63,255 nucleotides of DNA from a virus (lineage: Duplodnaviria > Caudoviricetes): positions 1 through 63,255 of the IMG/VR virus record IMGVR_UViG_3300009034_000035, one strand, 5' to 3'. How positions within the stretch are numbered: position 1 is the stretch's first letter; each line of letters begins with the position of its first letter. The notes beneath the pieces are model-generated. The model saw only the letters and a program-made list of their open reading frames with translations. It was not told the DNA's origin and did not search any database. The position numbers were made by a program, and so were the translations under genes. Shown here one piece after another: positions 1 to 63,255 of the stretch.

Positions 1-489
1 CAGAGTTAATTATAGATGTTACCTGGCTATTCTACCTATAGAAACATAGAGAGTTAAACCGTATGGTTAAACTAATGATTAAATATATAATACTGCACAG
101 TGTAAAAGTGGAAGTTGAATAGAGGGTGAAATTTATGTTTTCTTATATACAGCTCATCTTTTTGAAAAATCTTTAAATATAATGATAATATTTCTATTAT
201 TTGAGGAAAAGTTAAATGAAGCCTAAATTTTGTATTGGAACAATTAAACAACCAACTAATAGTGATAGTCATGCATGGAGAGGTAAATGGAGTGTAAATT
301 GTGTTAATATGTGGGTAGCTACATTAGGTAAAAGATTAAATCTTAAAAATGCAATTTTAGGACATAGTATTATAATGATACATGAAATAACTCATGCATT
401 AAGTGGAGAGTCTTATTGCTGGTCACATATTAATGGTAAAATTGTTTATTGGGATGAAACTATAGAAAGAATACTAAAAGAAGTTTTAG
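1..489. repeat. Terminal direct repeat, left copy (489 bp)
   Basis: 1-489 (cagagttaat...aagttttag) reappears at 62767-63255; indicates a circularly complete or terminally redundant genome. Confidence 0.97.
164..180 (+). promoter_or_regulatory. Archaeal BRE-TATA promoter
   Basis: gaaaaatctttaaatat about 35 nt before the ATG at 216; same motif family recurs before many genes. Confidence 0.7.
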
Positions 490-524
490 ATATGAATGAT
501 GTAATTGTTTGGGAAACCAATTAA
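216..524 (+). CDS. Small protein with HExxH zincin-like motif
   Basis: IHEITH motif; own promoter; copy at right end truncated by the window end. Confidence 0.55.
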   Translation: MKPKFCIGTIKQPTNSDSHAWRGKWSVNCVNMWVATLGKRLNLKNAILGHSIIMIHEITHALSGESYCWSHINGKIVYWDETIERILKEVLDMNDVIVWETN

Positions 525-538
525 ATTACTGTATTTTT

Positions 539-554
539 GAAAACCTTTAAATAT
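539..554 (+). promoter_or_regulatory. BRE-TATA promoter
   Basis: gaaaacctttaaatat upstream of the radical SAM gene. Confidence 0.75.
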
Positions 555-589
555 AGTTTAATTATTATAGTAATATAGATGATGGAAAA

Positions 590-1465
590 ATGAAGATTGG
601 TATTATACAATTAGATGGTAAATGGCCTAATTTAGCATTGATGAAGATAGCTAAATGGCATATTGATAGAAAGGATGAAGTAACAATATTAGATCTAAGT
701 GGATATAAATTTGATAGAACTTATGGTAGTAAGATATTTATGGGAGGATCAGGCTATGATGTTAAATCTAAACTTCCATCTAACATTGAATGTATAGTAC
801 CAGATTATGAACTATTTAACATGAGTAAAGGAGAAAAAATAGGATTTACATCTAGAGGTTGTATTAGAAATTGTCCATTTTGTATAGTAAGAGAAAAGGA
901 AGGGAACATAAAGGAAGTTAATTTAACATGGATGAAAGGAGCATTAAGAGTTATAGTTCTAGATAATAATTTTTTAGCTAGTCCATTATGGAAAGAGAAG
1001 TTAGAATACTTCATTAAGTATAAAGTTAAAGTATGTTTTAGTCAAGGGTTAGATATTAGGTTAATCAATAAGGAAAATACAGAGTTACTATCTAAAGTTA
1101 AATTTTATAATCATACATTCAGAGGAAGAACATTATACTTTGCTTTTGATGATCCCAAGTTAGCTTCTCTAGTTAAGAAGAAAGTAAAGGTTCTTAATGA
1201 TGCTGGAATAAAGTCTTATTATATGTTGTTTTATGTATTAGTAGGATTTAATACTACATTAGATCAAGATCTTTATAGGGTAAAATTACTTAAGAAATTA
1301 GGAGTAAGACCATTCATTATGATATATAATAATAGAAAAGATAAGAAGGCTCTTAGAGATTTAGCTAGATGGGTTAATCTTAATTATTATAAAGTAGTTG
1401 ATTTTAAGGATTACAAACCCAATTATAAAAAGGTTATAACTAGAGATAAAATAGGATCATGTTAA
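590..1465 (+). CDS. Radical SAM protein
   Basis: TSRGCIRNCPFC (CxxxCxxC), N-terminal PNLALMK, DNNFLA, QGLDIRL. Confidence 0.9.
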   Translation: MKIGIIQLDGKWPNLALMKIAKWHIDRKDEVTILDLSGYKFDRTYGSKIFMGGSGYDVKSKLPSNIECIVPDYELFNMSKGEKIGFTSRGCIRNCPFCIVREKEGNIKEVNLTWMKGALRVIVLDNNFLASPLWKEKLEYFIKYKVKVCFSQGLDIRLINKENTELLSKVKFYNHTFRGRTLYFAFDDPKLASLVKKKVKVLNDAGIKSYYMLFYVLVGFNTTLDQDLYRVKLLKKLGVRPFIMIYNNRKDKKALRDLARWVNLNYYKVVDFKDYKPNYKKVITRDKIGSC

Positions 1466-1549
1466 TTCTTCTATATTGTGTATTTCTGTATTACACTTAA
1501 ACAATAAGCTTTATATATAGAAGAAGATTAAAATTTTATAAGTGAATAG

Positions 1550-1880
1550 TATGCCTAAGATTAAAGATAAAATTATTCAATCTATTAAAGGAGCAGGAAA
1601 ATTTGAAGATCCAGTTATAACTCCAACATTACCTACATCTATTGAAGTAGGAGACAAGGTTACTCCTCAGATCAATGTTAAGAGGGATGATGGTACTACT
1701 CCTATTGAAGGACTAACAGTACATTTCTTTGTTGAAGACTCATTATCATTTGTTAGTTTAGGATCTAATAATACTAATGTAGATGGTGATGCATCAGCTC
1801 CCAATCCATATATGGTAAGTGAAGAACAGTCTGAGGAAGACATAACATTTATATTCTTTATTAGAGGAAAGAAGCTTTGA
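1550..1880 (+). CDS. Ig-like beta-sandwich protein
   Basis: DGTTPIEGLTVHFFV...TNVDGDA pattern typical of Big/Ig-like folds; promoter aagctttatata at about 1506. Confidence 0.5.
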
Positions 1881-2013
1881 GGATAAAGAGTGTAATATTA
1901 TCAGTTAAACTTAAGGTTACTGCTAGAAGAGGTGGAGGCCACTATTCTACTGTAGATGGATGGTGGAAGCCAAAGTATACATTGTAGTACATTTAGTTAC
2001 ATTTTTTATTTTT

Positions 2014-2032
2014 AGAAAGCTTTATATTTTAG
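2014..2032 (+). promoter_or_regulatory. BRE-TATA promoter
   Basis: agaaagctttatattttag, nearly identical to the copies at 3598 and 41088. Confidence 0.75.
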
Positions 2033-2066
2033 TATACATACTTATATAATTATAAGGTGAAATAGA

Positions 2067-2417
2067 ATGGATAGTAAAATTCTTTTTCCTCTCTTATATG
2101 CTATATCAGTACTATTTTTTAATATCATTAATTGGTATGGGGCAAAAAATACATCATCATTAATAAGTACAATAAAATATGCTTTTTTAACATTACCAAT
2201 TCAATTAGTAGCTTACGTATTACTTGTTCAAGGATTTAATATAGGATATAAGATATATGAGAATTTTTATTCTATTATAATAATTTCTGTTACTATATCA
2301 TGGATTATGAAGATAATAACAGCTTATGGGTTTGATAAAAAAATACCAACATTAGGACAAATAATAGCATTAGCATTATTAATTATAGCTAATTTTATTC
2401 AGAAAATAATAAAATAA
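2067..2417 (+). CDS. Four-TM small membrane protein (DMT/SMR-like)
   Basis: Four hydrophobic segments, C-terminal PTLGQIIALALLI; SD aggtga. Confidence 0.55.
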   Translation: MDSKILFPLLYAISVLFFNIINWYGAKNTSSLISTIKYAFLTLPIQLVAYVLLVQGFNIGYKIYENFYSIIIISVTISWIMKIITAYGFDKKIPTLGQIIALALLIIANFIQKIIK

Positions 2418-2525
2418 TATTGTAAATATATGATATATTTTTATCAAATAATTCATTAATTAGAACATTCTATATATAACCTTTATATACAATTGAATTA
2501 TATAATAATATATGGAGAATAGAAT

Positions 2526-2738
2526 ATGGCTATTAAGATAAAGGTAAAAATAAAGCATGGTAATCCACAAGTAGAATTTATATTCACCATTGATGAGAAT
2601 AACATACTTATACCATTAAATCCAGAGAACCGTATATTTAATGCTACTAACTTTAATCACATATTAAATGGAGTATTATTAATTAAAGGATTAATGGAAA
2701 GAGCTAATATATCTAAGGTAGAGATAGAAGAAGAGTAG
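2526..2738 (+). CDS. Hypothetical protein, probable paralogue of 31671-31886
   Basis: C-terminus LMERANISKVEIEEE resembles FLRANDIKKLEFEEEEE; promoter aacctttatata at 2478. Confidence 0.6.
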   Translation: MAIKIKVKIKHGNPQVEFIFTIDENNILIPLNPENRIFNATNFNHILNGVLLIKGLMERANISKVEIEEE

Positions 2739-2790
2739 AAAGAAACCTTTATATATTATCATATTCTCTTTTTCTATTAGATGAATAGAA

Positions 2791-3084
2791 GTGAAGAAAG
2801 GGTATAAAGTCTATTTAACTCTTTTTCTTCCTTTGCTTATTTATTTTACTACATGCCTACTTACATTCTATTTGGTAGATATAAGACAGACTCATATAGA
2901 GCTAAATCCAAATAGTCAATATAATAATATTATAGGTATAACTATTGTCTCTATGTTAATAGTAACTTGTTCATTCCTTTTCCATGTATTATCCTGGAGA
3001 ATAGGTAAGTCCTTTATTAAACATATTATGAGTCTAATTCTATTTTCAAATTTGATGATTGATCTAATATCTCTTATAGTTTAA
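2791..3084 (+). CDS. Membrane protein (3 TM)
   Basis: Hydrophobic ORF; promoter agaaacctttatata at 2741. Confidence 0.6.
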   Translation: MKKGYKVYLTLFLPLLIYFTTCLLTFYLVDIRQTHIELNPNSQYNNIIGITIVSMLIVTCSFLFHVLSWRIGKSFIKHIMSLILFSNLMIDLISLIV

Positions 3085-3112
3085 CCAAAATGGAAATGTT
3101 TATATAGGATGA

Positions 3113-3241
3113 TAGTATTAGGATTTATATAGAGCTTCATCCTGTGGCAGTCCAGCTTCAGGGTGTGGACAATGCTACATCATAGAAGTATCATGGGTAC
3201 TATGGTGAAGACGGGAAGACAACAAGACCAATCCTATACTA
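3113..3241 (+). ncRNA. Candidate structured ncRNA (multi-stem junction)
   Basis: GC-richer intergenic block with nested G-U-containing stems; TATA at 3099. Confidence 0.4.
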
Positions 3242-3346
3242 CTATAATAGATAAATAAATTGGTTTAGTAAAATATAGATATTGGAAGTGGATTGGAACC
3301 ATGATCCATTCCAAGATAGTTATATACTTTAAAGGAGTGTGAGTGT

Positions 3347-3568
3347 ATGGAGTATGAAGTAAGATATAAATTGATTTTGGATGATTCTTCTGATATTCAG
3401 AAAATTTCTATAGTTGAAGCCATTAATGCTGAATCTATTGAAGAAGCTTTTAGTATAGCTGAAAAATTGAAAGGGATCATATTTCAAAAAGTGTCTACTG
3501 AATTATATCCTAAAATGCATGTTGCTATTGGTATTACTGCAATTATTAATGCATGTCTTAAACAGTAA
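3347..3568 (+). CDS. Hypothetical protein
   Basis: ORF with SD ggag. Confidence 0.6.
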   Translation: MEYEVRYKLILDDSSDIQKISIVEAINAESIEEAFSIAEKLKGIIFQKVSTELYPKMHVAIGITAIINACLKQ

Positions 3569-3597
3569 TTTAATATAATTTATAGTTTAACTTTTTT

Positions 3598-3616
3598 AGA
3601 AAGGTTTATATTCTAG
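3598..3616 (+). promoter_or_regulatory. BRE-TATA promoter
   Basis: agaaaggtttatattctag before the operon starting at 3643. Confidence 0.75.
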
Positions 3617-3642
3617 CATGTGGTATTTCTAAGTGGCTAAAA

Positions 3643-3852
3643 ATGAAAGCAAGAAGATTTAAATGGTCAGGGAGCTATGAATGTCTTACTTGTAGTCATA
3701 TTGATTATTATGATGAAGGGGATATAGTAAGATGTTATGCATGTGGTTCTCCTTTCTTAAAGATGACTTGTTCAACTCATAAGGCTTGTTCAACAGGTAA
3801 GAAACTTAAATGTTGTGAAAGCTGTGATGGAGATTGTTGGTTAAATGAGTAG
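3643..3852 (+). CDS. Cys-rich Zn-finger protein
   Basis: CLTC, CYAC, CESC motifs. Confidence 0.65.
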   Translation: MKARRFKWSGSYECLTCSHIDYYDEGDIVRCYACGSPFLKMTCSTHKACSTGKKLKCCESCDGDCWLNE

Positions 3853-3944
3853 TGAAGAAGAGGAAGATTTTAATATTAGATTAACTAATTTATTAAATTG
3901 GTGTTCATGGTTAAAACGTAGAAAGAAATGGAAGAGAAGAGTAA

Positions 3945-5522
3945 ATGAGAGAATTTAAGATAGAGAATACTGATAAGAGACAAAAATTTATAGATGGTTC
4001 ATTAACATCAAGTCAAAAGATGAGTGGGAAGGATGTTGAATACTATAGCCCATCTACAGGGTTTACTCTTCTAGAGAAACAGGCCCAGATCAGATACAAT
4101 AGGATCTCAGTACAAAGAGCATTATCAGCGGCTAAACTAAGTTTAGAAGTACCATTAGAGCTTAGAGAGTTTTATTATACATTGGGAGCAAGGCCAGATC
4201 TAGTTAAGCCTTATGAAGATTGTCAAGCTGATGCTATATATCCAGAAGTATTAAGGGCCATTAAGAACGTTGAGATCTTATGTGACATAGGAAGAGAAAC
4301 ATTCTGTATAGGTAACTTGAGTAAGGGCTTTATATTCTATACTCACTCAGAACATTATGGGGATAAGGATAGGAGAGTAGCTTTTACCGAGAGAATAGCT
4401 AGGTCAGTAATAACCGATGAAGAACTAGAAGGATGTCAAAATATTATAGTACTAGAGAAGAATGCGGCAGCTACTAGGTTAGTAGATCTAAACTTTAGTG
4501 AACTATCTAATAGCGTAATAGTAACTGTAGGAGGAAACTTCAATAGGGCTATTTGGGAATTAACTAAGAGGTTTAATGGTAAGAAAAATATTCTATTCCT
4601 GGCCGATGGAGATGTATATGGAGTAGATATGTTAAGGACCATTCAGGCTGGAACAGAATCAAGTAGACACTTAGATTATAAATTTCCTCCAGTTAATAAT
4701 CCAGGAATATATCTTACAGGTCTATTTCCATCTGTAGGAGAAGATCTAAATTTACCTAATGATAAAGAACAGAAGAGACCTAGTCAAAGACCAGCTACTA
4801 GGAAGAGAATAGCATTCTTAGAGAGATATGGACTAGTAGATGAAAGGGATGTAGCTACATGGCTAGAAGCAGATAAGACTTATGAATTAGAGTCTCTATC
4901 TACTCATTATAGGAATAATGAGAACAAGCCAGTTGGTCTAGCTATTTATTTAACTGAATATATGAGGTTACATAATATACCAGCAAAACCTCCATTACCT
5001 CCAGATGAAGAGTTAGAAGAGCAGTTTAGAAAAGAAGCTAAAGAAGAACTTAAGATGGAAATAGAGGAGAAGATAAAGTATCCTAAAAGCTTTTGGACCT
5101 TATACTATAAGTTAAATGACGAACAAGCAGATCTAAAGGAGAGAATATTTGATCATCTGTTGCCAGCTTATGAAGAAGCCTTAGATAAAGTTACAGCCAA
5201 AGAAATTAAATACCATATTTATAAGCAGTTTGAAAGAGATCCTAGTAGAGCTACTTATGATCTAAAGGAAATAGCTCATAAGCTAAAGAAGAGGTTTAAC
5301 ATTATAATAGAATGGGCCATGGAGAAACTTGAAGAAGCTATTGATGAGCTACTAGCAGACTGGGAAGAAAGAGACTTTGAAACAGATGTAAAGTTTGAGC
5401 CTATCCATAATGAAGAAAGAAAAGAGTTTAATGAGTATGATCTTATACTTCAAAGATTGGGAGCTAATATGGAAGATGCCGAGGAAATAAGAGGAGCATT
5501 GAAAAAGAGGTTTAATAAATGA
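3945..5522 (+). CDS. top6A: Topoisomerase VI subunit A / Spo11-like protein with C-terminal helical extension
   Basis: Winged-helix catalytic motif LREFYY, then RETFCI...KG; TOPRIM motifs VLEK and LADGDVYG. Confidence 0.85.
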   Translation: MREFKIENTDKRQKFIDGSLTSSQKMSGKDVEYYSPSTGFTLLEKQAQIRYNRISVQRALSAAKLSLEVPLELREFYYTLGARPDLVKPYEDCQADAIYPEVLRAIKNVEILCDIGRETFCIGNLSKGFIFYTHSEHYGDKDRRVAFTERIARSVITDEELEGCQNIIVLEKNAAATRLVDLNFSELSNSVIVTVGGNFNRAIWELTKRFNGKKNILFLADGDVYGVDMLRTIQAGTESSRHLDYKFPPVNNPGIYLTGLFPSVGEDLNLPNDKEQKRPSQRPATRKRIAFLERYGLVDERDVATWLEADKTYELESLSTHYRNNENKPVGLAIYLTEYMRLHNIPAKPPLPPDEELEEQFRKEAKEELKMEIEEKIKYPKSFWTLYYKLNDEQADLKERIFDHLLPAYEEALDKVTAKEIKYHIYKQFERDPSRATYDLKEIAHKLKKRFNIIIEWAMEKLEEAIDELLADWEERDFETDVKFEPIHNEERKEFNEYDLILQRLGANMEDAEEIRGALKKRFNK

Positions 5523-5636
5523 AATGTAGTATAAAAGGATGTAATAAGCAAGCTAAAGTTTTTATGCAGGAATTACAACTTTGTAGGTTTCATTGGGAGC
5601 AAATATGTAAATTACCTTACCAAAGGAGATTATAAA

Positions 5637-6086
5637 ATGATAACTTGGATAACTGGGAATGTGGCAATAGGGGAATATACAGATGCTAGAAATGTAGAAT
5701 TATTAATGAAGGAAAAGATAGATTGCATACTCAATTTAAGAGTAAATAATACTGAAGAAATTGCAGATGAGATTTTAGAAGAGACTTTAGATCAATGTGC
5801 TAAAGAAGGATTTATTCCAGGTTATTATCATATTGAAGTGGGTAGACATCAAGGATTAGAACCTATTAAGATAGAATTAAGAACAGCAGCTTATATGTTA
5901 GAATTATTGGCAAAGAAGTATAAGAGGATTTTAGTTCATTGTACAGCAGGGATGGATAGAGCACCTTTTGTAGTAGCATATTGGATACATAAATATAATA
6001 GTATGGAATTATGGGATTTTAATAAGTCATATTCTTTTGTTAAAGAGAAAAGACCCCAAATAATAGAACATTATGAGTGGGTATAG
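5637..6086 (+). CDS. Dual-specificity protein phosphatase
   Basis: LVHCTAGMDRA (HCxxGxxR) and YSFVKEKRP. Confidence 0.92.
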   Translation: MITWITGNVAIGEYTDARNVELLMKEKIDCILNLRVNNTEEIADEILEETLDQCAKEGFIPGYYHIEVGRHQGLEPIKIELRTAAYMLELLAKKYKRILVHCTAGMDRAPFVVAYWIHKYNSMELWDFNKSYSFVKEKRPQIIEHYEWV

Positions 6087-6413
6087 ATGAAAATTATTAA
6101 GAATGAAAGAGATGAGCAATTACTTATTCATTATATGATGCTTACTAGACAAATGACTAGACTCTCAGATTGTTTTATGCATATTATTAGACTTAGTACT
6201 CAAGAGTCAGGAAGACATGGAAGTAAAGATCTTGATTATAAAGGTTATAAAGCTTATGCCCAAACAGAATTAAGTGATATTTTATGTCAAGTAGAAAAAC
6301 TATGTAAAATTCTTGGATTAAATTTTAATGAAACTCTTATGATGGGGTTTAAACGTGATAAAGAAAAAGAAGAAGAATATTTAGAAAAACATCCTAGTGA
6401 TGAGTGGATATAA
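6087..6413 (+). CDS. MazG-like NTP pyrophosphohydrolase
   Basis: ELSDILCQV...LGLNFNE helix pattern; similar to 55056-55403. Confidence 0.55.
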   Translation: MKIIKNERDEQLLIHYMMLTRQMTRLSDCFMHIIRLSTQESGRHGSKDLDYKGYKAYAQTELSDILCQVEKLCKILGLNFNETLMMGFKRDKEKEEEYLEKHPSDEWI

Positions 6414-6664
6414 TAATGTGGTTTAAACATTTAAAGTATCTTAAAGAGCCAGAAATTAATAGTTTAAGATTAACTCTAGGTCATTATCAGTTGTTCATTT
6501 GGGAAGATACAGATGATGCAGTTAACCATACTGAAAGAGGCTCATTTGTAGAAGCATTTCTAGCTGAACCAAGAATAATGTTAATAGATCTAAATGATCT
6601 ACGGAGGCAAATTGAAGAGGACCAGGAAGAGGATAAATGGAGAAAGTTAGATTATGTTAATTAG
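6404..6664 (+). CDS. Hypothetical protein
   Basis: Coupled ORF in + operon. Confidence 0.5.
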   Translation: MDIIMWFKHLKYLKEPEINSLRLTLGHYQLFIWEDTDDAVNHTERGSFVEAFLAEPRIMLIDLNDLRRQIEEDQEEDKWRKLDYVN

Positions 6665-6920
6665 GAAAGGTTTAAATAGTATAGTGTGGTATAGGTATTT
6701 GGTCAAGATGAAGAGACAAATAATAAAGCATCTACTTAAAATCACTATGGCAATTCAATGTATATGGACAACTTCTAAGGCCTTTAGGTATTTATGGGAC
6801 TTTACTAATTGTCCAATTGCAGAACTTAATCAGGGTGCTTTAGCTCTTGTAGGCTTTAGTTGGATATTTCTATTTGTTAATTGGATGTTGACTGGAGTAG
6901 TAGTATTAGGAGGAAAATAG
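6654..6920 (+). CDS. Hypothetical membrane protein
   Basis: Two hydrophobic segments; true start may be the ATG near 6708. Confidence 0.5.
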   Translation: MLIRKGLNSIVWYRYLVKMKRQIIKHLLKITMAIQCIWTTSKAFRYLWDFTNCPIAELNQGALALVGFSWIFLFVNWMLTGVVVLGGK

Positions 6921-7034
6921 AATAGTTACTCTCAGTATAAAAAATTGGAAAATAAGAGTAGATAAATTACATAAGTTGATAGCCACTGGAAAAGTTATAT
7001 ATCATGGTCCAGTTATAGATTTAAAAGATACTAA

Positions 7035-7247
7035 GTGGAGATAAAAATGGTAACTTGTTCTAAATGTCAAGAAGAAGTAGAGATAGAACCTATAGATGAA
7101 GTAGATGACTTAGGTATAATTGATGAGGATGAAGAAGTGAAAATTCATAATATATTAGTTGAATATGAATGTTTAACTTGTGGAGAAGTATTTACTAGTA
7201 CAGTTACTAGAGCAGTACTTAAAGGAGAAAAAGAAGATGAAGAATAG
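7035..7247 (+). CDS. Acidic Zn-ribbon protein
   Basis: CSKC...CLTC. Confidence 0.65.
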   Translation: MEIKMVTCSKCQEEVEIEPIDEVDDLGIIDEDEEVKIHNILVEYECLTCGEVFTSTVTRAVLKGEKEDEE

Positions 7248-7365
7248 AGAAGGACTTAGACAAGCTCTTAGAACATACTTAAGTCAATATAAGGCATCAG
7301 ATTTAGGTACTATGGTGGAAGATATATTAGTAATTGTAGAACAACATATAAAGGTTGAGGAATAA

Positions 7366-7560
7366 ATGAGAAAAAGTGAAGTTGAAGAATTTTTAAATGC
7401 ATGGATAGAAGAGTTAAAAGTAGTTGGAATTACTGATGGAGAAGTTATTTTGGAATATCCTTCTTGGCCTAAACCTAAGATTATAGTTCTTTATCTTAAT
7501 CATGAACTTAATGAGGATCAAGGTCTACCTAAAGAATTTAGTATGGGGAAAGAAAGATGA
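7366..7560 (+). CDS. Hypothetical protein
   Basis: Coupled ORF. Confidence 0.55.
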   Translation: MRKSEVEEFLNAWIEELKVVGITDGEVILEYPSWPKPKIIVLYLNHELNEDQGLPKEFSMGKER

Positions 7561-7863
7561 GTGATAAAGTAAGAAGTAAAATGCAGTTAATTGGAACATT
7601 TAAAATAATGAAGACAACTATAGATATATGGATGGACGGGGAAGGTACTATTATTTTAGGTGGAATAGCTTGGGTAGAATATTATAAGTATATGGAAATG
7701 AAATTAGAAGAAGAGAAGAGGAAAGAAAAATGATATGTTCTAAATGTGGAGATAAACATCTTAAGTATATAAAGTCCAGGAAGCAGAATTGGAAAGGTAG
7801 AACAGACTATTCAAGTAGACAAAGTTTAGAACCTAGAAAAGATTTTAGAGTTAAGTGTAAAAA

Positions 7864-8148
7864 ATGTGGTTGGGAAGGGGAATTAAAATGACAAAATATA
7901 AAAAAGTAAAAACAAGATATAGAGTAGGAAATATGTTCTTTCCATCTAAAGAATATTTTGATAATTTAATTAGGTTAGGATTAATAGCTAAGTATGATTG
8001 TAGTCCGCAGTTAAGAGAACAACATGATAAGATGATGGAGGCAAGAAGGGGAAGTTTACCTATGTTAAAGAGATTAGAAGTTTTTATGGAAGAAATGGAT
8101 TGTAGTAGAATAAGGGAACTAAAGCCAATTGAAGGAAACTTTAAATAA
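7864..8148 (+). CDS. Hypothetical protein
   Basis: ORF; likely start at the ATG near 7888. Confidence 0.5.
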   Translation: MWLGRGIKMTKYKKVKTRYRVGNMFFPSKEYFDNLIRLGLIAKYDCSPQLREQHDKMMEARRGSLPMLKRLEVFMEEMDCSRIRELKPIEGNFK

Positions 8149-8188
8149 AGCCAAATTAAAGTATAATTATAGAAGAGGAAGATATTAG

Positions 8189-8740
8189 ATGAATGGAAAA
8201 TTGATAATTATTGAAGGAGTAGATGGTTCAGGTAAAAGTACTTTAATTGAAGGTTTGAGAAGAATAGGTATATTTGATTATATGTTCAATTATTCTTATC
8301 CTACAGAAGTAAGTCTATTACAAAATGCTTCTTTTGTTAAGGGAGAACATATAGCTAGTATAAGAATATTTAAAGAATTAATAGCTAGAGGAAAAACTAT
8401 AGTATGTGACAGGTTCCACTTATCAGAATATGCTTATGGTCCAGTTAAAAGAAATTATCCTTATTGGTTAGCTAAATGTGCATTAGATATAGAGGACATA
8501 TTAATTAAAGAATTAAGTAGTAAGAAAGTTAAATTAATAATGTTAGGATTTATGGATCATAATAATGTGAAAGGAAGAATAAGTAATAAAGACTATTTAA
8601 AGAATTTAGAAGAGGTCAAGAAAGTAAATCAAAATTATATAGAAGCCTTTCATATGAGCAAATTAGAAAGAATATTTATATATACTGATACAGCTAGTAA
8701 AGAAGAAGTATTTAAACAGGCAATGAATTTTCTATGTTAA
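8189..8740 (+). CDS. tmk: Thymidylate (dNMP) kinase
   Basis: IIIEGVDGSGKST P-loop and VCDRFHLSEYAY; promoter gaaactttaaata at 8135. Confidence 0.88.
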   Translation: MNGKLIIIEGVDGSGKSTLIEGLRRIGIFDYMFNYSYPTEVSLLQNASFVKGEHIASIRIFKELIARGKTIVCDRFHLSEYAYGPVKRNYPYWLAKCALDIEDILIKELSSKKVKLIMLGFMDHNNVKGRISNKDYLKNLEEVKKVNQNYIEAFHMSKLERIFIYTDTASKEEVFKQAMNFLC

Positions 8741-8868
8741 TGTTTAAAGGAGAAAATAAAATATGGAATGGAATATATTTACTGCTATTATAGTTTCTAT
8801 AATTCTTTTGGTTGCTTATGTTAGTAGCTTTTATATGACTGATTATATCTTAAAAAGAGGGTTGAAAA

Positions 8869-9210
8869 GTGGGAAAAGCAAAAGAAGAAGAAAAGAAAGT
8901 AAAAGTTGAGGAAGTAGAAACTCCTATTAAATATATTCAACATAAACAAATTGTAAGTAAAGCAAGAGAAGAAGCAAGAATATTAGATTGTGGGTGTAAG
9001 ATAGGAAGAACAGGTGGACCTTGGTTCTATGACTATTTATGTGAAGAACATGTTAAGGAAGTTCAAGGTAAGGATGGGAAGTATAGTTATAATAAGGCAT
9101 TATCTTTGACTGTAAAGCTTAATAAGATAATGAGAGAGAAAGAAATAGAAGAACAGTTAATAAAGAAAGGTGATTGTAATCACAAGTGTAAAAAATGTGG
9201 AAGGTTTTAG
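8869..9210 (+). CDS. Hypothetical Cys/His-containing protein
   Basis: DCGC, CEEH, CKKC. Confidence 0.55.
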   Translation: MGKAKEEEKKVKVEEVETPIKYIQHKQIVSKAREEARILDCGCKIGRTGGPWFYDYLCEEHVKEVQGKDGKYSYNKALSLTVKLNKIMREKEIEEQLIKKGDCNHKCKKCGRF

Positions 9211-9211
9211 T

Positions 9212-9622
9212 ATGTTAACAGATAAAGAAATATTAGAAGCAATTAAGTTTAAAAGGATAAAGATAAATCCATTTAGTAGAGAAAAATTAGGACCAGTAAG
9301 TTATGATGTAAGTACAAAGGTAGTAAGGAAAATTGGAAATATAATTAGGTTAATCTCAGTTGAAGATTTTGAATTAAATCGCAATATAGTAGCTCTTGTA
9401 GTTCCTAGAAGTAGAATGGGTAAATATGGAATAGTTAGTTGTTATAGTGGATTAATAGATCCAGGTTTTAGAGGCAAATTAATTTTTCTAATTCATCAAC
9501 CTGAAGGAGGCAAAAGAAGTTATTCTGATCTATTTCAAATAATATTTTTTAGAGTAGGAGAAGTAATGGAGGCCTATAATGAGAGGAAGAAAAGTACAGC
9601 AATGGATAGAGAAGGGTTTTAG
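9212..9622 (+). CDS. Trimeric dCTP deaminase/dUTPase family protein, probably a dUTPase
   Basis: MLTDKEI, PVSYDV, PRSR, LIDPGFRG, QIIF; the deaminase catalytic Glu of DPGxxGxxxLE appears to be replaced. Confidence 0.8.
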   Translation: MLTDKEILEAIKFKRIKINPFSREKLGPVSYDVSTKVVRKIGNIIRLISVEDFELNRNIVALVVPRSRMGKYGIVSCYSGLIDPGFRGKLIFLIHQPEGGKRSYSDLFQIIFFRVGEVMEAYNERKKSTAMDREGF

Positions 9623-9791
9623 AAGGAAAGACGTTCAGAAGACAATAATATATCGTATATTGTCTGCTAGTAGTCAATTTGTAATTATTTATGGGCTAAC
9701 AAGAAACTTAATGGTATTTGGAGCAGTACAATTAAGCTGTATAATTGTTCATACTGCTCTTTATTATACTATAGAGAGAAGATGGAAATGA
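9579..9791 (+). CDS. DUF2061-like small membrane protein
   Basis: KTIIYRIL...LYYTIERRW pattern. Confidence 0.55.
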   Translation: MRGRKVQQWIEKGFRRKDVQKTIIYRILSASSQFVIIYGLTRNLMVFGAVQLSCIIVHTALYYTIERRWK

Positions 9792-9979
9792 AATATTATT
9801 TTGATTATGATAAAGAAGTAGATGTTCTCTATATAAGTATAGGTAAAAAACCACAGAAAGCTGATTTTGCAAGACGTTTAGGTGATATAATACTTAGATT
9901 TAAAGATAATTTGATTATAGGTATTACAATTCTTAATGCACAAAAATTTATAGCAAAAGTAAAGGAAATAAAAGAATGA
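9782..9979 (+). CDS. DUF2283-like protein
   Basis: YDKEVDVLYI...IIGITILNA. Confidence 0.8.
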   Translation: MEMKYYFDYDKEVDVLYISIGKKPQKADFARRLGDIILRFKDNLIIGITILNAQKFIAKVKEIKE

Positions 9980-10188
9980 AATGGGTTAAGATGAAAGTAG
10001 ATCTATTTTTTAGACTTAGACAGATAATAGCAGGTTTAGATTGGCTTATAACAGTATATATACCTCTTAGATATAATGGTAGATGGTTCATTACCAAAAC
10101 AACAATTCAAGAAAGAGTAGACTGTTTTATAGCATGTATTGATACAGCTATTAGAGGATATGTATATGGAGTAGAGGAAGAAAAATGA
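9976..10188 (+). CDS. Hypothetical protein
   Basis: ATGA-coupled ORF. Confidence 0.55.
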   Translation: MKWVKMKVDLFFRLRQIIAGLDWLITVYIPLRYNGRWFITKTTIQERVDCFIACIDTAIRGYVYGVEEEK

Positions 10189-10421
10189 ATGTAGAAATTA
10201 TAGGAACTATAGGTATTATATTATTATTACTTGGCTATATCTTTTCTAAAAAGAAACTTAGAGCAGCTTATTTAAATTTTTTAGGTGCTATAATTCTTAC
10301 AATTTATGATATTATTTTTAATACTTGGAGTAGATTAGTATTAGACATTTTATGGGCAGTCATTTCTATTAGGAATATTATTTATTATAGAAATTGGGGC
10401 AATGAATTAGACGATGAATAG
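10185..10421 (+). CDS. Small 3-TM membrane protein
   Basis: IIGTIGIILLLLGY...LNFLGAIIL...LWAVIS. Confidence 0.6.
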   Translation: MNVEIIGTIGIILLLLGYIFSKKKLRAAYLNFLGAIILTIYDIIFNTWSRLVLDILWAVISIRNIIYYRNWGNELDDE

Positions 10422-10435
10422 AAGAGGAGAAAATA

Positions 10436-11683
10436 ATGTTTATATGCACATTTAAAGGGGAATGTTCTTATAGAATATCGGATAAGGTATGTACATATAA
10501 AAAATCATGTAGTAGTCGAAAAAAAGCGGATGTAGTTCAGAAATGTAGAATATCTAATATCCAGTTAGAAGACGTTGGTGTAAATCCAACCATCCGCACC
10601 AAACTTAATTTATTAAAAGAGTGTATAATTGAGGATATTAATAGATTTTCTAGTACTACAGATGTTAAATCTACAATTAGAGAAGCTTTAGTAAAACGTA
10701 AATGTTGTGGGTTGAAGGATAAAGTTAAAACATTTTTAAATTTTGAAGAAAAATATTTTCATTATTTAGATTTTAGAGATTTACCCTTGAATAAAGTTAA
10801 TTTTGTGTTAAAAAGATGTAAAACAAAAGATGAGAAAGAATTATGGAGATATGTTAGAGTCATTGTAAGTTCAGCACCTTGGACAGGATATGTAGGTAAA
10901 CAGTTAAAATACTTATTAATGGATGAAGATGAAGAAAAAGTATTTGGTATTATAGGATTAGGTTCAGATTTATTAAATTTAAATCCTAGGAATGTATTTT
11001 TAGGTATTAAAAATATGTCTATTCAAGAGAAATTGAAAAGGATAAATTATTTAATGAATATGTTTGTTTGTGTAGGAGTCTATCCATTCAGTTTATTTAC
11101 AGGAGGAAAATTATTGGCTCTTGTTTCTGTTTCTAATAATATAATAGAAGATTATCAAAAGGTATATGATTCTCCTATTTATGGAATAACAACTACTAGT
11201 TTATATGGGAAGTCTATACAATATGACAGATTAAATGATCCTACGACAAATTTAGCAAATTGGAACTATTTGGGGTTAACTGAAGGATTTCAGAGTACAA
11301 TACATTTATCTTCTTCTACAAGAAGATATATTGATGAATTATTTAATGATCTTAATTTATCTTTACCACATAAAAAAATTACACAGACATTTGTTATAAC
11401 ACATAAATTAGGTAAAGTTTCTAGATTTTTAGGGTTAACTGTTAAAGATATATTGTCACCAGGAGGAAATAAAAGAGGAGTTTATTTTTGTTGGTTGATT
11501 AATAATAATCAAATATTAAAATCATTAGAAAATTGTGAACCTAATTATATAGATAGATCATTTGATGATATTATGGATTATTGGAAAAAAAGATGGTTTA
11601 AAAGAAGATGGAAAAAGTATCATAGTAGAAGTAAAGATTTAGGTAATTATAAATTAGAGGAAATTTTAAATGAGGGAAAATAA
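10436..11683 (+). CDS. DUF4338 / Druantia DruA-like protein
   Basis: GIIGLGSD...PR, YPFSLFTGGKLLAL, ITTTSLYGKSIQYDRL, LGLTEG. Confidence 0.75.
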   Translation: MFICTFKGECSYRISDKVCTYKKSCSSRKKADVVQKCRISNIQLEDVGVNPTIRTKLNLLKECIIEDINRFSSTTDVKSTIREALVKRKCCGLKDKVKTFLNFEEKYFHYLDFRDLPLNKVNFVLKRCKTKDEKELWRYVRVIVSSAPWTGYVGKQLKYLLMDEDEEKVFGIIGLGSDLLNLNPRNVFLGIKNMSIQEKLKRINYLMNMFVCVGVYPFSLFTGGKLLALVSVSNNIIEDYQKVYDSPIYGITTTSLYGKSIQYDRLNDPTTNLANWNYLGLTEGFQSTIHLSSSTRRYIDELFNDLNLSLPHKKITQTFVITHKLGKVSRFLGLTVKDILSPGGNKRGVYFCWLINNNQILKSLENCEPNYIDRSFDDIMDYWKKRWFKRRWKKYHSRSKDLGNYKLEEILNEGK

Positions 11684-11787
11684 ATGAGTAATGAATTAGT
11701 CTTCCTATCAATAGTATGCCTTTGTATCTTTCTTGGTTTAATACCTAAATTACTTGATTATTATGAAGATAAAAGGAGAAAGAAAAG

Positions 11788-11871
11788 ATGCATTGTTCAT
11801 TAAAAGAACAAGGTCAAGATTGTGAAGAATGTAGTTTATATGGTTATTGTCCAGAAACAAGAGAGGGATAA
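11788..11871 (+). CDS. Cys-rich microprotein (27 aa)
   Basis: MHCSLKEQGQDCEECSLYGYCPETREG; SD aggag. Confidence 0.45.
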   Translation: MHCSLKEQGQDCEECSLYGYCPETREG

Positions 11872-11874
11872 TAG

Positions 11875-11988
11875 ATGAAGTTTAAGTGTAAAGTATGTGA
11901 AGATACTGTTGATGAAGAAGTAGAACAGAAGTATAAAATATGTCGAAAGTGTAGACATGGAGATATGATGAAGAGAATATCGTGGTGA
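11875..11988 (+). CDS. Zn-finger microprotein (37 aa)
   Basis: CKVC...CRKC. Confidence 0.55.
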   Translation: MKFKCKVCEDTVDEEVEQKYKICRKCRHGDMMKRISW

Positions 11989-11992
11989 TTAT

Positions 11993-12103
11993 GTGAAATG
12001 TAGAACTTGCCCAAGATTTGAAGAATGTTGTGCAAACGGAATAGAATTATGTAAAGAAAAACAAAATGAAAAATATGAGAGGTATGGTCAAAGGAACTAT
12101 TGA
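11993..12103 (+). CDS. Cys-rich microprotein (36 aa)
   Basis: GTG start after SD ggtga; CRTC...CC...C. Confidence 0.5.
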   Translation: MKCRTCPRFEECCANGIELCKEKQNEKYERYGQRNY

Positions 12104-12124
12104 AAGACTTGGGGGAAGTAGATA

Positions 12125-13639
12125 ATGAATGAAATACAGGCTCTTAAGATTAAAGTTGTCCATTCTAAGAATATTTATGATATAATAGATTCATGTAAAG
12201 ATTGGAGAAATATACTACTTAGAAGAGCTAAGATCAAATTAAGAAAATATCAATTGCCATTAAGTAATAAGATAATAGAATATACTCTTAGCATGGGAGC
12301 ATTAGGTAATGAAATAATAAGTTTATGGTGTAGACAATCAGGCAAGACAGAAACAGTAGCAGATACTACTTTAGCATTAGGTACTTTCTATTTAATATTT
12401 TTAGAACAAGAATTTAAAGGTGGATTATTTGCCCCAGTAGAAAGTATGATTACTCACGTAACTAGGAATAGATTAAGAGAAAGATATAAATCTCTTAAAG
12501 GATGGCTAAAGCATAAAGCTCATATAAAGCAAATAGCAGGAGAAGGAGTAACATCTAGTTTATTTATATTAGAAAATACTCTTACTAAAAAAGAATTTAA
12601 TGTAAGATCATTATCAGTAGGAGAACAAGCTCAGATTATAGGTCCAACATTTAACTTACTTATTATAGAACAGTCAGAATTAATTAATGCTATGAAGCTT
12701 AAGAATGATGTATTTCCTATGGGAGCAACAACTGGAGGAGTAAGAGTATTAACTGGTACAACATCACCTTACTTTAAGAATGAATACTTTAGGGAAGCAA
12801 TAGAAAGATGGAGTGATGATCCTAAGAAGAATAAAAGTACAGCTAATTATGTAGAACTAGTAAATTGGAAAGAAGCATCCAAATATTCAGTAGCTTACAG
12901 AAGATATGTAGCCAAGGAAAGAACTAGGTTAGGAGAAGATAGTGTAGAGTTTAGAACTCAATATGGATTAGAATGGGTAGGAGCAACACTTAAGTTTATA
13001 GGATGGGAAAAGATAGTTAATCAAGAAGTAGATTATAAGTGGAATAAAGAAAGATTAAGGTTTTTTGGTATAGATGTAGCTAGAGCAGGAGACAGTACAG
13101 TAGTGACAGTAATAGAGGTTAATGGAACAGAAATTCATATACTAGGATGGATGGAAGTAGAAGGTTTAGACTTTGAAATTCAAATACCTAGAATAATATA
13201 TTTTCTTAAGCAATATGCTCCTTTAAGGTTTGGACTAGTAGATAAACCAGGATTAGGAGTAGCTTTATTTGACATGTTAAAGAAAAGATTATGGGATGAA
13301 GTAGAGGATGAGAAGGGCAATATAAAGAAAGAAGCTTGGGCTAGAGTAGATGGTTATTATGGTTCATTAAAAGAAAATGATGAAATGTATAAGGGCATGG
13401 ATAGAGAATTTCAGCATGATAGAGTATTTTTCTCTAAGCATACTAAGTATAAGAGGGAGAAGAGTAGGTTTATAGATCAGATGTTAGATCTAGAACGTAA
13501 GTATACAGGTCATACTCTTAAGCTTTTAGCACCCAAGGTAAAAGGTAGGCATGATGATTATCCAATTTCACTTGCTCTTGCCATATATGCATTTAAGGAA
13601 AAGTCACATAAAACAGGAGTAACTTATGTTGATTTTTAG
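12125..13639 (+). CDS. terL: Terminase large subunit
   Basis: RQSGKT Walker A, RNase H-like GIDVARAGD, C-terminal HDDYPISLAL. Confidence 0.95.
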   Translation: MNEIQALKIKVVHSKNIYDIIDSCKDWRNILLRRAKIKLRKYQLPLSNKIIEYTLSMGALGNEIISLWCRQSGKTETVADTTLALGTFYLIFLEQEFKGGLFAPVESMITHVTRNRLRERYKSLKGWLKHKAHIKQIAGEGVTSSLFILENTLTKKEFNVRSLSVGEQAQIIGPTFNLLIIEQSELINAMKLKNDVFPMGATTGGVRVLTGTTSPYFKNEYFREAIERWSDDPKKNKSTANYVELVNWKEASKYSVAYRRYVAKERTRLGEDSVEFRTQYGLEWVGATLKFIGWEKIVNQEVDYKWNKERLRFFGIDVARAGDSTVVTVIEVNGTEIHILGWMEVEGLDFEIQIPRIIYFLKQYAPLRFGLVDKPGLGVALFDMLKKRLWDEVEDEKGNIKKEAWARVDGYYGSLKENDEMYKGMDREFQHDRVFFSKHTKYKREKSRFIDQMLDLERKYTGHTLKLLAPKVKGRHDDYPISLALAIYAFKEKSHKTGVTYVDF

Positions 13640-13651
13640 GAGGTAGATATA

Positions 13652-13756
13652 ATGGTTAAAGAAAGTCGTATATGTTCAAGATGTTTCAATCTTATACCTC
13701 CTTGGTGGTCTAAACATCTTTGTAGTGAATGTTTTAAAAAAGAGAAAGGTTTATAA
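13652..13756 (+). CDS. Zn-finger microprotein (34 aa)
   Basis: SD aggaggt; MVKESRICSRC...LCSECFKKEKGL. Confidence 0.6.
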   Translation: MVKESRICSRCFNLIPPWWSKHLCSECFKKEKGL

Positions 13757-13780
13757 GTAATGGTTAAGTATACTTAAGTT

Positions 13781-13901
13781 GAGGAACGGAGTAATAACCC
13801 ATAAGCAAGACATGGGAGGAAAGATGACCTCCAATCCTGACTAATTTGTTTTTAGGAAAGGTTGTAACTTAGGGTAAATAAAATACCTTGGTTATAGCTT
13901 T
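13781..13901 (+). ncRNA. Candidate structured ncRNA or leader
   Basis: Promoter agaaaggtttataag at 13743 followed by several hairpins and no ORF. Confidence 0.4.
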
Positions 13902-13970
13902 AAATAACACTTTTGGAGAATAATATATTTATACTAACGGTTGTATTATATATTATATAGAGGTTATTAA

Positions 13971-14834
13971 ATGCCTGAGTATTATAGTATAGAGGAAATA
14001 GAGAAGAGACATAAAGAGATAATCTGGCCAACAGTAAGAATAAGAGCAAAGTCAGCTTGGGGAAGTGGAACAGTAGTTTATTCTAAGCAAGATAAAGAAG
14101 GCAAATATCATACTTATGTATTAACATGTCACCACGTAGTAGCTGATAATATTAAAGTAGAAAAACTATGGGATCAAAAAGTAGGAATGGATGTTAAAAG
14201 AGAAATAAGATCACCAGTAGAAGTACAATTCTTTTATTATGAAAAACTATCTTATGCTAAAGGATTAGCTGGTTCTTATAGAGCAGATATTAAGTGTTAT
14301 GATGAAAGACAGGATATAGCTCTATTAGAACTACAAAGAAACGCTCCTATAAAGTTTGTAGCTTATCTCTATCCAAAAGATAAAATAGATGAAGTACATG
14401 TATTTGATCCAGTATATGCATGTGGAGCAGCTATGGCTCATGAACCAATTACTACAAAGGGGATGATAGACTTTATGAATGAAATTATAGATGAATATGA
14501 CTATTGGATGTCAGTAGCACCTACAATATTTGGTAATTCAGGAGGATCAGTATTTAGGTACTCTAAGAAAAGAGATAGGTTTGAGTTTCTAGGTATGCCA
14601 GCTAGAATAACAGTTAATATATCTGGCTTTAGTGCAGATCCTATTACTCATATGGGATACTTTGTACCAATAAGTAGAATCTATAATGTGTTAAAGAAGA
14701 ATAACTATGAATTTCTATATGATACTAGTAAAACATTTGAAGAATGTAAAAAGGCTAGAAAGAGAGAAGCTGACAGAGATAGAAAACTATACATGTCTAA
14801 ATTTGGTGGCTCTCCTCTAAAAGAAGGTAAATAA
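13971..14834 (+). CDS. Trypsin-like serine protease
   Basis: GSGTVV, LTCHHV (His), DIALL (Asp), GNSGG (Ser). Confidence 0.92.
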   Translation: MPEYYSIEEIEKRHKEIIWPTVRIRAKSAWGSGTVVYSKQDKEGKYHTYVLTCHHVVADNIKVEKLWDQKVGMDVKREIRSPVEVQFFYYEKLSYAKGLAGSYRADIKCYDERQDIALLELQRNAPIKFVAYLYPKDKIDEVHVFDPVYACGAAMAHEPITTKGMIDFMNEIIDEYDYWMSVAPTIFGNSGGSVFRYSKKRDRFEFLGMPARITVNISGFSADPITHMGYFVPISRIYNVLKKNNYEFLYDTSKTFEECKKARKREADRDRKLYMSKFGGSPLKEGK

Positions 14835-14849
14835 AAGGAGGCCCTTCTT

Positions 14850-15167
14850 ATGGGCTTAGATAAAGGTTTATGTGATAGCTGTGGAGAAGTATTTGATGTA
14901 CTTTTTCCAGTAGGTATTTTAGATGAATGTCCTACTGGTGGAATGAAGCATGTACAGAAGTGGTACTGTGTAAGTTGTAGAGATACGATAGAGGAAGAAG
15001 CAGAAACTAATAATAATGATGAAGATACCAAGGAAAATGAAGAATCTTTTCTTAATGGGGAAGTAAGAGAAGTGTTTACTAAAAATACTGTAAAAAATGA
15101 TTTATCTTTTGAAGAATGGTATTTGGGTATACCAAAGAAACCTTGGCATTATAGAAAAGAAGAGTAG
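14850..15167 (+). CDS. Zn-finger protein
   Basis: CDSC, CVSC; SD aggagg. Confidence 0.6.
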   Translation: MGLDKGLCDSCGEVFDVLFPVGILDECPTGGMKHVQKWYCVSCRDTIEEEAETNNNDEDTKENEESFLNGEVREVFTKNTVKNDLSFEEWYLGIPKKPWHYRKEE

Positions 15168-15174
15168 AAAATAG

Positions 15175-17661
15175 ATGTCAACTAGAAGTAAATCACCAGT
15201 AAGAAAAAAGGTTAGTTCTAAAAGTTTAAGAATGAGACTAGCATCATGGTTAGGTAGAAGGTTAGGAGTACCAATAGAGAAGACTACTCCTGTAGTACCT
15301 TCTTTTGTATTTGAACCAGAACCTATTATTAGAAGACCAGCATTTGATTATATAAACTTATTTGAAGTAGCTACTACATCATGGCCTTTAAGAAGAGCAT
15401 TTGGAGCAATAATACAGGAATGTACTAGAAACAGATGGAAGAGAGAAGCCAAGTTTAAGTATAAGTGTATTAAGTGTGGAGAAGAATATAAGGTTAAAGT
15501 TAAAGATGATAAATGTGCAGTAGAAGAATGTAAAGGTAAATTAAGAAAGCCAGATAGAGAACAAGCTAAAAGGTTTGATAAGTTACTAGATAATCCAAAT
15601 AGAGACTATCATTTTGATGACTTTGTAAGATCAAGCATGTTCTATGATCTAGCATTAGATGACTGGTATTGGGGAGTAGCATATAAGGAAAGACCCAGAA
15701 GAGGCATGGATAGAAAAATAGTTCTCAATGAGGATAAAGAAGTAGAATATGAGAAAGTACCAGGAGAGATTTATATTGAAGATTCTAGGTTTATATTTCC
15801 TATTGCAGATGAACATGGTCATTTAGGTGGATATGAATACTTCTGTCCTATATGCTATGATAAAATACCAGGTGATGCTCCTGTACAGAGTATAAGACCG
15901 GAAGATAGTGAAGAACAAAAAGAAAGATTAATGACCTGTCAATATTGTGGAGGAAGAATGGAACAAACTGCTTATGTACAAGAAGTACAAGGAGCAATAT
16001 TAGCAAGGTTTACTAAGGATGAAATTATACATGGCTCAAGTAGTAGAGTATTGCCTGCCCTATTTGGTAATAGTAGAATAATAACAGTCTGGACATTAGT
16101 ACAAACTATTCTTAGTATGGATGAATATAATTATGAAGTTTATAGTGAAGGGGCAGTAGGAGCAATATTAGGTCTACCAGGTTATGACCAGTTAGAAGTA
16201 GGTGAAATTAAAGGCTTTATAGAAGATGAATTAAAACATCTAGATAAAAAAGATATTCAAATGGGTAGATATAAAACAAGTAAAAAAAATAGAACACTGA
16301 TGATGGGACTAAAGAAAGATTCAGAACTACAAAGAGTACCTATAATGAATGACCTAAAGGATATGCAATCTATAGAATTTTATAATATTTATGTAGATGC
16401 TATATCAGGAGTATATGGAGTAACACCAGAATTTGTAGGCTCCACTGAAGCTGGTATAGGAGTAAAGATGAAGATAGAAGTACAGAATAGAACTATTAAG
16501 GAAAGGCAGAATAACTTTGCTGATATATTTAATAGTGAAGTATTACCTTTATTTAGTATAACAGACTGGAAGCTAGTCTTTAATCCAGTAGAAGCAAGGG
16601 ATGATTATAAATTAGCATCTGTACATCAGACTAGATCAGCAGCAGCTCTTAATTATTTAAGAGGAGGATTTAAAGTATCTATAGGTCCAGATGATCAACT
16701 TATAGTTAGTGGAAAAGGTGAACTACCAGATGCAGAAGCAGCTAGATCTAGATCAGGGGAAAAACCTAGAGATATGCAAGGTAAGCCTTGGAGACAAGAA
16801 TTTGGAAGTCCTAATAGGACACAAGCAGAAAGAGTAGAATTAGCTAAAGATCAAAAAGTAGGTTTAATAGGTATACCTATAAGTTGGTATAGTCTAACAC
16901 AGATAAGAGTATATGATAAAGTCTTTGCTATTAATAGTGACCAAAATGAAGTATATGTGATGAGTAATAATAAAGAAGTAATTGGTACTAGAACATCAAC
17001 AGTTAATTTTAACTATGCAATATCTAACCTATTAAATTCTGTATTAGCTTATGTAGGTAGTAAAATAAAAGAAGAAAAGATAGATTTTGATAAAGAAGAC
17101 TTTGATGAGGGAAGTAAGAAGATTATTATATCTATGAGAAGAGAATTTAGTCCTAAACAATTAATTGCTTTAGCTACTTATTTAGATACTAAAGGATTAA
17201 CATCTTTAGCTCAAAAGATAGATAACTTAAGGATGAAGCTAGAACAAGTTAAATTAAATCCAGCAGAATTTATAGCTGAATCAAGACCTACATCTACTAG
17301 AGAAATGTTAGAAGTTATTCCAGAGGAAAAGATAGAAAAGAGGGGTAAAGCTAGAGTACCATTTGGAGTAAAATATGAAGAAGTAAATCTAGCTGAAGAA
17401 TTAACTAAACTTCTTAAATGGGCTAAAAAAGAAGTAAAAGGTGGAAAATGGAAAGCAACAGTTATTAAGGAAGCTAAGATTAAAGCTAAGGAGATTATAG
17501 AAGATTCATATAAAAAGCTTAATCAAACTGCTAAGGAACATAGTAAAGAAAGAACTAAGAAGACAGTTAAGATTAGTCCAGAAGAAAAGAGAAGATTAGA
17601 TACTTATAAGAAGAATAGTCTTCAAGACTTTATTAAGATTTTAAAGGATAGTTTAAAATAG
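15175..17661 (+). CDS. Portal protein with Zn-ribbon insertions and long C-terminal extension
   Basis: LLDNPN, FTKDEIIH, LFGNS, DMQSIE...ISGVYGVTPEFVG portal motifs; position after TerL. Confidence 0.9.
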   Translation: MSTRSKSPVRKKVSSKSLRMRLASWLGRRLGVPIEKTTPVVPSFVFEPEPIIRRPAFDYINLFEVATTSWPLRRAFGAIIQECTRNRWKREAKFKYKCIKCGEEYKVKVKDDKCAVEECKGKLRKPDREQAKRFDKLLDNPNRDYHFDDFVRSSMFYDLALDDWYWGVAYKERPRRGMDRKIVLNEDKEVEYEKVPGEIYIEDSRFIFPIADEHGHLGGYEYFCPICYDKIPGDAPVQSIRPEDSEEQKERLMTCQYCGGRMEQTAYVQEVQGAILARFTKDEIIHGSSSRVLPALFGNSRIITVWTLVQTILSMDEYNYEVYSEGAVGAILGLPGYDQLEVGEIKGFIEDELKHLDKKDIQMGRYKTSKKNRTLMMGLKKDSELQRVPIMNDLKDMQSIEFYNIYVDAISGVYGVTPEFVGSTEAGIGVKMKIEVQNRTIKERQNNFADIFNSEVLPLFSITDWKLVFNPVEARDDYKLASVHQTRSAAALNYLRGGFKVSIGPDDQLIVSGKGELPDAEAARSRSGEKPRDMQGKPWRQEFGSPNRTQAERVELAKDQKVGLIGIPISWYSLTQIRVYDKVFAINSDQNEVYVMSNNKEVIGTRTSTVNFNYAISNLLNSVLAYVGSKIKEEKIDFDKEDFDEGSKKIIISMRREFSPKQLIALATYLDTKGLTSLAQKIDNLRMKLEQVKLNPAEFIAESRPTSTREMLEVIPEEKIEKRGKARVPFGVKYEEVNLAEELTKLLKWAKKEVKGGKWKATVIKEAKIKAKEIIEDSYKKLNQTAKEHSKERTKKTVKISPEEKRRLDTYKKNSLQDFIKILKDSLK

Positions 17662-17676
17662 TGATGGCTGAAGATT

Positions 17677-17784
17677 GTGACTGATAAGAGTAAGCATAGT
17701 AAAGCTGTTCATGGATGGAGAGCAGCAGCCTCAACTTATATTAAAATTAAAGTAGATGCTAATGGAGTAGTCCAGACAAATTGA
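17677..17784 (+). CDS. 35-aa peptide homologous to the N-terminus of the next gene
   Basis: VHGW...YIKIKVDANGVVQT versus IYGY...WIKVSVDADGKIQI; TTGA coupling. Confidence 0.6.
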   Translation: MTDKSKHSKAVHGWRAAASTYIKIKVDANGVVQTN

Positions 17785-19121
17785 GTATAAAAGCTTTACC
17801 TGCTATAGGTATTTATGGTTATTATTCTACAGGAGAAGAATGGATAAAGGTATCTGTAGATGCTGATGGTAAAATACAAATTACTAGTACAGATCTAAGT
17901 ACTATATTAAGTGAAATACAGTCTGCTACTTATGGTTTAGAGGCTATTAAGGATGCAGTTGATATTCTTGATGGTTACTTTGATGTTCCTACTGCAAATT
18001 CAACAGCAAATTCTACTATTCGTGATGTAATAGGAAATAAGACTGATGATCCAGATTGGTTTGTAAATCAAAATCAAGGTTTAATGGGTTATATTAAAGC
18101 TGTATGTTCTAGTGGTGGAGGAATTAGTTATATTGGAGCATGCGATTCTGGGATGACTGCTAGTACTACTACTATAGTGTGTGATGATTTAAAAGGTTTC
18201 GGTGATGATTTCTTTAATACTGATTGGGTAATGGTAGTAGCTCTAAACAATAATGCTCATGGATCAGCTCCTGAAGGCAATGCTCCTAGGGATATTCAAG
18301 ATTATGATAGTGCTACAGGTACTTTTACTGTAGCAGCTTTTAGTGCTAATGTTGAAGAAGATGATAAGATTATAATAGGGAAACGAAACTTATATACTGA
18401 TGATAAGGTTGCTATAGCCACAAGTCCAGCTGCAAATAGTTTAGCTTATAAGCTTAGTCAATTCTTAGCTTCAGGGGATGGGGACTTTGCTGGAGGAACA
18501 CCTTTACCTTCAAATAAATCTTTGTATGATGTAATAGCTCTTGACAGATTAGACAATGCAACTTATGGGTTAAGTGCTATAGAAACTTTAGTAGATGGAG
18601 TAGAATCTGATACTGGAGCTATATTAATAGATACAGCAGCTATGCAGCCTAAAATACCTAGAATAGTATGTCACATGGACTTTTGGAGTCTACCATTACA
18701 AGTTACAATTACTTCAACAGCAGGAGATAGAGGATTAGTTGATGTAGTAGTTTCTGGTCTACCTAGTGGAGTAACTATTATTGCTGTTCAAGGAATGTTC
18801 TTATGTGATTCTGTAGAAAACTCTTATGATGGAACTAACTATCTTGAGTCAACTAAGATACAAGTTAAAGTAAAAACTACTGGAACAGATAGAGACGCTA
18901 TTACCTTAGAAGCAAATAAAATCTTTAGATTCTCTGATGATATGATTAGAGGAGGAACAGTTCTTATAGCAGACTGGGCATCTGCTGTTGATGCTGGTAT
19001 TTTAGCTGAAGTTACAACTAATGCAACCTATTCAATGTGGTTTGATGTAGGTGAAGCAGCCCAAAATAATATTGTATTAGATGGTGCTCAATTCGGATTA
19101 AGAATATGGTATTCAGTGTGA
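17781..19121 (+). CDS. Putative virion structural/fibre protein
   Basis: Acidic, Gly/Thr/Ala-rich; internal repeat ATYGL.AI...VD; lies in the head module. Confidence 0.6.
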   Translation: MSIKALPAIGIYGYYSTGEEWIKVSVDADGKIQITSTDLSTILSEIQSATYGLEAIKDAVDILDGYFDVPTANSTANSTIRDVIGNKTDDPDWFVNQNQGLMGYIKAVCSSGGGISYIGACDSGMTASTTTIVCDDLKGFGDDFFNTDWVMVVALNNNAHGSAPEGNAPRDIQDYDSATGTFTVAAFSANVEEDDKIIIGKRNLYTDDKVAIATSPAANSLAYKLSQFLASGDGDFAGGTPLPSNKSLYDVIALDRLDNATYGLSAIETLVDGVESDTGAILIDTAAMQPKIPRIVCHMDFWSLPLQVTITSTAGDRGLVDVVVSGLPSGVTIIAVQGMFLCDSVENSYDGTNYLESTKIQVKVKTTGTDRDAITLEANKIFRFSDDMIRGGTVLIADWASAVDAGILAEVTTNATYSMWFDVGEAAQNNIVLDGAQFGLRIWYSV

Positions 19122-19127
19122 TAGAGA

Positions 19128-20234
19128 ATGGCTTGGCTCACAGGATGGTCTTATCGTAAGTCGCATGTAATTAATGCTCAAGCTGGAGCAGGAGCAGACT
19201 ATCAAATTAAGATTAGTGTTAATAGTGGAAGTGGCTCAGATAGTGGGGAAGATGTTTATTTAGAATCTCACTGTACAGACTTTCCTAATGATATTACATT
19301 TACAGATAGTGATGAGACTACAGAATTAAGTCATTGGTGTGAAGACTTAACAGCAGATCCAGCTATATTCTGGGTAAAGGTAACAGACAGTTTAGAAAGT
19401 TCTAATGTAACAATTTATATTTACTACGGAAAAACCGGACAAGCTTCTTCAGGTGACTTTGATAATACATTCATATTTGGAGATCCCTTTGACAACGCCA
19501 CTTTAAACGCAACTAGATGGCCTTCTGTGGATGGCGGTCCAACCTATAGCATAAATACAACTAGCAAGTATCTTGAAGTTACTGATATGGATGCTAGTGA
19601 ATGGGCAACTGGAAAAGGTTTTCATTCTAAATCACTTACTTTTCCTGCAACATGGAGGATTGAAGGTGCTTATGTAACAACTGGATTTACTCTTTATTGT
19701 GGAGCTGGTATGTTACCTCTTACCATGATGGGTTTTTCACTTCATCATACTACTTGGGGTAGTGCAGATTGGGGAATAGGATTTGCATTTTATTATGATG
19801 CTTGGGTTGACGAAACAAGTGTTCAGGCTATAATTGGTGTAGGGGGAAATTCTGACTACTCAGATAAAAGGGATGGTTCTCAAACCGGAGTAATAGTTAT
19901 GGATAAACTAGGTGGAGACATTGAGATAACAGAAGGGGGAGTATCAAGGGTAGATGAAGCCAATGCCGAAACACCTGATCGTGTACATCTTGGAATAGGT
20001 AGATTTTCAACTAGTGAGTTTGTTACTGTCCGTTTCTACGCTTTTAAAGTTAGAAAATATATCGAACCTGAACCAGCACATAGCACTTGGGGAAGTGAAG
20101 AAACTCCTCCAGTTGCAGTTACTCCAGTTGGAGGCAATGTACAACAAGCTAAACTTTTAGGTATAGTTGCAGTTAATCCATTTAAATCTTTTAATACTCG
20201 TATACCTAAGCTTAATCCAAGGTTAGTGGTATAA
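19128..20234 (+). CDS. DUF2341-domain putative adhesin/receptor-binding protein
   Basis: WLTGWSYRK, DFPNDITFTDSD.TTELSHW.E, FWVKV, IYIYYG, F.FGDPF. Confidence 0.8.
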   Translation: MAWLTGWSYRKSHVINAQAGAGADYQIKISVNSGSGSDSGEDVYLESHCTDFPNDITFTDSDETTELSHWCEDLTADPAIFWVKVTDSLESSNVTIYIYYGKTGQASSGDFDNTFIFGDPFDNATLNATRWPSVDGGPTYSINTTSKYLEVTDMDASEWATGKGFHSKSLTFPATWRIEGAYVTTGFTLYCGAGMLPLTMMGFSLHHTTWGSADWGIGFAFYYDAWVDETSVQAIIGVGGNSDYSDKRDGSQTGVIVMDKLGGDIEITEGGVSRVDEANAETPDRVHLGIGRFSTSEFVTVRFYAFKVRKYIEPEPAHSTWGSEETPPVAVTPVGGNVQQAKLLGIVAVNPFKSFNTRIPKLNPRLVV

Positions 20235-20509
20235 TGACAGAAGAATTTTGGTTAAGTAAAGAAGGAATAATACTTAGATTAGAAGATTTAGCTCATGACT
20301 TTAGCTTTAAAACTTATAATGGAGCATTAAAAGCTAATTTTAAAGAAGCAGGATTTAAAGAGTTTGAATGGGTAACAGTAATAGATGAGAAGACATGTAA
20401 TTATTGTGATGGACAAGCTGGTAGGAGATATAGATTAGGACAGTTTTTACCTAGGATGCCAGCCCATATAAGATGTAGATGCTTCTGGGACATATTAATG
20501 GAAATTTAA
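20234..20509 (+). CDS. SPP1 gp7/MuF-like minor head protein (C-terminal Cys/His domain only)
   Basis: W...DEKTCNYC...G...PAHIRCRC. Confidence 0.85.
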   Translation: MTEEFWLSKEGIILRLEDLAHDFSFKTYNGALKANFKEAGFKEFEWVTVIDEKTCNYCDGQAGRRYRLGQFLPRMPAHIRCRCFWDILMEI

Positions 20510-20513
20510 GGAG

Positions 20514-20948
20514 GTGGAGGTAATAACAAACGATAAAGTTAAAGACTTATCTTTTTCTAATAGGCCAAAATATAAACAAGAGAAAGAAGTAGTAAGGTCA
20601 GATGGAACTATACAAAAAGTACCTTATGGTAAATGGAAATTAACAGTTCTTAATGATCCTATGGGAGCAACTGCACAAAGAGCAAGAAGGAATAAAGATC
20701 CAGATCTAAAGAATATTAAAATAGCTAGAATACCTATTAAAGTATTTCATGAAGCACCTATAATAGAAGTAGGAGAAAAGGGAGAAAGAAGATTACAGCC
20801 TCCTATAAGTAGACAGACAGATCTAACTATGAGAAACTTACCTAAAGAAGAATATGAGAGAATGGGATTTAGGCAAGCTGAAAAGGATAGTAAGGGAAGG
20901 AAAGATAAAGGTGAAAAGATTAAGTCTAAAACAGATGAAGAAGCATAG
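20514..20948 (+). CDS. Hypothetical protein
   Basis: ORF in the head module. Confidence 0.55.
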   Translation: MEVITNDKVKDLSFSNRPKYKQEKEVVRSDGTIQKVPYGKWKLTVLNDPMGATAQRARRNKDPDLKNIKIARIPIKVFHEAPIIEVGEKGERRLQPPISRQTDLTMRNLPKEEYERMGFRQAEKDSKGRKDKGEKIKSKTDEEA

Positions 20949-21306
20949 CTTAACAGGTTCTAGACAGCCAGGTTACACTATTCAGAGGCATCCAAGAATT
21001 TATAATAAGCCTTTAAGTTGTCAAGTGGGTAAACATGAGTTTAGAACTAAATTTGATCAGAGGGGAGTACCCATGTTAGTATGTAGTAAATGTGGAGCAG
21101 GCATAGGTAAAGGTTTATATGAAAAAACATGGTCTAAAAAGGATATGGAAAGAATAACTAAAGTAGGAATAAGGAAGAAAAGAACTAAGAAGGAAATAGC
21201 TATGGATGCTCTAAAGAGAATGGAAGAAGATCAGGATAAGAGAAGGAAAAGAATGCATAGGTCAATAGAAAATATAGTAAAGAGAAGAATGTCTGATCTA
21301 GTATGA
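20854..21306 (+). CDS. Basic Zn-ribbon protein
   Basis: CQVGKH...CSKC; true start probably the ATG near 20935. Confidence 0.55.
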   Translation: MREWDLGKLKRIVREGKIKVKRLSLKQMKKHSLTGSRQPGYTIQRHPRIYNKPLSCQVGKHEFRTKFDQRGVPMLVCSKCGAGIGKGLYEKTWSKKDMERITKVGIRKKRTKKEIAMDALKRMEEDQDKRRKRMHRSIENIVKRRMSDLV

Positions 21307-22046
21307 AAAGTTTAAAAAGAGCAACTAATAAATACTTAAGCTTTGAAATAGTCAGGTTAAGGACTATATATGATAAACATCCGGATATTAGGAAAGCAGT
21401 AGTTAAGAGATATAGAGAAGTAGTTGAAGAATATAAAAGTAGAGAATTAAATTGGTTCTGGTCTAAGCATATTTTAGATAGGTTAATTAAGGTTGAATTT
21501 GAAGGTTATCAAGGCAAGTGGGTAACTTTAGAAGGTGGACAACATATTTTTATTAGGGAAGGAGAAAGTGTAGGAGAAGCTACTAGTAGACTTAGAGAAA
21601 AACCAAAAAGGATTACAAGAGAAGAAGCAACTAAGATTGTTTCAAAATATAAGAAACTAGGAAAATTATCTTTTATAAAAGGTATTGCTACTAGAGGATA
21701 TTCAGAACATGATGTTGATCTTTTAGTAGAATCAAATTTTTCTAAGAAGGAATTATTACCCGAACTTAATAATCTCAATTTAGATTTAAAAGATAAGTTT
21801 AATATTCCATTAGAAGCATGGGTAATAGCATCAGATAAAGAGTTTCAATGGTATGATGGTAATACTATTCGTGAAATTAAAAGGAATGGTGTACATTTAT
21901 GGTTTCCCTTTAAAGAAAAAGAAAAAATTCCTATTCAGGAAGAAAAGAAGACACAAGAAGGTGCTTGGAGTCCTACTTATTCTAGGGGAGAAGAAGAGGA
22001 AGAGGATGAAAGAGAGAAGCAGAAGAGAGAATTTTTAATAAGATAA
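21303..22046 (+). CDS. Head-module protein with Pol-beta-type minimal nucleotidyltransferase domain
   Basis: GIATRGYSEHDVDLLV matches the GS.ARG...SD.DLLV motif; preceded by a WVTLEGGQHIFI motif. Confidence 0.7.
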   Translation: MKSLKRATNKYLSFEIVRLRTIYDKHPDIRKAVVKRYREVVEEYKSRELNWFWSKHILDRLIKVEFEGYQGKWVTLEGGQHIFIREGESVGEATSRLREKPKRITREEATKIVSKYKKLGKLSFIKGIATRGYSEHDVDLLVESNFSKKELLPELNNLNLDLKDKFNIPLEAWVIASDKEFQWYDGNTIREIKRNGVHLWFPFKEKEKIPIQEEKKTQEGAWSPTYSRGEEEEEDEREKQKREFLIR

Positions 22047-22068
22047 TAGATAAAGTAAAAAAAGAATC

Positions 22069-22371
22069 TTAAATTGATACTGTAGGTTTAGTCTTTTTAT
22101 TAACTATTTTAATATATTTATTACGTAGCTTATTAATCTTCTTCTTAAGCTTATTCTTTTCCTTTTGTTTAAACTTTTTAAAATTAGCTCCAGGTACAAT
22201 TCTATGCATACTATAATAGAAAAGTTTAGCATTTATCTTTTCCTTATATTCATCAATTAGTATATCTCTACCAATATCAAACTCTTGCCAAGCTTTTCTT
22301 TCTATAGACAAATTCTTTTTAAATTGTATCCAATCTATATTCCACATATTAATTCTTTCTCCCAACAGCAA
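22069..22371 (-). CDS. Hypothetical basic protein
   Basis: Last ORF of the leftward operon. Confidence 0.5.
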   Translation of the reverse strand: MLLGERINMWNIDWIQFKKNLSIERKAWQEFDIGRDILIDEYKEKINAKLFYYSMHRIVPGANFKKFKQKEKNKLKKKINKLRNKYIKIVNKKTKPTVSI

Positions 22372-22547
22372 TTATAACAATGATAACTTTGGTCACTACT
22401 ATCATGCAGGTTGAAGGTAAATTTAAAGCAATGTAGACAAAAGCCACAATATAAAAAGTGTTTAAATAGAAGACGATCAATTCTAGAAAGAAGTTTAGAA
22501 ATTAAGAATCTTTTATCATAATATTGAAAGTTATAGACTCTATTCAT
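22335..22547 (-). CDS. Zn-finger protein
   Basis: CLHC...CYNC; overlaps the LonB stop. Confidence 0.5.
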   Translation of the reverse strand: MNRVYNFQYYDKRFLISKLLSRIDRLLFKHFLYCGFCLHCFKFTFNLHDSSDQSYHCYNCCWEKELICGI

Positions 22548-24699
22548 TTATAAGAACCTCTTTAAGATAATCATCTAATGATTTAGCTCCTATTACTTCT
22601 ATTTTATAATCACTTTCATCTATAGAATGTTTAAGGTTTTTATATGGAATAATAACCTTTTTAAAGTTCCATGTTTCAGCAGCTTTAATTTTTTCATGTA
22701 TTCCTCCCACAGCAGTAACTTCTATTTTATCAGAGGAGCTAATATTAATTTCTCCTGTAACAGCTACATCTTGTCTAATAGGTTTACCTTCTAGAAGAGA
22801 ACATAATAAAATAGTCATAGTAACTCCTGCACTAGGTCCATCTACTCCATAAGATTGAGAGAAGTCTATATGAGTAAAATATTCCTGTTCAATATCTACA
22901 TTATATTTATGAAGGATAACAGATCTAACCTTATCTATAGAGGCTTTAATCCATTTTGATTCTTTAGCTATTCCTGTAACTTTAAAATAACCACTAAGTT
23001 TATTATCTTTAAGTTTATCTTTTTTAATTAATTGGGCCTTAATCTTACTTACTGTACCAGTCATTTCTCCGGAGTAAGAATCACTACTAACAGCTAAACC
23101 ATAAATAGTACCCATTTGATGACCTTTAGGATCTATTTCTAGAAGTTTACCTCTCTCTTCTACATAATGTTCTAATAGTTGTTTCTGGATAGTCTTACAA
23201 TGTTCATTAATAGCTTCTATAACATGTCTAGACTCTACTAATTCAACTTTTTCGTTATGGGCTAAAGTACCAGCAGTTTTAATAACAGCAATTAAAGGTC
23301 TAAATTTAGTAGCTAGACAATCTCTTTTATTAGATCTTCTTCTACCCTCTTTAACTATTTCTATGCAAGCTTCTCTACTGAAAGGTAACAAACTAAATCT
23401 TTTACTTTCTTGAGCAATAAATTGTACATACTTTCTCCTATTAGCAATATTATTATTCATGTCATTATTCATTCTTACTACTTTACCATAACCTATTAAT
23501 CTATCCATAAGAGCAGGATGTATCTTATTTATACTATCAAAGTTACCAGCAGCTAATAGGAAGAATAAAGCTGGAATAGGTTCAGTAGAGACAGCCATAG
23601 CAGAAGTACCACTACCATGAAATTGACTACGCATAGTAACAGGTAAAGCACCATCCTCTAGAACAGATAATAGAGTAACAGCATCTAAAGGACCAAGGTT
23701 CTTAATCTCATCTATATATAAAATACCTAGAGAAGATCTATGTACATCTCCAGCAGTACATCTTTGATGCTCTGGTGTTCCTAAGCCTCCAGTCTGATAT
23801 GGGTCCCAGGCTATAGAACCAAATAGTTGAGCAGAAGTATGACCAGTAGCATCTACAAAAGGAGCAGCTTTAGTCTCATTATTAACTAAAATTTTAGGAG
23901 CATTAGTAGCTTCTGCTCCACCTATACCTTTATTACCTTGTATCTTACCTATTCTATTAAACCATCCTATGAAAAAGCCAAAGAAAATTAAAGATCCACC
24001 TATTCCAAAATAATTAAGATAACTTGGTAAAAAGGTTTTGGTATAATTAAGAAAGCCTATACTTCTAAGGAACATTGGAGGACTATAGTTAATTAGTGGA
24101 TTTTCTACCCAAGGCTTAAACCAAAAAATGAGACCTAATCCTATAAGTAAGGCTCCAAATGCTCCCAAACAAATTCTTGCTAATTTAGTACCAATATTTA
24201 TAAGTCTACCTTTTTTAGCTAATTTCTTCTTTTCTATTTTAACTATTTGACTGCCTTCTCCAGCTTTATGTATACTAATTTTAGGATTAGAAGGTAATAT
24301 CTTATTAGCCCAAGATAAAACATCAAACCTTTTAATTCTATCTTTTTTATAGAGCTTAGTTAGATAATCAGCCATAGCTCTTCCTATAAGAGACTTACCT
24401 GTACCAGGATCACCTAGTAGAAGAAGATAAGGACCAGGAGTAAGTACTTTACTAAAATGGGGCTTTTCTCCTTCTGGATTTAACCAGGGTTTATACCATC
24501 TTTTCTTCTGTAAAACTTTAAGTTTATATAACCATTCATCTAGACAAAGCTGTACCTCATCTAATACTCTATCTTGACCTATAACCCAGTCAAGAAGTTT
24601 ATCTGGTACTGGAAAGTCTTTAGTAGAAGTAAATTCTTCCCAATTCCATTCTTTATTTCTAATTTTAGAAGAGCCTTTACCAAAGAAAGTATTACTTAT
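22540..24699 (-). CDS. lonB: Archaeal membrane-anchored ATP-dependent protease LonB (about 719 aa, ATA start)
   Basis: Frame is open 108 codons upstream of the listed ATG, adding VPDKLLDWVIGQD and Walker A GDPGTGKS; two TM helices; LYIDE; DGPSAG and VGGIHEK Ser-Lys dyad. Confidence 0.95.
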   Translation of the reverse strand: MSNTFFGKGSSKIRNKEWNWEEFTSTKDFPVPDKLLDWVIGQDRVLDEVQLCLDEWLYKLKVLQKKRWYKPWLNPEGEKPHFSKVLTPGPYLLLLGDPGTGKSLIGRAMADYLTKLYKKDRIKRFDVLSWANKILPSNPKISIHKAGEGSQIVKIEKKKLAKKGRLINIGTKLARICLGAFGALLIGLGLIFWFKPWVENPLINYSPPMFLRSIGFLNYTKTFLPSYLNYFGIGGSLIFFGFFIGWFNRIGKIQGNKGIGGAEATNAPKILVNNETKAAPFVDATGHTSAQLFGSIAWDPYQTGGLGTPEHQRCTAGDVHRSSLGILYIDEIKNLGPLDAVTLLSVLEDGALPVTMRSQFHGSGTSAMAVSTEPIPALFFLLAAGNFDSINKIHPALMDRLIGYGKVVRMNNDMNNNIANRRKYVQFIAQESKRFSLLPFSREACIEIVKEGRRRSNKRDCLATKFRPLIAVIKTAGTLAHNEKVELVESRHVIEAINEHCKTIQKQLLEHYVEERGKLLEIDPKGHQMGTIYGLAVSSDSYSGEMTGTVSKIKAQLIKKDKLKDNKLSGYFKVTGIAKESKWIKASIDKVRSVILHKYNVDIEQEYFTHIDFSQSYGVDGPSAGVTMTILLCSLLEGKPIRQDVAVTGEINISSSDKIEVTAVGGIHEKIKAAETWNFKKVIIPYKNLKHSIDESDYKIEVIGAKSLDDYLKEVLINE

Positions 24700-24847
24700 T
24701 CTCTTTCACCTTTCTTACTATTTTCATCATTTCTTTAAAAATAGAATGTTTCTTATTAAGGTTGAGAAGACTACCTATATGCCAAAATTCAGCATATTCT
24801 TCTAGTGCAAGTTCAAATCTAAGATGTTTAGTTTCTTTATTTTTCAT
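24692..24847 (-). CDS. Small RHH-like DNA-binding protein (51 aa)
   Basis: MKNKETKHLRFELALEEYAEFW..., a strand-helix-helix pattern; coupled to neighbours. Confidence 0.5.
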   Translation of the reverse strand: MKNKETKHLRFELALEEYAEFWHIGSLLNLNKKHSIFKEMMKIVRKVKENK

Positions 24848-25380
24848 TAGAAAACATCTCCAATTTTTAATTCATTTATATGTCTTTTAACGTAAGCTCT
24901 AGTTCTTTTATAAAGTCTGTAATATTCAATATTTTTATAGTAACATTTTCTTACATTTTTTCTATTATATTCTTTTCCTTTTTCACTTTTTAACCATTTC
25001 TTTATATATTTATAAACTTTTTCTTTATTTTTCATTCGCCACTTTTTATTACTTTCATGAGCCCTTTTTCTAAATTCTGGATCTTCTTTATATCTCTTTC
25101 TAACATATTTATTATGTTCTTTTTTAATTTGTGGATCAGAATTATAGATTTTTCTTTGCTTATTTTTATATTCTTTTTTATGTTCTGGACAAAGAAGTAA
25201 TTTAGTTTGTTTACGAAATTTATGTCCATCTTTTAAAAATCTTTTACAAACTTTACATCTTGATTGTGATATAAGAATTATACGTTTACCATCTGGAGTT
25301 AATCCATTAGCCATTCTTTGATTTGTTCTAATTTTAGAAGTATATTTAACCACTTTATTAGAGCTTTGTCTTCCCTTCAT
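24847..25380 (-). CDS. Basic helical-repeat protein with CxxC
   Basis: CKVC...CPEH followed by K/R/Y-rich repeats. Confidence 0.6.
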   Translation of the reverse strand: MKGRQSSNKVVKYTSKIRTNQRMANGLTPDGKRIILISQSRCKVCKRFLKDGHKFRKQTKLLLCPEHKKEYKNKQRKIYNSDPQIKKEHNKYVRKRYKEDPEFRKRAHESNKKWRMKNKEKVYKYIKKWLKSEKGKEYNRKNVRKCYYKNIEYYRLYKRTRAYVKRHINELKIGDVF

Positions 25381-25514
25381 TATTTATTCTCCTTTAAAAA
25401 CTTAGAAAGAATATTTTGTATTAAGTCTTCTAATCTTAAACCTCTAAGAATAGCATAAGCTTTAATTTCTCTCCAAGTCTGTTCTTCTACATTAATTATT
25501 TTCTTCTTCTTCAT
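25380..25514 (-). CDS. Ribbon-helix-helix transcription regulator (44 aa)
   Basis: MKKKKIINVEEQTWREIKAYAILRGLRLEDLIQNILSKFL, classic RHH; first gene of the leftward operon. Confidence 0.8.
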   Translation of the reverse strand: MKKKKIINVEEQTWREIKAYAILRGLRLEDLIQNILSKFLKENK

Positions 25515-25550
25515 TAAAAATAATCCTCAATATATTATAATAAGTTTAAC

Positions 25551-25604
25551 TTATATAAATGTTACTATTACACAAATTAACAAAATAAAGAAAGCTTTAT
25601 ATAT
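25551..25604. promoter_or_regulatory. Divergent promoter pair
   Basis: Minus-strand aacatttatataa (25563-25551) and plus-strand agaaagctttatatat (25589-25604). Confidence 0.7.
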
Positions 25605-25701
25605 CTTCATAACAATTATAATTATGGGTAATACAAAGAGGGTGTATTAGCAGTTTAATTAGGAAGGCTAGTAGGAGCCAAACACCTATAAAATTTATGA
25701 A

Positions 25702-26904
25702 GTGCCTATTAGCCTTTTAAACCCTCTAGAAATGGTTAAAGATAATATGTTAGAACAAGAAGCTTGTCCTTTAGGGGACCATTCTAAATTATTTAGAGAA
25801 CCACTTGTACAAGCTCTATTAGATCATTTACCTATACCTTCTGTAAAAGCTGATATAACTATATCTATGCCTATATCTAAAAGGTTTGAAGATAAAGGTA
25901 AGTTAATTATAGCCGGATATGCTAGTGTAGAAGTTATAGATAGTCAGAATGAACTAATACCTATTCCAGTCCTTAAAGAAGCTTGGGATAATTTTAAGAA
26001 AAGTGGGTTTAGTATAGGTTCACTTATGCATACTAATATACCAGTCATTAAGGTTCTAGATAATTATACTGATAGTAAAGGTCAAGAATGGAAGAGTGGA
26101 GTAGACGATACAGGTCTATTCATAGTAGCTGAAGTGAGGGATGATATAGAGAAAGGTAAGCAGACTAGAGAATTAATAGAGAAAGATCCTCCGGCTCTTA
26201 CAGGTTTTAGTATAGGAGGAGAAGCATTAGCTAGTGAAGTAGTTTGTGAAGGTAGTTGCTATACTAGGATAGATAAGATGGAACTACATGAAATAGCTGT
26301 AGTAGATAAACCAGCTAATAAACCTTCAGTCTTTACTATAGTTAAAAGACAGAAAATTCAAGAAGGAGAAAATTCATTGAAGAAGATAAAGGAAATGACA
26401 GAGGAAGAGATTAAGGCTAAGATATTAGCATTAGAAAAAGAAGTTAGACAAATAGAAGAAAAGGTTTGGCCTACTCCTCCCGAAAGTAAATTTACTCCTA
26501 AAGAAAGAAAAGAAGTAGAAATAAAGATGAATATGATACGGACAGAAATTAAAGCTTATACAATGGCTTTAGGACAGAAGATAATACAGAAGATGAAAGG
26601 TGAGGCTATTGGTAAACCATTTGCAGGATATAAAGACTTTGAAGATTGTGTAAGACAGAATCAACAGGCAAATAACCCTGAAGCTTATTGTGCAGCTATA
26701 AGACAGCAAGTAGAAGGTAAGAAAGAAAAAAAGAAATGTCATCGTTGTCTTATATTAGTGGCTATTGATAAATTGGATAGAACTATTTCTAAATTAGATG
26801 AAAATAATAGAAAGAGGCTCTTAGGAGCTTCATTTAATAGGTTTGAAAAAGCCATTTCACAGTTACGGATATATTCCGAACAAAAAAGAATTAAGAGAGA
26901 TTAA
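25702..26904 (+). CDS. HK97-type prohead protease with C-terminal extension
   Basis: GYASVEVIDSQNE, LMH, GFSIGG, EIAVVDKPAN; start position uncertain. Confidence 0.92.
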   Translation: MPISLLNPLEMVKDNMLEQEACPLGDHSKLFREPLVQALLDHLPIPSVKADITISMPISKRFEDKGKLIIAGYASVEVIDSQNELIPIPVLKEAWDNFKKSGFSIGSLMHTNIPVIKVLDNYTDSKGQEWKSGVDDTGLFIVAEVRDDIEKGKQTRELIEKDPPALTGFSIGGEALASEVVCEGSCYTRIDKMELHEIAVVDKPANKPSVFTIVKRQKIQEGENSLKKIKEMTEEEIKAKILALEKEVRQIEEKVWPTPPESKFTPKERKEVEIKMNMIRTEIKAYTMALGQKIIQKMKGEAIGKPFAGYKDFEDCVRQNQQANNPEAYCAAIRQQVEGKKEKKKCHRCLILVAIDKLDRTISKLDENNRKRLLGASFNRFEKAISQLRIYSEQKRIKRD

Positions 26905-26906
26905 TA

Positions 26907-27431
26907 TTGGTAAAGAAAGAAAAAACCGAAAAGCAAGAGGAAGAAGAGAAACCTGAGGAAGAAGAAGAGAAAGTTGATCAACCTTCTAAATTTGAAATTG
27001 AATTAGCTGCAAAGATAGATAAATTAACAGATGCTGTTAATAGACTATCTAAGGCTCTGATTAAACAAGAGGAAGAGGAAGAAGAAAAGCCTAAGGAAGA
27101 AGAGAAACAAGAGGAAGAAGAAGAGGAACCAGAAGAGAAAGTTGAGAAGGGTACTACAGTAACAGTTTCAACTTCAGAAGAGAAGCAGGAAGAAGAAGAG
27201 GAAGAGAAACCTCCAGAGGAAGAAGAGAAGAGTAAAGAAGCTAAATTGCTTGAATTTATAAAAGATGCTGTTGATAAAGGAATAGAGAAGAAATTTTCTA
27301 AGCCAGCTTCAAAGAGAACTAAAGTTCCTGAGAGGCCAACAGAAGAAAAAATTGATTTAAGCATGGAAGCTCTATCTAAAATGTCATGGAAAGATACACA
27401 GATACTCTCTAAAAGATTGGGGAGTCAATAG
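26907..27431 (+). CDS. Glu-rich capsid scaffolding protein
   Basis: KQEEEEEEKP repeats; lies between the protease and the major capsid gene. Confidence 0.7.
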   Translation: MVKKEKTEKQEEEEKPEEEEEKVDQPSKFEIELAAKIDKLTDAVNRLSKALIKQEEEEEEKPKEEEKQEEEEEEPEEKVEKGTTVTVSTSEEKQEEEEEEKPPEEEEKSKEAKLLEFIKDAVDKGIEKKFSKPASKRTKVPERPTEEKIDLSMEALSKMSWKDTQILSKRLGSQ

Positions 27432-27433
27432 CA

Positions 27434-28549
27434 ATGAACATTCCACAAACAATGGAAGAACTAATGGAGAAGTACTATGGTCCTTCTAAGTTAGTAAGAA
27501 AAGCAGGTGTTTACTCTCCAGGTACATATACAGCTGGTACTTTCTGGGAACCTTTGTGGGGAAAGAAGGTATGGTCATGGCTGAATATGGAAGTAAACAT
27601 ATTTGCTATCCTTCCTAAAGAACCTTGGATAAAGTCAGGTTGGAGAGTATTGACTACAGCAGCTCATACTACTGGTGGAGGAATTAATACAGATGATACT
27701 AATGGTGGAGCAGTTCCTGCAGCACAATCTTTAACTTTTGTTGAATGCTTTACTGAGCCTAAGACTGTGGCTCATACATTTGACATTGGTGAAGATGTAG
27801 CCTTTTTGAGTGGAGTAGATGATGCAGTTGACTTACTACCCTATTACCGTGAGGAAATAGGTAAAGAGCATGCCTTCTGTATAAACTACCAATTAGGCCT
27901 AGATGCTGATACTGCTGCTGGAGACAACATAGAATCTATAGACAGGGTTGTAGCCTCAGCTAGTGAGAATGACGGTAGTGGCTATGCTGCTACTGACCAT
28001 GACCTCTATTATACTAGAGGAAAAGAACTAGATAGAGATTCAACTACAACTTATGATGCTATTGTAAGTCACAACAGCACAAGTGACAGAGACTTGACAC
28101 TTCTCTTGATAGACACACTTTTGAAAGACATTTGGGACAAAGATGGAAAGCCAAAGGTTATTTTGACAAAAAATGACACTTTGATGAGGTGGCAACAGCT
28201 ATTAGAAGCTGAACGTAGGTTTGTAGATACAGCAAGGATAGTTCCTACATTTGGTGGGGTCAGAGGACCAGCACCAGGAGTAGAAGCAGGCTTTATGGTC
28301 TCTACATACTTTGGTATACCTATAATTCCAAGTCAACATTGTCCAGCTGATACTATAGGAAGAATATTCATGTTGGATACAGACTTCCTAAAGTTTGCAG
28401 TTGCTAAACCAACTGTCTATTCAGAAACAGGTGCAGGCAAAGACTTTCTCCATAGAGGATACTTAACCTTTAAGGGAATGTATGAGACTATGGGTGAAGT
28501 AAAAGCTTATCGGTTTAACTGTCACGGTAAACTTAGAGAACTACAATAG
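27434..28549 (+). CDS. Major capsid protein (HK97 fold)
   Basis: IFAILPKEPW, PKTVAH, GKPKVIL, TYFGIPIIPS, IFMLDTD; gene position. Confidence 0.9.
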   Translation: MNIPQTMEELMEKYYGPSKLVRKAGVYSPGTYTAGTFWEPLWGKKVWSWLNMEVNIFAILPKEPWIKSGWRVLTTAAHTTGGGINTDDTNGGAVPAAQSLTFVECFTEPKTVAHTFDIGEDVAFLSGVDDAVDLLPYYREEIGKEHAFCINYQLGLDADTAAGDNIESIDRVVASASENDGSGYAATDHDLYYTRGKELDRDSTTTYDAIVSHNSTSDRDLTLLLIDTLLKDIWDKDGKPKVILTKNDTLMRWQQLLEAERRFVDTARIVPTFGGVRGPAPGVEAGFMVSTYFGIPIIPSQHCPADTIGRIFMLDTDFLKFAVAKPTVYSETGAGKDFLHRGYLTFKGMYETMGEVKAYRFNCHGKLRELQ

Positions 28550-28586
28550 TCTAACCTGACTATAAGTAAAATATTAATCCTATCCC

Positions 28587-28602
28587 AACCATCGGGTTTT
28601 TT
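28587..28602 (+). terminator. Short hairpin plus T tract after the major capsid gene
   Basis: aacc-atcg-ggtt-tttt. Confidence 0.45.
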
Positions 28603-28676
28603 AAGGTGGTAAATCATAGTCCATAAATAATATGGCAAAAGGGTAATATAATTTAAAAGAGGTGTATATATAAAAA

Positions 28677-30080
28677 ATGGCAATCGTAAGTGCAGCAGCC
28701 GAAGCACCTTGTCCAATATTCGCTGGTAGAGGAGTAGACAAAAGAGGGTTTACTATAGCAATGCCCTTTAAGTCTTATCTTTCTTGTGAACTAGCTAATA
28801 TAGAAGGTGCAAGTGGCAATAATGCTCAAGATCTAATCTTGGGAGTTTATAATTATGACTTAGCTGAAAGAGTAAAGGATGAAGGAGCAGACACTATAGG
28901 CTTTGGTGTATTCTGTGAGACTGGTGGAGAAACAGATGCAGTTACTACACATAAGCACATGCACTGTGTAGACTTTCACATGATAGTCTCTGAAGATTAT
29001 GTAGGAGACGCTGGTAGTGAAAGAAACTGTGACGTTAGATGTGCTAGGGTTAGAATACAAACAGAAGGTAACGTTGACGGTGTAATTCATGGTATGTATC
29101 TTTGTACTATCTTTAGGGCAGGAAAAACTTATAAAGGAAGATACTTAGAGTATACTTCTTCTTATGGTGGAATAGGTCTAGAGATTAGAACTGAAACTAT
29201 GGGTTCAGGAGCAGTTGTAGGGGGCGATGGAACTAACTATGGTTTCTGTGGTTTACTTGTTACTTGTAAAGGTAATAATTCAATAACAGGAAGCTACCAT
29301 GGTATAGCATTGCATTGTCCTTATGAAGGTGTAGCTTTTACTGTTGGAACAACAGTAGGAATACAATTCATAAATACTGTAATATTAGCTGGCACACAGT
29401 TTGATGAAGGTATAAACTTTGGTAATGACTTAGTTGTAACAGCACTAAGAGTACCAAGTGGAGCAACCTTAGATAAATTCATTAAGTGTGGTGCTTATAC
29501 TTCAAGTGATGCTACTACTAATTCAATAGTATGGGATGCTAGTGCAGATAACTTTGTATCATATTGGTTAACATGTGCAGAAGTTGATCCAGCATATCCA
29601 GCATTTAATATAAGATATATTGGTACTGGAATAACAACTTCAGATCAAATATTAGCTATGGAAATACAATCTAGAACTAATGCTACAGCAATTTGTAGGG
29701 GTATTGAAACTCATGCAATTTTCTTAACTGGTTCTACTGTTAGAGCAGGAGCAAGTTGTGCTCTATATGCTAGATCAGAAATTGCAGCTACTGTAACTAC
29801 TACAGGAGATGTATATGGTGCATATATTTATGTTAGAAGTCAATCAGCAACGACTGGTTCACTATATGTTCTAAGGTTAGAATGTAATAGTTCAACAGTA
29901 ACTTGGGATGATTCATGGATAGAGTTTATTGGAAATCCAAACTTTGCTTTAACTCTTCCAGGAAATAAAACTGCTGTTGATGAAAGTGGGGATAAAACAA
30001 GTGGTCATACAACAGAAAGTGGATGGATCATGGTCAGCATTGGTGGAGCTACTAGATACATACAATTGTACACTGGTTAA
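28677..30080 (+). CDS. Beta-rich head fibre/decoration protein
   Basis: Repeating beta-helix-like G/A/I strands; C-terminal GWIMVSIGGATRYIQLY. Confidence 0.6.
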   Translation: MAIVSAAAEAPCPIFAGRGVDKRGFTIAMPFKSYLSCELANIEGASGNNAQDLILGVYNYDLAERVKDEGADTIGFGVFCETGGETDAVTTHKHMHCVDFHMIVSEDYVGDAGSERNCDVRCARVRIQTEGNVDGVIHGMYLCTIFRAGKTYKGRYLEYTSSYGGIGLEIRTETMGSGAVVGGDGTNYGFCGLLVTCKGNNSITGSYHGIALHCPYEGVAFTVGTTVGIQFINTVILAGTQFDEGINFGNDLVVTALRVPSGATLDKFIKCGAYTSSDATTNSIVWDASADNFVSYWLTCAEVDPAYPAFNIRYIGTGITTSDQILAMEIQSRTNATAICRGIETHAIFLTGSTVRAGASCALYARSEIAATVTTTGDVYGAYIYVRSQSATTGSLYVLRLECNSSTVTWDDSWIEFIGNPNFALTLPGNKTAVDESGDKTSGHTTESGWIMVSIGGATRYIQLYTG

Positions 30081-30091
30081 TCTTAATATAT

Positions 30092-30111
30092 AGGTTGGCA
30101 AACCTTTTTTT
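30092..30111 (+). terminator. Hairpin plus T tract
   Basis: aggtt-ggca-aacct-tttttt. Confidence 0.5.
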
Positions 30112-30199
30112 AAGCTTCCTTACCCTTTTGTAAAAGAAAGGGATAGATATATTAAGCAGTTTATACTTAGAATAGTATAGAAGGTTTAATTACAGGAGG

Positions 30200-30562
30200 A
30201 TGATGTTGATGAAAGCAGTAAAGATAAATATTAAGCCTTACATGGTTACTTTACAATCAGGAGTAAAGCCTATTCCTTATGACATAGTGACATCTATTGA
30301 GAATATTGTTTGTGCTTCTGGGCAGCAAACTAAAGCACAATTAGGTATGGCTGATCTTTTAAGACTTGATAAAATCTTAAATAAATTTAGAATAGCAAGG
30401 GAAGAAAAAAGAAATGAAGTTCTTTTAACAGAAGAAGAATATGGTACTATTAAAGATAGATTTGAGGCATTTACTGGAGTAGGTAAGTTTGAAATTGAAC
30501 TATGTAAGAGGATAGATCAACCAGAAATAGTAGAGGTTAAAGAAGTTAAGAAAGATAAGTAA
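30200..30562 (+). CDS. Hypothetical protein (possible fibre chaperone)
   Basis: SD aggagg; follows the fibre gene. Confidence 0.55.
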   Translation: MMLMKAVKINIKPYMVTLQSGVKPIPYDIVTSIENIVCASGQQTKAQLGMADLLRLDKILNKFRIAREEKRNEVLLTEEEYGTIKDRFEAFTGVGKFEIELCKRIDQPEIVEVKEVKKDK

Positions 30563-30577
30563 GGAGGTTATATATAG

Positions 30578-30838
30578 ATGACTTTGACAATCACTTTAGA
30601 AAGAAAAGAGAAATGGGGAGCATTAAAGGTATTCATATTTAAGATACAGGATACTGTTAAGCAGACTATAGAATTAGAAATGAGTCCTTACTTAAGTCAT
30701 ATATTCTGGGCTGGAGTACAAGACATTACTACATCTGTTTTTGTAGGTGCAATATGGACAGATGATGACGAGACTATAACTATAGGTAATGAATTTACAG
30801 CTAGTGACTATCTTAAAGTAATAGTAGTAGGAAGTTAG
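30578..30838 (+). CDS. Small beta-rich structural protein
   Basis: Resembles the next ORF (LKVFIFKI / LKLAIFHI; KVIVVG / KVRVEG). Confidence 0.55.
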   Translation: MTLTITLERKEKWGALKVFIFKIQDTVKQTIELEMSPYLSHIFWAGVQDITTSVFVGAIWTDDDETITIGNEFTASDYLKVIVVGS

Positions 30839-30842
30839 TTAA

Positions 30843-31100
30843 TTGCTTAAAATACAAACAGAATGGAGAGGAGCAATAGCACCTCATCTTAAGTTAGCAA
30901 TATTCCATATAGTATATGAAGGACCAGAAGAAGGAAGAATAGATACACAGTTTAGTAATATTCTCTTTGCTATGGGCTATAATATGGTTACAGGTAAACC
31001 AGTCAAGTTAAGATGGGAGAAAGGAGGATCATGTATATTAATTGGTCCTATTAAGGAAGGAAGAAAAGGAAAGATTAAAGTTCGTGTTGAGGGTTGGTGA
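30843..31100 (+). CDS. Small beta-rich structural protein
   Basis: Probable tandem paralogue of 30578-30838. Confidence 0.55.
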   Translation: MLKIQTEWRGAIAPHLKLAIFHIVYEGPEEGRIDTQFSNILFAMGYNMVTGKPVKLRWEKGGSCILIGPIKEGRKGKIKVRVEGW

Positions 31101-31101
31101 T

Positions 31102-31461
31102 ATGGCAACAGCTGAATATATGAGAAAATATAGAGAAGATCCTATAAAGATGGAAAAACATAGAAAAGAAGTTAGAGAAAGACGTAGAATGTTAAGAGAA
31201 AATTATAGAAAAGAAGCTATAAAGCTTTTAGGTAATAAATGTATTAAATGTGGCTTTTTTGATATTAGAGCTTTACAGATAGATCATGTTAATAGTGATG
31301 CTTTTAAAGATAGAAAGTTAAAACATAAAGGTTCTTATCTTTATTATAAATATGTAATAAAAGAAATTAAGAAAGGATCTAAAAGGTATCAATGTTTATG
31401 TGCAAATTGTAATTGGATTAAGAGAAAAGAAAATAAAGAATATGTGAAGAGAAAGGATTAA
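31102..31461 (+). CDS. HNH/His-Me finger endonuclease
   Basis: CIKCG...LQIDHVN...YQCLCANCN. Confidence 0.8.
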   Translation: MATAEYMRKYREDPIKMEKHRKEVRERRRMLRENYRKEAIKLLGNKCIKCGFFDIRALQIDHVNSDAFKDRKLKHKGSYLYYKYVIKEIKKGSKRYQCLCANCNWIKRKENKEYVKRKD

Positions 31462-31463
31462 GG

Positions 31464-31661
31464 ATGGTAAAGAAGAAAGATTGTGCTTATGAGCTTATAG
31501 GTTTAGAGAGTAAACCTAAACAATGGAGGAAAGTAGCTACTAAAGAAATGATTAAGCAAGGTAATGATATATCTATGCTTAAGAAAGAAATGGCAGCTGT
31601 GATAGGTCTTTTAGTAACTATATTAAGTGTAATAATTGGCGCACTTAAAGGATTAATATAG
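31464..31661 (+). CDS. Small protein with C-terminal TM helix
   Basis: AAVIGLLVTILSVIIGAL. Confidence 0.55.
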   Translation: MVKKKDCAYELIGLESKPKQWRKVATKEMIKQGNDISMLKKEMAAVIGLLVTILSVIIGALKGLI

Positions 31662-31670
31662 GAGATTAAT

Positions 31671-31886
31671 ATGACTAATAAAACTAAATTGACAGTTACT
31701 TATGATGATGATAGTGAAGAGGAATTAGAGATTAGTTCAGCCCAAGTACTTACTGAAAGTTTAACTACTTTAAAAGCAGTTGGAATAAGTGGTTATCTTA
31801 ACCTACTTCAATTGTCTAAAGCTATGGATAGTTTCTTAAGGGCTAATGATATTAAGAAATTAGAATTTGAGGAAGAGGAAGAATAA
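31671..31886 (+). CDS. Hypothetical protein, probable paralogue of 2526-2738
   Basis: Shared size and C-terminal motif. Confidence 0.6.
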   Translation: MTNKTKLTVTYDDDSEEELEISSAQVLTESLTTLKAVGISGYLNLLQLSKAMDSFLRANDIKKLEFEEEEE

Positions 31887-31898
31887 GGAGGTTAATAA

Positions 31899-32081
31899 AT
31901 GGCAAGAAACTTTGAGGTAAGTAAAACTCAAGTAGCAGATAATTTAACAGATGCAAATGTAGCAGCAGCTATTGAAACATGGTTAGATGGTCTAAGCATA
32001 GGATCTAGCCATACAGTTTATGAAATTACTGTAGAACATTATGCTGGTTTTTGGCATTGTATCTGTATATATGAACCTTAG
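31899..32081 (+). CDS. Small structural-module protein
   Basis: SD aggaggt; acidic. Confidence 0.55.
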   Translation: MARNFEVSKTQVADNLTDANVAAAIETWLDGLSIGSSHTVYEITVEHYAGFWHCICIYEP

Positions 32082-32097
32082 TAGGTAATAAAAGAAA

Positions 32098-32823
32098 ATG
32101 GGTACTTATACAGATGAAACTAAGATAGAAGGAATTACTCAATTTACTATTACTGATAGTACTGAACCTACTACTACTCAAGTAGCTACATGGATAACAG
32201 AAGTAGAAGCAGATGTAGATGCTAGAGCATTAGGTAGTTATACACTAACAGATCAATATATAGATATACCTGCTAAAATAGCCTATCCAGAACAAGGTAC
32301 TATAGCCTGGTTAGAAATGATAGCAGGTAAAAGCTATGTAGAAATAGCTAGTAGATTATTCTTTCCTCCATTTCTTCCTATAGTAAGTGTAGCTAGTCTA
32401 TCTAAAAGGACTAGTGCATTAACAGCAACTGAAGCATGGTCAGCATTAACAGAAGGACCAGGAGCAGATAGTAGCTTCTTAATAATGAAGAAAAGAACTA
32501 AGACTAATCAATATTTAGGCTTTGCTATATACTTCCATAATAATACTCCATCAGCAGGTTATCAGAGGATAAAGATGACTTATAATTATGGCTGGAACTT
32601 AAGTACAGACATTATAGGAGAATGGTGTAGTTTAAAAGTAGCTCTTAAGGTATTGGGTGCATTAGTAAGAGCTAATACACCCTTTGGAGCAGCAGACTAT
32701 GGTATAGCTGATGTAAGAGTAGGAATAGATATAGAGAGAAGAATGGTAAATATTAAAGAGAGAATATTAGAGATAGAGGAGCAATATTTTCCAGAGAAGA
32801 AATTAGGTATAGCTTTAATATGA
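32098..32823 (+). CDS. Head-tail adaptor protein
   Basis: YTDETKIE...WITEVEADVD, IKMTYNYGW; gene position. Confidence 0.75.
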   Translation: MGTYTDETKIEGITQFTITDSTEPTTTQVATWITEVEADVDARALGSYTLTDQYIDIPAKIAYPEQGTIAWLEMIAGKSYVEIASRLFFPPFLPIVSVASLSKRTSALTATEAWSALTEGPGADSSFLIMKKRTKTNQYLGFAIYFHNNTPSAGYQRIKMTYNYGWNLSTDIIGEWCSLKVALKVLGALVRANTPFGAADYGIADVRVGIDIERRMVNIKERILEIEEQYFPEKKLGIALI

Positions 32824-32899
32824 TAATAGTTAAATAAATTAATAGTTAATATAATTAACAGGTTAACCATAAAAAGATGTTGATGATGGTGAATAAATA

Positions 32900-33256
32900 A
32901 TGGGTTATTTTGATGACCTAATTTCCAAGGAAGGAGAAACAGTCTCTCATTATGTACATAGTTGGGAGACAAGTAGAGATTCTACAACTAATTTAAAAGA
33001 GAGTAAATGGGCTACAGCTGTAGATGTAACAGTAGTAGTTAGAAGTCAACCATCTTTTATAGAAGAAAGAGAATTAGGTTTACATAAATTAGATACTATT
33101 TTAATTTTAACTAAGACGGCAGTAGTCAATTTAGATGTTATTAAGTGGAATAATAAATATTATAGTGTAACAATGGTTGAAGGTATTTATTGGAAGTCAA
33201 CTTTACAATATTATAGATGTACATGTCAGGAGAGAATTGAATTTTTAGGAGCATAA
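32900..33256 (+). CDS. Head-closure (stopper) protein
   Basis: GETV...DVIKWNNKYYSV pattern; gene position. Confidence 0.7.
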   Translation: MGYFDDLISKEGETVSHYVHSWETSRDSTTNLKESKWATAVDVTVVVRSQPSFIEERELGLHKLDTILILTKTAVVNLDVIKWNNKYYSVTMVEGIYWKSTLQYYRCTCQERIEFLGA

Positions 33257-33260
33257 TAAT

Positions 33261-34301
33261 ATGGTAGAATTAACTAGTGCAGTACAATCTATTGTAAGCA
33301 TACTTAAAAATACTTCTACAGGTATAGGTACTACAGGCTATGAAATAATAGATGATAATAGTACTGGAGCAACAATATTAGTTTCTTATACCATGAGTAA
33401 AGAAGAACTTAAAGCTGCTTTTGGTGGTACTCAAGACTATGATGTTATTATAACAGTTAAGTCAGATGAAATAGATGATGATTGGATAGGATTATCTACT
33501 AAGAGACAAATTGTACCTATCATTATAGAAGTTAATATAATTGATAAATGGTCAGCTGTTGATACTGGTAATAAATATATTACTGCTCCTTTAGTAAGGT
33601 ATAAAGCAGTTAATGCTATTAGAAAATTTATTAAGGCTAATACTAATGCTCCAGGTGGAAGTATAAATGTATGGAAGTTAACTAAAATTAGGAATGTAGA
33701 AGATACTTCTACTAAACCTACTTTATTTAAGGCCATACTTAAGACTGAAGCTTGGATATATTATAATCCTACTGGGCAAGGCTCAGTTTATGGAGAGTCA
33801 TCAAGATCAGGAGGAAAGGAGGAAGAACAAATGGAAGAAGGAAATTTTACTAGTTGGGCAGTATATGATACAGTTACTGATGCAGATAGTTCAGATGGGG
33901 ATTTAAGACAAACAGCTATTGTAGATGAAGATGAATTAGAAGTAATGATGCTTAATATTTATGGTGAAACAATTAAAAAGTATACTATAGCAGCAAAAAG
34001 TCTTGGGGCAGCATTAGTTAGTGATGTAGATGTTTTAAATAGTGATGGATCTTTAACATCTGGTTTAGCTAACAAAGTTACTCCTTATGGGACCTATAAA
34101 GTATTTGTAGATAATGGAAGTAGTAAGATCTATATATTTAAGAATGGTACTTTACAACAAACTGTTACAGCTGCTACTTTAGGAATAACATCAGGGAAAG
34201 TAAGAAATGTATCTATCAGTCCAAAAGGAACTTATATAATTGTATCAGGTTATATAACAGCTAGTAGTGCAATGGGATGGGTAATATTATTAGGAACTTA
34301 A
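33261..34301 (+). CDS. Tail terminator-like protein with added C-terminal beta domain
   Basis: Position before the tail tube; N-terminal 170 aa alpha/beta; possible internal start at 33831. Confidence 0.55.
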   Translation: MVELTSAVQSIVSILKNTSTGIGTTGYEIIDDNSTGATILVSYTMSKEELKAAFGGTQDYDVIITVKSDEIDDDWIGLSTKRQIVPIIIEVNIIDKWSAVDTGNKYITAPLVRYKAVNAIRKFIKANTNAPGGSINVWKLTKIRNVEDTSTKPTLFKAILKTEAWIYYNPTGQGSVYGESSRSGGKEEEQMEEGNFTSWAVYDTVTDADSSDGDLRQTAIVDEDELEVMMLNIYGETIKKYTIAAKSLGAALVSDVDVLNSDGSLTSGLANKVTPYGTYKVFVDNGSSKIYIFKNGTLQQTVTAATLGITSGKVRNVSISPKGTYIIVSGYITASSAMGWVILLGT

Positions 34302-34319
34302 TTAGAGGAGGTGTAGAAG

Positions 34320-35243
34320 ATAACAGATGTTGTATGTCCAGAGCATGTAGCAGTTTATTATGATACAGAAGATAGCTATGCAGATGGAGGAAGTGCAGGT
34401 AGTCCAGTCTTTAGTTGGATAGGTATAATACAAGATGCCCCTCAATCATTTGAGAATATGAAGAGAGAATGTAGAGGTATAGGAAGTATAGATGCTAATG
34501 CTTTTGCTGATGGTTTACAAAGTCCAGAAATTAGTCTTAAATGGATAGTACAAAGGAAAAGAACAGTAGCTACAGCCTTTAATCCAGTTACTCTCTTGGC
34601 TTATGCTAAGACATTTCCTACTTATGGTTTAGGAATAGGATGGGAAGCTACTTATGGATCTAGCTATATGTCATTATGGTATAAAGGTATGATGATGGAC
34701 AGTTTAGATATAGACTTTACTATAGACAGTTTTATAATAGCAACAGCTAAATTTGTAGGTCATAGTATAGTAGATACAGCAGCTTTAATAGCTGCAACAA
34801 GTAGAGCATCTAATCCAATTAGTATAGCTAATAGCTATGCTCTACCTTTAACAGGACAAGATGCAGAAGTATTTTATAATGCAGCTGGTGGAGCAGACAC
34901 AGCCTTAACTAATGTTAAAAGAGTACATCTTACAATTAATAATCACTTAGCAAGAGTACCTGTAATACAGACTAGCAATGCTCAATATCTTAAGTATATA
35001 TTAAAGACTAGAAGAGAGTTAATGGGTGAAATAGAATTATATGTAGAAGATAAAGATGAATATGCTAACTTATTAGATGCTACTAATTTAGATATTAGAA
35101 TAGATCTACAGAAGTCAGATAATACACCTTACTTTGACTTTACAGGTGCTAAGTTAGATAGAGGAAGCTTAACAACCAGATTAAATGAAATACCATGCTA
35201 TGTAACTTTACCATTTAGAGCAACAGGAATAACTATTGCTTAG
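34320..35243 (+). CDS. Major tail tube protein (ATA start)
   Basis: SD ggaggtg then ATA, with an in-frame TAG just upstream; YYDTEDSY N-terminus, RGIGS, LTINN, TLPFRA. Confidence 0.8.
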   Translation: MTDVVCPEHVAVYYDTEDSYADGGSAGSPVFSWIGIIQDAPQSFENMKRECRGIGSIDANAFADGLQSPEISLKWIVQRKRTVATAFNPVTLLAYAKTFPTYGLGIGWEATYGSSYMSLWYKGMMMDSLDIDFTIDSFIIATAKFVGHSIVDTAALIAATSRASNPISIANSYALPLTGQDAEVFYNAAGGADTALTNVKRVHLTINNHLARVPVIQTSNAQYLKYILKTRRELMGEIELYVEDKDEYANLLDATNLDIRIDLQKSDNTPYFDFTGAKLDRGSLTTRLNEIPCYVTLPFRATGITIA

Positions 35244-35260
35244 AAGGAGGTTGAATAATA

Positions 35261-35614
35261 GTGGAGAAAAAGATTAAGATAGATAATAGGTTTGGTAAAG
35301 AATATTCTGGTGAATATATATTTAGAAGTATAACTTGGGGAAGAAGCAATGAAGTTACAAGTGAATGTACTAGTATGAATCCTATAACTAAACAGACTAA
35401 AGTAGATCTTAGAAGGTTACAAGCTTTAATGCTTGATGCTACTATGGTAGAAAGACCAAAGGAAATAACAATAGAAAAACTATTAAGTTTAGAAGATGGT
35501 ATACCTATGGCTCTAGGAGAATTATTGATGGCTGCTGCTGACTATGTAAATGGCTTCAGCCAGAAGGAAAGAGAAGAACTAAAAAACTTGAAACAGCAAT
35601 GGAACTTGGAGTAG
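35261..35614 (+). CDS. Tail assembly chaperone (gpG-like)
   Basis: Follows the tail tube; ends with slippery A AAA AAC. Confidence 0.75.
   Translation: MEKKIKIDNRFGKEYSGEYIFRSITWGRSNEVTSECTSMNPITKQTKVDLRRLQALMLDATMVERPKEITIEKLLSLEDGIPMALGELLMAAADYVNGFSQKEREELKNLKQQWNLE
35581..35587 (+). other. -1 programmed frameshift site A AAA AAC
   Basis: X XXY YYZ heptamer in frame; the -1 frame continues into 35599-35877. Confidence 0.75.
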
Positions 35615-35877
35615 GTCATCTAAGTTTAGCTGTATATAGAGCTATTAAAGGAGGAGATTCAGGTCTTAACTTAAGATTAAGTGACTTAATGGATAAAGAA
35701 GTTAAGTTACCTAATCTATATGAAATAATAAAGTCTTTCTTCACTAGAAGACCATTATATATAATAATAAAAGGTTATCCTGTCCAGTTAATTAGGAAGT
35801 TATTAACTATACAGAAGAAAGTTGATAGTAAAGTGGAGAGAGAAATAAAGAAGGCTAAGACAAAGAGTAGGTTATAA
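35599..35877 (+). CDS. Tail assembly chaperone frameshift extension (gpT-like)
   Basis: In the -1 frame relative to gpG and open from the slippery site. Confidence 0.7.
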   Translation: MELGVGHLSLAVYRAIKGGDSGLNLRLSDLMDKEVKLPNLYEIIKSFFTRRPLYIIIKGYPVQLIRKLLTIQKKVDSKVEREIKKAKTKSRL

Positions 35878-35879
35878 TA

Positions 35880-36269
35880 ATGGAAGGAGAATTAGAGATT
35901 AGTATAGTCATAGAAAATGAAGAGCAACTTAAGCAAGTTCTAGATAGTTTTTCTCTAGAAATGGAAGGAGAAGTATATAATAGTTTACTTAGAACAGCAA
36001 ATAAAGAAGAGAAAATATTAAAGTCTACTGCTAGGTTTACAGATAGAACTGGTAAAGGAAGAAGAAGCTTATTTGTTACAGCCACTTTTAATCCTTTGGG
36101 GATAGAAGGAGGAAGTTATAATCCTTACATGAAATATGTAGCTAAAGGACATGGTACTTGGAGAGGTAATTGGTGGGAAACTTATAAGAAAGGAGCTATA
36201 CCTAGAATATTTAAAGATATTGAAAGAGCTGTAAATAAAGTAGTAAAAAAGTTTAATAGGGGTGAATAA
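35880..36269 (+). CDS. HK97 gp10-like tail completion/neck protein
   Basis: FTDRTGKGRRS and NPYMKYVAKG. Confidence 0.75.
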   Translation: MEGELEISIVIENEEQLKQVLDSFSLEMEGEVYNSLLRTANKEEKILKSTARFTDRTGKGRRSLFVTATFNPLGIEGGSYNPYMKYVAKGHGTWRGNWWETYKKGAIPRIFKDIERAVNKVVKKFNRGE

Positions 36270-36270
36270 T

Positions 36271-36795
36271 ATGGCAATGATGGGAGCTGGTGGAGGAGGA
36301 CCAAGTTTATGGATGTCTATATATGCTAGAGACAGAACAGGACCAGCATTTGATGCTGTAAAAGATAAAATGAGTAGAGTATCTTCTATGGCAGTAAGTG
36401 CAATGGGTAAAATAGGTAGTTTATCTATGTCATTTGCTACATTAGGTAGAGTAACAGGCCTATTAAATGAAGAACAAGCTAGAATGATAGGAATATTTGG
36501 AACAGTCATTAGAATATTTACTACTGGATATTATGTAGCCAAGACAATTGCTACTGCTGTTACATGGGCACATAATACAGCTTTAACTTGGGAAGTAGCA
36601 TTATTAACTTTAGGAGTAGGAGTAGCAATAGCAGCAGCAGCAGCAATAGCAATATTAGCTACTCAGACTAAAAGTGCAGCTGAAGCACAACATCAATATA
36701 ATAATGAACTAGAAAGAGGAACAGATCTACAGAGGAGAAGGTCAGCTAATCAAAGGTTAGTTCGTAGAGGAGAATTTGAGGAAGTAATTGACTGA
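36271..36795 (+). CDS. Very short tape measure-like protein (174 aa)
   Basis: IYARDRTGPAF N-terminal motif, Ala/Gly-rich helices, hydrophobic segment; position between chaperones and hub. Confidence 0.7.
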   Translation: MAMMGAGGGGPSLWMSIYARDRTGPAFDAVKDKMSRVSSMAVSAMGKIGSLSMSFATLGRVTGLLNEEQARMIGIFGTVIRIFTTGYYVAKTIATAVTWAHNTALTWEVALLTLGVGVAIAAAAAIAILATQTKSAAEAQHQYNNELERGTDLQRRRSANQRLVRRGEFEEVID

Positions 36796-38993
36796 TGAGT
36801 GGTATATTAACTACTCCAACTATAGAATTTAAAGTTGGAGGAACAACTGTAGAAGTAGCAGAAATTCTTGAGTGTGATATACATTTAGGATGTACTAGAG
36901 AAGTATCTAGTTTTGAAGTAGTAGTTGATAATAGTAATCCAGGCTATAATGCTGGTGATTATTCTCCTGGAGGAGCTAAAGCATTTACTAAAGGTAATGC
37001 TGTAACTATTAAGATTAAAAGAGGAACTATTAGCTCTTCTACTAATTATTTAATTACAGGCATATTAGAATCTTTAGAGTTTATAGATCAAAAGGAAGAA
37101 TATCAATATAAGGATGTAGTAGTACTTAGAGGTAGATGTAAAGGTTATCAATTATTTGCTAGGAAATATGATGGAGACTTAAATACAGATGTGGGTACTG
37201 CTTATCAAACTTATAAAAGGGCTAGTGGAGAAGCAGAGAGTCTTATAGCTTATTTGATAGATAATTATACCTCTTTAACTCATACTAGGGTAAATAGTGT
37301 AGCTACTGCTAATGCTAATAAAGATCAAAAAGTGGTAGCTGTTACTGATGGTAGTAAATTTGCTGCTGGAGACTTAGTTAAAATTTATGATACTAATAAT
37401 TGGGAATATAACAAAGTGGCCAGTGTAAGTACTAATAATGTGACTATGGTAAATAATCTATTAGAGAATTATACTACAGCAGCCACTTTAACTCTTTATT
37501 TAGATTTAATTAGAGATAGTAATACTACTTATACTAAAATGTTATTTAGTCATGAAACAATATTTGATATATTAAAGTTTATATCTGATACAGCTAGTAC
37601 ATCTGGAGGAGCAATAGGTTATGATATGAGGATAGAATATGATGGTGAATTTGGTTGGCTACCTAGAGGACATGTAACTGAAAGTTATACTTTAGCAGCT
37701 CAAGTACAATTAGAAAGATATATGGATGATGCTACTAGGATAAAGAATAAAATTACTGTTTATGGTAAACCTGATAAACCTGCTCCATTAGATAGTGATG
37801 GTCAAGATTATTCAGATGGTTTAACTGAATTAGCTGCACCTAGTCATCTTAAAGCTTTAACTGCTGATGCTGCTGCTAGTCAGGCAGTAGTTACATTAGG
37901 AGCAGGCAATTGTGCAGGCTTTGTTGCAGCTGATAAAGTGTGGATTATGGATGATAATGCTAATGGAGAACAACTTACTGTTCAGAGTGTAGATGATGGA
38001 GCAGGAACAGTTACTATGACTACTAACTTGGTTACTGCTTATGCTATAGCGGATGATGCTGTACTATTTATTATAGAGGATGGAGGTACACAGACTGGAT
38101 GGGGTTGGTATGATGATCCAGCAGATTATGATATAGTACAAGAAACAACTATTATAGATACTGGAAGTAAGTCTATTGAAGTACAAATAACTAATAAGAC
38201 AGGTATTAGTATACTTCTTCAGATGGTTACTGCTGTTGATATGAATGAGTATGATACATTAAAGATGAAGCTTTATTTTGCTACTACTGCACCAGCATCT
38301 TTAGGTATAGGCCTTAGAAGTGGTGACTGTGGAGGAACAGATTGGGCAACAATATATTTAGGTAGTCCAGATCAAACTAACCAATGGGTTGATATAGAAA
38401 TTAAAGGTGGGACAGATAATGAAGGTGCTTGGTCTAAAGGAGCAGGTTTTAGTTGGTCTACTGTTAAACAGATAAGGTTCTTTCCTATATGGTCAGCAGC
38501 AGATGATTATACTTTCTATATAGATAGGTTACATTTTATTGGTAAAAGGTGGGGAGGAGGAACTGATAATTCAGCTGTAGATGGATATGCTTATGATGCT
38601 ACTAGTGTATCAACTTATGGTGTAAGGGAACATGTAATAATAAGTGAAATGTTATTAAGTGATGCTGAATGTGAAGCTAAAGCTCAAAGTTTATTAGCAT
38701 TTTATAAAGATGCTAGAATAGCTATGGAATTAGAAACTGAAACTTTAGACTTAGTAAATTATCCTATTTTACCAGGCAATAAAGTAGCAGTAGATCTTAC
38801 TCCTTTAAGTATAAGTGGAGACTATAGAATTGATAGTGTAGATATTCATCTTAGTACACAAGATAATTCTCTTAAGTTTAGGTTCTTTATAGATAATGCT
38901 CCTCCTAGAACAGCTGACTATTTATTTAGACTATCTAGAAAAGTAAGAGAATTAGAAAGAAGTTATGGTGGCAGTATAAAAGGAGTAAGATAG
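36795..38993 (+). CDS. Tail tip/hub protein with inserted repeats and carbohydrate-binding-like module
   Basis: SSFEVVVDN, GRCKG, IKNKITVYG, SVSTYGVRE, PGNKV; CBM-like DMNEYDTL...WSTVKQI...FYIDRL. Confidence 0.75.
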   Translation: MSGILTTPTIEFKVGGTTVEVAEILECDIHLGCTREVSSFEVVVDNSNPGYNAGDYSPGGAKAFTKGNAVTIKIKRGTISSSTNYLITGILESLEFIDQKEEYQYKDVVVLRGRCKGYQLFARKYDGDLNTDVGTAYQTYKRASGEAESLIAYLIDNYTSLTHTRVNSVATANANKDQKVVAVTDGSKFAAGDLVKIYDTNNWEYNKVASVSTNNVTMVNNLLENYTTAATLTLYLDLIRDSNTTYTKMLFSHETIFDILKFISDTASTSGGAIGYDMRIEYDGEFGWLPRGHVTESYTLAAQVQLERYMDDATRIKNKITVYGKPDKPAPLDSDGQDYSDGLTELAAPSHLKALTADAAASQAVVTLGAGNCAGFVAADKVWIMDDNANGEQLTVQSVDDGAGTVTMTTNLVTAYAIADDAVLFIIEDGGTQTGWGWYDDPADYDIVQETTIIDTGSKSIEVQITNKTGISILLQMVTAVDMNEYDTLKMKLYFATTAPASLGIGLRSGDCGGTDWATIYLGSPDQTNQWVDIEIKGGTDNEGAWSKGAGFSWSTVKQIRFFPIWSAADDYTFYIDRLHFIGKRWGGGTDNSAVDGYAYDATSVSTYGVREHVIISEMLLSDAECEAKAQSLLAFYKDARIAMELETETLDLVNYPILPGNKVAVDLTPLSISGDYRIDSVDIHLSTQDNSLKFRFFIDNAPPRTADYLFRLSRKVRELERSYGGSIKGVR

Positions 38994-39007
38994 AAACTTT
39001 TAAATAA
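38992..39007 (+). promoter_or_regulatory. BRE-TATA promoter
   Basis: agaaacttttaaataa before the protease/holin cassette. Confidence 0.65.
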
Positions 39008-39041
39008 GTATAAATTATTATAAGTAATAGGAGAAGTATAA

Positions 39042-40094
39042 TTGTTAGAAGAGCTACCTAAATATGTTCAAAGTTGGTTGTGGAAGAATGCTTTTAAGTA
39101 TCCAAATGTAGTAGGCTTTAGCTTAGATGTTCTTCCTAGGCAAAGGAATAATTCATATAGTAGTCAAGAAGCAGTTAGATTCTATGTAAAGGAAAAAGTA
39201 GGTTTAGATACATTACGCTTTAAAGATATTATTCCTCCAGAATTGAGTATTAGATCAATGTTTAAACGTCACTTTCTAGAGACTGATATTATAGAGATAG
39301 GACTACCAGAGAAGTTCACAATAGATAAGACTAAAGCCTTTAGACCGGTTGAACTAGGAGTAAGTATAGGTAATCAAGCTATAACTGCTGGCTCATTAGG
39401 AATGTTATATCTTAAAGGCGATGATTTTAGTCCTTGGGGAGGAAGTAATGCCCATGTCTTAACACCTAATGCGGGGTGGAGTGTAGAAGAAGTAATAAAC
39501 TCTGGTTATGTTAATATTCTTCAACCAGGTTCTTATCATGGTGGAACATTAAAAGATGCAGTAGGATATTATAATTGGCATCAACAAATTTATCCAATTA
39601 ATGTACCTTCTAATTGTGATATAGCTGGGGGTTTAGCAGGTCTATTAAATAGACTTAGTAGAATATTAGGTAGACAATCAAGATTTAAAGCTGTTGTTCC
39701 TTATACTAATAGCATTGACTTTGGACTATATAAAATTACAAAGGAGCATATTCTAAAAGTAGCAGATGAATCAATAGATGTAGAGGATAAAGAATTTACT
39801 AGTCATCTTTATGCAGGTAGTGAAACAGTAGGAATACTATGTAAAGTTTCTAAAATACTTGAGACCAGACCAGATATAAAACCTGCAAATGGTTATTGGT
39901 CAGATCCAGAAGTGGGTGATAAAATAAAAGGTTGTTCATTCTGGTGTAATTATGAGACAGATGTTACAGATGTTAATGGAGTAATTAATGTTAACTATGG
40001 AGACTTTATGGCTTTAATGACTGATGCTGTAGTAGTAAATAATGATGGAACAATTAAAGGTGGATGGTCAGGTAGTGGATGGTTTAAAGAATGA
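39042..40094 (+). CDS. Trypsin-fold (Nal1-like) serine protease
   Basis: PNVVG prodomain, RPVELGVSIG, AGSLG, SNAHVL, ILQPG, IDFG, GGWSGS. Confidence 0.8.
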   Translation: MLEELPKYVQSWLWKNAFKYPNVVGFSLDVLPRQRNNSYSSQEAVRFYVKEKVGLDTLRFKDIIPPELSIRSMFKRHFLETDIIEIGLPEKFTIDKTKAFRPVELGVSIGNQAITAGSLGMLYLKGDDFSPWGGSNAHVLTPNAGWSVEEVINSGYVNILQPGSYHGGTLKDAVGYYNWHQQIYPINVPSNCDIAGGLAGLLNRLSRILGRQSRFKAVVPYTNSIDFGLYKITKEHILKVADESIDVEDKEFTSHLYAGSETVGILCKVSKILETRPDIKPANGYWSDPEVGDKIKGCSFWCNYETDVTDVNGVINVNYGDFMALMTDAVVVNNDGTIKGGWSGSGWFKE

Positions 40095-40285
40095 AAAGTA
40101 AAATAAGATATTGTTCCAATTGTAATGGAAAACTTAGACTTGCTAATGTTCGTACAGTTTCTTTATTTAATATTTTACTTGTAACTCTTATTTATTGGTG
40201 TGATAGTTGTTCTCATTTTATTGAAATAACAAGAGAGAAAATAGTAATTAAAAAAGGAAAGAAACCAATTCAATGGATTAATTAA
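40091..40285 (+). CDS. Zn-ribbon protein
   Basis: CSNC...CDSC. Confidence 0.55.
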   Translation: MKSKIRYCSNCNGKLRLANVRTVSLFNILLVTLIYWCDSCSHFIEITREKIVIKKGKKPIQWIN

Positions 40286-40311
40286 ATAATTTTAAAAAGG
40301 AGAAATATAAT

Positions 40312-40704
40312 ATGAAAGTTAAAGTAATTCCTCTTTATAAGATGCTTGGTGGTCTAGGAGATATACAATGTAAAAAAGCAATTAGTGTAATTGAATTTGG
40401 TAAGCCAGTAAAGTTGGTTGGTGTATCTGGTACTATAAGCTCTTTTCCTAGACTACATGTTCAGTTTATGTTAACTCTTACAGAAGATAATAGTTTTTGG
40501 AAATATAAATATGGCATGGTAGAATCTGATAATGTAATTGCAGCTTTTAACTGTGGAAATAGTGGAGTAGGAAATATTCCTCCTTCTTTTGGTTTTGATA
40601 TTATAACTGATAAAGTATGCTTCTGGGTATGGGCACATAATATGTATTGGATACCTAAGGACTTTCATGGTGCCTTTTTCTTATACTATGAGGAGTTAGA
40701 ATGA
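40312..40704 (+). CDS. Hypothetical beta-rich protein
   Basis: SD aggag. Confidence 0.55.
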   Translation: MKVKVIPLYKMLGGLGDIQCKKAISVIEFGKPVKLVGVSGTISSFPRLHVQFMLTLTEDNSFWKYKYGMVESDNVIAAFNCGNSGVGNIPPSFGFDIITDKVCFWVWAHNMYWIPKDFHGAFFLYYEELE

Positions 40705-40931
40705 AATTAGATTGGAAGCTTCTATCAAGAATATCAGATCTATTATATGGTTTAGGATTAGGTATTTCTATTCATGCTATAGCAAATGAACTTTATTATA
40801 AAGGAGGATATAAAGAGATACTCAGTCTTCAAGGAGAATGGATAGGCTTTGGTATTTTAATCTTAGCCTGGATAGTTCAACGTCTATTACTTTATAAGGA
40901 GGTATGTAAATGTCAATTAAAGAAAAATTAG
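40701..40931 (+). CDS. 2-TM membrane protein (holin-like)
   Basis: Two hydrophobic helices. Confidence 0.5.
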   Translation: MKLDWKLLSRISDLLYGLGLGISIHAIANELYYKGGYKEILSLQGEWIGFGILILAWIVQRLLLYKEVCKCQLKKN

Positions 40932-41086
40932 CTGAAAAAATAGATAAGTCAACTTTAGCCAATATAGTTGCTGTTATTGGTGTCATAATGTGTCTTGGTT
41001 ACTTCATTGAGACTAAAGATACTGAGTCATTGAAGTGGATAGCAGGTATATCTGTAGGCTGGCTCTTTAAGGAAATAAGAAGCTAG
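40910..41086 (+). CDS. 2-TM holin-like protein (58 aa)
   Basis: SD aggaggt; ANIVAVIGVIMCLGYF and WIAGISVGWLF. Confidence 0.6.
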   Translation: MSIKEKLAEKIDKSTLANIVAVIGVIMCLGYFIETKDTESLKWIAGISVGWLFKEIRS

Positions 41087-41087
41087 T

Positions 41088-41106
41088 AGAAACCTTTATA
41101 TTTTAG
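41088..41106 (+). promoter_or_regulatory. BRE-TATA promoter of the early/replication region
   Basis: agaaacctttatattttag. Confidence 0.75.
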
Positions 41107-41296
41107 TCTGGTGTATTACCTAGTAGGTGTTTGGTAGATAAAAGATGAAGAAGCAAGATAAAGAGCAAGTTAAAGAACTAATAGAGTCTAATATTTCCTA
41201 TGATACTCTATTAAAGCTTTTTCATACTAAAGAAATTAACTTTTTAGTCTTTAGTCAAGTTGCTAAAGTATGTAAAACTCCTTATAGGTGTAGAAT

Positions 41297-41509
41297 ATGA
41301 AGAAACCAGAAGATGCAGATAAAGCAACCTTTAAAGAAGTTCTTGAATGGATGAAAACTCATCTCCCTTATCAAAATGATAATGACATGTATATCTTGGA
41401 AAGGATTATTGATATATGTTCTGATTGTGGTTATGAATTACCAATGACTTATGATGAGTTAATAGAAAGATGCGGAGATTATTTAGGAAGAGATGAGTTA
41501 GGATGGTAA
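41297..41509 (+). CDS. Hypothetical protein
   Basis: SD aggtg. Confidence 0.55.
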   Translation: MKKPEDADKATFKEVLEWMKTHLPYQNDNDMYILERIIDICSDCGYELPMTYDELIERCGDYLGRDELGW

Positions 41510-41674
41510 ATAAGAAATGAAAGTAAATATTTTTGACTCAGTTAATAGGCTTTTAGGATATGTAGATTTAGATACATATAAAATTTATACTAATGATGGT
41601 ATATTCATTCAAGAAATAAATCCTAATACTACTTTTAAAGAAGTAAAAGATATACTTCTGATAGAGGTTACTAA

Positions 41675-42256
41675 ATGTTCTTAGAAGAGTTAATTAAGAA
41701 AAGACTTAAAGAACTACATCCTAATTTTGATTATATATCTGTAGAGAATATAATGTATAGAACAGCTCTTCAAGATATAGAATATTATTTTAAGACTATG
41801 TGGAATATAGAGACCCATGTACAATTTATGACTAAATTTATTGATACATTAGCAGAAAGACCAATAGCTTTTAAAGAAGAAATAGATGTATGGTTAAGTT
41901 TCTGGTTCTGTAAGTGGAAGCAAAGAGTAAAGATAATTTTTAAAGTGGAAGAATTTAATAGAACTACTGAGCAATTACAGAAGCTAGTACAAAGGGGAAG
42001 TAATAGGATAAGTTATCAAATGTTGCAAGAGTATAAAAGGCCTGTTATTATATGTCTAATTCAACATGGAGAAATATGCTTTACAGATCAATTAGCTGAA
42101 CAACTTATTAAAAGAACATTAGCTAAAAGAAGATTACCTAAAGGAGCAGAAGATAAAATTAAATTTTTAAATACTCTTTTGAATAAAGCTAAAGATATGA
42201 GTATGATGAGTGGACCATTAATATTTCTTAAACCTAATATGGAGGTATTTAAATGA
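41675..42256 (+). CDS. Hypothetical helical protein
   Basis: 193-aa ORF with SD gaggt. Confidence 0.65.
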   Translation: MFLEELIKKRLKELHPNFDYISVENIMYRTALQDIEYYFKTMWNIETHVQFMTKFIDTLAERPIAFKEEIDVWLSFWFCKWKQRVKIIFKVEEFNRTTEQLQKLVQRGSNRISYQMLQEYKRPVIICLIQHGEICFTDQLAEQLIKRTLAKRRLPKGAEDKIKFLNTLLNKAKDMSMMSGPLIFLKPNMEVFK

Positions 42257-42304
42257 GGTTAAGTGAAATGACAATTTGGTATAGAAAATGGATTTATTCT
42301 ATAT

Positions 42305-42667
42305 ATGTATGGAGTTATACTTGGAGAGATTATTAATATGAGACCAGTATGTATAAAATGTAATGTAGAAATGCAATGTGAAAAGAATGGAGTAGTAGTT
42401 TACCATCCTTATGAAGAACCTAAACCTGGACCAATACAAGAAAAGGTAGGAAACTTAACTGTTATTCATACTGATAGATTAATAACTATAGACAAGACTA
42501 AAATAGATTTTGTAGTAAGAGGAGATAAATATAAATGTCCTATATGTGGATATGAAGTAGTAGTAGGCTTTGGTCAACAAATGGTAGATTATCAATATCC
42601 TCAAGAGCAACTTAAGAAGATAGTTACTAATGCTGATGAAACAATAGAAATAAGGAGGGTATATTAA
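42305..42667 (+). CDS. Zn-ribbon protein
   Basis: CIKC...GDKYKCPICG. Confidence 0.65.
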   Translation: MYGVILGEIINMRPVCIKCNVEMQCEKNGVVVYHPYEEPKPGPIQEKVGNLTVIHTDRLITIDKTKIDFVVRGDKYKCPICGYEVVVGFGQQMVDYQYPQEQLKKIVTNADETIEIRRVY

Positions 42668-42987
42668 TGGGTAAATGTTTAGAAACAAAGAAATTCTGTG
42701 ATGGTAGAAGAAAATATTGCCATGCTTCAGGAGATGCATATAAAAACTTATGGAATAAATATTGTGCATGTTATCAAGGAATAGTTGATGGAAAAATGGT
42801 TAATGGAAATAAAGAATGTTTTGAGGAATAATAATGGGTAAAACAATCCATATATGTTCTAAGTGTGAAAAAGCAGGTAATTGGATTTTTTCTGGTGAAA
42901 AAGAATTAACTCATATACCTTGTAAAACTAAATTTACTTTTGAAGAATGGAAAAATTTACCATTAAAAGAAAAGGAAGAAGGGATAG

Positions 42988-43290
42988 ATGGGTAAACCTG
43001 TAGTTAGACATCCATGCTTAAGATGTGGAAAGAAGTTTAATACTAAACCCAAGAAACAGAATGTAATAAAGAAAGGAAAAGTAATTGGTCATACTTGGGA
43101 AGTAGAACAATATTGTCAAAGTTGTAGGAATAAGCAAGAGAAGCAAAGACAATTAGTAAAGAAAATAAGGAATGAATCTAGAGTAAGAGTAACAGCTGAA
43201 AAGGTTGATTTAAAGGCTGAAGTAAGGGATTTAATATGGGCAGAACATAAATATCCAGATCTAGTTAAGAAGTTAAGAGGAGAAGATTAA
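42988..43290 (+). CDS. Zn-finger protein
   Basis: CLRCG...YCQSC. Confidence 0.6.
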   Translation: MGKPVVRHPCLRCGKKFNTKPKKQNVIKKGKVIGHTWEVEQYCQSCRNKQEKQRQLVKKIRNESRVRVTAEKVDLKAEVRDLIWAEHKYPDLVKKLRGED

Positions 43291-43484
43291 TGGATAAAGA
43301 AAAGAAGAAAAAACTTAATGCTGAATTATGGAAGTATAGAAGAGGAGCAGAAGGTATTAAACAGCTCACTTTAAATTCTAAATATTTAAATTGTACTTTT
43401 CCTCTTAAGAAAGAATTATGTAAAGATTTTAATTGTAATGAATGTAAAATAGAAAAGAAACATTTAAATAAGAAGAAAAGATAA
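43290..43484 (+). CDS. Small Cys-rich protein
   Basis: C...C...CNEC. Confidence 0.5.
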   Translation: MDKEKKKKLNAELWKYRRGAEGIKQLTLNSKYLNCTFPLKKELCKDFNCNECKIEKKHLNKKKR

Positions 43485-43503
43485 TATATTAGTAGGTGTT
43501 TGG

Positions 43504-43719
43504 TTGAGAAGAATATATAAAAAATTATTATCATTTTTAGGCTGTTTAGGATTTTTAAGTATTATTATTTTTCTATTTTGGTGTCTTTTTAGTAAGAATA
43601 TTTTTGTTCCAAATTTAGAAGAAATATTAAAAATTTTACCATTAATTTTTACTGTTGGAGGAATTGTAATGTATTTAATTTATTTTTATTATTCATTAAA
43701 TTATTTGGTGAAAGATTAA
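43504..43719 (+). CDS. 2-TM membrane protein
   Basis: Hydrophobic; SD aggtg. Confidence 0.5.
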   Translation: MRRIYKKLLSFLGCLGFLSIIIFLFWCLFSKNIFVPNLEEILKILPLIFTVGGIVMYLIYFYYSLNYLVKD

Positions 43720-44126
43720 TGACGATTAAAACAGCATCTTTAAGAGAAATAGATAAATTATCTAAAACAGCTTATAAGATTTTAATAACTAGAACATATC
43801 CTTTTTGGCATAAAGATCTTAATAAGAAAATAGATGAATGGCTACCTATATTAGCTCCTAGTAAACAACTTCTTAAGGATTATAAAGAAGAACTTAAAAG
43901 GACTAAAGACCCTAGAATAGCTTGGAGTATAGTTAAGTATGATAAAAGGTTTAGAAGAGAAATATTAAGAAGTAGTGAAGCATTAGGAGAAATGAGAAGA
44001 CTTAAGAGAATAAGTAGACAACTTAAAGGTAAGAGAGTAGTATATTTAATATGCCATGAACCAATTGAGGATTATTGTCATAGAAGGTTAGTTAAAGAAT
44101 TAATGAGGTATGAACTTGGAAACTAA
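43719..44126 (+). CDS. DUF488-family protein
   Basis: ITRTYP...DEWLPILAPSKQLL...LICHE...CHRRLV. Confidence 0.85.
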   Translation: MTIKTASLREIDKLSKTAYKILITRTYPFWHKDLNKKIDEWLPILAPSKQLLKDYKEELKRTKDPRIAWSIVKYDKRFRREILRSSEALGEMRRLKRISRQLKGKRVVYLICHEPIEDYCHRRLVKELMRYELGN

Positions 44127-44292
44127 AATGAATTGGAAACAAAGATTATATATATGTTCTTTAATAGCGCTTTTTGGATATTCCTTTGGATATTTTATTC
44201 ATTGTTATTTTAATTATGGTACATCATTTCTATTAGGATGGTTTGGTTTTGGTCCATTAACAAGATGGATTTATAAAAAGTTAGGTGATTAA
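44110..44292 (+). CDS. Small membrane protein
   Basis: Two hydrophobic segments. Confidence 0.5.
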   Translation: MNLETKMNWKQRLYICSLIALFGYSFGYFIHCYFNYGTSFLLGWFGFGPLTRWIYKKLGD

Positions 44293-44469
44293 ATGGGAAT
44301 TAAAAATAGACTTAAATGTGCATCTTTCTTTTTATTCTTTGGTATACCTATTAATTTATTCTTTTATTTATTTGTATATGGCCTTAATCCTTTATGGTTT
44401 ATTATAATCTTTTGTATTATGACTTTAATTGGATTTTTAGTAGGTAATGATTTTGGAGAGTATAGATAA

Positions 44470-44892
44470 ATGCCTTATATAAAGAAAGAAGATAGACCAA
44501 GATATGATAATATAATAACTAGAGGAGAAAGGCAAGGATTAGTAATAGCCAGAGAATTATTATTTCATGACTTAAGAGACTCACATCCTACTCAAGTAGA
44601 TGGTTATCTTAATTATTATCTTACAAAATTACTTAAAGATTTAAAAGAAGATCCAGGCTTTTTCTTTAAACAATTTATTAGAGAAGTTCTTCAAGAAGTA
44701 TATTGTACACCTCCTAAATATTATAAATTGGAAAGAGGTATAGGTCTACTTACATGTATGATTATAGAGTTTAGTAGAAGAAAATGGTCTAAAGTTTCTA
44801 AGAAGCTTCTTAAGGATATAAGAAGAGAATTTACTGAGACTTTATTTATTCCTTATGAGATGGCTAAAAGAAGTATTAATGGTGATATATAA
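44470..44892 (+). CDS. Conserved viral protein (MPYI...GxLNY family)
   Basis: MPYIKKEDR, GYLNY, EFSRR, PYE..K...NGDI. Confidence 0.65.
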   Translation: MPYIKKEDRPRYDNIITRGERQGLVIARELLFHDLRDSHPTQVDGYLNYYLTKLLKDLKEDPGFFFKQFIREVLQEVYCTPPKYYKLERGIGLLTCMIIEFSRRKWSKVSKKLLKDIRREFTETLFIPYEMAKRSINGDI

Positions 44893-45155
44893 TGAAAAAA
44901 GTAAGAGAAGAAAAGAATTGTATAGTATATGAGAATAAATTAGGAAATGTAAAAATAGTACATTTTGCATTAGCTTTTGGTGAACCACAGAAATCATTAC
45001 AAATTTTATTTTCAAAACCAAATGGTTATCATGAAACAGAAAGACATTTAACTCCAGATGAAGCCATTCAATTTGCTTTAGATCTAATAGAAATTGCTAA
45101 AAAGGTTAAAGAAAAAATTATTGCCTGGGAAACAAAAGGAGTACCTGCATATTAA
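44892..45155 (+). CDS. Hypothetical protein
   Basis: Coupled ORF. Confidence 0.55.
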   Translation: MKKVREEKNCIVYENKLGNVKIVHFALAFGEPQKSLQILFSKPNGYHETERHLTPDEAIQFALDLIEIAKKVKEKIIAWETKGVPAY

Positions 45156-45169
45156 GAAGGGGTATAAAA

Positions 45170-45460
45170 ATGAAGCAAATAAAAGTAAAGGATATACCCA
45201 AAAAAGGAACATTAAAAGAAATTGATAAAAATATATATAAATTAACTACTATTACAATATCAGATACTAAAGAGGGTAATACTGGTAAAATGGCAACATT
45301 TGTTTGGAAGAGTGTAATAAGAGCTTTTATAGAGAAAAGAAAAGTTCAATTTCCAGGAGATATAGGAGTAAAGAGGCTAATTGATTTATTAGAAAGTAAG
45401 GATATTCCTGGTGATATTACAGAGCAATATATAATAATAGAGGACTATTCAGATGTGTAA
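45170..45460 (+). CDS. Hypothetical protein
   Basis: ORF in + operon. Confidence 0.55.
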   Translation: MKQIKVKDIPKKGTLKEIDKNIYKLTTITISDTKEGNTGKMATFVWKSVIRAFIEKRKVQFPGDIGVKRLIDLLESKDIPGDITEQYIIIEDYSDV

Positions 45461-45562
45461 AGGAGAAATAGTTATTAGCTACCATAATAAGAAAGTTAAG
45501 GAAGAAATATTAGATAGGATGAAAGGTCTTTTTGTATGTATTACTATTAAGGAGGAAAAATA

Positions 45563-46636
45563 ATGAAACCCAATTCTATAACTGGAGTATTTTTAGATGC
45601 AGACTTAGAGAGATTAATAGAAATAGATCTACCTTTAGTTAAGCATCAAGAAGTAATTTCCTATAAAAATAAGAAACTTTCAGAAATTAAATTAGAATAT
45701 GGAGAATTTTGCTTTATGGGAGACTTTCATTATGGTCATGAAAAGTTTAGTAGTACAGTATTACATGGTTATCTTAATTACCTTAAACAACACCCTAATA
45801 TTCAAATTGGATTAATGGGAGATATATTAGAATATGGTCAAGCAAGTAAATATATTAATGAAGAAATATTAAATGTAGATGAACAAATAGAAATGTTTGT
45901 AGCAGACTTTAAGCCTTTAGCTAATAGAATAAAATTTATATTGTGGGGCAATCATGAAGAGAGATATGTAAGATTAAGTAAAAGTAAAAGGTTTATGAGG
46001 AATATAGCATTAGAATTAGGATTAGATCCAGATAAAGATGTTTATGTTCCAGGTCCACAAAAGGGCATATTTGTAGTATTTAAAGCCGGTGATAAAAAAT
46101 ATGGAGCACAATTACATCATAGTAAGACTGGTGCTAGGATAAATCAGGATATTCAGCTTAGAAGAGCAGGTAGTCAAAATGTTGTGGCTATAATTGGACA
46201 TGGACATACACATCGTTTAACATGGAAACCTAGAACATTTAGAACATTAGAAGTAGTAAATGGTAATGTAATGAATATAGTTAGAAGACAATATCTTTTA
46301 GCAAGTGGTTGCTTCTTAAAATATCCAGGTTATGCAGAGAGTAGATCTATGCCTTATACAGAAGTTGGTAGTCCTATAGTAAGATTTCATGCTCAAGAAA
46401 ATAATCTTCAAGAATATGATCTTACAGGATTCTATAAAGAATATTTGGCTAAAGGAGGAAGTATATGGAAGCATGGAAATAGAAAGCTTAATTTTAAATA
46501 TTCAAATAAAAAAGATGAACCTAAAAGTGGTGTTACTTCTGATATACTCAATTTACGTAAATATTCTATTAATGGAGTGGACAGTAGGGGACAGGACCGG
46601 ACAGGAAGAGATGGGAAAGGATTAAATGATAGATAA
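45563..46636 (+). CDS. Calcineurin-like metallophosphoesterase
   Basis: GDFHYG, MGD, GNHE, HH, GHTH motifs; last 20 codons overlap pentamer array 1. Confidence 0.9.
   Translation: MKPNSITGVFLDADLERLIEIDLPLVKHQEVISYKNKKLSEIKLEYGEFCFMGDFHYGHEKFSSTVLHGYLNYLKQHPNIQIGLMGDILEYGQASKYINEEILNVDEQIEMFVADFKPLANRIKFILWGNHEERYVRLSKSKRFMRNIALELGLDPDKDVYVPGPQKGIFVVFKAGDKKYGAQLHHSKTGARINQDIQLRRAGSQNVVAIIGHGHTHRLTWKPRTFRTLEVVNGNVMNIVRRQYLLASGCFLKYPGYAESRSMPYTEVGSPIVRFHAQENNLQEYDLTGFYKEYLAKGGSIWKHGNRKLNFKYSNKKDEPKSGVTSDILNLRKYSINGVDSRGQDRTGRDGKGLNDR
46574..46623 (+). repeat. GGA-NN pentamer array 1 (10 units), candidate guide RNA
   Basis: ggagt ggaca gtagg ggaca ggacc ggaca ggaag agatg ggaaa ggatt. Confidence 0.85.
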
Positions 46637-46648
46637 AAATATATTAGA

Positions 46649-46723
46649 GGAGAGGAGAGGATTGGAGGGGTCTGGATTGGAAAGGAAAGGAGTTGACCGG
46701 AGAGGATTGGAATGGATTGGAGG
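46649..46723 (+). repeat. GGA-NN pentamer array 2 (15 units), candidate guide RNA
   Basis: ggaga ggaga ggatt ggagg ggtct ggatt ggaaa ggaaa ggagt tgacc ggaga ggatt ggaat ggatt ggagg. Confidence 0.92.
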
Positions 46724-46732
46724 TGAAATTTA

Positions 46733-47245
46733 TTGAATAATCAAATTAAAAGTTGGAGTATAACTATAAAGGGTTTATCTCCTTTAATACAAAATAATCC
46801 TAGAAGTATGTTGCTAGATAATCCAGAGAAGATTACACCAGTTAAAGAATTACTTTATCTAAATAAAGAAGGTGAAGTATGTCAACCAGCTACCCATATT
46901 GAACGTTCAATAGCTTATGCAGGATATAAAATTAAAAAGAAATATTCTCCTCTAATAAAAGCATTTTTAATTGTAGAACCTAAATTAATTCTACATAAGA
47001 ATCAAGAATGGGAGTCACTTGAAGAGTCAGTAGTTATTCAAAGAAATAGAGTATTTAAAGAAAGACCTATGATTAAAGACTGGGAATTAACTTTTATTGT
47101 TAAATCTCTTAATCCAGAATTAACTGGTTCAATAATTAAAGCATCTTTAGAAAGGGCTGGAGCTTATTATGGTTTAGGTGACTGGAGAGCACAGAAAGGT
47201 GGTAAGTATGGATTCTTTGAGGTTACAGAATTTAAAGTGGTATAA
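46733..47245 (+). CDS. Stand-alone Cas7/RAMP-like protein (putative Vipr-like effector)
   Basis: N-terminal strand ITIKGLSPL, QPATHIERSI helix, WELTF strand, C-terminal Gly-rich loop AGAYYGLGDWRAQKGGKYGFFEV; flanked by pentamer arrays. Confidence 0.8.
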   Translation: MNNQIKSWSITIKGLSPLIQNNPRSMLLDNPEKITPVKELLYLNKEGEVCQPATHIERSIAYAGYKIKKKYSPLIKAFLIVEPKLILHKNQEWESLEESVVIQRNRVFKERPMIKDWELTFIVKSLNPELTGSIIKASLERAGAYYGLGDWRAQKGGKYGFFEVTEFKVV

Positions 47246-47250
47246 TAATT

Positions 47251-47315
47251 GGATTGGAACTGATCGGATTTGAGGGGTGTGGAAGGGAAGGGATCGGAGA
47301 GGAATGGAAAGGTTA
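47251..47315 (+). repeat. GGA-NN pentamer array 3 (13 units), candidate guide RNA
   Basis: ggatt ggaac tgatc ggatt tgagg ggtgt ggaag ggaag ggatc ggaga ggaat ggaaa ggtta. Confidence 0.92.
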
Positions 47316-47337
47316 AAATTAAAGGTGATGAATAAAG

Positions 47338-47706
47338 ATGGGAATAGAAATTTGTGATTGGTGTGGTAAAGGAATTAAAGATGAAAATGAATTTAAAATA
47401 TGGCTTCCTAGATGGTTAGATAAAATAATAATAAAGAATTTAAATTTGAAATATATAACAAGTTTACATTTTTGTTCAGAACCATGTTTAATTACATTTC
47501 TAAAGAATAAAGGACAAGATAGAAAACTTCCCGATAAAAATAGAATTATAATGAATAATGATAAAGATAATAAAATTAATAAGATTTGGGATAAAGATAA
47601 ATTAAAGAAGGCTATGAGAGAAGCTAAAAGGAAAGATAGATTATGGAGAAAAGAAGAAAAGGAAATTGCTATTAATGCCAAAAATAGAAATAAAAGGATG
47701 GGTTGA
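47338..47706 (+). CDS. TRASH/MYM-like Zn-finger protein
   Basis: CDWCGK...HFCSEPCL. Confidence 0.6.
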   Translation: MGIEICDWCGKGIKDENEFKIWLPRWLDKIIIKNLNLKYITSLHFCSEPCLITFLKNKGQDRKLPDKNRIIMNNDKDNKINKIWDKDKLKKAMREAKRKDRLWRKEEKEIAINAKNRNKRMG

Positions 47707-47860
47707 AGAGGATGATAAAGAACCAATTTCAAATTTACCAAGCAAATGTCCTAAATGTGGAGAGAAGTTACGTAGAGTTGATGCTCTTAGGACATGTGGA
47801 ATGTATATGGTTTATTGTCCAGATAGTACATGTAGATGGTGTATGATCTATGAAGAATAA
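47666..47860 (+). CDS. Zn-ribbon protein
   Basis: CPKCG...CP...C. Confidence 0.6.
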   Translation: MLLMPKIEIKGWVEEDDKEPISNLPSKCPKCGEKLRRVDALRTCGMYMVYCPDSTCRWCMIYEE

Positions 47861-48022
47861 AATAATAAGAATTAGAATATATTGGAATGATGGTAGTTGG
47901 ACTGATCATAATAGTGAAACTCTTATGAAAGTTCTTAATGATTTTAGAAAATTTGATGGTGGAAAAGAAGAACAAGAATATTTAGAAGAAGAAAAAATAG
48001 ATAGTATTATGAGGAATAAAAA

Positions 48023-48604
48023 ATGAATAAAAAAGAAATTAGAAGAGACTTTAAAGGATGGGCAGTTGATTTAGTATATAGGCTACAAGATGGTATATGT
48101 GCTAAAGAGAAATGTAGTAAGACTTTAGCTAATGGCTTTCATAGGCATCATGAGGATGGAGACTCTACTAATAATTCTATAGAGAATTTAAAACTATTCT
48201 GTGCAGAATGTCATGGAGGAGAAGCTTATGCAACTTATATAAAGAAGAAGAAGAAAGGATTAAGTGATGTAGAAGCAGCTATAAATATGGCCTTAGAAGG
48301 TAAACTTAGTGGAGCAGCAATGGATAAGCTTCTTGATGCTATTAAATTAGGACTAGGATTAACTAGAGAAATATATGGTAAAGGTATGGAACAAGTACCA
48401 GCTAGTATAAAGATGGAGCAGTATCTATTATCTAGTGGAATATTACTTAAAGAATATGAGAAAGGGGTAAAAAAGGGCATTGAACTAGGGGCTTCTATAT
48501 CTAATATTGAAGTAGCTAAGGTATTAGTTAACAATTTAGAGTTAAGTAAGAAAGTTTCACAGTTATTACAAGTAATAGCTTCTCAAGTTAAGAAGGAAAA
48601 GTAG
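48023..48604 (+). CDS. HNH endonuclease domain protein with helical C-terminus
   Basis: RHHEDGDSTNNSIENLKLFCAECH. Confidence 0.85.
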   Translation: MNKKEIRRDFKGWAVDLVYRLQDGICAKEKCSKTLANGFHRHHEDGDSTNNSIENLKLFCAECHGGEAYATYIKKKKKGLSDVEAAINMALEGKLSGAAMDKLLDAIKLGLGLTREIYGKGMEQVPASIKMEQYLLSSGILLKEYEKGVKKGIELGASISNIEVAKVLVNNLELSKKVSQLLQVIASQVKKEK

Positions 48605-48844
48605 ATGGATAGAAAAACAACCACTTTAGAATTACCTACTACTCCAAAAAGAAGTTTTAATAAGTATGAAAAAATATGTCCACATCATACTCTAAAAGTT
48701 AGAAATAGATATTTATGCAGATTAACAGAAGAAGCATGTAATAAGATTAATTGTCCAATATTTAATCCTGAAGGAAAGGGAAAGAAAATAAATAAAGAAC
48801 ATAAAGAATATAGAATACCTAGAAGATATAGAGGAGCATTTTAA
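48605..48844 (+). CDS. Small Cys-rich protein
   Basis: CPH...C...C...CP. Confidence 0.55.
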   Translation: MDRKTTTLELPTTPKRSFNKYEKICPHHTLKVRNRYLCRLTEEACNKINCPIFNPEGKGKKINKEHKEYRIPRRYRGAF

Positions 48845-49096
48845 ATGATAGATGAAATAATAAGATGGCATTATTGTAAGAAACATAATAAAGATTATTT
48901 AGGTAATTGTTCAGAATGTGAATTAGAGAAGAAAATGAAAGATAATGGCATTCAAAAGTCTATTCGTAAAGGGATTGCTACTCAATTTGATTGTGGGTGT
49001 ATTCATATAAGATTTGAAAAAGAAGTAGAAATATTTAAAGAAGAAAATCAAAATTCTAGAATATACTTTTATCCTTGTAATAAGAAACATAATTAG
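48845..49096 (+). CDS. Small Cys/His-rich protein
   Basis: CKKH...CSEC, DCGC...CNKKH. Confidence 0.55.
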   Translation: MIDEIIRWHYCKKHNKDYLGNCSECELEKKMKDNGIQKSIRKGIATQFDCGCIHIRFEKEVEIFKEENQNSRIYFYPCNKKHN

Positions 49097-49107
49097 GAGA
49101 AATAAAT

Positions 49108-49350
49108 GTGAGTAGAGAAAGAGGGTTTGGAAAGAAAAAGAAATATGAAGAAGATTATCCTATAAATAAAGGTAAAGATTGTGATGAATGTAAAGGTGAA
49201 TTAGTCAAGTTAGAAACTACTACTAGTGAGCCATTCTTAGAAGGAAAAAAGGCTTATTATAATTTCTATTGGATATGTATATGTACTGATTGTAGGAGAC
49301 AAGTTAGAGTATTAGAAGAAAAGCTAGAATTTCATTTAGAGGGGAAATAA
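49108..49350 (+). CDS. Zn-ribbon protein
   Basis: CDEC...CTDC. Confidence 0.6.
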   Translation: MSRERGFGKKKKYEEDYPINKGKDCDECKGELVKLETTTSEPFLEGKKAYYNFYWICICTDCRRQVRVLEEKLEFHLEGK

Positions 49351-50501
49351 TGGGTAAAGTAAAAAGAATAAAAGATGAAACTATAAAGGATAAAGCTACA
49401 GATTCTAAGACTCTTATTGATCAACAAGAAGAAATGAAAGGTAAAATAAAGAAAAGACTAGAAGACCTTACTGGTATTGGACCTACTACTGCTACTAAAC
49501 TTAGAGAATTTGGATATTCATTTATGGGTTTAGCTACAGCAAGAGCAGACATAGTAAGTTCAGAAATGGGACCTAGTGTAAGTATAGCAAAGGCTACAGC
49601 ATGGATTAAAACTGCACAAGAGAATGTATTAGCAGTAATGACCCCTAAGACTGGTAGAGAAGTAGCTAAAGAACGTAAACTTAAAAGAATATTCTATAAG
49701 ACTAATTCTTTAGATCTTAATAAGTTATTAGGTGGAGGAATAGCTAGTTTAAGAACTACAGGTTTCAGTGGAAGATTTAGTACTGGTAAAACACAAATTA
49801 TATTTAATGCTATAGTAGACTGTTTATCAAGGACAAAGTATGCATATTGTCCAAAATGTGATTATATACATGAAAAAGTAGTAGAAACTTGTAAGCAATG
49901 TGGAGAAGAAATGTTTAGAAAAGCTGCATATATAGAAACAGAACCTGATACATTTAGTGATGCTAGGATAGAAGAAATAGCAGCAGCTACTAATAAGGAT
50001 ATAGACTTAGGTAATTTATGGGTATTTGGTGCAGAAAATATACCTACTGCTAAAGGACAATATCTTCAGTATAAGATTATACAGAAGCTTATAGAAAAGA
50101 AGAAGGAGAATATAGGCTTTATAGCAGTAGATAGTTTTACTGCTAAGTTTAGACCTGGATATAGTAGAAGAGAAATGTTACCTGTAAGAACTAGAGAGTT
50201 TACTGAGCATTTTCTCATTATAGATTATTTAGCTGCAAGGTATAATATAGCATGGGCACTTAGCTGTCAAGTTATAGGTGGAGTAGATGCTGGTCAACAG
50301 TTAGGTACTAAGATGAAGACAGGTGATATATTCTATCCTGTAGGAGGAGAATTTCTATTACATAGTATGACTACATGGTGTCAAGTAATGCAGATTAAAA
50401 GTGAGTTATATAAAGCTATGATATTTGACAGCAGCTATTTGCCTAAGGGTACTTGTGAATTTATGTTGACTGAAAGAGGAATAGTAGATGGTGTTAAATA
50501 A
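49350..50501 (+). CDS. radA: Archaeal RadA recombinase with Zn-ribbon insertion
   Basis: HhH LEDLTGIGPTTATKL, LNKLLGGG, Walker A GRFSTGKTQ, YIETE..F..RI, VDS..FR, PVGG..L.H, DSSYLP. Confidence 0.93.
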   Translation: MGKVKRIKDETIKDKATDSKTLIDQQEEMKGKIKKRLEDLTGIGPTTATKLREFGYSFMGLATARADIVSSEMGPSVSIAKATAWIKTAQENVLAVMTPKTGREVAKERKLKRIFYKTNSLDLNKLLGGGIASLRTTGFSGRFSTGKTQIIFNAIVDCLSRTKYAYCPKCDYIHEKVVETCKQCGEEMFRKAAYIETEPDTFSDARIEEIAAATNKDIDLGNLWVFGAENIPTAKGQYLQYKIIQKLIEKKKENIGFIAVDSFTAKFRPGYSRREMLPVRTREFTEHFLIIDYLAARYNIAWALSCQVIGGVDAGQQLGTKMKTGDIFYPVGGEFLLHSMTTWCQVMQIKSELYKAMIFDSSYLPKGTCEFMLTERGIVDGVK

Positions 50502-51841
50502 TGGATGAAGAAAGAGCTAGTAAAGTTGAAGATAAAACAGAAGCAAAAGAATCTCCTAAAGCACAAGTTAAAAGTGAACTAGGTCTTGATCACCTTAAGA
50601 CTTTTAGTAGATTTTTAGTAAAAGCTTTAAAGAGTATTCCAGATCTACAGGAAAATACTATAACTAAACATTTAGGTTGTCCACCAAAAGAAAGAGAAAA
50701 GATACAATTTAATATTCCATGTTACTTAATGACACAAACTTGCTATGCTTTTAATATGTATTTAAAGAAGAATACTAAAATTTCTCTTATTACTAACTTT
50801 AGTAGTGGAAGTACAGATTATTCGGCTGCTGAATATGATCTTATTAGAATAAAGAGAGATACTAGAATACCTCTCCTTATAGGAGGATGGACTTTCTTTA
50901 AGTATAAAGATGTTAATCTCTTAGCTTGGAATTGGTTCCAAGGAATGAGTCCACATGCTGAAATACATTTTAATAAGAAGGATAGAAAGTTAGTAGAGGA
51001 ATTATTTAAAGATATAAGAAAATTCATGAAAGAATTTAATTTTCTTAAAAATGAAAAGCTTAAAGTTATAGGAGGCTATCACTTTGACTTTTTAGAATAT
51101 CCTAAATTAGATTGGAATAATATAATACTTACTGAAGAACTTAAGGATGAAATATTGCTTAATATAATCTATCCTTTAGCTAATAAAGAAGCATGTAAAA
51201 AGCATGATATACCTTGGAGAAGAGGAGTATTATTAGGAGGAGAACCAGGTACAGGTAAGACTCTATTAGCTAAAGTATTATGTAATTTATTAACAGATGT
51301 AACAGTTATATGGGTTACTGCTGAAAGTATAGATGAGGCTAGACATGTAAGAGCATTATTTCAAGCTGCTAGATACTTTGCTCCTACATTAGTAATAATG
51401 GAAGACTTAGACTTTTTTGGTCAAGATAGAGCTATAGAAAGAAGTCCTGTAATAGGAGAATTACTTAATCAATTAGATGGTAATAGTCCTAATGAAGGAG
51501 TATTTATATTAGCATCTAGTAATAGACCAGGACTATTAGATAAAGCTTTAAAAAATAGACCTGGTAGATTAGACGTTAAAATAGCAGTAGAACTACCAGA
51601 ATTAAAGGAAAGAACAAAGATGATTAATTTATTTAGTAAAGGTAAAATGTTTCATACATACTTTGACTGTAATAGTTTAGCTAGTCAAACTAAAGGATTT
51701 ACTGGTGCTCATATAAAAGAAGTATTTGTTTATGCAGCTTTAGATACTATTAAGAAGGGTAGAAATTCTATACATAATGAAAGTATACTTAAAGCTATTA
51801 AAAGATTAAAAGAGAAAGTAGATGTACCATATAAGGTGTAG
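50501..51841 (+). CDS. Classical AAA+ ATPase (CDC48/PAN/BCS1-like)
   Basis: RGVLLGGEPGTGKT, IMEDLD, LLNQLDG, SNRPGLLDKALKNRPGRLD, GFTGAHIKE. Confidence 0.93.
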   Translation: MDEERASKVEDKTEAKESPKAQVKSELGLDHLKTFSRFLVKALKSIPDLQENTITKHLGCPPKEREKIQFNIPCYLMTQTCYAFNMYLKKNTKISLITNFSSGSTDYSAAEYDLIRIKRDTRIPLLIGGWTFFKYKDVNLLAWNWFQGMSPHAEIHFNKKDRKLVEELFKDIRKFMKEFNFLKNEKLKVIGGYHFDFLEYPKLDWNNIILTEELKDEILLNIIYPLANKEACKKHDIPWRRGVLLGGEPGTGKTLLAKVLCNLLTDVTVIWVTAESIDEARHVRALFQAARYFAPTLVIMEDLDFFGQDRAIERSPVIGELLNQLDGNSPNEGVFILASSNRPGLLDKALKNRPGRLDVKIAVELPELKERTKMINLFSKGKMFHTYFDCNSLASQTKGFTGAHIKEVFVYAALDTIKKGRNSIHNESILKAIKRLKEKVDVPYKV

Positions 51842-52073
51842 TATAATGAAATTAGAAGATATTAGAATAGGAATGAAAGTGAAGATTAAACTAGATTCTA
51901 AAAATAATGAAGATTGTGAAGAATTTAATTTTCAATTGAATAATGTAGAAGGTATAGTTAATAGAATTAATAATAATGAAGAATATCCTATTTATGTATA
52001 TATACAAAAGGATAAAAAAAAGATTGGAATTATTATTGAATTTAAACCTGAAGAATTAAAAGAGGTTAAATAA
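51822..52073 (+). CDS. KOW/SH3-like small protein
   Basis: IRIGMKVKI...GIV...YPIYV...FKPEELK. Confidence 0.55.
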   Translation: MYHIRCSIMKLEDIRIGMKVKIKLDSKNNEDCEEFNFQLNNVEGIVNRINNNEEYPIYVYIQKDKKKIGIIIEFKPEELKEVK

Positions 52074-52217
52074 TATGCCCAAAGTAAAAGTAAAATTAAC
52101 AGCAAAAAGATGGATATTAATATTCACAAAGAAAACATTAGAATTTGAAATAGAAGGTAGTCCAGAAGAAATAGATAAAATTGCTAGAGATGTAGTTGAT
52201 GGAGTAAGTGTTAGTTA

Positions 52218-52895
52218 ATGCCAATATTTATAGATGATAGAGAACCAGAGGAAATAATCAACTATCTAAGGAAGAGAAACTTGGATATAGAGATTAGACA
52301 TTCAGATAGTGGAGATTATGTATTTGGGGAAGTAGCTATAGAAAGAAAAGAGCTTAATGATTTAATTAAAAGTCTCATGCCTAACAAACAGACTTTTACT
52401 CTCAAACCTAGATTCTGGGATCAAATGGAAGTTATTAAAAATACCTACAAAATTCCCATTCTTATTATAGAAGGATTACATAGTTATATGTATGCAGAAA
52501 GATTCATAAAAGGAGTGTTAAATACTCTTACTCTATTTTGGAAGATACCTTATTTAGTTACTATGGGAATGGAAGAAACAGCTATGGTTATAGGAGATTT
52601 ATATATTAAGTATGGAGTAGGTAAGTCAGGTAGAATACCTCCAGCAGCAGTAAGAAAAGCTATTACTCCTAAACAAGTTAAATGGATGATGCTCCAATGT
52701 GTAAAGGGAATAGGCCCTACAGCAGCTACTAGAATATTAGAAGCTTATCCAGATTTATTCCATGCTTCTTATCATCCGCATTATTTTAGTGAAGCATTAA
52801 ATAAAGTTAAAGGTCTTAATAAGAGAAGTAAAGAATTACTTAAAGTAATCTTTACTAATTGGTGTGTTAAAGCTGAAATTAAGAAAAGTAAATGA
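52218..52895 (+). CDS. xpf: XPF/ERCC4 structure-specific nuclease with HhH
   Basis: IDDRE, GDY, IERKELNDL, LIIEG, VKGIGP HhH. Confidence 0.93.
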   Translation: MPIFIDDREPEEIINYLRKRNLDIEIRHSDSGDYVFGEVAIERKELNDLIKSLMPNKQTFTLKPRFWDQMEVIKNTYKIPILIIEGLHSYMYAERFIKGVLNTLTLFWKIPYLVTMGMEETAMVIGDLYIKYGVGKSGRIPPAAVRKAITPKQVKWMMLQCVKGIGPTAATRILEAYPDLFHASYHPHYFSEALNKVKGLNKRSKELLKVIFTNWCVKAEIKKSK

Positions 52896-52935
52896 TATGT
52901 AAATTAGTATATGTATAAATATATATATGTGATGA

Positions 52936-53205
52936 ATGGTAATGGATAAACAAAATAAGAATAGAGAGTTAAGAAAAAGATATAGGGAATTAGCAGCAAT
53001 GTTAAAGGAGAAGATGAAGGGTAATATGGTTACTTTAGATAAAATACTAGGTAAATTTTCTATGCAGGAAGGTATCAAGTTTACTAGGGCTAAAGAATAT
53101 TTAAATCTATTTGAAATGGTAGGCTTAGTTAAAATTACTACTGGTAGAAAGAAATGGAAGTATAATTCTGATGCTGAATGGGAGTTGTTTAGAGTACTTG
53201 TTTAG
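52936..53205 (+). CDS. Winged-helix-like protein
   Basis: GIKFTRAKEYLNLFEMVGLVKI. Confidence 0.55.
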   Translation: MVMDKQNKNRELRKRYRELAAMLKEKMKGNMVTLDKILGKFSMQEGIKFTRAKEYLNLFEMVGLVKITTGRKKWKYNSDAEWELFRVLV

Positions 53206-53207
53206 AA

Positions 53208-53636
53208 GTGTTTAATATGTATAATAAAAATGTTCAAAGAAAATATGATCAATCAAAGAAAGGTAAAGCTAGACATGATACTGAACAATATAAGGAATAT
53301 CGTAAAGGGTATATGAAAGCTTATGCTTCCTTTTATAGAAAAAGAAGAAGATTAGTTATTATTAAGCATTATGGTAATAAGTGTATTTGTTGTGGAGAAA
53401 TTGAAGTTAAATTTTTAAGTATAGACCATATTAAAGGTGGAGGAGCAAAACATTTACGTGAAATAGCAAAGTCTGGTCATAACTTTTATTCATGGATTCT
53501 TAAAAATAAATTTCCTAAAGGCTTTCAAGTTTTATGTTTTAATTGTAATACAGCTAAAGGTAAGAGTAATAAACAATTTTGTCCTGTTCATCATCCAGAA
53601 TTATATGAAAAAGATGATGTAAAGGTGAATATATAA
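53208..53636 (+). CDS. HNH/His-Me finger endonuclease
   Basis: CICCGE...LSIDHIKGGG...FQVLCFNCN; same family as 31102-31461. Confidence 0.8.
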   Translation: MFNMYNKNVQRKYDQSKKGKARHDTEQYKEYRKGYMKAYASFYRKRRRLVIIKHYGNKCICCGEIEVKFLSIDHIKGGGAKHLREIAKSGHNFYSWILKNKFPKGFQVLCFNCNTAKGKSNKQFCPVHHPELYEKDDVKVNI

Positions 53637-53848
53637 TGGAGAAAGAAGGAATAAAAGAAATAAGGAAGAGATTAGAAGATCTAATGAGAATGGAAACACT
53701 TGATTTAGAATATAAGACAGAACAATTAGCATTTCTAATAATGAAAATAGACCTTATGAAACTTGATGCTTTATGCTGTATAAGTGCTAATCTTAAATCT
53801 ATAGAAGAAGTTCTTAAACAAATAAAAGATAAACAAATTCCTTGGTAA
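53636..53848 (+). CDS. Coiled-coil hypothetical protein
   Basis: SD aggtga. Confidence 0.55.
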   Translation: MEKEGIKEIRKRLEDLMRMETLDLEYKTEQLAFLIMKIDLMKLDALCCISANLKSIEEVLKQIKDKQIPW

Positions 53849-53860
53849 GGAGGTGTATAT

Positions 53861-54991
53861 ATGAATTTAAGTACAGAAGCACAAACTCAATTAAAGAAAA
53901 TAGCTAAAAGAAATAAGATGACTTATACTGAAGTAGTTAAGATGTATGAAGAAGCAGTTAAAGGGACTAAAGATAAAATTAAAGAAATATTCATTATAAG
54001 AAAAATTCAGAATGAAATTAGAAGAGAAAAGCAGAAGCAACAACCATTTAAGAGAAAGGCTCAAGCTCAACCTGTATATGGCTTTATAGCTGGTGATATG
54101 GGCCTTAGAGACACAGCTGAAGAAATGAGAAGAAATATTAAAAGGTTTATAGAAAAGAATAGTGTACAAGAGGCTATAGAAGCACAATATATTAATGGTG
54201 ATAATAGAATACTAGATCAACGTGAAATGATATATGGTAAACCTAATCCTAATCATTTAGAAGTCTTAGATAAAAAAGATGATAAAGGCAATATAAGAAA
54301 ACTAATACTTAGAAAGAGAACATTATTTGGCTTCTTTAGAAAAAATGGAGAAAGAACCTTTAAACCTACTATGTTTCAGACAAATGACAATAAAATAGCT
54401 AAAGCATGGAATAAGATTAAGTTCTTTACTCCATGTCAAACATTTGGTATAATTAAAGAAGACAATCCTGAAGATATGAGACTTAATAGTAGCCAAGCAG
54501 AAAATACAATGTCAGTCTTTAAAGCTCTTAAAGAAGATTGGGATATTAATACTATAATAACTCAAAGTCTTAAAAGTCAAGAAACTAAAATACAAAATGT
54601 AGAAAAACACTTTAAAACCTATAAAGATGCATGGGATAGAAGGATATTCCTTAGAGGAATAGTAACATGGATAAATGTTGATAGACCTGGCTTCTTTGGT
54701 AATATATGGATGCAACTTATGGACCCTGAAGATGAAGAGGCAGTAGTTAGAGTGTCTATACCTCAACACTTAATACCTAATATAGACTTTGGACCATTAA
54801 GTGAAATAAGAGTATTTGGTCAAACAAAAAGAAGTAAATATAGAGATAATGAAACTCAGAAGCTAGTTGATGGTGATGTAATAGTAAATGCTTTTGGTCT
54901 ATATCCAATACCAGGCTTAAGTACACCTAAAGAAAGTGCAATACCAGAAAGTTTAGAAGATGAAGAAGAAATTGAAGGATGGCTATCATAG
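53861..54991 (+). CDS. Putative OB-fold ssDNA-binding (RPA-like) protein
   Basis: Two OB-like regions (GIVTWIN...LMD...EIRVFGQ...VNAFG), acidic C-terminal tail; lies in the replication module. Confidence 0.6.
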   Translation: MNLSTEAQTQLKKIAKRNKMTYTEVVKMYEEAVKGTKDKIKEIFIIRKIQNEIRREKQKQQPFKRKAQAQPVYGFIAGDMGLRDTAEEMRRNIKRFIEKNSVQEAIEAQYINGDNRILDQREMIYGKPNPNHLEVLDKKDDKGNIRKLILRKRTLFGFFRKNGERTFKPTMFQTNDNKIAKAWNKIKFFTPCQTFGIIKEDNPEDMRLNSSQAENTMSVFKALKEDWDINTIITQSLKSQETKIQNVEKHFKTYKDAWDRRIFLRGIVTWINVDRPGFFGNIWMQLMDPEDEEAVVRVSIPQHLIPNIDFGPLSEIRVFGQTKRSKYRDNETQKLVDGDVIVNAFGLYPIPGLSTPKESAIPESLEDEEEIEGWLS

Positions 54992-55055
54992 TCATTCTTC
55001 TTCCCCACTATCTTTATTTGATGATAGTATAATAGTTTAGTAATAATATAAAAAG

Positions 55056-55403
55056 ATGATGTTAATGGATAAAAAAATATTAGAATTTAATGTAGAAGAA
55101 ATAAAGGCCTTTATGAATGGACTTAGACCTAAACCTGGTAAAAGATCAGGTTATAATGTGTTATGGCAGGCTTTAGTATGTTCTTGGCAGTTTAAAGATT
55201 TACAGAAGAGTATAGCTTATTATGAAAGATTTAAAGATAAAGCTTATTTGGCAGAAGCTTCAACTCATTTGGCTGATTTACTTATGCAGGTTATTTGCAT
55301 GATTATAATATTAAATATAGATCCAGAAGAGATAATGGAAATGGGTTTAAATAGATTAAGAGAACATGCTAAAATAGAAATATATCCTAAGTTGTGGGAA
55401 TAA
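55056..55403 (+). CDS. MazG-like NTP pyrophosphohydrolase
   Basis: HLADLLMQV...LNIDPEEIMEMGLNRL. Confidence 0.6.
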   Translation: MMLMDKKILEFNVEEIKAFMNGLRPKPGKRSGYNVLWQALVCSWQFKDLQKSIAYYERFKDKAYLAEASTHLADLLMQVICMIIILNIDPEEIMEMGLNRLREHAKIEIYPKLWE

Positions 55404-55404
55404 T

Positions 55405-55767
55405 ATGAATAAAGAAGAATTAAGAGCTAGAGAAATATGTGCATGGTGTAATTGGGTTAAAGAGTGTAAAGACTGTCCACATAGAGAATGGCCTAGTGGA
55501 AAGTGGCATAAGAAGCCTAGATGGAACTATAAAAAGTGTCAAGAATGGAGACATTATCTTAAAACTAGAAGAAGAAAGTTTATAGAAAAGATTAGAAAGT
55601 TTTTTAAGTTTCATTCTTGGTATCAACAGATAATAGATCCACTTTATACAGATCCAAAACCTAGGAAATTTAGGATTATAAAAACTTGTACTATATGTGA
55701 GAAGAAACAAGAATTTAAGAAGAAAAATAAAGAGGATAAATATCCTAAGTGGGTAGATATTGACTAA
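55405..55767 (+). CDS. Cys-rich hypothetical protein
   Basis: CAWC, CKDC, CTIC. Confidence 0.55.
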   Translation: MNKEELRAREICAWCNWVKECKDCPHREWPSGKWHKKPRWNYKKCQEWRHYLKTRRRKFIEKIRKFFKFHSWYQQIIDPLYTDPKPRKFRIIKTCTICEKKQEFKKKNKEDKYPKWVDID

Positions 55768-58267
55768 ATTAGCTCTTGTAACAGCTGAAAGTATTAAGAT
55801 ACAGAAAGATGGTTACTCTATACCATGTGTAGTACTTATAGGAAGAGATGAACAGGGTATTAAGAGAAGTTGGAGAACACCTTTCTGGCCTTATCTCTAT
55901 ATATTAGAATCTAGCTTTATAAGACTAGTAGATGATCCACATTTTAATCTAAATCAATATGTTAAAGAACATTTAGGAACTTTTGTAAGAAGTTTAAATA
56001 AGAAGGCTCTTACTAAGTTAGTTCTACATGATAGTTTAACTATTACAGACTTTATAAGGTTCTTAAAGAAGTATACTAAAGTTATGGGTAAAGAGCCTAT
56101 ATATACTTATGAAGCAGACTTATCTAGATCTGAATTATTAGCTTTAAGATATATGATAGATAAAGGAATTAAGTCTGGGGTAGATATAGATAAGGATGGA
56201 ACTATTACACCTATAGATCTAAAAGTTAAACTTAGAAAGTGGTATATAGACTTTGAGGCTTATTCTACTAAAATGTGTAGTCATGGACCTAAGAAGAATG
56301 AACCTATAACTATGGTTAGTATATGGGACAATTATAATGAGAAACTTTATACTCTTTATGTAGATAATAAGAAGTGGAAGGAATATCCTAAATTTAAACC
56401 TTATAATAAGAAGCATTTTATTAAAGGATTTAAGTCTGAAGCTTTATGTTTAGATTATTTATCTAAATTAGTAAAGAAGTTAGATCCAGATCTATTTACT
56501 GCATGGAACTTAGACAGATATGATATAGTTAAATGGTTTCAAAGGATGGAGGTTAATAAGCTTAATCCTAAGGTTTTAAGTCCATTTAGTGGCATAATGA
56601 AGAAGAGAAAGCCTTATAGGATTAAAGGTAGAATATTATTTGATCTTATGAGGGCATTTAAGAAATATACTGCTGCTGAACTTAGGTCTTATAGTTTATT
56701 GTATGTGACTGAATCAGAAAAGTTAGGATTAGAGAAAATACCATTTAAAGGATCAGCTGCTGATACATGGGATAAATATCCTAATATAGTATTTAAAAGG
56801 AATGTACAAGATGTATTAATCATTAAAGCTTTAGATGAGAAGCATGAACTAATAGAGACATTTGATGATTTAAGAAGAGAATTTGGAGGTTTATTCCATG
56901 AGGTACTTATGAACTATAGAGTAATAGATACAGCCTTAATGAGGTTTGTTAATAATAAAATAGCATTAGGTACAGCCCAAAGAGGAAAGAAAGAGACTGG
57001 TACTTTCTTAGGAGCAGTAGTAATAGTACCTGTTCCAGGAAAGTACCAGTATGTAGCACAATTTGATTTTAGTAGAGAATATCCCAATATAATTAAAATG
57101 TTTAATATTTCACCTGAAACTTATAGGGAGGAAGGAGCAGGTTACTATAAGATAAAATATAAGGATAAAATTTATAGTTTTATTAAAAGTCCTATAGGTC
57201 TACTTCCTCAATTAGTAGATAGCTTCTTTAAGAAGAGAGACTTATATGAAAAAGAATATGCTAAAGCAATTAATGAAGGTAATAAAGTTAAAATTAAAAT
57301 GTGGTGGAGAAGATTATTTAATATTAAGACTATGACTAATGCTATATATGGAGTAATGGACTATCCTAATTTTAGATTATGTAGAAAAGAATGTTCAGCT
57401 GCTACTGCTGTAATAGGAAGACTAGCTATTGAGGAGTTGGGAGAATTAGCTAAAAAATATGGTTATAGTATCTTATATGGTGATACAGACTCTATCTTTA
57501 TAACTCTTAAAAGTAATAGTTCAGAAGAAGCCAAAGTTGAAGGATTAGAATTAGCTAAGAAATTTAATGAAGGTTTATCAAAGTATTTTATTAAGATATA
57601 TAAAGTAAGTAAAGCTCCTAGTGACTTAGGATTTAAGAAATTGTATAGTAGCTTTTTATTGGTAGCTAGAAAGTACTATGCAGGTAAGACTATATGGGAT
57701 GAAAAGAAAGAATGGCTTAAAGAACCTGAATATGACTTTAAAGGAATAGAGGTTATCAGATCAGATAGTAGTAATTTAGAAAGAGAAACTTTAGAGACTA
57801 TTATAAAGATGATATTATCAGATAAGTCAGTAGCTGAAATTAAGGTTTATTGGGATAAGATTATTAGAAATTTTTGGAATAAAGTATATAATTATTTAGA
57901 AATAAGTTATCCTCTTCAGATTAAAAAGCCATTTAATTATTATAATCATAATCCTAAAGAAAAACAACATTTACCAGCTCATATTAGATCAGCATTATAT
58001 AGTAATAAATATCTTAATACAGACTTTGAGGCTGGAGATAAACCTAGAAGACTACCAATTAAGAGTAAAAAAATATGGACTTTAAAGTTTAAAGGGGAAG
58101 ATATAAAGTTACTTCTTAAGGATGTTTCTATAGCAGAAGATATGTTTATACCTGATTGGGTTATTCAATCAATAGATTATAAACGTATATATAAAAGATT
58201 AGCTGATAAAGTTACAAAGCTTTTAAATCTAATCCAGATACAAACTAGTTTGGAGGCCTTTAAGTGA
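55760..58267 (+). CDS. polB: Family B DNA polymerase
   Basis: Exonuclease motifs IDFE and WNLDRYD; polymerase motifs DFSREYP, KTMTNAIYG, YGDTDS, KYYAG, KGIEVIRSD. Confidence 0.97.
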   Translation: MTKLALVTAESIKIQKDGYSIPCVVLIGRDEQGIKRSWRTPFWPYLYILESSFIRLVDDPHFNLNQYVKEHLGTFVRSLNKKALTKLVLHDSLTITDFIRFLKKYTKVMGKEPIYTYEADLSRSELLALRYMIDKGIKSGVDIDKDGTITPIDLKVKLRKWYIDFEAYSTKMCSHGPKKNEPITMVSIWDNYNEKLYTLYVDNKKWKEYPKFKPYNKKHFIKGFKSEALCLDYLSKLVKKLDPDLFTAWNLDRYDIVKWFQRMEVNKLNPKVLSPFSGIMKKRKPYRIKGRILFDLMRAFKKYTAAELRSYSLLYVTESEKLGLEKIPFKGSAADTWDKYPNIVFKRNVQDVLIIKALDEKHELIETFDDLRREFGGLFHEVLMNYRVIDTALMRFVNNKIALGTAQRGKKETGTFLGAVVIVPVPGKYQYVAQFDFSREYPNIIKMFNISPETYREEGAGYYKIKYKDKIYSFIKSPIGLLPQLVDSFFKKRDLYEKEYAKAINEGNKVKIKMWWRRLFNIKTMTNAIYGVMDYPNFRLCRKECSAATAVIGRLAIEELGELAKKYGYSILYGDTDSIFITLKSNSSEEAKVEGLELAKKFNEGLSKYFIKIYKVSKAPSDLGFKKLYSSFLLVARKYYAGKTIWDEKKEWLKEPEYDFKGIEVIRSDSSNLERETLETIIKMILSDKSVAEIKVYWDKIIRNFWNKVYNYLEISYPLQIKKPFNYYNHNPKEKQHLPAHIRSALYSNKYLNTDFEAGDKPRRLPIKSKKIWTLKFKGEDIKLLLKDVSIAEDMFIPDWVIQSIDYKRIYKRLADKVTKLLNLIQIQTSLEAFK

Positions 58268-58611
58268 CTAGATGGACTAAAGAAGAAATAGCCTTATTAT
58301 TTTTAAAGTATGAAAATGTAAGTTGGACAGAATTAAAAGGTTTATTTCCTACTAGAAGTAAAAAGTCTATTAATAAAAAGGCCAGGGAATTAAGTTTAGT
58401 AAGAACTAAATTCTCTACTCTTAAGGGAGTATTTTATGTTTATGCTAGATGTCCTACTCATGGTAGAATATTTAGAGAAGAAATTAAATGGAGAGGTAAA
58501 AAGGAGAATATTCCTTATTGTCCTAGACCAGGATGTAATAAAAGATTAAGAGAAAAACCTAAGACTAGTAAGTTAAGGAGGAAGTATAGAGTTGAAAGAG
58601 TGGAAAGCTAA
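58264..58611 (+). CDS. Myb/SANT-like HTH plus Zn-ribbon protein
   Basis: WTKEE...FPTRSKKSINKKARELSL; CPTH...CPRPGC. Confidence 0.65.
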   Translation: MTRWTKEEIALLFLKYENVSWTELKGLFPTRSKKSINKKARELSLVRTKFSTLKGVFYVYARCPTHGRIFREEIKWRGKKENIPYCPRPGCNKRLREKPKTSKLRRKYRVERVES

Positions 58612-59068
58612 ATTTTATATTGCCCATAGAATAACTAATAGGCATTATATAAGAGATACTGCATGTCCTAAGTTACAAAAAGCTGGTTACTTTACTGTTA
58701 ATCCGTTCTATACTTTATCTGGTAAACCTAGAAAAATAAGATGGGAAATTGATTTAATAGATAAAGGTACTATTAATCCATATAAAGTAGTTAAAAATTA
58801 TAAAAGATCTAAAGAAATAGTTGATTATGATCTAAGTAAAATAGTTAATGCTGATGGATTGGTTTGTTTTATGAATGAAGCAAGTATAGGAGCATCAATG
58901 GAAATATTCTTTTGTGCTCATGTATTAAGTAAACCTATTTATATAGTAACTGAAAAATATTCTTCTCATCCTTGGCTTATATATTATACTACTATAACTA
59001 AAGGTTTTATAGTTTCTAATCTTAAGAGGTTAATTAAGGAGTTGAATAAGATATATGAAGACAAGTGA
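58592..59068 (+). CDS. Nucleoside 2-deoxyribosyltransferase / nucleotide N-hydrolase family
   Basis: FYIAH, NPF, DLSKIVNADGLV, SIGASMEI, KPIY. Confidence 0.85.
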   Translation: MKEWKAKFYIAHRITNRHYIRDTACPKLQKAGYFTVNPFYTLSGKPRKIRWEIDLIDKGTINPYKVVKNYKRSKEIVDYDLSKIVNADGLVCFMNEASIGASMEIFFCAHVLSKPIYIVTEKYSSHPWLIYYTTITKGFIVSNLKRLIKELNKIYEDK

Positions 59069-59417
59069 AATAGCAATTAAGATGAAAAAATATATTGGTA
59101 AATTAGTCTCTTTATTTCTAAATAGAAATATGGAATATGCTGATGAAGGTGAATGGGCTAGTAACTTTAATAGAAATGCTTTATATAATGAAGTATTTAG
59201 AATAAAGGAAATTATAGAACAACCTTATGGTGTATCTTTAGAATATGTACTTCAGAAGATTGACAGAATAATTAATGGAATACTTATTGAAAAAGGAAAA
59301 GGAGAAAAAGAAGCTACTCATATAAGTGATTCTATAGATGATGCAATAGTTTATTTGTTTATTACTAGGAATTTATTAATAGAAGCTGGATTAATAGAGG
59401 ATAAGGAAAATGAATAA
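59055..59417 (+). CDS. All-alpha NTP-PPase-like protein (DUF1599 / nucleotide-modification-associated)
   Basis: RNMEYA...NF...KIDRI...DSIDDAIVY. Confidence 0.65.
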   Translation: MKTSEIAIKMKKYIGKLVSLFLNRNMEYADEGEWASNFNRNALYNEVFRIKEIIEQPYGVSLEYVLQKIDRIINGILIEKGKGEKEATHISDSIDDAIVYLFITRNLLIEAGLIEDKENE

Positions 59418-59572
59418 ATCAGAAATAGTATCTATATTAAAAGACCAGGAAAAAGAAGTATGTAAAGAATGTGATAGTAGAAGAGAAAAGGAAGGAAAGA
59501 GAATAGCAGATATAGATCAATGCTTTAATTGTCCAGTACATAAATTGGTTAATAAAGTATTGGAGGCTTTAA

Positions 59573-60022
59573 ATGGTAATTGATAAAAAGAAAATTCCTT
59601 ATGATAAAATAGATGTTGACATAAAAAATATCATTAAAATGATTAATACTTTACCTTTTTGTGCTACTATTTCTTGTTGTCAAGGTCATCTTACTACAAT
59701 GTTTAAAAAGGGAATAAATAATCGTTATAAGTATACTGCTAATTTATTTATAGCTTTTGAAGTATATGATGAACTTAAATTTCTTAAATTCTTAGAAAAT
59801 CTTCAAAAAGGATTTTATAAAAGTGTTAATTGGTGGATGAATATAATTAAAGAATATTATTTTGATCCCATACCAAATTATGATGTTCCTTCTATTAGTT
59901 GGAGAATAAGTATAGATATAAGTAGTAATAGTAAAGTTAAATTAAAAGAAATACTTAAAAGAAGTAGAAGATGGTTAAGACATTGTATATTGGAATTTAA
60001 GGGGAAATATCATTATGCCTAA
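59573..60022 (+). CDS. TYW3/Taw3-like protein
   Basis: IDVDIKNIIKMIN...TISCCQGH resembles the TYW3 D..I...IN...TTSSCSGR motif. Confidence 0.55.
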   Translation: MVIDKKKIPYDKIDVDIKNIIKMINTLPFCATISCCQGHLTTMFKKGINNRYKYTANLFIAFEVYDELKFLKFLENLQKGFYKSVNWWMNIIKEYYFDPIPNYDVPSISWRISIDISSNSKVKLKEILKRSRRWLRHCILEFKGKYHYA

Positions 60023-60425
60023 ACAAGAAGAAGGATCTATATCTAAACGTAGAGAAGCTGACTGGAGAAAAGAACTTAAGGAAAATATAGATTTATTAAA
60101 GCAAGCTAAAGCAAGTATAAAGAATAAACTTGATAAAGGGGAAACATTAAGAGACCAGGATCTAAGGTTCTTAGAGCATTATCCAGATATACTTAGAGAA
60201 TTAAGAGAGAAGCAAGTACAGACTAAAGAAGAGACATTAGAAGAAGGTAAACTTAAGACTTATATAGAAAGATTATGGAAGCTTAAAGAAATAGGTAAGT
60301 TAGAGGATGTAATAGAAGCTACTGGGTATTATAGATGTGAACAATGTGGAGAATTGCATGTTTTAAATAGGAAATGCATGTATGAAGAATATAAAGAATT
60401 TAAGGCTAATAAGGAAATAGAATAA
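60015..60425 (+). CDS. Helical protein with C-terminal Zn finger
   Basis: CEQCGELH...C. Confidence 0.6.
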   Translation: MPKQEEGSISKRREADWRKELKENIDLLKQAKASIKNKLDKGETLRDQDLRFLEHYPDILRELREKQVQTKEETLEEGKLKTYIERLWKLKEIGKLEDVIEATGYYRCEQCGELHVLNRKCMYEEYKEFKANKEIE

Positions 60426-60584
60426 TGAGTAAATTAGTTGATACTTTTATACTTAAGAGAATAATAGATACAAAGAAAAGAACTTGTATACTTAAGATTA
60501 TAATATCAGATGGAAAAAAGAGTAATAAATACATATATTATGGAAGTAATCATATAATACAAATAGATTATAGTAGAGATTAAA

Positions 60585-61118
60585 ATGAGTATTAAAACTA
60601 AAAGAATTGAAACTGTAGATGGTCATTGTATTATAATGGATAAATATATTACTGTTTATACTAGATGTTTTCCTAAAGGAAAGTTGTTTAAGATAAAGAT
60701 GTTTATTAAAGGAAGGTTATTTTTAGTAGATGATAATAATAAAATGTGGATTTATTATTTAATTCCCAAGTTAAAGAAAGTTTGTAATATATGTGAATAT
60801 ATGAAAAGAAAATTTATTGTTTATTGTGAAAAAACATTTTATACAACTTACTTAGAAAATATATGTAAAAATTGGACATTAAAGAGGAAAAGTTTATTAT
60901 CTTTTTCTTGCCAACCTTATTGTAGTAAAAAAGTAAAAAGAATACATTTATCTTGCTTTTGGTGTAGAAATAGAAGGATTATACAAGGTAAAGTAGATAA
61001 TCCAGTTCAAGTAAATATTTATATAGATGTTATTCATAAGGATATAAAGCTTAATTTCTTAAGATCTTGGTTAGTTAAAACCCTTAAGTCTTTAACTGAG
61101 TTTATAGGTGGATTATAA
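60585..61118 (+). CDS. Cys-rich hypothetical protein
   Basis: CNIC, CFWC. Confidence 0.55.
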   Translation: MSIKTKRIETVDGHCIIMDKYITVYTRCFPKGKLFKIKMFIKGRLFLVDDNNKMWIYYLIPKLKKVCNICEYMKRKFIVYCEKTFYTTYLENICKNWTLKRKSLLSFSCQPYCSKKVKRIHLSCFWCRNRRIIQGKVDNPVQVNIYIDVIHKDIKLNFLRSWLVKTLKSLTEFIGGL

Positions 61119-61514
61119 ATGAGAAAATTTAGAATTAAGGTAACAACAAACTTTAAAGAATATTTAGAATTAACTAAAATTTCATTATTTGTAGATTTAC
61201 AAAGATTTTTTAATTTTATTAATGGAAAATATAATCCTGAAGGTCTTTATTATAATTATGTAATTTGGGTTAGTAAATTAAGTCCTAAACTTTTATTCCA
61301 TGAATTTGTTCATCATATAATAGGCCATCCATCTGATGTGTGGTATATTAACTTAAGATTATTTGGTGATATTCTCAATTGCTTATGGGATATTACTTAT
61401 TTTAGATTAACCAGATTAAAAGCAAGTAAAGAACAAAGTCAAGAAGCTATTAGAAGACTTAAAGAATCTATTAAGGATTGGTTAGATTGGGTATTATGTA
61501 GGGATGTAATATGA
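61119..61514 (+). CDS. HExxH-motif protein
   Basis: LLFHEFVH. Confidence 0.55.
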   Translation: MRKFRIKVTTNFKEYLELTKISLFVDLQRFFNFINGKYNPEGLYYNYVIWVSKLSPKLLFHEFVHHIIGHPSDVWYINLRLFGDILNCLWDITYFRLTRLKASKEQSQEAIRRLKESIKDWLDWVLCRDVI

Positions 61515-61831
61515 AGGGAAATAGAATATATTTTTATATTAAACATAAACTTCCTTCTATAAATTATTTGCTTAAAACAATATCTATTTGTTTATATCAA
61601 ATTGTTAGATATATTAACAGATACTTATTTAAGACTTATTCTCTTATTGAAGAATGTGCTAGATGTGAAGATTGTGGAAGAAATGTACATGACTTTGATG
61701 TACCAAATGAATTATGGATAAAAGTTTATGGTAATGAGAGTGGTATATTATGTTATGATTGTTTTTGTAATAGAGCAGATGAAATATTTGGATTCAAATG
61801 GAGAAGTATATTACATTATTATTGGAGATGA
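61511..61831 (+). CDS. Zn-finger protein
   Basis: CEDCG...VPNELW...GILCYDCF. Confidence 0.6.
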   Translation: MKGNRIYFYIKHKLPSINYLLKTISICLYQIVRYINRYLFKTYSLIEECARCEDCGRNVHDFDVPNELWIKVYGNESGILCYDCFCNRADEIFGFKWRSILHYYWR

Positions 61832-62015
61832 TATAAATATGAATATTTTAATAAGATTTTGGTTATGGTTCAAGAAACAATTTATAAAAAGAACATATTC
61901 AAAACTTGACTTTTGTGATTATTGTGGATTTTATGGAGTTATGTTTACAGACGATAGAGGATTTAAATACTGCTCAAAACATCTTAGATTTGCTTATGTT
62001 TAAGGAGGTGATATA

Positions 62016-62282
62016 ATGGATCAATTTGAATGTAAAATATGTGGAAAAGATTTTAAGTCTATAGAATGTCAAACTATATGTGATAAATGTCAAATAAGAA
62101 TACTTAAAATATTTAATATAGAAATTAAAAAAGATGGTTCTGTTGTTCCTTCAGATAAAGAAATTATTGTTACTTTAATATGGAATATATCTAATATGTG
62201 GGGATATGTAAATTACTTAATACATGCTATTGAACATCATACTCATTCAAAGAAAGAAGTTGAAGTTATAAATATAGATTAG
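62016..62282 (+). CDS. Zn-finger protein
   Basis: SD aggaggtga; CKICG...CDKC. Confidence 0.65.
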   Translation: MDQFECKICGKDFKSIECQTICDKCQIRILKIFNIEIKKDGSVVPSDKEIIVTLIWNISNMWGYVNYLIHAIEHHTHSKKEVEVINID

Positions 62283-62930
62283 GAAATAATAATTTTTCAA
62301 TAAACATCAAAATTCTTCAGTTTTTAATAAGTCTATAAATGAGAATTTCTACCGTTCAATTATTAATTAATTATTGTATCATTTGTCTAAATTGAGGAAT
62401 CGTAGTAGAACGATTAATTCAACTTCTAATATTACAGAGAGTAGGAAAGATCTAGGAACTATGTTCTTATCACTCTCTATGTATCTTTTTTTCCTCATTA
62501 GCGGTTAAACTTTCTATAGGTCAAGAGAACATAATTGTACTTATTGGTATTATACTAAATGGTATAAAGAGTTTAACCAGGCAATATACTAGGTTTATTG
62601 ACAATAGTATACTTGGTTAAACTAAAATGTTAAAAGCATGGTAAACTAATCTAACTACATTACTAGATCTAGTAAACCTTTATTAAGTAGTTTAACTATA
62701 GAATGTAACAGGAGAATAGTACAGGCTATATAATTAACTGGAAAGAATAACTAACCATGTTACTATCAGAGTTAATTATAGATGTTACCTGGCTATTCTA
62801 CCTATAGAAACATAGAGAGTTAAACCGTATGGTTAAACTAATGATTAAATATATAATACTGCACAGTGTAAAAGTGGAAGTTGAATAGAGGGTGAAATTT
62901 ATGTTTTCTTATATACAGCTCATCTTTTTG
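62283..62930. other. Long non-coding region, candidate origin or packaging/control region
   Basis: About 650 bp without a credible ORF; clustered RGTTAAACY motifs in both orientations and hairpins. Confidence 0.5.
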
Positions 62931-63255
62931 AAAAATCTTTAAATATAATGATAATATTTCTATTATTTGAGGAAAAGTTAAATGAAGCCTAAATTTTGTA
63001 TTGGAACAATTAAACAACCAACTAATAGTGATAGTCATGCATGGAGAGGTAAATGGAGTGTAAATTGTGTTAATATGTGGGTAGCTACATTAGGTAAAAG
63101 ATTAAATCTTAAAAATGCAATTTTAGGACATAGTATTATAATGATACATGAAATAACTCATGCATTAAGTGGAGAGTCTTATTGCTGGTCACATATTAAT
63201 GGTAAAATTGTTTATTGGGATGAAACTATAGAAAGAATACTAAAAGAAGTTTTAG
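62767..63255. repeat. Terminal direct repeat, right copy
   Basis: Matches 1-489. Confidence 0.97.

Follow-up and report, generated by a model that had tools for sequence, protein, structure and literature searches.

What role does a lone Cas7-like gene play in a tailed virus when three G-rich tracts with a strict 5-nt period lie beside it? This question was raised by an initial annotation of the window, by which we mean the whole 63,255-base stretch of viral DNA that was analysed, and that annotation named recently reported VIPR systems as a likely match. Such systems do exist (Viral Interference Programmable Repeat, published in 2026; 10.64898/2026.04.26.720920, 10.64898/2026.04.26.720927), and we conclude, with a probability of roughly 0.8, that the locus is a VIPR cassette of a tailed virus whose Vipr-coated arrays would silence a competing element. 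The window encodes a portal, a prohead protease, a capsid protein and a tail tube, and its replication genes are archaeal-type. The host is probably archaeal, and no close cellular relative was found for the RadA-like gene.

The central gene (vipr, 46733..47245, + strand) has a TTG start and, as initially annotated, a 170-aa product, which contains a G-loop (GLGDWR, residues 147-152) and a thumb hairpin (residues 94-114) that includes R111. Using phmmer, the single 170-aa sequence matched PDB chain 36pp_D, the 'SUSP1 Vipr protein' (E 2.6e-5), and a profile of 106 family members matched the same chain at full length (positions 1-176, E 3.1e-26), which by sequence homology to the characterised protein identifies the gene product as Vipr. 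The family comprises 936 representatives at E<=1e-3 among 1.84 billion proteins searched. An AF2 model with a pLDDT of 94.6, which superseded a poor model (pLDDT 60.8) built from 4 sequences, shows the order beta1-alpha1-beta2-[hairpin]-beta3-alpha2-[Gly loop]-beta4 and contains the parts of a minimal RAMP fold, namely one RRM core, a glycine-rich loop and a thumb. The best Foldseek matches of this model were type VII Cas7, Csm3 and Cmr4 (E 6e-8, TM 0.68), and VIA-align against 48,161 chains gave Z scores of 12.8, 12.7 and 12.1 for Cmr4-like and Csm3 chains. The RAMP assignment made from the letters alone is therefore borne out by the structural comparison, which predicts a Cas7-type RAMP fold for Vipr. 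The open reading frame in the window is intact, and 127 of the 170 residues are invariant across four homologues of 80-89% identity. Homologues at this level of identity (P0002-P0004) sit on short contigs, GTDB genomes hold distant relatives only, and a profile from a tight alignment detected no close relatives of the locus in IMG/VR.

We also compared the locus with class 1 CRISPR systems. The Cas7 subunits Csm3, Cmr4 and type VII Cas7 have the same fold, with RRM core, glycine-rich loop and thumb hairpin, and the text of the VIPR papers describes both Cas7 subunits and Vipr as polymerising on guide RNA with a fixed step. However, sequence identity to these subunits is just 9-17%, and the step differs, as Vipr advances 5 nt with 2 pairing bases and Cas7 advances 6 nt with 5. 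The window contains no recognisable CRISPR repeats and spacers, Cas5, Cas6, Cas10 or Cas1, and no match to a Cas model. PADLOC returned no Cas family in 70 of the 81 ORFs of at least 90 aa, the other 11 being the open-ended last ORF and frames that overlap others or run antisense, and Tandem Repeats Finder detected no CRISPR-like array, in agreement with the initial annotation. We therefore rejected the identity of a class 1 CRISPR-Cas effector: the fold is shared, but a CRISPR array and partner cas genes were not found.

All three arrays lie on the + strand, exactly where they had first been placed. Array A1 (46574..46623) consists of 10 GGA-NN pentamers, 8 of them with exact GGA and 2 degenerate (GTAGG, AGATG). 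Array A2 (46649..46723) has 15 pentamers, of which 13 are exact and 2 degenerate (GGTCT, TGACC), and array A3 (47251..47315) has 13, including a final GGTTA, with exact GGA in 9 of the first 12 and 4 degenerate units overall. A1 is not intergenic, as it forms the final 20 codons of the ORF at 45563..46636. Across the 38 units, G occupies position 1 in 34 and position 2 in 37, and A occupies position 3 in 35, so that the fixed positions are 89-97% conserved; C never occurs as the third base (0/38). In contrast, the dinucleotide is nearly free, with 0.04 bits at position 4, 0.09 bits at position 5 and 14 of the 16 possible dinucleotides present. The pattern of a near-constant GGA with a freely varying NN was thus read correctly, and both strands of the 63,255 bases lack any further GGA period-5 run of at least 5 units. 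With A as the third base in 35 of 38 units, A1-A3 depart from the canonical GGY (YNNGG) consensus.

The flanking 5-nt periodicity that the annotation had proposed to look for in homologues recurs across the family. Sixty homologue loci contain 161 GG-period-5 arrays on the gene strand and 3 on the opposite strand, with at least one array in 45 of the 60 loci. The GGY form is used by 34 of the homologue loci. The window and four relatives (L001-L004) form a clade with 100/100 support in which all five loci use GGA, and GGA is found also in a second clade, which indicates from these alignments that GGA is a clade feature. The sister group of the window's clade (L005-L007) uses GGY and encodes proteins that are almost as short, and AGC/NN arrays occur in related loci, including an AGC cassette with a changed G-loop. 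Between near-identical viruses, whose vipr genes share 97.7% nucleotide identity, differences within arrays fall at NN in 6 of 6, 2 of 2, 6 of 8 and 7 of 9 cases; in one further array the sole difference lies at a fixed position.

Vipr here retains residues that grip G1 and G2 in the SUSP1 complex. D150, W151, R152 and R111 align identically with SUSP1 D177, W178, R179 and R138, which are described as contacts of G1, G2 and Y3 (10.64898/2026.04.26.720927, section 5). Three of the four members of the guanine-binding set (SUSP1 D177, W178, R138 and H17) are kept, and H17 is replaced by N21. Asp at window position 150 is present in 43 of the 44 loci that have GG arrays compared with 3 of 15 without, a count that includes kin that are not independent, and this contrast suggests that the G-loop Asp marks GG handles. 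The third-base pocket is different. Four of its five SUSP1 positions are changed, with T54, H55, Y146 and L148 replacing E71, M72, C173 and residue 175. This pocket is reported to exclude purines in SUSP1 (10.64898/2026.04.26.720920, 10.64898/2026.04.26.720927), and therefore the SUSP1 mechanism cannot carry over unchanged to a GGA Vipr. According to the published text, perturbing GGY abolished silencing in the SUSP1 system, with GGY>GGA among the substitutions tested and the outcome of each substitution given in a figure. We considered whether a single residue determines the choice of A over Y and rejected this idea, as none accounts for the switch: Asn21 occurs in each of the 7 GGA loci (the window included), yet also in 6 loci with GGY arrays, and Tyr146, which 4 of the 5 loci in the window's clade have, is absent from L002 and from the second GGA clade. 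Furthermore, the skip-base pocket of SUSP1 is formed by a helical region that is strongly shortened in the window's Vipr (170 versus 202 aa overall, with gaps at residues 28-36), which means that a one-base skip is not assured there.

The closest described system is the type II VIPR of Escherichia phage SUSP1, which comprises Vipr, vrRNAs and vap1 (PDB 36pp) and whose protein the family profile matches from end to end. Both proteins have the G-loop Asp-Trp-Arg and the thumb Arg; both loci have arrays that flank the gene upstream and downstream on its own strand, with a 5-nt period, fixed GG and free NN, and both lie in a viral genome without cas genes. At the SUSP1 locus (L061), the arrays contain 12, 16, 15 and 7 units, in which T or C is the third base in 46 of 50 units, in contrast to A in 35 of 38 here. 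The two systems also differ in host, as SUSP1 infects Escherichia and the window's virus is probably archaeal, in the length of the protein and its helical region, and in the gaps between arrays and gene, which are 9 nt and 5 nt in the window and about 100 nt in SUSP1. The preprints describe SUSP1 vrRNAs as ending in a conserved pseudoknot tail (10.64898/2026.04.26.720920, 10.64898/2026.04.26.720927), whereas no such tail or pseudoknot was found in the window. We also found no vap1 homologue, and no neighbouring ORF in the window matches the SUSP1 locus. A VIPR system is thus already a known kind, and the variant element is the fixed A at the third base.

Departures from GGY have precedents. 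Non-canonical VIPR arrays are reported as NNNGG, YNNNG and NNNNG (10.64898/2026.04.26.720920) and as GAC/NN, CAC/NN, WGT/NN and TGH/NN (10.64898/2026.10.21.760802), and the window resembles them in that the fixed trinucleotide departs from GGY while a Vipr-like fold still lies beside the array. The discovery paper admits 'a related consensus' (10.64898/2026.04.26.720920), so GGA bars the locus from the canonical subtype and not from the VIPR family. GGA/NN is not named as an array type in the main text of either 10.64898/2026.04.26.720920 or 10.64898/2026.10.21.760802, as the string 'GGA' is absent from one (0 occurrences) and the other uses it solely for an engineered mutant; figs. S17/S10 and the supplements may cover it. 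The suggestion that a GGA/NN variant may be undescribed therefore stands in part: GGA is a clade feature that those texts leave unnamed, but non-canonical pentamers as such had already been reported.

The layout of the cassette is tight. A2 ends 9 nt ahead of the vipr start codon, so that a 3' tail cannot fit between them, and A3 starts 5 nt past the vipr stop and ends about 20 nt ahead of the start of the next gene. The sequence GGAGGTGA (46719..46726, + strand), made up of A2's final repeat unit and a TGA, is Shine-Dalgarno-like and lies 6 nt before the TTG start, and the same junction recurs in the relative L002. If this sequence serves as the vipr ribosome-binding site, as its position suggests, then a coated A2 could limit how much Vipr is made. 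Ribosome-binding sites of downstream genes likewise follow directly after A3 and after the L002 arrays. We found no conserved 3' tail after A1-A3, whose three downstream flanks share only an A/T-rich start, no Rfam match, and no tail or terminator between arrays and genes; a distant GGA locus (L055) carries a repeated tail. With its 170-aa protein, abutting arrays and absence of a tail, the locus is among the most compact of the family seen here. Sigma-70-like sites numbered 10, compared with 16.1 expected from shuffles, in a virus that is probably archaeal. One such sequence, TTGAGG-18-TATAAT, ends 4 nt before A3 and is of doubtful meaning for the same reason.

We also examined the neighbourhood for cassette borders and accessory genes. 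Upstream lies a Mre11/SbcD-type metallophosphoesterase gene ('DNA repair exonuclease', 45563..46636, + strand), which belongs to the backbone and is found repeatedly ahead of vipr cassettes; this exonuclease-like gene adjoins vipr in 5 of its 11 homologue loci. Homology of the window to relatives stops at the start of A1. On the right, a 64-aa zinc-ribbon gene (47666..47860, + strand) is a backbone gene in G002 and in L075, which lacks vipr, and marks the edge of the cassette; it is followed by a 193-aa HNH endonuclease gene (48023..48604, + strand), a further backbone gene. L075 is the closest relative of the virus and has no cassette at this site, which indicates that the cassette is dispensable. 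Since L075 has the HNH gene, this gene is not VIPR-specific here, and we rejected both the exonuclease and the HNH endonuclease as dedicated VIPR accessories because L075 has both without vipr. Within the stretch that is missing from L075, a 122-aa protein (47338..47706, + strand), whose N-terminus has a Cys cluster and whose tail is rich in Lys/Arg, is cassette-specific, with weak YHS/zinc-finger matches only and no relatives among 61 loci (L001-L061); it is possibly an accessory, vap-like gene or else a passenger. Downstream of the exonuclease gene, relatives in one community exchange entire cassettes of Vipr and repeats at one shared site, which holds a GGA, GGT or AGC cassette or none, and near-identical viruses exchange GGA and AGC cassettes. 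This exchange suggests pressure for diversity in the fixed trinucleotide, which could, for instance, block rivals' solo vrRNAs from borrowing Vipr.

Target searches used gapped patterns from A1, A2 and A3, in which each NN is followed by one free base. Under this one-base-skip rule, no targets beyond chance-level matches were found in IMG/VR, JGI metagenomes or GTDB genomes. The IMG/VR scans gave 3, 1, 0, 1 and 0 seed matches, of which those of A2 extend to just 20-22 of 30 positions and that of A3, in a giant-virus bin, to 22 of 26, which we treated as chance. The JGI metagenome scans gave 0 and 0 matches. The GTDB scans gave 0, 0 and 1, the single match being A1 at 20 of 20 in a Clostridia MAG of 59% GC; by our own estimate, about 1 chance match is expected at that search size. 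In the window, array self-matches aside, no self-target of A1-A3 rose above shuffled guides at skips of 0 to 3 bases, and the text of the discovery paper reports that self-targets are likewise absent from its systems (10.64898/2026.04.26.720920). Neither did 136 guides from other loci match the window above shuffled guides, and no cross-targeting was found among the window and the related virus records G001-G004. Because the closest relatives of this virus are absent from IMG/VR and GTDB genomes, these databases probably lack its competitors as well.

By homology with SUSP1, we infer that A1, A2 and A3 would be transcribed with the + strand operon and that Vipr would bind them at one protomer per pentamer, with the fixed GGA buried and the two variable bases exposed. 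The resulting filament would then read double-stranded DNA through a gapped code, skipping one base between pairs, and would silence a competing mobile element as its biological aim. The initial annotation's idea of a subunit that grips one GGA and displays NN follows from the SUSP1 mechanism in this way, whereas its suggested aim at competing viruses or host genes found no match in the target searches. An unlikely variant of this scheme is a VIPR-type ribonucleoprotein with another pairing geometry or target class, that is, a skip other than one base or an RNA target. The shortened protein with its gaps relative to family members, the changed third-base pocket and the failure of the one-base-skip rule to yield a target would all fit such a variant, but at skips of 0, 2 and 3 bases, too, no match in the window outscored shuffled guides apart from array self-matches, proteins of the sister GGY clade are nearly as short, and the databases probably lack this virus's competitors. 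Missing targets would also fit a decaying or idle cassette, whose protein and repeats are relics that guide nothing. The degenerate units of all three arrays, the absorption of A1 into the upstream ORF and the dispensability seen in L075 are in line with decay. We nevertheless consider it quite improbable, as the ORF is intact and largely invariant among its homologues, the four RNA-contact residues are kept and the fixed array positions remain conserved; moreover, according to the text of the discovery paper, active vrRNAs often contain degenerate units internally (10.64898/2026.04.26.720920).

The same compact layout allows the repeats to be read mainly as cis elements for protein binding and translational control of the operon, with Vipr acting on its own mRNA leader and on neighbouring ribosome-binding sites. 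The end of A2 within the putative vipr ribosome-binding site, the position of A3 and the L002 arrays directly before downstream ones, and the absence of a separating tail or terminator speak for this role. A pure cis role, however, does not explain hypervariable NN beside conserved GGA or the dispersed extra arrays in the relative G002, and the function demonstrated for the family, according to the text of the VIPR papers, is guidance in trans. We regard an exclusively cis role as very improbable; the repeats could act in cis and serve as guides at the same time. A last reading, G-rich sequence that arose by chance near a small gene with which it has no connection, has only the low complexity of the tracts in its favour. 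When the window was simulated 100 times with a first-order Markov model, GGA period-5 runs on either strand peaked at 3-5 units, in contrast to 15 in the real sequence, and among 2,000 shuffles of the array bases, 10 units were reached in 2 and 15 units in 0. Together with the co-occurrence of strand-specific arrays and the gene in 45 of 60 homologue loci, these simulations refute the chance reading, to which we assign next to no weight.

A guided VIPR cassette thus remains our preferred reading, and its variant features bear on how the family works. As a class of RNA-guided DNA recognition, VIPR is only months old, and its code was worked out on GGY repeats in one phage clade. Tentatively, and with more doubt than conviction, we propose the joint reading that GGA/NN constitutes a separate VIPR specificity class with a rebuilt, adenine-accepting pocket, that its trinucleotide diversifies by cassette swaps and that its ribosome-binding-site repeat provides feedback. 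If the rebuilt pocket does accept adenine, then GGA and GGY guides would not be interchangeable, and if the last repeat is the vipr ribosome-binding site, then the tail-less form would have feedback built in. Taken together, two natural GGA clades and an AGC cassette with a changed G-loop show that the 'handle' co-evolves with the protein, and natural orthogonal pairs of protein and repeat would be useful both for multiplexed programmable repression and for testing how the handle is read.

The 170-aa protein encoded by vipr (46733-47245, + strand, TTG start) is a Vipr. The ORF was assigned to no Pfam, NCBIfam or PADLOC family, and its sole PHROG match was to a PHROG of unknown function. When all PDB sequences were searched, the only significant match was chain D of entry 36pp, "SUSP1 Vipr protein" (E 2.6e-5, residues 87-158), from the Escherichia phage SUSP1. 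An exhaustive HMMER search returned 936 cluster representatives at E<=1e-3, and a profile of 106 of these matched the SUSP1 chain end to end (E 3.1e-26). Using the 106-member family alignment, we obtained an AlphaFold2 model with a pLDDT of 94.6 (an earlier model from four sequences was poor), which features an RRM core, a beta-hairpin (94-114) inserted ahead of beta3 and a glycine-rich loop (147-160) ahead of the last strand. In a Foldseek search of the PDB, type VII Cas7, Csm3 and Cmr4 ranked best (E 6e-8, TM 0.68). A second, independent all-against-all structure search led with Cmr4-like and Csm3 chains (Z 12.8, 12.7 and 12.1), and CRISPR-Cas entries filled ranks 1-44 of the best 50 listed, with the first unrelated entry at rank 45. 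Because the structural matches of the model are Cas7-family, the initial annotation was right to call this protein a RAMP.

VIPR systems, to which the initial annotation likened the locus, do exist in the 2026 literature (10.64898/2026.04.26.720920; 10.64898/2026.04.26.720927). According to the texts of these papers, a Vipr polymer coats the vrRNA with one protomer per YNNGG repeat, such that the fixed GGY handle is flipped out and held while the variable NN is presented; dsDNA is read by NN pairing with one target base skipped per unit, which results in transcriptional silencing of rival phages and satellites (10.64898/2026.04.26.720920; 10.64898/2026.04.26.720927). The window system is a member of this published family.

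Three GGA-NN arrays surround vipr on the + strand: A1 (46574-46623, 10 units), A2 (46649-46723, 15 units) and A3 (47251-47315, 13 units). The positions and unit counts first reported were exact, and no further GGA-period-5 run of at least 5 units turned up on either strand across the whole window. When the window was simulated 100 times with a first-order Markov model, the longest run on either strand was 3-5 units versus 15 in the real sequence, and 15 units were never reached in 2,000 shuffles of the G-rich array bases themselves. Over the 38 units, the fixed positions were G in 34/38, G in 37/38 and A in 35/38, whereas the variable positions carried 0.04 bits (position 4) and 0.09 bits (position 5), with 14 of the 16 dinucleotides present. 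The tracts are thus real as placed, but their description needs amending at A1, which overlaps the upstream ORF as its final 20 codons; homology of this ORF to its relatives ends exactly at the A1 start.

A2 ends 9 nt ahead of the vipr start, and GGAGGTGA (46719-46726), which comprises the last A2 unit plus TGA, reads as a putative vipr ribosome-binding site. This junction is identical in the related locus L002. A3 starts 5 nt past the vipr stop codon and ends ~20 nt before the next gene. A scan of the locus found no terminator-like site, an Rfam search of the locus gave no match, and comparison of the three downstream flanks found no conserved tail 3' of the arrays. From this arrangement, we infer that the arrays are putatively co-transcribed with the operon, and they may possibly exert feedback on vipr translation. 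A sigma-70-like site (47217-47246; TTGAGG, 18 nt, TG-extended TATAAT; 10/12 matches) ends 4 nt before A3, although such sites show no overall enrichment in the region. In L002 (2357-2401), a TTTATATA box precedes the opening unit of the array ahead of vipr by ~30 nt, a spacing as for an archaeal TATA box with a start just ahead of the array; no comparably clear TTTATATA-type box was seen upstream of the window arrays.

The window spans an entire virus record of 63,255 bases. Its structural genes specify the portal, prohead protease, capsid and tail tube, and it also encodes a Topo VI-A/Spo11 Toprim protein, a LonB-type protease, a RadA/Rad51 homologue, an ERCC4 nuclease and a family B polymerase, whose best cultured-virus matches are haloarchaeal tailed viruses (23-25% identity). 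An archaeal host is likely. The archaeal LonB-type protease gene (22540-24375) is among the few on the minus strand. An ORF at 10436-11683 (+) has matches to the DruA family of Druantia (DUF4338) in both Pfam (E 2.7e-25) and PADLOC (E 9e-25), and its true start may be further downstream because ARAGORN predicts a tRNA-Gly(TCC) at 10526-10601, within its first 170 bases. An AAA+ ATPase (50501-51841, +) has IetA-like PADLOC matches (E 3.5e-21).

The closest relative found, L075, shares the backbone of the window virus (DUF488, 69% identity; Mre11/SbcD-like exonuclease, 67%; zinc ribbon, 41%; HNH, 58%). Its homologous site (2501-3931) contains neither vipr nor arrays and has a 69-aa ORF between exonuclease and zinc ribbon. 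Because L075 lacks vipr and arrays, we regard 46574-47706 as a cassette (indel) present only in the window virus of the pair, which comprises A1, A2, vipr, A3 and a Lys/Arg-rich 122-aa protein with a Cys cluster. The exonuclease, zinc ribbon and HNH were considered as dedicated VIPR accessories and rejected, as they are backbone genes present in the vipr-less L075. The related virus G002 carries vipr (10422-10931), zinc ribbon, HNH, RadA and ERCC4 in the window order with the exonuclease missing; its additional GGA-NN arrays, one with 9 units (725-769) and one with 12 (7680-7739), lie 2.6-9.6 kb from vipr and resemble the "solo vrRNAs" described in the text of 10.64898/2026.10.15.759431. Among 11 loci with an exonuclease homologue, vipr lies directly 3' of it in five, and exonuclease-linked vipr loci display three repeat types (GGA, GGT and AGC). 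Two IMG/VR loci from the same sample, L079 and L080, have flanks 98.5% and 95.8% identical. Between them, L079 (3418-4273) encodes a Vipr whose G-loop is GIGSNR and has ~50 AGC-NN pentamers after the gene, and L080 (1963-2931) encodes a different Vipr with G-loop GIGDWR and GGA-NN arrays: the cassette has been swapped at one site. Either the cassette site is a hotspot or its linkage to the exonuclease is a loose one.

Under the one-base-skip rule as published, the window guides had no self-target in the window; the discovery paper's text likewise reports none for its systems (10.64898/2026.04.26.720920). Neither IMG/VR nor the JGI metagenomes nor the GTDB genomes yielded targets beyond chance-level seeds, and no cross-targeting was found among related viruses, which says little because relatives of the window virus are nearly absent from the searched collections.

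In SUSP1 Vipr, H17 and D177 read G1, R138 and W178 read G2, and the Y3 pocket (E71, M72, C173, T175, R179) "sterically excludes purines" (10.64898/2026.04.26.720927). Window D150, W151, R152 and R111 are identical to the aligned SUSP1 D177, W178, R179 and R138. In contrast, N21 replaces H17, and four of the five third-base-pocket-aligned positions are changed (T54, H55, Y146, L148). In the arrays, the third base is T or C in 46/50 SUSP1 units and A in 35/38 window units.

We compared 56 IMG/VR and 4 GTDB-genome loci encoding relatives, plus the SUSP1 locus. The initial annotation proposed testing homologue loci for flanking 5-nt periodicity: 45 of the 60 homologue loci had at least one GG-period-5 array, and the detector placed 161 arrays on the gene strand versus 3 opposite. 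The third base was a pyrimidine in 34 array-bearing loci, A in six (L001, L002, L003, L004, L044, L055) and mixed in five. A maximum-likelihood tree built from 54 Viprs placed the window and L001-L004, all GGA, in one clade (100/100) whose sister group, L005-L007 (99/88), is GGY. A second GGA clade, made up of L044 and L055 (99/89), sits elsewhere in the tree, and therefore handle type would have changed at least twice. No single pocket residue tracking A versus Y was found in the Vipr alignment.

Asp at window position 150 occurred in 43/44 loci with GG arrays versus 3/15 without (Fisher 5e-9, with loci that are kin rather than independent). Loci first scored as array-less included L028, L079 and L082, with AGC/NN pentamers, and L041, with CGC-like ones; the L079 Vipr has Gly-Ser-Asn-Arg in place of Gly-Asp-Trp-Arg. 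The Asp-150 distribution and the non-GG pentamers of these loci support a G-loop that reads the handle. The period-5 tracts of L028 (3131-3223) and L041 (2952-3010) read as C-NN-AG and C-NN-CG, respectively, and the Viprs of both loci lack the G-loop Asp.

Between the near-identical viruses L001, L003 and L004 (vipr 97.7% nucleotide identity), array differences fell on NN in 6/6, 2/2, 6/8 and 7/9 cases, and one array differed solely at one fixed position. A vipr 3'-end-like remnant (...FGLFEVAEFREVN, then stop) lies between two downstream arrays (L001:2674-2741, L004:3040-3107), which suggests that arrays may be gained along with gene ends through inter-cassette recombination.

The proposal that a GGA/NN variant may be undescribed holds in part. 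Other non-canonical pentamers have already been reported, namely NNNGG, YNNNG and NNNNG (10.64898/2026.04.26.720920) and GAC, CAC, WGT and TGH handles (10.64898/2026.10.21.760802). However, the texts of the VIPR papers, whose figures or supplements may cover it, do not name GGA/NN as a natural handle: "GGA" denotes only an engineered mutant in the discovery paper's text (10.64898/2026.04.26.720920) and has 0 occurrences in the texts of 10.64898/2026.10.21.760802 and 10.64898/2026.10.15.759431. A literature search for ANNGG/RNNGG/GGANN/GGRNN repeats found no VIPR paper using them, and these texts do not list AGC/NN as a handle either. Purine handles occur naturally here, in contrast to the SUSP1 Vipr pocket, which is reported to exclude purines, and the cassette swaps show the Vipr protein and its handle changing together.
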